The notes under the pieces are model-generated. The model made no database searches and had not been told where the DNA came from. It saw only the letters and a list, made by a program, of their open reading frames with translations. The translations under genes were made by a program, and so were the position numbers. Shown here one piece after another: positions 1 through 29,105 of a stretch of 29,105 bases of DNA. Numbering within the stretch: the stretch's first letter is position 1; each line of letters begins with the position of its first letter. Location of the stretch: positions 1 to 29,105 of IMG/VR virus record IMGVR_UViG_3300004209_000003, one strand, 5' to 3'. The DNA is from a virus (Duplodnaviria > Caudoviricetes).

Positions 1-2
1 CC

Positions 3-911
3 AATGATGCGGGGTGGTATTTTACAGATTTTGAAAATGACAATCTCTGGTATCTGCCCAATGGCAGTACTCAGGAAGTGGCTGTTTTAGACAGTGAGAT
101 TCCCCCGGGGCTTTTCTCGCTGACTTATCTGGATTCCCGCCATGAAATCTATGCCCTCAACAGTGCAGGGGGCTGGCCCTTTGGCGGCACCCCTGGGGTG
201 TACCTGATTCAGCCCAATGGAACCGCCAAATTACTGGCTGAAGCTGACAAAGATACCAATTTTGGCAGTCTGGCCGCTGGCGGTGGGCAATTTGACAAGG
301 CCTTGTTTTGGACGGATCCCAGCAAGAACCGGATTCTCAAAGGGGGGCCAGAGTATTCTGCTCCTGTTCCCTATCTGACGGGGGTTCCCAAACCCGGCTA
401 TCTGGCCTTTAGCCCGCAGGGAGATCGCCTTTTGACCGTTGTCAATGAAGGCAAAGGCCTGCTTTGGGTGGGCCCCAATCTGGGAACGCCGAAACCTTCA
501 GCGTCCGCTACGCCCAGCCCCACGGCCTCGGTTATACCTGCGGCAGATCAACTGATCTTTGACAATGGCAATATTCTTGCCGTTTTTAACCGCCCGACTG
601 CTGCAACCACCTTTCATCTTGAGAAGGCCACGCTGATTACCTATCTGCAAACCTATCACTGGAATGAAGGTCAGGGCTCGACAGGAGGCACAGTCTCGCT
701 TGAAGACAATTCAGGCAAAATTTATGGCCCCTGGAAAGTTCAAACCCGCCCAGGTCAGGGAGGGGTACCCAATGCCTATTGGTTTGCAGAACCCCAGGTG
801 ATTGTGCCCGCAGGGACTTACCATGTGCTGGATTCTGAACCCTCTACCTGGTCGCAGAACAGCGCCAATGGAGGACAAGGCATGGCCTTGGTGCGGGGCA
901 TTCCGCAATAA
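3..911 (+). CDS. Host protein, 5' partial; probable beta-propeller (NHL/SMP-30-like) region, Pro/Ser/Thr linker and C-terminal beta domain
   Basis: Frame is open from position 3 (NDAGWYFTDFENDNLWYL...), so the start lies upstream of the window. Blade-like motifs WYFTD, LFWTDPSKNRI and LAFSPQGDRL. Linker PKPSASATPSPTAS. Confidence 0.55.
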   Translation, partial: NDAGWYFTDFENDNLWYLPNGSTQEVAVLDSEIPPGLFSLTYLDSRHEIYALNSAGGWPFGGTPGVYLIQPNGTAKLLAEADKDTNFGSLAAGGGQFDKALFWTDPSKNRILKGGPEYSAPVPYLTGVPKPGYLAFSPQGDRLLTVVNEGKGLLWVGPNLGTPKPSASATPSPTASVIPAADQLIFDNGNILAVFNRPTAATTFHLEKATLITYLQTYHWNEGQGSTGGTVSLEDNSGKIYGPWKVQTRPGQGGVPNAYWFAEPQVIVPAGTYHVLDSEPSTWSQNSANGGQGMALVRGIPQ

Positions 912-933
912 CTTCCCCAATATAATTTCTTAC

Positions 934-971
934 AAAAACAAACGGAAGTACTGCTTCCGTTTGTTTTTTTT
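934..971 (+). terminator. Rho-independent terminator of the host gene, possibly bidirectional
   Basis: AAAAACAAACGGAAG-TACTG-CTTCCGTTTGTTTTT is a perfect 15-bp inverted repeat ending in a T8 run, 22 bp after the stop codon. Confidence 0.85.
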
Positions 972-979
972 ATCCGGGT

Positions 980-1148
980 TGTTAGCAATCAACTGATCTG
1001 AGACACAAACGTGATATGGCGTGATGAGCTGTGAAGTGATGTGATGACGCGGGTCACACCCCCATCAAAAAGCCCCAAACCAATTTGAGACACTTTTGCG
1101 CCAGAAGCAAAAAACCGGCTTTTCGTGCAACTGATTTGAGACACTTTG
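980..1148 (+). repeat. Prophage left end (attL) with three putative transposase-binding sites
   Basis: TG at 980, then CAACTGATCTGAGACAC (990-1006), AAACCAATTTGAGACAC (1077-1093) and CAACTGATTTGAGACAC (1128-1144). The long L1-L2 gap resembles Mu attL. Confidence 0.75.
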
Positions 1149-1190
1149 ATTTTCTTAAATGAGGCGTTTAAATGGCGTTTGAACACTCGT

Positions 1191-1718
1191 TTAAAATTTG
1201 CAATCCCGAACAATAATGTTCATAGAGAAATCATCGATGGTACCTTCAACAGTGATGGGTTGGCCTTTATTGAGCTTTGTTAGTTTGTCAGCCTCTTTCT
1301 TTTTAAAAAGACACTGAAGGCTGGGTATTTCAATTTGCTCACCAGAGCCAAAAGTAAAGTACGGGTTGCCCAGAAAATCATCTCCTATGGAGGAGACAAA
1401 TCCTTTGATGATAAAGCGTTTCCCCTTGTATTCTTGTTCAGCTTTTAGCTTGTTATTGTCGTAGACCTTAATGATTTGAGAGGCTGTAACCGTTGCCAGC
1501 TTGGCCTTCTCTTCAGCTGCTTTGGTCGCTTCCATTTTTTGTCTGTATTTCTCTTTTGCAGCTTCTTGTTCTTCGGATTTTTTTACTTCAATTTCGGCTT
1601 GTTGCTCAGCTTTTTTTCTTTCTTCTGGTGACTGCATAGCGACACCGATAATTGAAACGACCACCAACAGCAAAAACAACGCCCCAAATATGGTCAAACA
1701 GCCCTTTAAGAATTTCAT
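1191..1718 (-). CDS. Membrane-anchored OB-fold protein (tRNA_anti-like family), left-end accessory gene
   Basis: N-terminal TM helix and coiled coil, then TASQIIKVYDNNKLKAEQEYKGKRFIIKGFVSSI...LNKGQPITVEG, a pattern typical of tRNA_anti-like OB proteins. AGGAG Shine-Dalgarno (SD) upstream. Confidence 0.7.
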   Translation of the reverse strand: MKFLKGCLTIFGALFLLLVVVSIIGVAMQSPEERKKAEQQAEIEVKKSEEQEAAKEKYRQKMEATKAAEEKAKLATVTASQIIKVYDNNKLKAEQEYKGKRFIIKGFVSSIGDDFLGNPYFTFGSGEQIEIPSLQCLFKKKEADKLTKLNKGQPITVEGTIDDFSMNIIVRDCKF

Positions 1719-1809
1719 ATTGTCAGCTCCTTATATTTTTCGCTTAAAATTATCCCATAAGATAATTGCGAGATCTAGAGAGGCCAACAAAACCGAACCA
1801 TAGCCCCGA

Positions 1810-2055
1810 TTAAATGTATTTTTTTAAAACTTGTTCAAGTTCATCTAAGACTTGAATCTTTTGTTCTTCCTTTGTATCCAACATCAAACATTGGAGTGTA
1901 ATCAACTCTTGTTTGTGATTTTCAAGGCCCTTTGTAATATCGATGATTACTATATTGGAGCCTGTTTTTAAATGTGATTTATCCACTGTGCTCTCCAAAG
2001 ATTCTGTGTACATCAGCAAGCTGCTAGTTTGAGGGCGACAGAAATGATTATACAC
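1810..2055 (-). CDS. Hypothetical protein (start uncertain, possibly ATG 2013)
   Basis: AT-rich ORF co-oriented with the repressor. A perfect minus-strand TATAAT at 2047-2052 overlaps the GTG start. Confidence 0.35.
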   Translation of the reverse strand: MYNHFCRPQTSSLLMYTESLESTVDKSHLKTGSNIVIIDITKGLENHKQELITLQCLMLDTKEEQKIQVLDELEQVLKKYI

Positions 2056-2091
2056 GTTTATACATTACGTATAAACCATCACATTTAAATT

Positions 2092-2508
2092 TCAGTCTTT
2101 TTGAAGTTCTTTAACCATCCTTTCCAGTTCATTCATTCTCACCGCATCTTGAACCTTGGAAAGCATTTCAGCGATTGCAACACCGCGCTTTTCTTCATCA
2201 ATTTGAAGTAGTAAATCAAACAATCGTTTCATTTTTTCTTGAACTTCTGACAGTTGCCCAGGTAAAACCTGAGAGTCTGTTGAACTGTCAGCCATTGCCA
2301 TAGATCCTTCCCCGGTTAAAAGCCAATTGATATTTACACCAGTTTCTGCAATTGCAGCTAAGGCTTCTCCTCCAGGAGTGTTTTTGCCCTGTTCATATTT
2401 TTTAAAGACACCTATATGTACCCTTATTTGCTCTGCAAATTTTTCTTGGGTTAAACCTAAATGCTTCCTCCACTGCTTGAGGCGGGCACCAATTAGTTCC
2501 GACCTCAT
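2092..2508 (-). CDS. c: Prophage repressor, XRE-family helix-turn-helix
   Basis: IGARLKQWRKHLGLTQEKFAEQI...YEQGKNTPG...INWLLTGEGSM is a classic XRE HTH. Divergent from ner/A. ATG at 2508 preferred over the track start at 2529. Confidence 0.85.
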   Translation of the reverse strand: MRSELIGARLKQWRKHLGLTQEKFAEQIRVHIGVFKKYEQGKNTPGGEALAAIAETGVNINWLLTGEGSMAMADSSTDSQVLPGQLSEVQEKMKRLFDLLLQIDEEKRGVAIAEMLSKVQDAVRMNELERMVKELQKD

Positions 2509-2629
2509 ACTAAAAAGGTCGGAACCCAATTGCTTGAAACAAAGAACTGTTCCGACCTTCGTCTTTTCCTTTTGCAGTGCGGGTTACAAGGATTTCAGAC
2601 ATATAAAGGTCGGAACAAAAGGTCGGAAC
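2496..2629. promoter_or_regulatory. Five exact copies of AGGTCGGAAC (operator or transposition enhancer)
   Basis: Minus-strand copies at 2496-2505 and 2549-2558. Plus-strand copies at 2516-2525, 2607-2616 and 2620-2629. Confidence 0.75.
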
Positions 2630-2658
2630 AAAAAGATACATATAGTTCCCCTTACGTA

Positions 2659-2688
2659 TTGACAAGGATGCAAATAAGTTCCTAAAAT
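2659..2688 (+). promoter_or_regulatory. Early lytic promoter (Pe-like), sigma70 type
   Basis: TTGACA (2659-2664), 18-nt spacer, TAAAAT (2683-2688), upstream of the ner-like gene. Confidence 0.7.
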
Positions 2689-2746
2689 AAGATATGTAAT
2701 ATTTCATGGTTTCTCACAGTATTTCATATCTCACAGAGAGAGCAAA

Positions 2747-2959
2747 ATGGCAACCAAAAAAATAAAAACAATTGAGGAAGTCAGAGACGACTTTCGGAGG
2801 AAGGGTCTAACGATTAGATCCTGGGCCGCCAAGCATGGCGTCAGCGAGCGCACGACTTATGCAGTCATCTCTGGTGAAAACAAAGGCAATTATGGAAATG
2901 CCCACAAAATTGCTGTTTTGTTGGGTTTAAAAGATGGAGAAATAAATGCAGCTTGTTGA
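2747..2959 (+). CDS. ner: Ner-like DNA-binding regulator (BcepMu gp16-like)
   Basis: EEVRDDFRRKGLTIRSWAAKHGVSERTTYAVISG...GNAHKIAVLLGLKDG. First gene of the early operon. Confidence 0.8.
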   Translation: MATKKIKTIEEVRDDFRRKGLTIRSWAAKHGVSERTTYAVISGENKGNYGNAHKIAVLLGLKDGEINAAC

Positions 2960-4880
2960 TAGCACCACAATCGGAACAGCTTTATCAATGACGTCCAGAG
3001 GTGTAAGAAAACGCGCTCAGCGTGAGTCTTGGGAATACTCTGAAAGACAATCAAACGGTGGGGCGCAGCAAGTTTATCATTTTGAGGCTTTGCCTTCAGA
3101 AGTCCAAGCAAAAGTCGCATTACACTTGCTTCAAACGGGTCAGATTAAACCTGCTGAATCCCCAGATCAAACTCCCAAAACAGTCAAACGCAGTGCTTCA
3201 GGCTATGACCGTGACTCACTTTGGAGCTGGTACGACAGCCGCCCCCAAACCATCAAAGACGAAGGCACGCGCCGCGCTGGCTATTGTTTGAAAGTCCGGG
3301 CTTTGCTCGATTCGGGTCTCAAAGTCCGACCAGCTTTGGCCGAAGTGGCCCGCGTCGAAGGCGTCTCGCTGGCTTCGCTCAAACGCTGGTGGTATGGCGA
3401 TACCCTGATCATTGGGGCCGCCAATGTAGACCGCACAGATTTCGCCGCCGCCTTGGCTCCCCGCTATGCTGGCTGCCAAGACTATGCGGAATTTAGCCAA
3501 GACGCTTGGGACTGGATCAAAGCTGACTGGCTTCGCCCAGAACAGCCCTCGGCTGCGGCTGTCTACCGCCGAGCCCAAAGCATTGCAAAACAAAATGAGT
3601 GGGCCTTGCCCAGTTTGGCCACAGTCAAACGCCGCCTGGAGGCATTGCCTTGGCAGGTGCGCGTGCTGGCCCGTGAAGGCGAAGAAGCCCTCAAACGGAT
3701 GTTACCCCACGTCACTCGCAACAAAAGCAGTCTGCACGCCCTCGAAGTGGTCAACGCCGATGGCCATATCTTCGATCTGCGCGTGACCCTTCCCTCTGGT
3801 GAAGTGGGCCGCCCGGTTTTGGTGGCCTGGCAGGACATCTACAGTGGCAAAATTTTGGCGTGGCGCGTGGGCGAGACCCTGAATCAACACATTGTGCGCC
3901 TGGCTTTCGGGGATGTCGTTGAAAAATATGGTGTACCTGAGCATTGCTTCCTCGACAATGGCCGCGAATTTGCCAATAAATGGCTCACAGGCGGGGCCAA
4001 AACCCGCTTCCGATTCACCATTCGAGAGGATGATCCCATCGGGATTTTCACCCAATTGGGCATCAATGTTCACTGGACCACGCCCTACCATGGCCAATCC
4101 AAACCCATCGAACGTGCTTTTCTGGATTTATGTGAAGGAATATCCCGGCACCCCGCTTGCAGTGGGGCATATACAGGCAACAGCCCTGTTACCAAGCCCA
4201 GCAATTACGGCTCACGGGCATTGACCTGGGATGAATTCTTGGCTGTGGTTCAAGAGGGCATCACCGAACACAATGCCCGCACGGGCCGCCGCTCACAAAC
4301 CGCCAACGGGCGCTCTTTTGAACAGACCTTTGCAGAGTCTTATGCCACCAGCATGATTCGCAAAGCCACCGCCGAACAGCGCCGTCTCTGGCTCTTGGCT
4401 GCCGAGGGCGTCACCGTCATTCAAAGCGGCCATGTTGCCATCTTGAAAAATCTGTACTGGGGTGAAGCCGTTGCTGGCTTGGCCGGGCGCAAAGTCGTGG
4501 TGCGCTTTGATTCCGACAATCTCTCTTTGCCGGTCCACGTCTACGATTTGGCTGGTGAATACATTGGAGAAGCCTCTTGCACCCAGGCCAACTTTCTGGA
4601 TGCCCAAGCGGCCAAAGACCATGCCCGCGCCAACCGCCAAAAAATCAAAGCAGCAAAGGCGCAGCTTGACGCTGAACGCAAAATGGATGCCATCGAAGCC
4701 GCTCAGGCCCTGCCCAATGTGGTGCCCATGGAACGCCCTGCATCCAGCGTGATTGTGCCCATGTTCGAGAAGGCGCAAAAGGTCGCCAATGGCCCGGATG
4801 TAGATGAAATGCCCTCAGATGAGCGCTACATCTTGGACATCTTGAGCCGGATGCCCCGCCGCACAGAAGAAGATTTTTAA
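2946..4880 (+). CDS. A: Mu-like DDE transposase (MuA)
   Basis: N-terminal Mu winged HTH (GVRKRAQRESW...YHFEALPSEVQ). Catalytic NADGH, FLDNGREF and SKPIER motifs. C-terminal VVVRFD. Confidence 0.95.
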   Translation: MQLVDSTTIGTALSMTSRGVRKRAQRESWEYSERQSNGGAQQVYHFEALPSEVQAKVALHLLQTGQIKPAESPDQTPKTVKRSASGYDRDSLWSWYDSRPQTIKDEGTRRAGYCLKVRALLDSGLKVRPALAEVARVEGVSLASLKRWWYGDTLIIGAANVDRTDFAAALAPRYAGCQDYAEFSQDAWDWIKADWLRPEQPSAAAVYRRAQSIAKQNEWALPSLATVKRRLEALPWQVRVLAREGEEALKRMLPHVTRNKSSLHALEVVNADGHIFDLRVTLPSGEVGRPVLVAWQDIYSGKILAWRVGETLNQHIVRLAFGDVVEKYGVPEHCFLDNGREFANKWLTGGAKTRFRFTIREDDPIGIFTQLGINVHWTTPYHGQSKPIERAFLDLCEGISRHPACSGAYTGNSPVTKPSNYGSRALTWDEFLAVVQEGITEHNARTGRRSQTANGRSFEQTFAESYATSMIRKATAEQRRLWLLAAEGVTVIQSGHVAILKNLYWGEAVAGLAGRKVVVRFDSDNLSLPVHVYDLAGEYIGEASCTQANFLDAQAAKDHARANRQKIKAAKAQLDAERKMDAIEAAQALPNVVPMERPASSVIVPMFEKAQKVANGPDVDEMPSDERYILDILSRMPRRTEEDF

Positions 4881-4897
4881 ATAACGGAGGTCTGTTT

Positions 4898-5044
4898 ATG
4901 CCTATGAATCAGTTTTTGTCTTTGCTTAACGGCTTGGAGGGCTGGGAGTTGATCTCAGTCGAAACCATCGAGCAAGAAATCATGACCCTGATCGCTGAAT
5001 TTCAGCACACCTTGGAACTGGTGGAGGCTCACTATGCAGCCTAA
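4898..5044 (+). CDS. Small acidic hypothetical protein, 48 aa (not in ORF track)
   Basis: GGAGG SD, then MPMNQFLSLLNGLEGWELISVETIEQEIMTLIAEFQHTLELVEAHYAA*. Stop overlaps the next start region. Confidence 0.6.
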   Translation: MPMNQFLSLLNGLEGWELISVETIEQEIMTLIAEFQHTLELVEAHYAA

Positions 5045-5282
5045 AACCGCAATGGGCAAACGTAGAATCTATGCGATTGATGTATTCATTGCCCCCGATG
5101 AAAAAGGGGATCTTGGATTTTCTGTTTCATTAGAAGCAAGCCAAGCTTGGCTTGAATTGCTTGCAGAAGAAGGTGGCCGGTCGCTTGCTGCCGCTGCCCA
5201 AAAGAAGATTTTGCCATCTATTGGGAAAGCCTTTACAAAATCGCATTCCAAGCTTCCTAAAAAGGGGGTGAGCCAATCATGA
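5034..5282 (+). CDS. Hypothetical protein
   Basis: GGAGG SD. ATGA coupling to the next ORF. Confidence 0.6.
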   Translation: MQPKTAMGKRRIYAIDVFIAPDEKGDLGFSVSLEASQAWLELLAEEGGRSLAAAAQKKILPSIGKAFTKSHSKLPKKGVSQS

Positions 5283-5608
5283 CCATTGAAACCACCTACC
5301 ACACCGCCAATCTGCTCAGCACGGCATTCTTTTGCGGTGCCTTTGCTGGCCTCTTTGGTTTTGCCTGGGGCTGGGAATCGGCCCAAGAACAACAGAGAAA
5401 GGAGATCTCGATGGTAGAAGTTGAAATCGTTAAAAACCATGGTTATGAGAATGCTGAAACCGTCATGGTTCTTGAGTCTGAGAGCGCCGAAACTGCCGCG
5501 AAAAAACTGACTAAGTTGGGCTTTTTCCAGCACAGCGAAACACTCTTTTTTTCTGGCGACCAGCCCGATGTCTGGGCTGTGCTGTCTGAATCCGTTCCTG
5601 CTGCATGA
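5279..5608 (+). CDS. Hypothetical protein with N-terminal TM segment
   Basis: Hydrophobic LLSTAFFCGAFAGLFGFAWGW, then an acidic region. ATGA coupled. Confidence 0.6.
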   Translation: MTIETTYHTANLLSTAFFCGAFAGLFGFAWGWESAQEQQRKEISMVEVEIVKNHGYENAETVMVLESESAETAAKKLTKLGFFQHSETLFFSGDQPDVWAVLSESVPAA

Positions 5609-5657
5609 AAAAAGGCCCATGAAGGGCCGAGGGTAAAAATATCAATCTGAGGTAATT

Positions 5658-6605
5658 ATGACAGAAAAAACGTCCGAAACCAAACCCAAAGCACCTGAAT
5701 CCGCGACACTCAAACAAGTGAGAGCCGAGATAGACAAACGCGGAATCACCCAAGGCCAAGTGGCCCGTGAGATCGGGCTCAGCCCCACCACGCTGACCCA
5801 ATTGCTCAACGGCACGTATGGAGCAGACCCTTCCAACCAGCTCGAAAAGATTGTGCGCTGGCTTTTGGCCCTGAAAGATCAGGACCATGTCAGAGGGCAA
5901 TTGCCTTCTGTCCCAGACTTTGTGCTGACACCCACTTCATCGCGGGTCATGGCTGCGCTGGGTTACGCCAAGCTGGCTGGAGATATTGCCGTGATTTATG
6001 GTGGGGCGGGCCTGGGCAAAACCACCACTGTGCGGGAATTTCAGCGCAGCTATCCCAATGTTTGGATCGCAACCATGAGCCCAGCCAAAGCCAGTGTTGC
6101 CGCAGCATTTGAAGAGCTGTGTGTCGCTGTCGGTTTTCGCTCTCCCGCAATGGGTGCAGCCCGGCAACAGCGAGACATCGAGCGCCGCCTTGCAGGCACC
6201 GAGGGCCTGCTAATAATCGACGAAGCTCAACACTTAAGCATTCCAGCGCTCGACGCAATTCGGGCCATTCATGACGCCACAGGCGTGGGTATTGCTCTGG
6301 TGGGCAATGAGGCTGTCTATGCCCGCATGACAGGTGGCAATCGTGCGGCCTATCTGGATCGCTTGTTCAGCCGCATCGGTAAAAAGGTCAAGCTGCAACA
6401 CCCCACATCCACAGATGTTGAAACCTTGGCTGGTGTCTTTAACATCACCGAAAAAGAGTCCATTGTTTTGCTCTGCCAGATTGGGGCTAAAGCGGGCGCA
6501 CTTCGTTCAGTCGTTAAAATTCTGCGCCTGGCAACCATGAAAGCTGAAGGGAAAACCCCTGATGCAGTCCACATCAGAGAAGCCTTGAAGGAGCTGGGTG
6601 TATGA
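5658..6605 (+). CDS. B: MuB-like AAA+ transposition ATPase with N-terminal HTH
   Basis: HTH ITQGQVAREIGLSPTTLTQLLNGTY, Walker A GGAGLGKT, Walker B LLIIDEAQ, and LFSRIG. Confidence 0.95.
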   Translation: MTEKTSETKPKAPESATLKQVRAEIDKRGITQGQVAREIGLSPTTLTQLLNGTYGADPSNQLEKIVRWLLALKDQDHVRGQLPSVPDFVLTPTSSRVMAALGYAKLAGDIAVIYGGAGLGKTTTVREFQRSYPNVWIATMSPAKASVAAAFEELCVAVGFRSPAMGAARQQRDIERRLAGTEGLLIIDEAQHLSIPALDAIRAIHDATGVGIALVGNEAVYARMTGGNRAAYLDRLFSRIGKKVKLQHPTSTDVETLAGVFNITEKESIVLLCQIGAKAGALRSVVKILRLATMKAEGKTPDAVHIREALKELGV

Positions 6606-6958
6606 CAGTAAAAACCAAAGTTCACCCAGTTGAGCAAGCCCTTCTTGATGCTATTAAAAAGTCCAAGGCCGAAATTGAAAAAATCCAATCAGATTTGGAT
6701 AGCAACCCTGATTTAGAATTGTTTCGTCTTAAAGGAAAGCGCATAGAAATTGAGTATGGTTTAGCTCCAGCCAAAGAGCGGTTAACACAATTGGCTGAAA
6801 TCGAAGAGCAGATTACCAAACTTGAAAAAAAGTGTAAGCGCTTCAATGTTTCTGATGCTGTGGATAAACAAATAGCTTTAGAACACGATGTCTACTTACT
6901 TGAGCGCGAGTTGACTCTCTTTCGCTTTCGGTATTCTCCAACCGATGAGGAGGATTAA
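6602..6958 (+). CDS. Hypothetical coiled-coil protein
   Basis: ATGA overlap with B. Helical, charged composition. Confidence 0.6.
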   Translation: MTVKTKVHPVEQALLDAIKKSKAEIEKIQSDLDSNPDLELFRLKGKRIEIEYGLAPAKERLTQLAEIEEQITKLEKKCKRFNVSDAVDKQIALEHDVYLLERELTLFRFRYSPTDEED

Positions 6959-6962
6959 GCCA

Positions 6963-7322
6963 ATGCCTCTTTCACCCAAAATCTGCCACTGTACACAGCC
7001 GCCCCACTTCTGCTCATGCCCCACCAATTGGGCCAAGTGCTCCACTTGCGGAGCCGACATCACCTGGGTCAAAACCCGGAATGATAAACCCATGCCCATC
7101 AATGGCCACATCCGCACAGGCTTTTTTGAGCACGGTACCCACGTTCCCCACTTCAGCACCTGCCCTGAACATGCCCAGCACCGGCGCAAGAAAACCGCTG
7201 AAGCGAATATCAGCACCATGCGCAGGGCAGCTCAAACGGTCAAACAGCCGGTCCAGCTAGATCTCTTTGCTTCTTCTGCTCTCGAAAATATACGCGAAAC
7301 TCTGAAAGGCGGCCACAAGTGA
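6963..7322 (+). CDS. Cys/His-rich putative zinc-binding phage protein
   Basis: GAGGAGG SD before ATG 6963. CSTCGADITWVKT...KPMPI...HFSTCP pattern. Confidence 0.65.
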   Translation: MPLSPKICHCTQPPHFCSCPTNWAKCSTCGADITWVKTRNDKPMPINGHIRTGFFEHGTHVPHFSTCPEHAQHRRKKTAEANISTMRRAAQTVKQPVQLDLFASSALENIRETLKGGHK

Positions 7323-7540
7323 AAGACATGAGCAGAATTATCTTGGAAAAAAACCAAGCATTTGAGCGGGAATGCGCTAAAGCAGTAGTGCAAATAAATC
7401 GAATGGTAGACGAGTCAAACCAGGCGCTTGCTAAGGCTTTGCCTATTGCAATACGCGAAATAAATCGAATGATAAACGAGTCAAACCAGGCATTTGCTAA
7501 GGCTTTTAATACTAACTTGAAAGGCGGTCCCAAATCATGA
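7319..7540 (+). CDS. Hypothetical protein with 22-aa internal repeat
   Basis: GTGA/ATGA coupling at both ends. INRMVDESNQALAKA / INRMINESNQAFAKA. Confidence 0.55.
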   Translation: MKDMSRIILEKNQAFERECAKAVVQINRMVDESNQALAKALPIAIREINRMINESNQAFAKAFNTNLKGGPKS

Positions 7541-7884
7541 GTACTTTAAACAAAGCTATCTTTACCCCGACTGTCATTGTTGGCATTTACAAACATGATC
7601 AATTCGGCACCTATCATCTGCGGAATCTGCGCACAGGTCAGATGCTCAATCGGGGTTATTCAACCATCGACGAAGCCCGGTTGGTTCAGGAGCTGCTTGA
7701 AAACAATCCTGATGGCCTTTCTGAAGAGGCGCGTCAGTCATTCTCTGCGGTTTATCAGCCGGAGTCAGAGAGGGGCCTGGATGCCTTGATTAAAGTCTTG
7801 GCCAGTGAACTTGCGGAATGGGAAAAACTCAGCAATAGCTTTACCTTTAACCTGGAGGCTGCCAATGCAAGGCTCTCAAGGTAA
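7537..7884 (+). CDS. Hypothetical protein
   Basis: Coupled ORF in the semi-essential early region. Confidence 0.55.
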   Translation: MSTLNKAIFTPTVIVGIYKHDQFGTYHLRNLRTGQMLNRGYSTIDEARLVQELLENNPDGLSEEARQSFSAVYQPESERGLDALIKVLASELAEWEKLSNSFTFNLEAANARLSR

Positions 7885-8323
7885 GGATTTCGCCCGCAAA
7901 AAAGACCTGGCTATCATCCACGCGGCCAAGAAGCGCATGGGCCTGGATGACGAATCTTACCGCGATCTGCTCGAAGGAGTGACCAGCAAAGGCGGTACCA
8001 AACAGGGGAAGCGCTCAGCCGCAGATCTGACAGCCTCTGAACGCCAAGCTGTCATTGCTGAAATGGAGCGCCTTGGTGGCCAAACAGCCCCCCGTCTCAA
8101 GGGCAAAAGAATCCAGCCCGCCGATGAACGGGCACCATTGCTATCCAAGGTCTATGCCCTGCTTTACCATCTCGATCTCTCCATCGAATACGCCTTGGGT
8201 ATTCTCAAACAGATGTTCAAAGACAAAGCCCCAGCCCGTTTGGAGTGGGCCAATTCCAGCCAGCTGCATAAACTGGTAGCGGCCTTGGAGTACCACAAGA
8301 AACGGAGCGCGGCCAAGCAATGA
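7865..8323 (+). CDS. gemA: GemA / Mu gp16-like protein (DUF1018)
   Basis: LAIIHAAKKRMGLDDESYRDLL...GKRSAADLT...QLHKLVAALE. GGAGG SD before ATG 7865. Confidence 0.9.
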   Translation: MQGSQGKDFARKKDLAIIHAAKKRMGLDDESYRDLLEGVTSKGGTKQGKRSAADLTASERQAVIAEMERLGGQTAPRLKGKRIQPADERAPLLSKVYALLYHLDLSIEYALGILKQMFKDKAPARLEWANSSQLHKLVAALEYHKKRSAAKQ

Positions 8324-8502
8324 AAGGCAAGAAAAAAGATTTGTGTGAACGCTGCAGAAGATGGACTGATTGCAGTAAATCTATTTACGGGCGCGACTTT
8401 TGCCCTGTCTGTTTTGAGTGTGAAACAGAAGAAATACGGATATTGTCTGAGGCAAAAGTACCGTTCCCTTTTGAGAAAAGGCAGGAGGAAAAAGAGGTAT
8501 GA
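8320..8502 (+). CDS. Small Cys-rich protein (CxxC...CxxC)
   Basis: CERC and CPVC motifs. ATGA coupling at both ends. Confidence 0.55.
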   Translation: MKGKKKDLCERCRRWTDCSKSIYGRDFCPVCFECETEEIRILSEAKVPFPFEKRQEEKEV

Positions 8503-8705
8503 ACTCACCTCAATTTGAGCCAACCGCTGTGCCCAATATTTACAAGCATTTGCCGACCAATTGCTTTTGCTTTTACAGCCAGCTGACCACGTATCTTGTG
8601 CGTGGTGTTGGGGTTTGCCTGTTCGATTCCATTGATGCTGCTCAGCAGGCAGAGAGTGCATTTCGTGAGTCACTGTCAAAGCGGGAGGCTTCATATGCGC
8701 ATTAA
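8499..8705 (+). CDS. Hypothetical protein
   Basis: GAGGT SD. Coupled ORF. Confidence 0.5.
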   Translation: MNSPQFEPTAVPNIYKHLPTNCFCFYSQLTTYLVRGVGVCLFDSIDAAQQAESAFRESLSKREASYAH

Positions 8706-9147
8706 ATGCCCAAGCTGCTTTGCTGAGTTCGATCTGCTTTCGGCCCTCGACAGTGAAGCGGGCCGCTCCCTGATGGGCCTGCTGGCCAAGCTCGAACCCT
8801 ATTTGTCTCGGCCATTGGTGGCGTATCTCAGCCTGTTTCGCTCTGCTTCACGGGCACTGAGCTGGGATCGGGCACTGAAGCTCGCAGAAGAGGTTTTGGC
8901 CTTGGAGTCTGACAAAGCCCGGTTATCCACAGCTCTGGCAAAAGCTGTGGAAATCCTGCGCGACAAACAGGCTGCGGGTGGGTGGAAACCCATGAACAAT
9001 CACAACTATCTGAAGCGGGTTTTAGAGGGCGTATCTGCCCAGGCTGAAACAGTGGTTATAACCCCATTAAAACAGGATTCAAAACCCGTTTATAAAAGCA
9101 AAACTGCGGCAGCGCTCATGTCTTTGGAGGGATTGAAACGTGGCTAA
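8695..9147 (+). CDS. Conserved Mu-like phage protein with N-terminal CxxC
   Basis: GGGAGG SD. MRIKCPSC...YLSLFRSASRALSWDRALKL...MNNHNYLKRVL, typical of Mu-like middle regions. Confidence 0.75.
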   Translation: MRIKCPSCFAEFDLLSALDSEAGRSLMGLLAKLEPYLSRPLVAYLSLFRSASRALSWDRALKLAEEVLALESDKARLSTALAKAVEILRDKQAAGGWKPMNNHNYLKRVLEGVSAQAETVVITPLKQDSKPVYKSKTAAALMSLEGLKRG

Positions 9148-9556
9148 AATGATTCCAAACTGGCTGCGTGAAGTGGTTGCAGAAGGCCTCATGAGCTTTG
9201 TCGTTTTGGGCCTACCCAATCAACCTCCTGCAGAAACCGTGGCTTTAACAGGTGAAATGTGGATCAAAGCACTTTGGAAGCATTCCCAATCCTGGGACGA
9301 AGAGCAAGACCGCATTCGGCTTGAGGAGGGGTTCTTGAATCTCTTGCCTATCTTGGAGCGCTGGCCTTTGCCCAAAGACCTGTTGGCGGCAATACCACTC
9401 AGACCCGAACAGGATATCTATTACCTTGAAGCACCGGCTATGACCGAAAAACAGCGGAAATTCAACTTAGAGCAGATTCAGAAAATCAAAGCCCAACTGA
9501 AGGCTCTTGAAATCAAGATGAGTATGCCTAAAAAGGAGAAGAACAAAAATGCGTGA
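9140..9556 (+). CDS. Conserved Mu-like phage protein
   Basis: WLREVVAEGL...LGLPNQP...RWPLPKDLL, the usual partner of the preceding gene. Confidence 0.7.
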   Translation: MAKMIPNWLREVVAEGLMSFVVLGLPNQPPAETVALTGEMWIKALWKHSQSWDEEQDRIRLEEGFLNLLPILERWPLPKDLLAAIPLRPEQDIYYLEAPAMTEKQRKFNLEQIQKIKAQLKALEIKMSMPKKEKNKNA

Positions 9557-9974
9557 TCAGCTTTCCCTGTTTCCACTTGAAGAGTATGTCAAAGAGCCTG
9601 TTTTTGAGGAACAGGCAGGAGGCATACTCGAACACAATCTGGGACCAGAGAATGCCGCTGCGGTTGTAAAGGCTTTGGGTGGGCTGTCCATCAAAATCCC
9701 CAGTCACCCCAAAGGTACAGACTATGTTTTTTTCGAGCAAAAGCTGGGGTCAGAACTGGCCCAGCTTTTGATAGATAAATTTGCGGGTGAGGAAATTTAC
9801 ATCAGCCGCAATCACTCTGAAGAAGTGTGGACCCAACATCAGCAAGTGATTAAAACATTTCGGGACTTTGTTGCCAAGGGCAACTCGCGCCGCCGTGCTG
9901 TTCAGCAGACGGCCCTGCAGCTCCAGCGGAGTGGACGGCATATCTACCGGATACTTGATGAATACAAGAGTTGA
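9549..9974 (+). CDS. mor: Mor/C-family transcriptional activator
   Basis: LGGLSIKIP and FAGEEIYI motifs, C-terminal HTH ending RHIYRIL. Last gene before the late region. Confidence 0.8.
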   Translation: MRDQLSLFPLEEYVKEPVFEEQAGGILEHNLGPENAAAVVKALGGLSIKIPSHPKGTDYVFFEQKLGSELAQLLIDKFAGEEIYISRNHSEEVWTQHQQVIKTFRDFVAKGNSRRRAVQQTALQLQRSGRHIYRILDEYKS

Positions 9975-9975
9975 G

Positions 9976-10197
9976 TTAGTCTTGCAGATCAAATGCTTGC
10001 TTAATTTTCTTCTTTTCTTTTTGGATTTTCATAATCTCTGATACTTGTTTACCGTCAATTTGACGAGAGTTGCCCTCTGACTTATACGCTTGTTTTGCTG
10101 CACTTTTCGCTTCAGTTTCCTTGTCGCTTAGAGTGTTGTAGCGTTGCTGGGCAACTGGTAACAGTTCTTTGTTTAGTTCAGCATCAACGATTTTCAT
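9976..10197 (-). CDS. Hypothetical small protein (accessory insert gene 2)
   Basis: AAAGGTG SD before ATG 10197. Overlaps the stop of the upstream gene. AT-rich. Confidence 0.55.
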   Translation of the reverse strand: MKIVDAELNKELLPVAQQRYNTLSDKETEAKSAAKQAYKSEGNSRQIDGKQVSEIMKIQKEKKKIKQAFDLQD

Positions 10198-10528
10198 AAG
10201 GCACACCTTTATCGGCGTTCAAGAACATGGTGCGCATTTTTGCTTCTAATTGGCGAGCATCTTCTGAATTGCTATTGAAAATATAAGGCTTGCTCCCAAA
10301 AAAAGGGCATCTGAGGGTAATGGTTCCAGATACCAGATGCAATGATAGATCGGCATTATATTGTTGGTTTTCAACAGTTATTTTGACCCCTCTGCGCTGG
10401 TAAATAGCCATTAGTGGGTTTATCCCATTGAGAGGCTTAAGCCCTTCCCTTGAAGAAGAGAAATCCATAGGGGTTTCAATCGTTAATAAATTTGTTGTAT
10501 TTAATGCATTTACAGCCAATAGAGTCAT
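10184..10528 (-). CDS. Hypothetical protein (accessory insert gene 1)
   Basis: AGAGGT SD before ATG 10528. Extended -10-like TGATAAGAT on the minus strand at 10560-10568. Confidence 0.55.
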   Translation of the reverse strand: MTLLAVNALNTTNLLTIETPMDFSSSREGLKPLNGINPLMAIYQRRGVKITVENQQYNADLSLHLVSGTITLRCPFFGSKPYIFNSNSEDARQLEAKMRTMFLNADKGVPYENR

Positions 10529-10592
10529 AAATAACCTCTTGTTTTTAGGGTCTGCTCTGATCTTATCACAGCAAGAGTTAGTTGTTTGACCA

Positions 10593-10630
10593 ATGTCACC
10601 ACGACACATCGCCTTATTTTTCGGCATTAT
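10593..10630 (+). promoter_or_regulatory. Late promoter (Plys-like) with activator box
   Basis: ATGTCACCACGACAC (10593-10607), 17 nt, CATTAT. No -35 hexamer. Identical box at 18965. Confidence 0.7.
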
Positions 10631-10654
10631 TTCTACAATGCGAGGTAATTGCCC

Positions 10655-11107
10655 ATGTCTCAACTGACCCACAACTTTACTCTGTCCGAACTCACCGTCT
10701 CTCAAACTGCTGCCCGTCGTGGCCTGAATAACACCCCTGGACCTATTCAAACGGCCAATCTCAAACTCTTGTGCGTGCAGGCTTTGCAGCCCCTGCGCGA
10801 TAAGCTCAATAAGCCCATTATTGTCACCAGTGGATACCGCTCGCCTGTGGTCAATCGTGCAATTGGTGGTGCTACCAACTCGGCACACATGTCCGGCTTA
10901 GCTGCCGACATCTATGTGCCAGGTATGTCATCCGCTGAACTCATGAAACGGATTCACACCATGGGCCTGCCCGTTGATCAGGTGATTGATGAATTTGGCT
11001 CCTGGGTCCATGTAGCTGTGCCCGCCAAAGGTCAGCCCGCTCGCCGTGAATATTTGATTGCCCGTTACCAAAATGGTGGGGCTGTCTACAGTGTGGCCAA
11101 GTTCTGA
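10655..11107 (+). CDS. Endolysin, peptidase M15A family
   Basis: HNFTLSEL, SGYRSPVVNRAIGG, SAHMSGLAAD (HxxxxxxD zinc ligands) and WVHV. Confidence 0.9.
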   Translation: MSQLTHNFTLSELTVSQTAARRGLNNTPGPIQTANLKLLCVQALQPLRDKLNKPIIVTSGYRSPVVNRAIGGATNSAHMSGLAADIYVPGMSSAELMKRIHTMGLPVDQVIDEFGSWVHVAVPAKGQPARREYLIARYQNGGAVYSVAKF

Positions 11108-11271
11108 TGAGGTGCAAATTTCACCTTGGAAAGCAGGGCTATCATTTCTATTTCGGGAGCTATACAAGTTCTCCTTACTATTCTCTTCAATTGGCTGAAG
11201 AAGCCTTTGAAATCTGGGCAAACCCCAGCAACCCTGAATACCAAAAAGCCCTGGAGGAAGCGCAAAAATGA
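11107..11271 (+). CDS. Small hypothetical protein, 54 aa (not in ORF track)
   Basis: TGATG overlap with the lysin stop and ATGA overlap with the holin start. MRCKFHLGKQGYHFYFGSY...KALEEAQK*. Confidence 0.5.
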   Translation: MRCKFHLGKQGYHFYFGSYTSSPYYSLQLAEEAFEIWANPSNPEYQKALEEAQK

Positions 11272-11489
11272 AGCCGTGGTACAAATCCAAAACCATCTTG
11301 GTCAATGCTGTGGCAGCTGCCCTGACCGCCCTCGAAGCCAGTACCGGAATGCTCAAACCCATTCTGGGAGACAGCTTCTATCTCATTGTTGCCGTGGGCC
11401 TCCCGGTGGTGAATGCCATGTTGCGCACCGTGACCACACAGCCCCTCGGAAAGCCTGAAGCTCCAGACGAGCACGGGGGGCTGCTGTGA
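11268..11489 (+). CDS. Putative holin
   Basis: MKPWYKSKTI start, two hydrophobic segments, LRTVTTQPL. GGAGG SD. Located in the lysis cassette. Confidence 0.65.
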   Translation: MKPWYKSKTILVNAVAAALTALEASTGMLKPILGDSFYLIVAVGLPVVNAMLRTVTTQPLGKPEAPDEHGGLL

Positions 11490-11809
11490 CAGATATGACG
11501 CTCAATCTGGCATGGGGTCAGATTACTTGGGTTATGGGCATTGTCTTTGCTTGGTCTGCTTTCCTGATTGGAATTATTACCGGGCTAGTAGCAAAGATTG
11601 TCTCCAATTTTGAAAAAAAAATCACGGATGACAATGTCCAGCTCAAAGCCAGAGTAGAGCTTGTGGACCTTGAGTACAGAAAGCTCTTGGTCGAATTGCC
11701 GATCCAGTACCAACGCCGAGAAGATACGATTCGCGACCAAACCGTTATCAACGGCAAGCTGGACAAACTGTATGAACTCATTTTGGAGACAAAGACCGAT
11801 GCCCGATAA
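11486..11809 (+). CDS. Membrane-anchored coiled-coil protein (Mu gp25-position)
   Basis: One TM helix, then coiled coil ending LPIQYQRRED...KLDKL. Confidence 0.65.
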   Translation: MTDMTLNLAWGQITWVMGIVFAWSAFLIGIITGLVAKIVSNFEKKITDDNVQLKARVELVDLEYRKLLVELPIQYQRREDTIRDQTVINGKLDKLYELILETKTDAR

Positions 11810-12107
11810 CTTAGATATCCACCGTGCAGAACGGGAGTTTCTTCGCTGGATTATCATCACAGCCCTGTGGCACGCCCGCCCCTATGGCTGTCATGAACGG
11901 ATCATTCTTCGTGCGGCTCAGGATATGCCGTTGCAAATCACCACTGACCAATTGCGCCAAGAAATGGATTATGTCGAAGAAAGCGGCTTTTGCAAAATAG
12001 ACAAAAGTGGGGAGCTTTGGCACGCTAAAATCACCCCCAAAGGCACAGATCTTGTAGATTACCGGGAAGATTGCCCCAAGGGCATTGCCCGCCCACCTAA
12101 GTGGTAA
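11799..12107 (+). CDS. Mu gp26-like winged-helix protein
   Basis: REFLRWIII.AL..ARPYG...LRQEMDYVE...ITPKGTDLVDY...GIARP. Directly before TerS. Confidence 0.75.
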   Translation: MPDNLDIHRAEREFLRWIIITALWHARPYGCHERIILRAAQDMPLQITTDQLRQEMDYVEESGFCKIDKSGELWHAKITPKGTDLVDYREDCPKGIARPPKW

Positions 12108-12112
12108 ACCCC

Positions 12113-12652
12113 ATGTCAAAACCCTCCAAAGTTGAACTGATGCCAACCGAAGTGCGCGACTGGCTGGATAAAGCCCTGATTGACCGCTCGTTTTCTGGCT
12201 ACAAGGAACTCGAAGCCCTGATGAAAGAAAGAGGGTTTGACATCAGTCACGCCGCCATCCATCGCCACGGCCAAAAACTTGAGCGTCGATTGCAGGCTAT
12301 CAAAACCAGCACCGAAGCGGCCAAGCTGATTGCCGAGGCAGCTCCCGATCAGGCTGACCACCGCAGCGCCGCCACCACGGCCCTGATTCAAACATCTCTC
12401 TTTGACGCCCTGGTGGATGTGCAAGAGGCAGAAGAAACCCTCGATCCAGTCAAGAAGGTCAAGCTTTTGGCTGGGGCTGCAGCCGCCTTTTCCATGCTCG
12501 CAAAATCCAGCCTGGCACAAAAGCAGTGGGAGGAAAAAGTCAGGATAAAGCTGGATGCCCTGGAAAAAGCTGCTCAACAGGAAACGGGCGAGAAAAAGAC
12601 CGTCACGCTTGAAATCCTGAATATGATTCGCAAAGAAGTCTACGGTGTTTGA
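12113..12652 (+). CDS. terS: Terminase small subunit (Mu gp27 / DUF3486-like)
   Basis: SKVELMPTEVRDWLDKAL...FSGYKELE...ISHAAIHRHG...IRKEVYGV. Confidence 0.85.
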   Translation: MSKPSKVELMPTEVRDWLDKALIDRSFSGYKELEALMKERGFDISHAAIHRHGQKLERRLQAIKTSTEAAKLIAEAAPDQADHRSAATTALIQTSLFDALVDVQEAEETLDPVKKVKLLAGAAAAFSMLAKSSLAQKQWEEKVRIKLDALEKAAQQETGEKKTVTLEILNMIRKEVYGV

Positions 12653-12663
12653 AGGAGTACCCC

Positions 12664-13449
12664 ATGTCTGATCTCTGCCCCATTTGTCCCTATCTCAGGA
12701 GCGCGTTTACTCTCGAAACGGGCCTTGGCTGGAGTGCCTATCACGGCAACTCTATCGAAGTGCTGAAGTCCCTGCCAGAAGGCTCTGTCGATGCCTTGAT
12801 CTCTGACCCGCCTTACGGAACTGGTGCCAATACTCTGATGGGCCGTCTGAAGCCTTCTTCGGAAAAATACCGCAGCACAGGGGCCGCCCCTCTGCCAGAT
12901 ATTGACGGGGACTCGCTCATGCCTGAAGCCTGGCAGGATATGATGGGTCAGATATTGCGCAGATCCTACCGGGTTCTCAAACCAGGAGCAACAGTGCTGC
13001 TGTTTTGCGATTGGCGTAGCCTGCCCAGTCTAATCAACGTGGTCAGCTATTCAGGTTTTGCCCTGCAGGCGGTCCCAGTCTGGGACAAAGGCCGGGGCTC
13101 ACGCCCGCGCAAGAATGGTTTTCGCTCTCAATCCGAGCTGATTCTCTGGGCCAAAAAGCCAGGTGTTTTAGATGGCCCTGAACCCCCGGTCTATCTGGAT
13201 GGGGTGCTGAAGCATTCCACTTTGAGCAATCACAAGCAGCACTTGACCCAAAAGCCGCTCCCATTGATGAAAGAACTGGTGCGCGTTGTGCCCAAGAAGG
13301 GGCTGGTTTTAGACCCCTTTCAAGGCAGTGGCACCACTGGCGTTGCTGCACTGGAGCAGGGGCTGACGTATATCGGGATTGAATCAGTGCCCGAATACCA
13401 CAAGATTGCCTGTGAAAGACTGGCTGCATCCCAAGCCCGCGCCGCTTGA
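12664..13449 (+). CDS. Amino (N6-A/N4-C) DNA methyltransferase, beta class
   Basis: SVDALISDPPYG (motif IV) precedes HLTQKP and VLDPFQGSGTTG (motif I). GAAGGAG SD. Confidence 0.9.
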   Translation: MSDLCPICPYLRSAFTLETGLGWSAYHGNSIEVLKSLPEGSVDALISDPPYGTGANTLMGRLKPSSEKYRSTGAAPLPDIDGDSLMPEAWQDMMGQILRRSYRVLKPGATVLLFCDWRSLPSLINVVSYSGFALQAVPVWDKGRGSRPRKNGFRSQSELILWAKKPGVLDGPEPPVYLDGVLKHSTLSNHKQHLTQKPLPLMKELVRVVPKKGLVLDPFQGSGTTGVAALEQGLTYIGIESVPEYHKIACERLAASQARAA

Positions 13450-13457
13450 GGTAAATT

Positions 13458-14807
13458 TTGTCTATCCTTCTTCCCTACCAAAAAACCTATCTGGCAGACA
13501 AATCGCGATTCAAAGCGGGGATGTTTGCCCGTCAAACAGGGAAGACATTCACTACAACCCTCGAAGCCACCGACGATTGCATGGAGGCTGAAGCCACAGG
13601 CCGCATCTCTCGCTGGACCATTCTTTCGGGCTCAAAGGCCCAGGCCAAAGAGGCCATCGATACGGGTGTGAAATTGCATTTAAACGCTTATCGAACGGTG
13701 TTTGAATACCTCGAACAGCCCTTTGATGAAGACATCGACGAACTGGCCTATGAAGTTCGCTTCAAAGGGGGTTCCCGTATTCGTGCTGTGGCCGCCAACC
13801 CCGCCACAGCCCGTGGCAAATCCGACAATATTATCCTAGATGAATTTGGCTTTCACAAAGACAATCGCGCCATTTGGCGGGCCTTATTCCCCATTATTTC
13901 CAGACGTGATCTGAAGCTGCGTGTCATCTCAACCCCCAATGGTATGGGTGACAAATTCTTTGAAGTCATGAACTCGGAAAAGATGGGCCGAGTTTTCTCC
14001 CGGCATGTCATCGACATTTATCAGGCGGTGGCTCAGGGCCTGGACCGCGACATTGAAGAGCTGCGCGATGGGATGAATGACCCCGATGGCTGGGCCCAGG
14101 AGTTTGAATGCAGATTCATTGACGCAGCCACAGCTTGGTTAACCTTTGAGCTGATTGATGCGTGTGAAGATCCCTTGGCGGGCATGCCCGAAGAGTATCA
14201 AGGGGGGCTGTGCTTTGTCGGGATGGACTTTGGCCGCCGCCGTGACTTGACCACCATTTATGTGCTCGAAGACGTCGAGGGCGTCTTGTGGCTGCGCGAA
14301 TGGGTCGAACTGGAGCGTAAACCCTTTCGGGAGCAATTGGCCGAGCTGGATCGCATCTTTAAAACCTATCGGGTGGTGCGGGCTGCACTTGACCAGACGG
14401 GTATGGGAGAAATGCCTGTCGAAGAAGCCAAAGCGGCACACGGCTCCAGCCGGATTCTGGGGGTTTTGTTTCAAGGCCCGGCCAAAATGGAAATGGCCAC
14501 AGCCCTGAAGCAGCGAATGGAAGACCGGCAATTGAAGCTGCCAAAACGCTCTGAGCTGCGAGATGACTTGCACTCTGTTTCTAAGCGGGTTGGCCCGACT
14601 GGCATCCCTCAGATTTCTGCTCCGCGCATCAATGGATCACATGCTGACCGTTTCTGGGCATTGGGTTTGGCCTGTATGGCGGCCTCCAGTGCCGAAATGC
14701 CAGACTTTAACAAAATTCAAACCACAGGGGAATTCACCCAGCAGGAAAGTGGCCTGTGGCTGCCAACTTGGGGAACAGTAGAAGGAGCACGTTATGACGG
14801 ATACTGA
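13458..14807 (+). CDS. terL: Terminase large subunit (Mu gp28-like)
   Basis: LLPYQ, Walker A ARQTGKT, Walker B IILDEF, ISTPNG, nuclease GMDFGR and HADRFWA. Confidence 0.92.
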   Translation: MSILLPYQKTYLADKSRFKAGMFARQTGKTFTTTLEATDDCMEAEATGRISRWTILSGSKAQAKEAIDTGVKLHLNAYRTVFEYLEQPFDEDIDELAYEVRFKGGSRIRAVAANPATARGKSDNIILDEFGFHKDNRAIWRALFPIISRRDLKLRVISTPNGMGDKFFEVMNSEKMGRVFSRHVIDIYQAVAQGLDRDIEELRDGMNDPDGWAQEFECRFIDAATAWLTFELIDACEDPLAGMPEEYQGGLCFVGMDFGRRRDLTTIYVLEDVEGVLWLREWVELERKPFREQLAELDRIFKTYRVVRAALDQTGMGEMPVEEAKAAHGSSRILGVLFQGPAKMEMATALKQRMEDRQLKLPKRSELRDDLHSVSKRVGPTGIPQISAPRINGSHADRFWALGLACMAASSAEMPDFNKIQTTGEFTQQESGLWLPTWGTVEGARYDGY

Positions 14808-16293
14808 GGCCAAAACCACACGGCCCGAACTCAACGAAATTGCCAGTACCAACGATGGCCGGGATATTACCAGAGGATTTGTCGAAGCCCTGCATTACCT
14901 GAGCCCCACCGACAAAGTTTTGCAACAGGCGGGAGGCCTGGAATCGTATGAGGAGCTGCTCAAAGACGATCAGGTTTCTGCTACCTTTGCCCAGCGCAGA
15001 AATGCAGTGCTTGCCCGCCCATGGACAGTGACACCAGGGGGCACCAAGCGTCAGGACAAATTGGCGGCTAAACTGGTCCAAGAAACCTTGAAGGCCCTGC
15101 CTTGGGACACGATCACCGACCATATGCTTTACGCCAGGTTGTACGGCTATGCTGTGGCCGAAGTCATGTGGGTTGTTAATAGCCTGGTCAAAATCTCAGA
15201 CATTCGCGTGCGTGACCGCCGCCGCTTTGTTTTCGCCCCCGACAACTCCCTTAAAATGCTCACCCACAGAAACCCCAATGGCGAGGTTTTGCCTGATCGC
15301 AAGTTCTGGGTTTCGAGTGTTGGCGCTAGCCACAACGATGAACCTTATGGCCTGGGCCTGGGCCATGCGCTCTATTGGCCCGTCTTTTTTAAACGCAACG
15401 GGGCCCGCTTTTGGGCCAAGTTTATGGAAAAATTTGCATCGCCCACCGCCATGGGAACCTTTCCCGCTGGGGCCTCAGATTCAGAGCGTCAGAAGCTCTT
15501 GGGGGCGGTTCGGGCTGTGGCAATGGATTCAGGGATTATCATTCCCGAAGGTACTCAAATTCAACTCCTCGAAGCCACACGGGGCGGGAATGCCTCTTAT
15601 GGAGAATGGCTCCATTATTGGGATAGCGCAATTGCCAAGGTCATCCTCGGCCAAACCATGACCACCGAAGACGGGAGCAGCTATTCCCAAGCCACGGTGC
15701 ATTATGCGGTTCGCCAAGATTTGGTAAAAGCTGATGCCGACTTGGTTTCTCAAACTGCTAACAGCTCTTGGGTGCGCTGGCTGGTTGACTACAATTTTGC
15801 TGGGGCTGCTTATCCTCAGGTCTGGCGAGATATGGAAGACGCCGAAGATCTGGAGCAGCGCTCAACCCGAGACAAAACCCTCTTTGACATGGGATTCAAA
15901 CTCACCCCCGAAGCCGTGACCCGTATCTATGGCGACGATTATGAGCCCATCGAACCCCCGCAGCCAGAAACGAAGCCCGATCCCATTCCCGCCAAACAAG
16001 AACAGACCGCCCCGGCCCTAGCCGAAGGCGACGAAATTGACTTGACCCCCAGCCCAGTTGAGCCCCTGGCCAATGCACTGGACCAACAAAGTGCGCCTGC
16101 CTGGCGTAAAATTCTGGACCACATTCAGCAGCTGGTAAACAGCGCCCCCGATCTCCCGACTCTGCGTGATGCTCTTTTAAATGCCTATGCAGAGCTGCCC
16201 GGCGATGAACTTGGGGATGTGATGGCCTTGGCCATGCTGACCGCTGAACTGGCGGGACGGTACGATGTTGAACAGGAATCCGCCGATGACTGA
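14794..16293 (+). CDS. Portal protein (Mu gp29 / DUF935)
   Basis: YGYAVAEVMW, PYGLGL..LYWP..FK, IAKVILGQTMTT. Confidence 0.92.
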   Translation: MTDTEAKTTRPELNEIASTNDGRDITRGFVEALHYLSPTDKVLQQAGGLESYEELLKDDQVSATFAQRRNAVLARPWTVTPGGTKRQDKLAAKLVQETLKALPWDTITDHMLYARLYGYAVAEVMWVVNSLVKISDIRVRDRRRFVFAPDNSLKMLTHRNPNGEVLPDRKFWVSSVGASHNDEPYGLGLGHALYWPVFFKRNGARFWAKFMEKFASPTAMGTFPAGASDSERQKLLGAVRAVAMDSGIIIPEGTQIQLLEATRGGNASYGEWLHYWDSAIAKVILGQTMTTEDGSSYSQATVHYAVRQDLVKADADLVSQTANSSWVRWLVDYNFAGAAYPQVWRDMEDAEDLEQRSTRDKTLFDMGFKLTPEAVTRIYGDDYEPIEPPQPETKPDPIPAKQEQTAPALAEGDEIDLTPSPVEPLANALDQQSAPAWRKILDHIQQLVNSAPDLPTLRDALLNAYAELPGDELGDVMALAMLTAELAGRYDVEQESADD

Positions 16294-17482
16294 GCCCGCG
16301 ATCTCAGGCGTCTTTCGGGAGCCCTTTCAAGAACAGGTGGCCTTCTTTCGGCAGAAACTTGGCAATCTGGTTCCCACTGAGCGCTGGACAGACATGCAAA
16401 AAGAAGCGCATGACAAGGGCTTTATGGTGGCAGGCGCTGCCAAAGCGGATTTGCTGTCTGACCTTGCCGCTGCCGTGGACAAAGCGATCAGCCAGGGCAC
16501 AAGTTTGGGCGCTTTTCGCAAAGACTTCAAAAGCATTACTGCCCGCCATGGCTGGGATTACCGTGGGGAATTCAACTGGCGCACAAAGGTCATTTACCAA
16601 ACCAATATGGCCACCAGTTATGCTGCCGGACGCTTGGCCCAGCTCCGTGATGCCGAATTCACTCACTGGGAATACATTCACAGCAATGCCGTGGCCCACC
16701 CGCGTAAGCAGCACTTGGGTTGGAATGGTCTGGTACTCTCTGCAGATGATCCGTTTTGGAATGCGCACTACCCACCCAATGGCTGGGGCTGTCAGTGCCG
16801 GGTAAGAGGCCGGAACAATCCAGATAAAGTGGGGCAGGCCCCTGATGACGAGATTGACCCCCGCACGGGTGAGCCAGTGGGCATAGACAAGGGTTGGGGT
16901 TATATGCCCGGCAATACTGTCAGCGCCACAGTGACGTCCTTGGCCGCTCGCACCGTGCAATGGAAATATGAGCTGGCAAAGGCTTATCTGGAGAATTTAC
17001 CGGAAGGGCTCAAAGACCAATTTTCCCGCTCTATGCGTGATTTGCCATCAACAAGAGACGCGGCAAGGCAGTTTGCTGGGCGCGTATTGGATGATCGCAA
17101 TCATACCGAATACCAGTCTATGGGCCTGCTGACATCTGAAGATGTCTCTAAAATTCAGGAATTGAAAGGCCTTGATGTGGCTGGGTATGATTTTGCGCTT
17201 GACCCGTCTTCGGTAAGACATATCCAGAAAAAACATGGAGACTTAAAATCTGAAGCCTTGCGTGGTCAAAGAGCAGTCACAAAGGAAGACTATGAAAAGA
17301 TTCCTGAATTACTCAACTCACCAGATGAAATTACAGACTCAGGCTTATCTCATACTACAAATAATCCATTGATCGAGTACTCAAAGGTAATTGGTCAAGA
17401 TAAGTATTCGCTGGTGCTTGAATATCGTAAGAAACGAAAGATGTTGGTTTCGACAACATTCTACATTCAAGGGGGGAATTAA
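16286..17482 (+). CDS. muF: MuF (gp30) minor head protein fused to a C-terminal PBECR-like nuclease domain
   Basis: MuF motifs IYQTNM..SYAAGR and DDPFW..HYPPNGWGCQCRV. C-terminal SVRHIQKKHG...EALRGQRAVTKEDYEKIPELLNSPDEI resembles PBECR (Barnase-EndoU-ColicinE5/D-RelE fold) domains. Confidence 0.82.
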   Translation: MTEPAISGVFREPFQEQVAFFRQKLGNLVPTERWTDMQKEAHDKGFMVAGAAKADLLSDLAAAVDKAISQGTSLGAFRKDFKSITARHGWDYRGEFNWRTKVIYQTNMATSYAAGRLAQLRDAEFTHWEYIHSNAVAHPRKQHLGWNGLVLSADDPFWNAHYPPNGWGCQCRVRGRNNPDKVGQAPDDEIDPRTGEPVGIDKGWGYMPGNTVSATVTSLAARTVQWKYELAKAYLENLPEGLKDQFSRSMRDLPSTRDAARQFAGRVLDDRNHTEYQSMGLLTSEDVSKIQELKGLDVAGYDFALDPSSVRHIQKKHGDLKSEALRGQRAVTKEDYEKIPELLNSPDEITDSGLSHTTNNPLIEYSKVIGQDKYSLVLEYRKKRKMLVSTTFYIQGGN

Positions 17483-17489
17483 GATGATT

Positions 17490-17565
17490 TGGCAGGAGCT
17501 GCAACGGTACGTGCTTTTCAGCCTTATCCCTACGTCCGAAACGCTTCGCAGTAGTTCCCCTGCCA
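17490..17565 (-). ncRNA. Candidate structured small RNA, probably antisense-transcribed
   Basis: Closing stem TGGCAGG/CCTGCCA with nested complementary segments. Minus-strand TATAAT at 17571-17576 places +1 at the stem base. Confidence 0.45.
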
Positions 17566-17590
17566 TTTCTATTATACCCTGAGAGCCATT

Positions 17591-17815
17591 ATGTCTAACA
17601 ACACAGCCCAAACCCTTTTCCCCGAAGAAGTAGAGATGTTGGTCAACCATTTCAGGCACCAGACCGGCAATCCCAGAATTGAATCCTTTCTCTCGCTAAA
17701 CAATCCCAACCTTTGGCTGATTGGCCAGCAAGTGGGCTCCAGTTTGCATGTGATCGCAGAGTATGAAAAGTTTGACCTGGAGCTGAAAATACTCAAGGGA
17801 GACGATTTTTTCTGA
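17591..17815 (+). CDS. Hypothetical protein (possible immunity protein)
   Basis: 74 aa downstream of the MuF-nuclease. TGATG coupled to gpG. Confidence 0.55.
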   Translation: MSNNTAQTLFPEEVEMLVNHFRHQTGNPRIESFLSLNNPNLWLIGQQVGSSLHVIAEYEKFDLELKILKGDDFF

Positions 17816-18387
17816 TGCAATTTGACATCAAGCTTGATGATTCAATGGTGCTCAACTCCCTGCGCCGCTTGCAACTTAAGACCAGCAACCTTAAGCCTGT
17901 GATGTCTGAAATAGGGGAAGAGATGCTGGAGAGTGTCAAGAAGCGCTTTGAAACCAGTACAGGCCCAGACGGTCAAAAGTGGGCCGCAAACAAAGAAAGC
18001 ACGCTCCTGAAAATGCTCAGCCAGACCAAAGGCAATTTCAAAATTAAGACAGTCACAAGTAAATCTGGGAGCAAACGGGAAATTAAGGTGGGAGGACTGA
18101 GAAAAAAAGGTCAGGAACGTGTCTCTGGTAAAAAGCCCTTGATTGGTGATAGCAAAGCGCTCTCAGGAACCATAAATTACCGGGCCACATCTGACTCTTT
18201 GAAAGTCGGCAGCAACATGATTTATTCGCGGGTACAGCACTTTGGCGCAGGCAAGGGGGCCTTTGGGGCAACCAGACGCGGGGCACCAATTCCTTGGGGA
18301 AGTATTCCTGGTCGCCCATATCTGGGCTTTTCGGATGAGGACCGCTCGATAATTTTAGAGACAGTTGAGAAGTATTTGAAGGCCTGA
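17815..18387 (+). CDS. G: Virion morphogenesis protein (Mu gpG/gp31 family)
   Basis: KRFETSTGPDGQKW...VGSNMIYSRVQHFG...IPGRPYLGFS. Confidence 0.9.
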   Translation: MQFDIKLDDSMVLNSLRRLQLKTSNLKPVMSEIGEEMLESVKKRFETSTGPDGQKWAANKESTLLKMLSQTKGNFKIKTVTSKSGSKREIKVGGLRKKGQERVSGKKPLIGDSKALSGTINYRATSDSLKVGSNMIYSRVQHFGAGKGAFGATRRGAPIPWGSIPGRPYLGFSDEDRSIILETVEKYLKA

Positions 18388-18421
18388 ATCTCTCTGGGGA
18401 TGGTGGCTATTTTCCAAGTTT

Positions 18422-18739
18422 TTAAACTGCTGTCACAGTTGTTCTGATAGCCACTTGTGTGGAATTGGGAAAGAATCTGCGTCTGATATTATTCGATAAA
18501 ACAACGGCTTCTTGTTCTGCTGTATCCTGATCAGCAAATTCCGCAACGAAAGAAAAGCGATTTTCGACAAACTCCCTGCCAAGAGCTGTTTCGGCTTGTC
18601 GTAAATGTATGAGTTCAAAATCAGGGGGCATGGTAAATCTTGAGTTTGCGCTAATGAAATCTGTAAGTTCTTGAGTAAAATCAGGAAGAGGTGTGGGTAG
18701 ATCTTCCAAAAAATCATATCTAATTTGAAAATTAGCCAT
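18422..18739 (-). CDS. Hypothetical protein, antisense accessory gene
   Basis: 105-aa AT-rich ORF filling the G-I gap on the opposite strand. Confidence 0.6.
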   Translation of the reverse strand: MANFQIRYDFLEDLPTPLPDFTQELTDFISANSRFTMPPDFELIHLRQAETALGREFVENRFSFVAEFADQDTAEQEAVVLSNNIRRRFFPNSTQVAIRTTVTAV

Positions 18740-18964
18740 ATTGTTTACTGCTTAAGCCTCGCATTTTTTAAATTCCAAGATCTAATGTTACCTTCTTTTC
18801 CTAATATATGAAAACAAAACCCGTTTAACCCCGTTTGAAAGCCGTTTAAATTTTGTTTTGACCAGCTTGGTGGTATAAAGAGAGTATTCAGATCTGACAC
18901 CGGCCTTAAAATCGATTCTACGGCGTCTCGCTATTCTCCTTCTAAACTATCCCCGGTGTGAAGT

Positions 18965-19002
18965 ATGTCACCACGACACCACACCGCCTTGCCGCCTACG
19001 AT
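18965..19002 (+). promoter_or_regulatory. Late promoter (PI-like) with activator box
   Basis: ATGTCACCACGACAC (18965-18979), 17 nt, TACGAT (18997-19002). Confidence 0.7.
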
Positions 19003-19008
19003 GGGGGC

Positions 19009-20010
19009 ATGAATCAAGCACTTTCTCCCCAAACACCCACCCACAATCTTCGCCCGGCCCGCATTCACGCGCTGAAAGCAGGCACTTGGCAGAGCTTGGG
19101 TGGCGCTGTTTCCCTTTCCCTTTTTGACCTGGCTCATATCGCTGAGTCTTATAATCCCGCTTTACACGAAGCTCCTGTCGTGATTGGCCACCCGGCAACG
19201 GATGACCCTGCTTTTGGCTGGGTGCGTTCAGTTGATTTGCAATCAGATGGCTTGTGGCTGAATACGGAGCTGCTGCCTGAGATGGCAGATCTCGTCAAGC
19301 GGAGTTTGTACAAAAAGGTATCTGTATCGCTGTATCCACCTGATGCTCCTGCCAATCCTGTGCCCGGTGGTTATTCCATCAAGCACTTGGGTTTTCTGGG
19401 AGCACAGCCGCCAGCGGTCAAAGGGCTTCAGGGAGTGGTGCTCAATAGCGAGTCTGATCAGACGATTATCATCGAATTCGAGGAGGCCCGTATGGGTGAC
19501 GAAAACAAAGACCCTGCCTTGGCGCTGGCTGAAAAGCAAGCGAGCTTAGCACAAGAACAGCAGGTACTGACTCAGAAAAAAACTGAGATCGACCTGGCTG
19601 AACAAAATTTGACCAAGCGCGAACGCGACCTGCGTCAAAAAGAATGGGGCATCCAGCTCGATTCTCATATCCAGGCTGGGCGCTTGCTGCCCAAAGACAA
19701 GGCTCAAGTCTTGGCTTTTATGGAAGGTCTTCATGGCCAAAATGTGGATCTCGGCGAAGGTGAAAAACCCATGCTGGATTCATTCAAGGAATTTTTGGCG
19801 GCCCTGCCTGCCCAGGTCAATCTGAGCGAAGTCGCCCCCGCAGACAAGGCGGCCACGCCCCCTGTCGCTGTTAACTTCGCAGCCCCTGCCGGTTATGAAG
19901 TCGACGCCCAAAGCTTGGCTCTTCATCAGAAAGCCAAGGAATGGATGTCTAAAAACCCAGGCAAACTCTATACCGAAGCCATTCGCGCTATTGAAGGAGG
20001 TGCTGCCTAA
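19009..20010 (+). CDS. I: Prohead protease/scaffold (Mu gpI/Z-like)
   Basis: HEAPVVIGHP..DDPAFGWV, YKKVSVSLY, HLGFLGAQPPAVKGL, then a coiled-coil scaffold. ATG 19009 chosen because the upstream frame overlaps the promoter. Confidence 0.85.
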   Translation: MNQALSPQTPTHNLRPARIHALKAGTWQSLGGAVSLSLFDLAHIAESYNPALHEAPVVIGHPATDDPAFGWVRSVDLQSDGLWLNTELLPEMADLVKRSLYKKVSVSLYPPDAPANPVPGGYSIKHLGFLGAQPPAVKGLQGVVLNSESDQTIIIEFEEARMGDENKDPALALAEKQASLAQEQQVLTQKKTEIDLAEQNLTKRERDLRQKEWGIQLDSHIQAGRLLPKDKAQVLAFMEGLHGQNVDLGEGEKPMLDSFKEFLAALPAQVNLSEVAPADKAATPPVAVNFAAPAGYEVDAQSLALHQKAKEWMSKNPGKLYTEAIRAIEGGAA

Positions 20011-20349
20011 ATGTCAGCCCAATACCGTTCTGTTCTCACTCTATCTTTGGTTGCTGTGGCTGCCCTGACAGCCAATCGTTTTGTTTCCCCTACCCGTGGC
20101 CTGCCTTCGGATGGGGGGAATACCTTGGGCGTGGCTTTGACCGATGCCGCCATTGGTCAAACAGCCCCAGTCGTTACGCTGGGCACAGCGCCCGCTGAAG
20201 CTTCTGCTGCAATTGCCGAAGGGGCCTTGGTCGAGGTGGGTGCCGATGGCCGCATTGAAACCCTTGATGCTGGCGTTGCTGTGGGTCGGGCACTGCAAGA
20301 GGCAACTGGTGCAGGCCATGTCATTGAAGTCATGCTGATCCCCAATTAA
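20011..20349 (+). CDS. Capsid cement/decoration protein (DUF2190-like)
   Basis: Ala/Gly/Val-rich, LGVA...AVGRALQEA.GAG.VIEV. Lies between protease and capsid. Confidence 0.75.
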   Translation: MSAQYRSVLTLSLVAVAALTANRFVSPTRGLPSDGGNTLGVALTDAAIGQTAPVVTLGTAPAEASAAIAEGALVEVGADGRIETLDAGVAVGRALQEATGAGHVIEVMLIPN

Positions 20350-20376
20350 TCCCCAGAACACAAGGAGAAAAACCCC

Positions 20377-21312
20377 ATGTCCCAGATGAATCCTTCACAG
20401 GCCCGTGTCATCGATCCCGTTTTGACAGAAGTGGCCCGTGGTTACAAGCACCCTGAGCGGGTGGGTATGAAGTTGTTTCCCGAAGTGCCTGTGGGCCAGC
20501 GCGGTGGGAAAATTATTCAGTTTGGAAAAGATTCTTTCAAGCTGTACCAGACAGGCAGAGCCCCCGGTGGCAATGTGGCTGTCGTGGATTATGGCTATTC
20601 AGGGTCCAGTTACTCGCTCGAACAGCACGCCATTTCTGGTAAGGTGCCCATCGAGCTGCTCGAAGAAGCCAAAGCCGTTCCAGGTATTGACCTGAGCAAA
20701 GGCGCTGTCCAACAGGCCCAGGATATTATCTCCTTGCGCCTGGAGTACCAGCAGGCCACCATTGCCAGAACAGCGGGCACCTACGCATCAGGTAACAAGG
20801 TGACTCTTTCTGGTTCCTCTCAATGGAGCCATGCCGATTCTAACCCCTCTGCAGACATTGAAACAGCCCGTGAGGCAATTCGCGCCAAAACTGGGTTTTA
20901 TCCCAATATCACACTGCTTTCACCCAAGGCTTTTTCAGCATTAAAAGTCCACACCCGTATTCTCGACCGGATGAAATACACAGGTCGGGATTCGCTCACA
21001 ACAGACATGCTGGCCAAACTCTGGGACATTGACGAAGTTGTGGTTGGCAAAGGTGTTACGGCATCGGATGCAGGCGTGTTCTCAGATATCTGGGGCAAAG
21101 ATGTCATCTTGGCCTATGTCGCCACCGGAAACCTGGCATCCATGGGCACCCCCAGCTATGGCTATACCTACCGCTTGCGCAATTACCCGATTGCCGAGCA
21201 AGGTTATTACGCAGCTGGCAGCCGTTCATGGTTCTATCCCGTGATTGATGAAGTTTCGCCCGTGATTGCAGGGGCTGAAGCGGGCTATCTGATCACCAAC
21301 GCGGTGGCCTAA
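20377..21312 (+). CDS. Major capsid protein
   Basis: IDPVLTEVARGY, LSGSSQWS, PSYGYTY. AAGGAG SD. Position in head module. Confidence 0.85.
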   Translation: MSQMNPSQARVIDPVLTEVARGYKHPERVGMKLFPEVPVGQRGGKIIQFGKDSFKLYQTGRAPGGNVAVVDYGYSGSSYSLEQHAISGKVPIELLEEAKAVPGIDLSKGAVQQAQDIISLRLEYQQATIARTAGTYASGNKVTLSGSSQWSHADSNPSADIETAREAIRAKTGFYPNITLLSPKAFSALKVHTRILDRMKYTGRDSLTTDMLAKLWDIDEVVVGKGVTASDAGVFSDIWGKDVILAYVATGNLASMGTPSYGYTYRLRNYPIAEQGYYAAGSRSWFYPVIDEVSPVIAGAEAGYLITNAVA

Positions 21313-21316
21313 GCCG

Positions 21317-21502
21317 ATGAAAGTCAAAGTAATCATTGATTCTCTCAAGCACGACGGCGAGATGGTTGTCAAGGGCGACGTGCTTGATCTACCCAAAGCC
21401 CAGGCCCAGGCTCTGCTGGACAGCGGTGCTGCCCTCGAAGTGGATTTAAACGGCGTTAAAACGCCCATTAAAACCGCCAAAAAGACGGAAGCTGACAAAT
21501 GA
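21317..21502 (+). CDS. Small head-associated hypothetical protein
   Basis: LKHDG...GDVLDL...AQALLDSGA pattern common after capsid genes. Confidence 0.65.
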   Translation: MKVKVIIDSLKHDGEMVVKGDVLDLPKAQAQALLDSGAALEVDLNGVKTPIKTAKKTEADK

Positions 21503-21909
21503 GCTACGCCACGCCCGAAGATCTGATTGCTGCTTCCCCTGCCCATCTGGTTGCCGATCTCACTGGCACTACTGAGCCGGATGAAGTGGCCATTGCTCGG
21601 GCGTTGGCAGATGCCAGTGCTGAAATTGACAGCTACCTGGCAGCCAGGTATTTTCTCCCACTTGGGACCGTACCAGAGAATCTGCGCCGCGTCAGCATTG
21701 ACATCGCTCTCTATCGCCTGATGAACCTTCGGGCCTTGGGGGATATCGAAGATGCCCGCAAACGCTACGAAGATGCAGTGAAATACCTGATGGCTGTGGC
21801 CGATGGCAAGATCAGCTTGGGCCTGCCCACCGCTGATTCAGGAGCCGCCGCAGCCACAGGTATTGCCTACGTGGCCGCCCCTTCTGTCATGAGCAATTTG
21901 GGGTATTGA
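21499..21909 (+). CDS. Head-tail adaptor (Mu gp36/J, DUF1320)
   Basis: MSYATPEDL, ALADASAEIDSYLAARY.LPL, DIALYRL, RYEDAVKYL..VADGKISLG. Confidence 0.9.
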   Translation: MSYATPEDLIAASPAHLVADLTGTTEPDEVAIARALADASAEIDSYLAARYFLPLGTVPENLRRVSIDIALYRLMNLRALGDIEDARKRYEDAVKYLMAVADGKISLGLPTADSGAAAATGIAYVAAPSVMSNLGY

Positions 21910-21913
21910 AGCA

Positions 21914-22375
21914 ATGACCTGGGAGATGGAGATTGAGACCGCGATTGTGGACCGGCTGAAAATTGCCTTGGCCCCTCTGCCGGTCGAAGCGCTCCCAGAC
22001 AAACCCTGGAATTTCACCCATCCCAGAGGGGCTGCTTTGGTGGTTTTTACTGGAGCAGATCCCGCCGAGGGGGTGGATCTTTACACCTCGGCCCAGCCCG
22101 TGACTTTGAGTTATGAGGTGGTTTTGCTCTCGCGCTCATTGCGGGACAACGCCGGACTATACCCGATGCTCGAAGCTGCCCGCAAAGCCCTGCTGGGTTG
22201 GCGGCCCGAAGATTCCGGCCTCACCCCCTTTCGCATGGGCCGGGTCACGAATCAAGGGTACGAAGACAGCGCCTGGCGCATGAGCCTGATACTCACTACC
22301 CAAGCCATGTGGGTGGATGATGCAGAGCCCACTATCGGGCCGCTACTTAAGGAATTAACTTTTGAGGAGATTTAA
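21914..22375 (+). CDS. Gp37-like tail terminator/neck protein
   Basis: HPRGAALV, ALLGWRP. Follows gp36. Confidence 0.7.
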   Translation: MTWEMEIETAIVDRLKIALAPLPVEALPDKPWNFTHPRGAALVVFTGADPAEGVDLYTSAQPVTLSYEVVLLSRSLRDNAGLYPMLEAARKALLGWRPEDSGLTPFRMGRVTNQGYEDSAWRMSLILTTQAMWVDDAEPTIGPLLKELTFEEI

Positions 22376-22378
22376 CTG

Positions 22379-22600
22379 ATGGCAAGCTACACCTATTCCG
22401 GCCCGCCCTCTGGAACCACTTTAAACGATGGGCGCGAAGTGCTGTTTTATGATGGCAAGACCTACGACCTGCCTGCTGAAAACGAGTACGTTTTATCTTT
22501 GGTTGCTCAAAAGCGCCTGGCACCCACCAAAGCCACCCCCAACCAAGTCAAAGCCCCCTCCAACCAAGTCAAAGCCCCCAAAGAGAAGGAGAAAGTCTGA
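22379..22600 (+). CDS. Small conserved pre-sheath protein
   Basis: YTYSGPPSGTTL...LPAENEYV..LVA..RL. TGATG coupled to sheath. Confidence 0.65.
   Translation: MASYTYSGPPSGTTLNDGREVLFYDGKTYDLPAENEYVLSLVAQKRLAPTKATPNQVKAPSNQVKAPKEKEKV
22539..22579 (+). repeat. In-frame 21-bp-period tandem duplication
   Basis: CCAACCAAGTCAAAGCCCCC at 22539-22558 and 22560-22579 (NQVKAP x2). Confidence 0.9.
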
Positions 22601-24030
22601 TGGCTGTAAATTACCTGCATGGTGTAGAAACCATCGAAAACGACAAAGGCCCCCGCCCGATTCGCACAGTCAAAACAGCTGTGGTGGGCCTGATTGGCAC
22701 TGCCCCCATGGGTGCAATCAACGAGCCGATTGTCATCAACAGCGACCGCGATGTGGCCCAATTTGGCCCCATGACCCCCGGCTTTACCATCCCCCAGGCC
22801 TTGGACGCCATCTTTGATCAAGGGGCGGGCACGGTGATTGTGATCAACGTCTTGGACCCCGATACCCACAAAACAGCAGTGGCAGACGAAGCCGTTACCT
22901 TCAGTACCACCACAAACAAAGTCAAACTGGACAATCCCCATGTGGCTAATCTGGTGCTGAAAAACAATGCCGGTGATGTGACCTATGTGCTCAACACCGA
23001 TTACAAAGTGAATCTCGTCACTGGCGAGCTTGAGCGCGTGGTCGGCGGGGCCATTGCCAGCGGTGGGGCAGCCAAAGCCAGCTATGATTATGCCGATCCC
23101 ACTGAAGTGGTTGCAGCGGATATTATCGGGGAAGTGACTGTGGGCGGCCTGCGCACGGGAATCAAGGCCCTCGAAGACACATATAACCTCTTTGGATTCT
23201 TTGCCAAGATCCTGATTTCACCTGTCTTCTGCACCCAAAACAGCGTTGCCGCAGAGATGATCAGCATGGCTGTCAAACTGCGTGCTTTTGCCTTGATTGA
23301 TGCACCGATTGGCACCACCCCGGCCCAGGCCATCACCGGACGCGGCCCCAGTGGTTCGATCAACTTCAATACCAGCTCTGAGCGGGCAATTCTCTGCTAT
23401 CCCCATCTCAAGGTCTACGACCCTGTACTGGATGAAAACCGCCTGGAGCCCTTTAGCCAGCGCTTGGCTGGGGTGATGTGTCGCCGCGATGTGGACAACG
23501 GTTATTGGTGGTCGCCCTCCAATATGGAAATCTTGGGTATTGTCGGAGCCGAACGCTCCATTTCTGCACGGGTCAACGATCCCAATACCGAAGCCAACCA
23601 GCTCAACGAAGCGGGCATCATGACCATTTTCAACAGCTTTGGCACGGGTCTGCGCACCTGGGGCAACCGCAGCGCCGCTTTCCCCAGCAATACCAGCCCC
23701 AAGAATTTCATCTCTGTGCGCCGCACTGCTGATGTGCTGCATGAATCGGTTGAATTTGCCATGCTGCAATTCATCGACTATCCCATTGATGATGTCTTAA
23801 TTGACGCCATTTTGCAGAGTGCCAATGCCTTTGTTCGCACCCTGATTGGCCGTGGGGCTATTATCGACGGCCTGGTTACATACGACCCGGCCAAGAACCC
23901 GCCCACGGAAATTGCTGCCGGGCACCTCACTTTTGACGTGACATTTGTCCCACCGACCCCGGCTGAGCGTATCACGTTTGAATCTTTTATCGACATCAAC
24001 CTGCTGGCTGGCCTCGGGGCCGCCGCTTAA
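22600..24030 (+). CDS. Contractile tail sheath (P2 FI-like)
   Basis: YLHGVETIE, AVVGLIGTAP, GYWWSPSN, GLRTWGNRS, FISVRRT, PPTPAERITF. Confidence 0.93.
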   Translation: MAVNYLHGVETIENDKGPRPIRTVKTAVVGLIGTAPMGAINEPIVINSDRDVAQFGPMTPGFTIPQALDAIFDQGAGTVIVINVLDPDTHKTAVADEAVTFSTTTNKVKLDNPHVANLVLKNNAGDVTYVLNTDYKVNLVTGELERVVGGAIASGGAAKASYDYADPTEVVAADIIGEVTVGGLRTGIKALEDTYNLFGFFAKILISPVFCTQNSVAAEMISMAVKLRAFALIDAPIGTTPAQAITGRGPSGSINFNTSSERAILCYPHLKVYDPVLDENRLEPFSQRLAGVMCRRDVDNGYWWSPSNMEILGIVGAERSISARVNDPNTEANQLNEAGIMTIFNSFGTGLRTWGNRSAAFPSNTSPKNFISVRRTADVLHESVEFAMLQFIDYPIDDVLIDAILQSANAFVRTLIGRGAIIDGLVTYDPAKNPPTEIAAGHLTFDVTFVPPTPAERITFESFIDINLLAGLGAAA

Positions 24031-24051
24031 TACTAAAGGAGAAAACCCCCC

Positions 24052-24573
24052 GTGGCTAAAATCGAAATTAACCGCCTGGTCAATGCCAATTGTTTCTTTG
24101 ATGGGAACAATCTGCTGGGGCGCGTCGAAGAAATCACCCTGCCTGAAATCAAGATGAAAATGGCCGAACACAAGGCCTTGGGAATGGTGGGCTCTATCGA
24201 AGCCTTCTCAGGTTTTGAAAAGCTCGAAGGCAAGATCAAGTGGTCCAGCCTCTATCCCGATGTCATGAAAAAAACGGCCAATCCCTTCAAGGCAGCACAG
24301 GTTCAGGTTCGGGGTTCTTTGGAATCCTGGACCGGCCAAGGCCGCACAGCTCAGGCCAAAGTGGTCATTACCTTGACCCTGACCTTTAAGAAATTCCCCG
24401 GTGGCAATTTCAAGCCCCAGGACAATGTCGAGATGGAGACCGATTACGCCTGCACCTACATGAAGCAGACCGTGAACGGTGAAGACATTGTGGAAATTGA
24501 TGTGCTCGAAAACATCTACAAAGTGGGTGGCGTGGATATGCTCACGCAATACCGCTCGAATATTGGGGGTTAG
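24052..24573 (+). CDS. Major tail tube protein (P2 FII-like)
   Basis: LGRVEEITLP...VEIDVLENIYKVGGVDML..YRSNIG. AAGGAG SD with GTG start. Confidence 0.9.
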   Translation: MAKIEINRLVNANCFFDGNNLLGRVEEITLPEIKMKMAEHKALGMVGSIEAFSGFEKLEGKIKWSSLYPDVMKKTANPFKAAQVQVRGSLESWTGQGRTAQAKVVITLTLTFKKFPGGNFKPQDNVEMETDYACTYMKQTVNGEDIVEIDVLENIYKVGGVDMLTQYRSNIGG

Positions 24574-24581
24574 ACTAAACC

Positions 24582-24866
24582 ATGGAACCTACAACCCAAA
24601 CCACTGAATCCCAGGAAGCCAAGCCCACCCAAATTGAAGTGCCCCTGTCTGATGGCCGCACTGCGATTGTGCGCAAAGGCAAAGGAAAACAGCTCAGAAA
24701 CGCGATGCGAATCACCGATGACCCCAATGAGTTTGGCATGATTCTGGCTGCCGACTGTACGACTATCAACGGCGAATCCCTGAGCTACGAAGACGAGTTT
24801 TTGGAGATGGATCTTGAAGACTGTAATGCCCTGATCCAGGCTTCCAACAAACTCATGGGAAAGTAG
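24582..24866 (+). CDS. Tail assembly chaperone (gpE/G-like)
   Basis: Between tube and tape measure. Acidic LEMDLED. Ends at slippery GGGAAAG. Confidence 0.8.
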   Translation: MEPTTQTTESQEAKPTQIEVPLSDGRTAIVRKGKGKQLRNAMRITDDPNEFGMILAADCTTINGESLSYEDEFLEMDLEDCNALIQASNKLMGK

Positions 24867-25018
24867 CAATTCCCTCCCCTCAACAACTCATTCACCTCAG
24901 CCATGTCACTGGGGCCAGCCCATCTGAAATAGATGCAATGGATATCGACGACCTGGCGTGGTGGTGTGACGAGTCAATCAAGTACTGGAACTTTATCAAC
25001 ACCCCCAAGGAGGATTAA
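24582..25018 (+). CDS. Frameshifted tail chaperone (E+E'/GT-like), -1 shift at 24857-24863, about 145 aa
   Basis: The -1 frame continues VAIPSPQQLIHLSHVTGASPSEIDAMDIDDLAWWCDESIKYWNFINTPKED* to TAA 25018. Confidence 0.8.
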
Positions 25019-25021
25019 TCC

Positions 25022-27532
25022 ATGTCTGACATGCTTTTGGCCATGTTGTTAACTCTCAAAGACATGGCCAGTGGTCCTTTGGGGCAGTTTCAGGGCAATG
25101 TGAAAAAGCTGAGTCATGACTTGATGGCCACAGGTGTTGTTTCAAGAGCAATGGGGCAAGGGATTCTCAATGGCTTAAAAGCGCCTATTGCGGCTTTTGC
25201 TGAAGCTGAAGACGCGGCAACCCGCCTGCGAGTTTCGATGATGGACTCCAAAGGCATCTCAAAAGGCTTTGAGCAGGTCAACAAACTGGCCACAGATCTG
25301 GGCAATAAATTGCCAGGCACGACCGCAGATTTCCAAGAAATGATGACAGCTCTGAATCAGCAGGGGGTGTCTGCTCAATCCATTCTTGGCGGGGTTGGCA
25401 AGTCAGCCGCTTATCTGGGTGTTCAGTTAAAAATGCCTTATAGAGACGCTGCTATCTTTGCCGCCAAAGTAGGTGAGGCGGCTGGGGTGGCAGCCAAAGA
25501 CATGGAAAAGTTTATGGATACCATTCAGCGCACAGCCAATCTGGGTGTTGAAACCACAGAGATGCAGTATGCCTTTGGCCGTTCTGCTGGTGCATTGAAA
25601 AATGTAGGTATGCAGGGCTTGGAGTCAGCAAAATCTCTCAGTGTCATGTATGCCCAGTTGATCAAAACAGGTCTATCCGGTGAAACGGTAGGCACGAACT
25701 TTGCAGGCATGTTGGAAAACCTCAAAAAGTACCAGTACCAGATTGGCGACAAAGCAACCACGGCCCACCAGAGTCTTAAAAAACTGGGCATTGAGATGCA
25801 GTTTTTTGATAAACAGGGCAAAATGAACGGCCCGCGTGAAATGATTGCTCAGCTTGAAAAGCTCAAGAAATTGACTCCTGAGCAGCGCGCAAAAGCAATG
25901 GATGGCATTTTTGGTGGAGGCCAAGACTCTCAAATGGTTAATACGCTTGTTGCTGGAGGCGTAAAAGCCTATGACGAAATGGCTAGAAAAGCAAAAGCAC
26001 AAGCCGATCTGAACGCCAAAGTTGAAGCTCAACTGCGAACCCTCAAAAATATCTGGGATTCGGCCACAGGCACTTTTACCAATATGCTTGCCACACTGGG
26101 TGAATCCATTGCGCCTGAACTCAAAGCCATGGCAGATGGTTTGGGTAAAATTTCTGAAAAGCTCCAGGCTTTTGCCAAAGCCCATCCCATGCTCACCAAG
26201 ATTGTGGTAGGCCTTACGGCCATCAGTGGCGTTGCTTTGCTGGTTGGTGGAACTGCATTGATGGGTTTAGGCGCGATCTCTTCAGGAGCCCCTTTAGCTG
26301 GGGCTGCTGTGACGATTCTTTCAACCAAGTTCTATGCCCTGATGAGTTCTGTTCTGAAAAGCAGTGCGGCCATGAAAGCCTGGAATGCGGTCACTGGAGC
26401 CAAACTTGTGGCTGGTGGAAATGCCTCAGTCGGGGGAACCTTTACAAGGATGGCCACTGGGATGAAAAATTATGCTTCTTCCGTAGCCATGGCTGCGAAA
26501 GGTGGAATTGTTGCCCTTCCTGGTTTGATTATGACCAAGGCCAGTGCAATGCGTGTGGCTACGGTCGCTGGAGCAAAATGGTCCGTGCAAATGCTGACAG
26601 CAAAGCATTCTGTCAGTGGTCTTGCCAGCGCTGGATGGGCACGCATATTGACAGGATTGCGGGCTGTTGCGGTCGGCTTTCGGGCCATGGGTCTTGCTGC
26701 GCTGGCAAACCCTGTGGGTATTGCCATTGCTGCCATTGCAGTTGGGGCGGTTCTTGTTTTCAAATATTGGAAACCGATCTCTGGTTTTTTTAAAGGTTTG
26801 TGGCATGGCCTGATGGTGGGCCTGAAGCCCCTTAAACCGGCCTTTGATGCTGCCTTTGCGGCTGTTGCCCCCATTATTCAGCCCATTGTGGGCGCTTTAA
26901 AGGGCGTTTGGAACTGGCTTAAAAGCCTATTGAGCCCCGTTGATGATGTTGGCAACCGGGGTCAAAAGATGGGGGTTCAAATGGGTTTGGCTATTGCTGG
27001 CATCATAAAAAAAGGGGCGGAGATGTTGACCTATTTTACCGGGTTGCCGGGCCAGCTTTTATCTATTGGCACAAATATGATGATGGGTCTGTTAAACGGC
27101 ATTACAGCAGGCGCAGGACGGGTATTGGCTAAAATTGGTGAGATTGCCAATAGCATTAAAAGCAAATTTGCGGGAATCATGGGAATCCAATCTCCTTCTC
27201 GGGTTTTCATGGGCTTTGGTCAAAACTTGGGCGCTGGCCTGGAGCTGGGAATGGTGGCCAAGGCTGCTGGTATTGCTGGGGCTGCCAAGAAACTGGCGAT
27301 TGCGGCCACGCCAAACATGCCCAAAGTGGCTGCCCCGAACCTTGCTTTGGCATCTGCCAGGGGTGGCGCTGGAGGTGGCAATCAGATTACCTTTGCGCCC
27401 ACGATTCAGCTTATGGCTGGGCCTGGTCTGTCTTCTGAGCAGCAGATGCAGCAAGCGGTGCGGGATCTCTATCCAGAATTCAAGCGCCTGATGGACCGCT
27501 ATAGCCACGATAAGAAACGAGCCAACGCATGA
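25022..27532 (+). CDS. Tail tape measure protein
   Basis: 836 aa, Ala/Gly-rich. LGNKLPGTTADF, ANPVGIAI...KYWKPI, MGIQSPSRVFMGFG. Confidence 0.92.
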   Translation: MSDMLLAMLLTLKDMASGPLGQFQGNVKKLSHDLMATGVVSRAMGQGILNGLKAPIAAFAEAEDAATRLRVSMMDSKGISKGFEQVNKLATDLGNKLPGTTADFQEMMTALNQQGVSAQSILGGVGKSAAYLGVQLKMPYRDAAIFAAKVGEAAGVAAKDMEKFMDTIQRTANLGVETTEMQYAFGRSAGALKNVGMQGLESAKSLSVMYAQLIKTGLSGETVGTNFAGMLENLKKYQYQIGDKATTAHQSLKKLGIEMQFFDKQGKMNGPREMIAQLEKLKKLTPEQRAKAMDGIFGGGQDSQMVNTLVAGGVKAYDEMARKAKAQADLNAKVEAQLRTLKNIWDSATGTFTNMLATLGESIAPELKAMADGLGKISEKLQAFAKAHPMLTKIVVGLTAISGVALLVGGTALMGLGAISSGAPLAGAAVTILSTKFYALMSSVLKSSAAMKAWNAVTGAKLVAGGNASVGGTFTRMATGMKNYASSVAMAAKGGIVALPGLIMTKASAMRVATVAGAKWSVQMLTAKHSVSGLASAGWARILTGLRAVAVGFRAMGLAALANPVGIAIAAIAVGAVLVFKYWKPISGFFKGLWHGLMVGLKPLKPAFDAAFAAVAPIIQPIVGALKGVWNWLKSLLSPVDDVGNRGQKMGVQMGLAIAGIIKKGAEMLTYFTGLPGQLLSIGTNMMMGLLNGITAGAGRVLAKIGEIANSIKSKFAGIMGIQSPSRVFMGFGQNLGAGLELGMVAKAAGIAGAAKKLAIAATPNMPKVAAPNLALASARGGAGGGNQITFAPTIQLMAGPGLSSEQQMQQAVRDLYPEFKRLMDRYSHDKKRANA

Positions 27533-28431
27533 CCACTTGGGCCACGCTTGGGGAGACTGAAATTGAGGTCTTGTCCGGGCCTTCTGCCTTTGGGGTGAAA
27601 TATGCCTCGAACTTTGCAGACATTCCCCTGATTGGCCGCAAAAGTGCATTGCAGCACACGGGTTTTGCGCCTGATGAAATCTCCTGGGCTGTTCGCTTGA
27701 ATGCAGTTTGGAGCAATCCAGCGGATGAACTGCGCAAGCTCAAAGAGCACATGGATAAACACAATACGCTGTCCTTGGTGATGGGAACCGGGGAATACCG
27801 GGGCGTCTTTGTCATCAAAGATTTGGATGTGGCCTTGCAGCACACCGATCCCGAGGGAAATATTCTCGACATGGAGCTGAACATGTCTTTGCAGGAGTAT
27901 ACGGGAGACCCGGCCAAGCCCAATCCCCCCGGCGTGATTAAAGACACCTTGCCGATTGGGGCCATTGCCAATCCCACGGTTTTGCTGACAGAGCCCCCTG
28001 GTGGATTTCTTGAGACGCTGGATGCAGCCATGGCCACGATTGAGACCATTGGCGAGGCTTCGGCCCGCGTGAATGACATTGTGGCCAGTGCTCAGAACGG
28101 GGATATTTTGGGCGCGGTCAGCTTGGCTGGGGCCTATTCCCCTGAGCTGTTTGAAATGGCACAGATGTTGCCCATTGAAGACTTTCAGCAAATCGAAGAG
28201 ATTGCAGTCATTGCCCAAGACGCTGGTGAAGTGGCCTCTGGCCTGAGTGCCGCCCAAACGGAAATCAACACAGCGGCCTTGATGCTGGAGCAGTCCACCG
28301 ATCTGGGCGGGTTAAGCGCAGCAGCGGGCCACATGTCTGGAGCTGTGGGCATGTCAGCAGGAACCCAACCCGCTTTGGAACGCTTGCAGGCCTGGGGTGA
28401 AGTGGGCAGTCGTTTGGGAGGCCCCAATTGA
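27529..28431 (+). CDS. P2 GpU-like tail protein with C-terminal extension
   Basis: WATLGE...IGRKSALQHTG..PDEI...G.YRGVFVI...LQEY. Ala-rich helical extension. Confidence 0.75.
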   Translation: MTTWATLGETEIEVLSGPSAFGVKYASNFADIPLIGRKSALQHTGFAPDEISWAVRLNAVWSNPADELRKLKEHMDKHNTLSLVMGTGEYRGVFVIKDLDVALQHTDPEGNILDMELNMSLQEYTGDPAKPNPPGVIKDTLPIGAIANPTVLLTEPPGGFLETLDAAMATIETIGEASARVNDIVASAQNGDILGAVSLAGAYSPELFEMAQMLPIEDFQQIEEIAVIAQDAGEVASGLSAAQTEINTAALMLEQSTDLGGLSAAAGHMSGAVGMSAGTQPALERLQAWGEVGSRLGGPN

Positions 28432-28637
28432 CACAATACCTGGAGCATATCACCACCGAAGGGGAGCGCTGGGACAGCATTGCCTGGAAGTATTATGGCG
28501 ATGTCACGCAAATGGGTCTCCTGATTGAAACCAATCCCCAGGCCCCGATCAAACCCACCTTGCCAGCTGGCATGAAGCTCTTGATTCCCCTGATCGAGCA
28601 GCCCAAAGAAGTGCAGGGCCTGCCACCGTGGAAGTAA
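28428..28637 (+). CDS. P2 gpX-like tail protein (LysM-like)
   Basis: HITTEGERWDSIAWKYYGD...NP...LPAG..L.IP...LPPWK. Confidence 0.88.
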   Translation: MTQYLEHITTEGERWDSIAWKYYGDVTQMGLLIETNPQAPIKPTLPAGMKLLIPLIEQPKEVQGLPPWK

Positions 28638-29104
28638 AGCAGGCAGTTCAACCGGCGTTTAAGCTCTTTTACAATGGCAAAGATGTCAGCAAAGATCTGG
28701 CCCCTTACGTCACCGAAATCACGTACACAGACAAGCTGACAGGCCAATCTGACGAGCTAGATATTTCCGTGATGGACCCCGATGGCCGCTGGCTGGATGC
28801 CTGGTACCCAGAAAAAGGGGCCGAAGTCCAATTGGAATATGGCTATGCCCACAAAGCCTTGGTCAAGGCCGGGGCCTTTGAAGTTGATGAAATTGAGATC
28901 GAAGGGCCCCCCGCTGCTGTGCGTATTCGCGCACTCTCAGCAGGCCTGAGCCGTCAGGCCCGCACCCGGATTGGCAAGGCGTATGAAAAAACCACCCTCA
29001 AAGGGATCGTCGATAAGGTTGCCAAGCGGCTCAAAGCCAAGGTCAGTGGGCAGATTGCAGATATTCAGATTCCCAAGGCCACCCAGTATGGCGAGACAGA
29101 TTGG
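28628..29104 (+). CDS. P2 gpD-like baseplate hub (late control D), 3' partial
   Basis: Read manually from GTG 28628: FKLFYNGKDVSKDLAPYVTEITYTDKLTGQSDELDISVMDPDGRWLDAWYPEKG. Open to the window end. Confidence 0.85.
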   Translation, partial: MEVKQAVQPAFKLFYNGKDVSKDLAPYVTEITYTDKLTGQSDELDISVMDPDGRWLDAWYPEKGAEVQLEYGYAHKALVKAGAFEVDEIEIEGPPAAVRIRALSAGLSRQARTRIGKAYEKTTLKGIVDKVAKRLKAKVSGQIADIQIPKATQYGETDW

Positions 29105-29105
29105 G

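Follow-up and report, generated by a model that had tools for sequence, protein, structure and literature searches.

Type III toxin-antitoxin systems (toxIN, cptIN, tenpIN) pair an endoribonuclease toxin with an adjacent structured, pseudoknot-capable non-coding RNA and are frequently encoded by phages and mobile elements. Their antitoxins are arrays of 34- to 36-nt repeats that precede the toxin and share its strand. In type I pairs such as txpA/RatA, bsrG/SR4, and SymE/SymR, an antisense RNA transcribed from a promoter of its own converges on the end of the toxin gene. Pairs of the txpA/RatA and bsrG/SR4 type are often found in prophages, most of their toxins are small membrane peptides, and type I antisense RNAs need no conserved sequence beyond complementarity. 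The usual assumption is that small immunity proteins restrain polymorphic toxins and toxins delivered by phages. Three families of type III systems are recognized, toxIN, cptIN, and tenpIN. In Jamet et al. 2017 (PMC5576092), MuF toxins are described as an N-terminal MuF domain followed by a swappable C-terminal toxin, with toxin and antidote expected to move as one cassette; the term "antisense" occurs 0 times in that text, and no RNA is mentioned in it. PBECR domains fused to MuF, portal, and giant proteins are reported in Iyer et al. 2017 (PMC5512222), along with a PBECR-like but inactive MuF-C domain in Mu gp30. This study covers the same domain family and the same fusions as those considered here but describes proteins only, and "antisense," "noncoding," and "RNA gene" each occur 0 times in it.

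The window, i.e., the whole stretch of 29,105 nucleotides that was analyzed, carries a MuF gene that fits the MuF polymorphic toxin architecture, with an N-terminal MuF domain and a variable C-terminal toxin domain. Pfam matches its product to Phage_Mu_F (E 2.2e-12) and PBECR3 (E 8.5e-20), the latter at residues about 295-402 (nt about 17147-17470). The PBECR3 RNase domain spans about 110 aa and occurs in proteins of 136 to more than 1000 aa, with conserved H35, H40, D70, and K90 in the domain alignment, and the window domain retains the motif RHIQKKHG with both histidines. The structured element that lies behind this gene is real, and its parts are as follows.

16265..17482, plus strand: MuF head protein with C-terminal PBECR3 RNase domain (Pfam)
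16926..17604: block exchanged as a unit in a related phage contig, comprising the MuF C-terminal toxin domain, the element, and the promoter region
17490..17565, minus strand: predicted structured small RNA of 76 nt, with the layout P1, J, P2, core hairpin, G-rich linker, P4 hairpin, P2', P1'
17557..17565, minus strand: 5' strand of P1, RNA UGGCAGGGG, partner 17490-17498
17490..17498, minus strand: 3' strand of P1, RNA CUCCUGCCA, ending 8 nt from the MuF stop codon
17548..17551, minus strand: 5' strand of P2, RNA CUGC, partner 17499-17502 (RNA GCAG)
17533..17543, minus strand: conserved core hairpin, RNA CGUUUCGGACG, CGUU-UCG-GACG with a U.G pair; plus strand CGTCCGAAACG
17532-43: core motif ACGTCCGAAACG
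17513..17522, minus strand: P4 hairpin, RNA GCU-GAAA-AGC, 3/3 pairs varying on both sides among relatives
17571..17576, minus strand: -10 box TATAAT, ending 5 nt before P1
17592..17597, minus strand: weak -35-like TAGACA (5/6), 15 nt from the -10 box

The initial annotation had described the gap after the MuF stop codon as largely self-complementary, with TGGCAGG (17490-96) pairing with CCTGCCA (17559-65), CTGC (17499-502) with GCAG (17548-51), and CGG-T-ACGT (17505-12) with ACGTCCG (17532-38), in addition to a GCT-TTTC-AGC mini-hairpin and a minus-strand TATAAT (17571-76) with a weak TAGACA (17592-97) at 15 nt. All of these were found in place, the mini-hairpin at 17513-22, and the RNA that had been called tRNA-sized is predicted at 76 nt. 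Taken by itself, the single-sequence fold of the window element is not significant and barely above chance. The 118-nt stretch has a minimum free energy of -26.3 kcal/mol on the plus strand and -30.7 kcal/mol on the minus strand (z -1.03 and -0.78), and the 80-nt core reaches z scores of -1.94 and -2.43, with 7/200 and 5/200 shuffles, respectively, folding as well.

Alignment of the raw group A sequences with MAFFT and RNAalifold misaligned the 3' half and recovered 4 pairs only, and covariance models were therefore used instead. The single-sequence model R1 was too weak for distant members; model R2 scores the window element at 93.1 bits. Covariation was assessed in two model-fitted alignments of 8 sequences each, drawn from few lineages. 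In the group A alignment (A9), which represents the window's type, 94.4% of cells are paired and compensatory changes on both sides occur in 15 of 20 pairs, a result equaled by 0/500 shuffles, while slid controls reach 38 to 46%. The 9-bp P1 of the window includes one G.U pair, and all 9 of its pairs vary on both sides among relatives; the P2 pairs 21/77 and 22/76 change from G-C to C-G. The core hairpin is invariant or nearly so in group A, with a U-A to C-G exchange in L106b, L171, and L048 and U.G variants in L002 and L015. The alignment of the RNAs behind solo toxins (A7) is 94.2% paired, with 14 of 28 pairs changed on both sides, and these RNAs contain a loop-loop pseudoknot that covaries between CUUGC/GCAAG, CUCCC/GGGAG, and CUCGG/CCGAG. 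The RNA subtype does not follow toxin similarity, which counts against an RNA antitoxin: the L006 toxin is 49% identical to that of the window yet is accompanied by a group B RNA, while the L073 toxin is 35% identical and accompanied by a group A RNA.

The initial annotation had also proposed that the core recurs behind PBECR domains in different reading frames, and this proposal holds. The core ACGTCCGAAACG is read as PTSET in the window, PYVRKR in L073, NVRNV in L075, and GTSETS inside a polyvalent ORF, so that no peptide is conserved and conservation acts at the nucleotide level. Within its own genome, the 11-mer CGTTTCGGACG occurs at 3 sites, none of them within a repeated RNA gene. Rfam 15 gave no match over the window element (E up to 10) or in 20 related loci (E up to 1), no PADLOC model matches, and the element was without mention in the literature searched. 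No match was returned by blastn of 16900-18400 against phage records, and the sole find of a metagenome scan with the PBECR3 domain was a 100%-identical copy.

The element is strictly linked to the PBECR3 domain across MuF, polyvalent, and solo loci and accompanies it in numerous phages and bacteria. Every catalytically intact PBECR3 domain examined has an element at or just past the domain end, whether the domain is part of a MuF fusion, a giant polyvalent ORF (where the element lies inside the ORF), or a solo toxin. A scan for the core motif covered 54 MuF loci, 23 of which have a Pfam PBECR3 match, and placed the core at -8 to +51 of the stop codon in 19 of these 23. L001 and L073 carry a core variant with a 1-nt insertion (R2 score, 73.7 bits), and in L009 and L048 a homologous domain falls below the Pfam cut-off with the core at -8; in the remaining 29 of the 54 MuF loci, the core was never in that position. 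Among polyvalent proteins, the PBECR3 domain of L081 spans residues 374-485 and its element corresponds to residues about 479-520, L106 contains a pair of PBECR3 stretches along with two elements, and L108 carries two element copies. A family search of 401 genomes of the phylum located 19 PBECR3 places in 15 genomes, and a P1-closed structure with an antisense promoter was found behind 19/19 of them (17 scored by script, with L143 and L144 judged by eye). Eight of the 19 are solo toxins of 136 to 162 aa set among unrelated housekeeping genes, and no conserved protein partner was found at these 8 loci.

Among the MuF and polyvalent domains with an element, those alignable to the motif RHIxxxHG retain it, whereas both histidines are lost in L011 (RTILSTDD) and phage Mu gp30 (ARLLVMNG), which have neither gap nor element; short MuF proteins are likewise not followed by an element. 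This pattern would be consistent with the element being needed only alongside an active enzyme. As the motif region of the solo-toxin group (L154, L160) and of L058 is not alignable to RHIxxxHG, the correlation with the histidines draws on the window's clade and the two inactive cases. Conservation, covariation, and linkage, taken together, make the element clearly more than chance. In a separate pattern scan of viral contigs, 11 of 64 matches were elements (L081, L088, L092, L097, L106, L108, L120, L129, L131, L138, and L141), and the other 53 were dropped as chance matches after inspection showed no flanking stems. An R2 match in G038 (E 0.005) was also read as chance, the core being absent.

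The strand of the element could be addressed through wobble pairs. The antisense reading yields 21 G.U cells versus 2 A.C cells, an excess that favors the minus strand. Wobbles that do not depend on the alignment point the same way, with three U.G pairs in P1 of L108b, one G.U pair in P2 of L074, and U.G pairs in the L002, L015, and L048 hairpins where the plus strand would give a C x A mismatch. An antisense -10 box ends 4 to 10 nt before P1 in all 24 elements, at the base of the closing stem as the initial annotation had noted for the window, and matches at least 5/6 positions in 20 of them; the -35 box does so in 18/24. Full promoters (TTGAAA/TTGACA-17-TATAAT/TATACT) were found on the minus strand only, and TTGAAA-17-TATAAT of one element was also called by a promoter scan. 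The scan did not call the minus-strand promoter of the window, because its -35 is weak; the position of the -10 box, ending 5 nt before P1, predicts a +1 near 17564-17566.

These observations bear on the possibility that the element acts on the plus strand, as a terminator, a stabilizer, or a translation regulator of the next gene within the late mRNA, the minus-strand hexamers being incidental. All stems can also form on the plus strand. The element separates MuF from the head gene that follows, and the -10-like box of high-GC relatives overlaps with the Shine-Dalgarno region of the gene downstream. Against this, the wobble excess and the full promoters belong to the minus strand, elements are also present within ORFs and behind solo toxins whose downstream genes are unrelated, and the window has no U-tract or terminator call on the plus strand, so that we regard a plus-strand cis element as hardly probable. 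A scan of 17483-17600 called no intrinsic terminator on either strand, and, with a nested multihelix fold and no U-tract, the window element is not an ordinary terminator, as had been proposed. A U-tract follows P1' (at least 5 T in the first 8 nt) in 18/24 elements; the window has 3 T in the first 8 nt, and its RNA may thus continue into the MuF 3' end. One metatranscriptome run contained, within 20 kb, a 198-nt contig (17354-17551) and a 152-nt contig (19523-19674), both unstranded and at a depth of 3.6 to 4.2, and DNA carry-over may be their source; these two short contigs are no proof of element expression. The antisense geometry over the toxin transcript and the conserved antisense -10 box are seen directly, and transcription is predicted from these sequence signals.

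The reading to which we give an even chance is that the ~76-nt element is a small antisense RNA gene whose product likely serves as an antitoxin or immunity factor and neutralizes the PBECR3 RNase. The RNA would be transcribed leftward from about 17565 and fold into a compact P1-closed domain, whose invariant hairpin CGUU-UCG-GACG (3' half GGACG) may be the feature recognized by the toxin domain. Bound by the RNA, the RNase would stay silent in the lysogen or producing cell for as long as the protein has not been loaded into the head and delivered. Such a mode would resemble that of a type III pair, in which an RNase is likewise silenced by RNA binding. It would differ in the toxin, which has a PBECR3/BECR rather than a ToxN/AbiQ fold, and in gene order, as the RNA is downstream and antisense, has its own promoter, converges on the toxin gene, and may lie inside the toxin ORF. 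The RNA would also be single copy, and no tandem repeats were found within 17000-18000.

The same minus-strand RNA might instead act solely by pairing with the 3' (or an internal) part of the toxin mRNA, leading to cleavage or a block of expression in the manner of a type I antitoxin. Antitoxins that overlap their target at the 3' end are known (RatA/txpA, SR4/bsrG), and SymE/SymR combines an RNase-like type I toxin with an antisense antidote. Transcription at the present locus would be convergent, and the RNA could pair in full with the toxin transcript. P1' of the window is without a U-tract, and contig 17354-17551 would fit a longer antisense transcript over at least the last 126 nt of MuF. 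In most elements, however, the U-tract lies right at the toxin stop, which keeps the overlap with the coding sequence minimal, and no consistent complementarity to toxin starts was detected at 5 loci (z -2.05 to +0.97). Moreover, pairing in cis is automatic and needs no conserved hairpin, whereas CGUY-NNN-GRCG persists in hosts that differ widely and P1 and P2 diverge freely, which argues for recognition by a trans factor. The covarying loop-loop pseudoknot of the solo-toxin RNAs is also typical of RNAs folded for binding. Unlike type I toxins, which are mostly small hydrophobic peptides, the PBECR3 RNase is a domain of a virion protein, and together with the invariant hairpin and covarying tertiary pairs this sets the locus apart from type I pairs. 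We therefore consider control by mRNA pairing unlikely.

Another possibility is that, instead of a classical antitoxin, the RNA is a tRNA-like molecule that replaces a host tRNA target or lures the RNase away from it, or else a partner RNA that is packaged along with the protein. Colicin D cuts tRNA-Arg. PBECR3 is grouped with colicin D-like active sites in a 2026 preprint. True tRNA likeness was seen only in other loci: in L031, an RNA in the same antisense position at the MuF stop is called as tRNA-Arg (UCG) by ARAGORN and scores 32.1 bits on the Rfam tRNA model (cut-off, 29), although the L031 toxin domain is not detectably PBECR3. T-arm-like hairpins occur in L042 and L143 (GGTTCGAGTCC and GGGTTCAAATCC), the solo-toxin RNAs are cloverleaf-like with four helices and kissing loops, and the window loop UUUCGGA matches the anticodon loop CUCCGGA of the host tRNA-Arg(CCG) at 5/7 positions. 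On the other hand, ARAGORN found 0 genes in the window and no tRNA at 24 other elements, and the Rfam tRNA model gave no match. The U-A to C-G covariation shrinks the loop to 5 or 3 nt as opposed to an anticodon-like 7 nt, and the "anticodon" positions are free to vary in group B. A replacement, decoy, or cofactor RNA is, in our judgment, quite improbable.

Since MuF toxins are described with downstream immunity proteins by Jamet et al. 2017 (PMC5576092), the antidote could also be a protein, either ORF74 (17591-17815) or a 32-aa ORF (17484-17582), with the RNA-like element unrelated to toxin control. ORF74 follows the gap, and a GGGGGG run resembling a Shine-Dalgarno sequence accompanies the 32-aa ORF. 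The exchange of the block 16926..17604 fits the cassette expectation for MuF toxins, but it leaves ORF74 behind. In the one related phage contig, the swap joint 16925->17605 skips 679 letters and has 705 in between, and the flanks 16813-16925 and 17605-18041 are retained with ORF74 unchanged in place. In the window's own genome, the two MuF proteins are 78% identical over residues 4-298 and 38% identical in the C-terminal domain. ORF74 homologues were found only in the second prophage of that genome (L073; 63% identity, versus 35% for the toxins) and in G042. ORF74 is absent from all three PBECR3 loci of G046, other MuF-PBECR3 loci have a G-like gene directly next, and ORF74 belongs to none of the Pfam, PHROG, or PADLOC families. 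The small gap ORFs were rejected as genes because their frame and start vary among relatives. In contrast to MuF toxins with protein immunity, the PBECR3-type MuF thus has no conserved small ORF downstream, its conserved neighbor being RNA-like, and we find a protein antidote very improbable.

Returning to the RNA as an antitoxin, a wider proposition falls just short of an even chance in our estimation: active phage PBECR domains may each have an antisense, tRNA-sized RNA gene at their 3' edge that binds and silences the domain through the invariant hairpin, the solo pairs of small-genome bacteria included. This would constitute a new RNA-antitoxin family, some members of which would be tRNA look-alikes, and the first case in which RNA confers immunity to a polymorphic toxin or to one delivered by virions. 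If true, it would stand as a fourth family beside the three of type III, with a new toxin fold and gene layout, and a conserved RNA-like neighbor of a widespread RNase domain would explain how producer cells are protected and how PBECR3 phages and giant polyvalent proteins avoid self-poisoning. It would also mean that long ORFs can harbor, in antisense, RNA genes equipped with a promoter, unseen by gene callers. The toxin-element module is carried by the cultured Rhodobacter phage RC1, and such cultured carriers, along with the solo toxin-RNA pairs, make the idea readily testable. Finally, a motif-free scan for a stem and an antisense promoter at MuF stops set long MuF toxins apart from short MuFs and was also positive at the non-PBECR3 C-terminal domains of L026, L031, L042, and L054, suggesting that the phenomenon may extend beyond PBECR3.

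The window is a Mu-like prophage, with the following features (coordinates, gene or product), of which those up to the large terminase are early and packaging genes and those from the portal onward are head genes:

2946-4880, MuA transposase
5658-6605, MuB
12101-12652, gp27
12649-13449, DNA methylase
13458-14807, large terminase
14794-16293, Mu portal
16265-17482, MuF, with a C-terminal PBECR3 RNase domain (residues 295-402, Pfam E 8.5e-20)
17815-18387, G-like virion morphogenesis gene
18958-20010, protease
20377-21312, major head protein

A 108-bp gap separates the MuF stop codon (17480-17482) from a small ORF, ORF74 (17591-17815), and the predicted minus-strand RNA element (17490-17565) sits in this gap. 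A second prophage contains a copy of ORF74 that is 63% identical, while the toxins of the two are only 35% identical; ORF74 is missing at all three PBECR3 loci of genome G046. A 32-aa ORF on the plus strand (17484-17582), behind a GGGGGG run, was read as a chance ORF, the relatives having ORFs in other frames or none. The complementary strands and promoter hexamers from which the initial annotation had proposed a structured antisense RNA are all present where it had placed them. By itself, the window fold is ordinary, with single-sequence z-scores of -1.03 (plus strand) and -0.78 (minus strand) for the 118-nt stretch and of -1.94 (plus) and -2.43 (minus) for the 80-nt core. The -35 had been described as weak, and it is: TAGACA lies only 15 nt from the perfect TATAAT, which is why a promoter scan did not call the minus-strand promoter. 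Only 3 T are found among the first 8 nt after P1′, the 3′ strand of the closing stem P1, so that the RNA of the window may continue into MuF.

Comparison with related loci (L numbers) shows that the element, about 76 nt long and closed by a stem, is conserved and that its pairs covary. The covariation on which the initial annotation had staked its proposal was found in 8 distinct window-type sequences fitted to a covariance model of the element (R2), where 94.4% of cells were paired and 15 of 20 pairs showed double changes, in an alignment that leans towards the model and represents few lineages. None of 500 shuffles attained any of the measures for this alignment, and slid partners paired at only 38-46%. 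Double changes affected 9/9 pairs of P1, 2/4 of inner stem P2, 1/4 of the core hairpin (U-A to C-G) and 3/3 of inner stem P4. The words of the closing stem differ by locus (GGCAGG/CCTGCC, CCCATT/AATGGG, GCAGAAG/CTTCTGC, and GAGAACG/CGTTCTC); the two strands of one locus paired over a mean of 9.1 bp compared to 4.9 bp for mismatched partners, a descriptive comparison since the stems were hand-picked.

Promoter-like signals are present on the minus strand, from which a small RNA would be made. In the antisense reading, there were 21 G.U cells compared to 2 A.C cells. Wobble was also apparent independently of the alignment, with three U.G in P1 of L108b, one G.U in P2 of L074, and UGCCG/CGGUG in L081, as well as in hairpins CGUCCAGGGCG (L002), CGUCACGGGCG (L015), and CGCUACGGGCG (L048), for which the plus strand would give C x A. 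The antisense -10, whose conservation had been proposed as a further check, is retained: in all 24 elements, a box that has A2 and T6 ends 4-10 nt ahead of P1, and in 20 of them it matches at least 5 of 6 positions. A -35 matching at least 5/6 positions was found in 18/24 elements, with a spacer of 16-17 nt in 17 of these 18, and the scan tool called TTGAAA-17-TATAAT in L154 (11/12). When the opposite strand was searched in the same way, 6 elements gave no site and most others gave weaker ones. At least 5 T occur within the first 8 nt after P1′ in 18/24 elements. The single RNA-library run yielded only two short contigs across 20 kb, one of them at 17354-17551, which is too little for an expression call.

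In each of three gene architectures, the element is locked in position to the 3′ edge of coding sequence for active PBECR3. At MuF loci, the core hairpin motif was searched from -150 to +200 of the stop in 54 loci, which include many duplicates and about 13 distinct MuF-type elements, and domains were assigned with Pfam for 57 proteins. The motif was located at -8 to +51 of the stop in 19 of the 23 loci with a PBECR3 match. A variant with a 1-nt insertion was recovered by the covariance model at L001 and L073 (73.7 bits), and L009 and L048, which have a homologous C-terminus and no Pfam match, carry the motif at -8. It was absent from that position in all 29 remaining loci (short MuFs, or those with PBECR2, MuF_C, intein, or DRAT). 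The core motif was not found at L011 and L058, both with a PBECR3 match. L058 does possess a closing stem and an antisense TATACT, together with a terminator hairpin of a different sequence type. In L011, both catalytic histidines are gone (RTILSTDD versus RHIxxxHG) and the G gene begins at the stop itself; no gap is present in phage Mu either, behind gp30 (ARLLVMNG). The absence of the element from these two proteins, both without the catalytic histidines, suggests that within the clade of the window it is tied to an intact active site (n = 2 inactive cases). A stem with an antisense TATACT or TATAAT was seen at the stop of L021 (2826-2960), L026, L054, and L017, whose C-termini are PBECR2, MuF_C, or unassigned, and the rule may therefore reach beyond PBECR3. 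Six MuF genes (L034, L038, L042, L043, L045, and L056) have an intein-like insertion directly after the MuF domain (Pfam Intein_splicing, E 1.9e-6 to 7.6e-4, all under the curated cutoff). A C4 antisense RNA (RF01695, 65.8 bits, cutoff 45) lies ~800 nt 3′ of MuF in a Mu-like viral contig (L032, 3136-3222).

Conservation acts on nucleotides rather than on a peptide. The closing stem, CTGC...GCAG, ACGTCCGAAACG, and ATTATA recur 3′ of MuF-PBECR3 homologues in viral contigs and genomes. Recurrence of the core after PBECR domains in differing frames, which the initial annotation had put forward, was borne out: it reads PTSET in the window, PYVRKR in L073, PSETL in L068, TSETS in L074, and NVRNV in L075. 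Within the class of the window, R2 matched three times each in the genome of the window (G000) and in G046, the only genomes with PBECR3 there; one extra weak match was rejected as the core is absent. The three copies in G000 are that of the window, one in a second Mu-like prophage (contig C48), and an orphan fragment (C43, 20560-20625; L061/L164). The orphan corresponds to the 5′ half of the element; its core is intact, and P1 and P2 lack their 3′ strands (R2, 43 bits). It is located just past the terminator of a lipoprotein-like gene, with no PBECR3 nearby. In a related phage contig (run X11), 16926-17604 is swapped for 705 other letters, replacing the toxin domain, element, and promoter region together, while the N-terminal part of MuF and ORF74 from 17605 are retained. 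Another related DNA contig (run X7) has one difference over 17216-17697 (17487 A>G) compared to 18 listed over 16849-17215, and the toxin end, element, and ORF74 start are thus unusually uniform between the two phages.

Outside MuF genes, viral contigs scanned for the pattern gave 64 matches, of which 11 were true elements. All 11 lie within giant ORFs open across the entire 3-kb locus, with PBECR3 immediately upstream of the element in addition to ART and PBECR5 domains, and the linker at the element reads ...GTSETSGRN.... PBECR3 stretches and elements both occur twice in L106, where the second element has the core CGCUUCGGGCG. In L108 (1382-1583) and L120, a tandem element pair 78 nt (26 codons) apart within a polyvalent ORF has a promoter-like box ahead of the first element only. 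Across 401 genomes of the phylum, PF18812 was found at 19 places in 15 genomes, and behind every one of these places lie a structure closed by a stem and an antisense promoter (L143 and L144 judged by eye only). Eight are solo toxins of 136-162 aa among unrelated housekeeping genes, with no conserved protein neighbor; solo toxin and RNA make up a two-component module of the toxin-antitoxin type. The RNA of these solo toxins differs in sequence and follows the same plan, and a plain MAFFT alignment gave a four-helix layout with a loop-loop pseudoknot, 94.2% of cells paired, and double changes in 14/28 pairs. The module is also carried by Rhodobacter RC1 and Rhodovulum RS1 phages, with core TAACGTCCGAGACG directly past the stop, by Burkholderia phiE131 and relatives, within the CDS (antisense TTGAAA-16-TACTAT), and by one fecal phage contig.

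We favor a reading in which the RNase domain would bind the RNA and be silenced by it, in the manner of type III antitoxins, and give it about an even chance. The main rival, that the RNA acts on the toxin mRNA as a type I-like antisense, is rather unlikely: the hairpin CGUY-NNN-GRCG is kept (its 3′ half, GGACG, is invariant) while the stems drift, although pairing in cis requires no particular sequence. This argues for a protein-bound silencing RNA, as does the tertiary kissing pair kept in the solo-toxin RNAs. A bolder variant, in which the RNA would be a tRNA-like decoy or replacement, seems more doubtful still. In the same slot, ARAGORN called a tRNA-Arg(UCG) on the minus strand of L031 (2818-2894), and T-arm-like hairpins are seen in the antisense elements that lie at MuF or polyvalent toxin ends in L042 (~3690-3790, GCTGGTTCGAGTCCAGC) and L143 (~1340-1420, CGGGTTCAAATCCG), neither of which gave a tRNA call. 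However, neither ARAGORN nor Rfam recognizes the window RNA as tRNA-like, and the covarying pairs leave it a loop of 3-5 nt. The gene called as a tRNA in L031 (Rfam tRNA model, 32.1 bits, cutoff 29) abuts the stop of a MuF whose C-terminal domain is unassigned; it lies antisense behind a TATAAT box, and flanking complementarity lengthens its acceptor stem to about 11-13 bp.

The Rfam search called for in the initial annotation returned nothing at the element (Rfam 15, E up to 10), and Rfam 15 holds no family for it at related loci. The accessible parts of the PBECR literature (Iyer 2017; a 2026 preprint) do not mention RNA. As far as its accessible text goes, the MuF-toxin paper (Jamet et al. 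2017, PMC5576092) takes immunity to come from small ORFs, and antisense RNA does not appear in it. At the level of listings, the literature on RNA antitoxins with BECR/colicin D and on MuF with antisense RNA gave nothing relevant. By their defining features, both the type III and the type I families exclude the element, which would represent a new variation on the RNA-antitoxin theme.

Further downstream, the G-like and protease genes are separated by a 570-bp gap (18388-18957) that includes a 105-aa minus-strand ORF (18422-18739) with no Pfam family. In phage Mu, an annotated gyrase cut site lies at the position equivalent to this gap.
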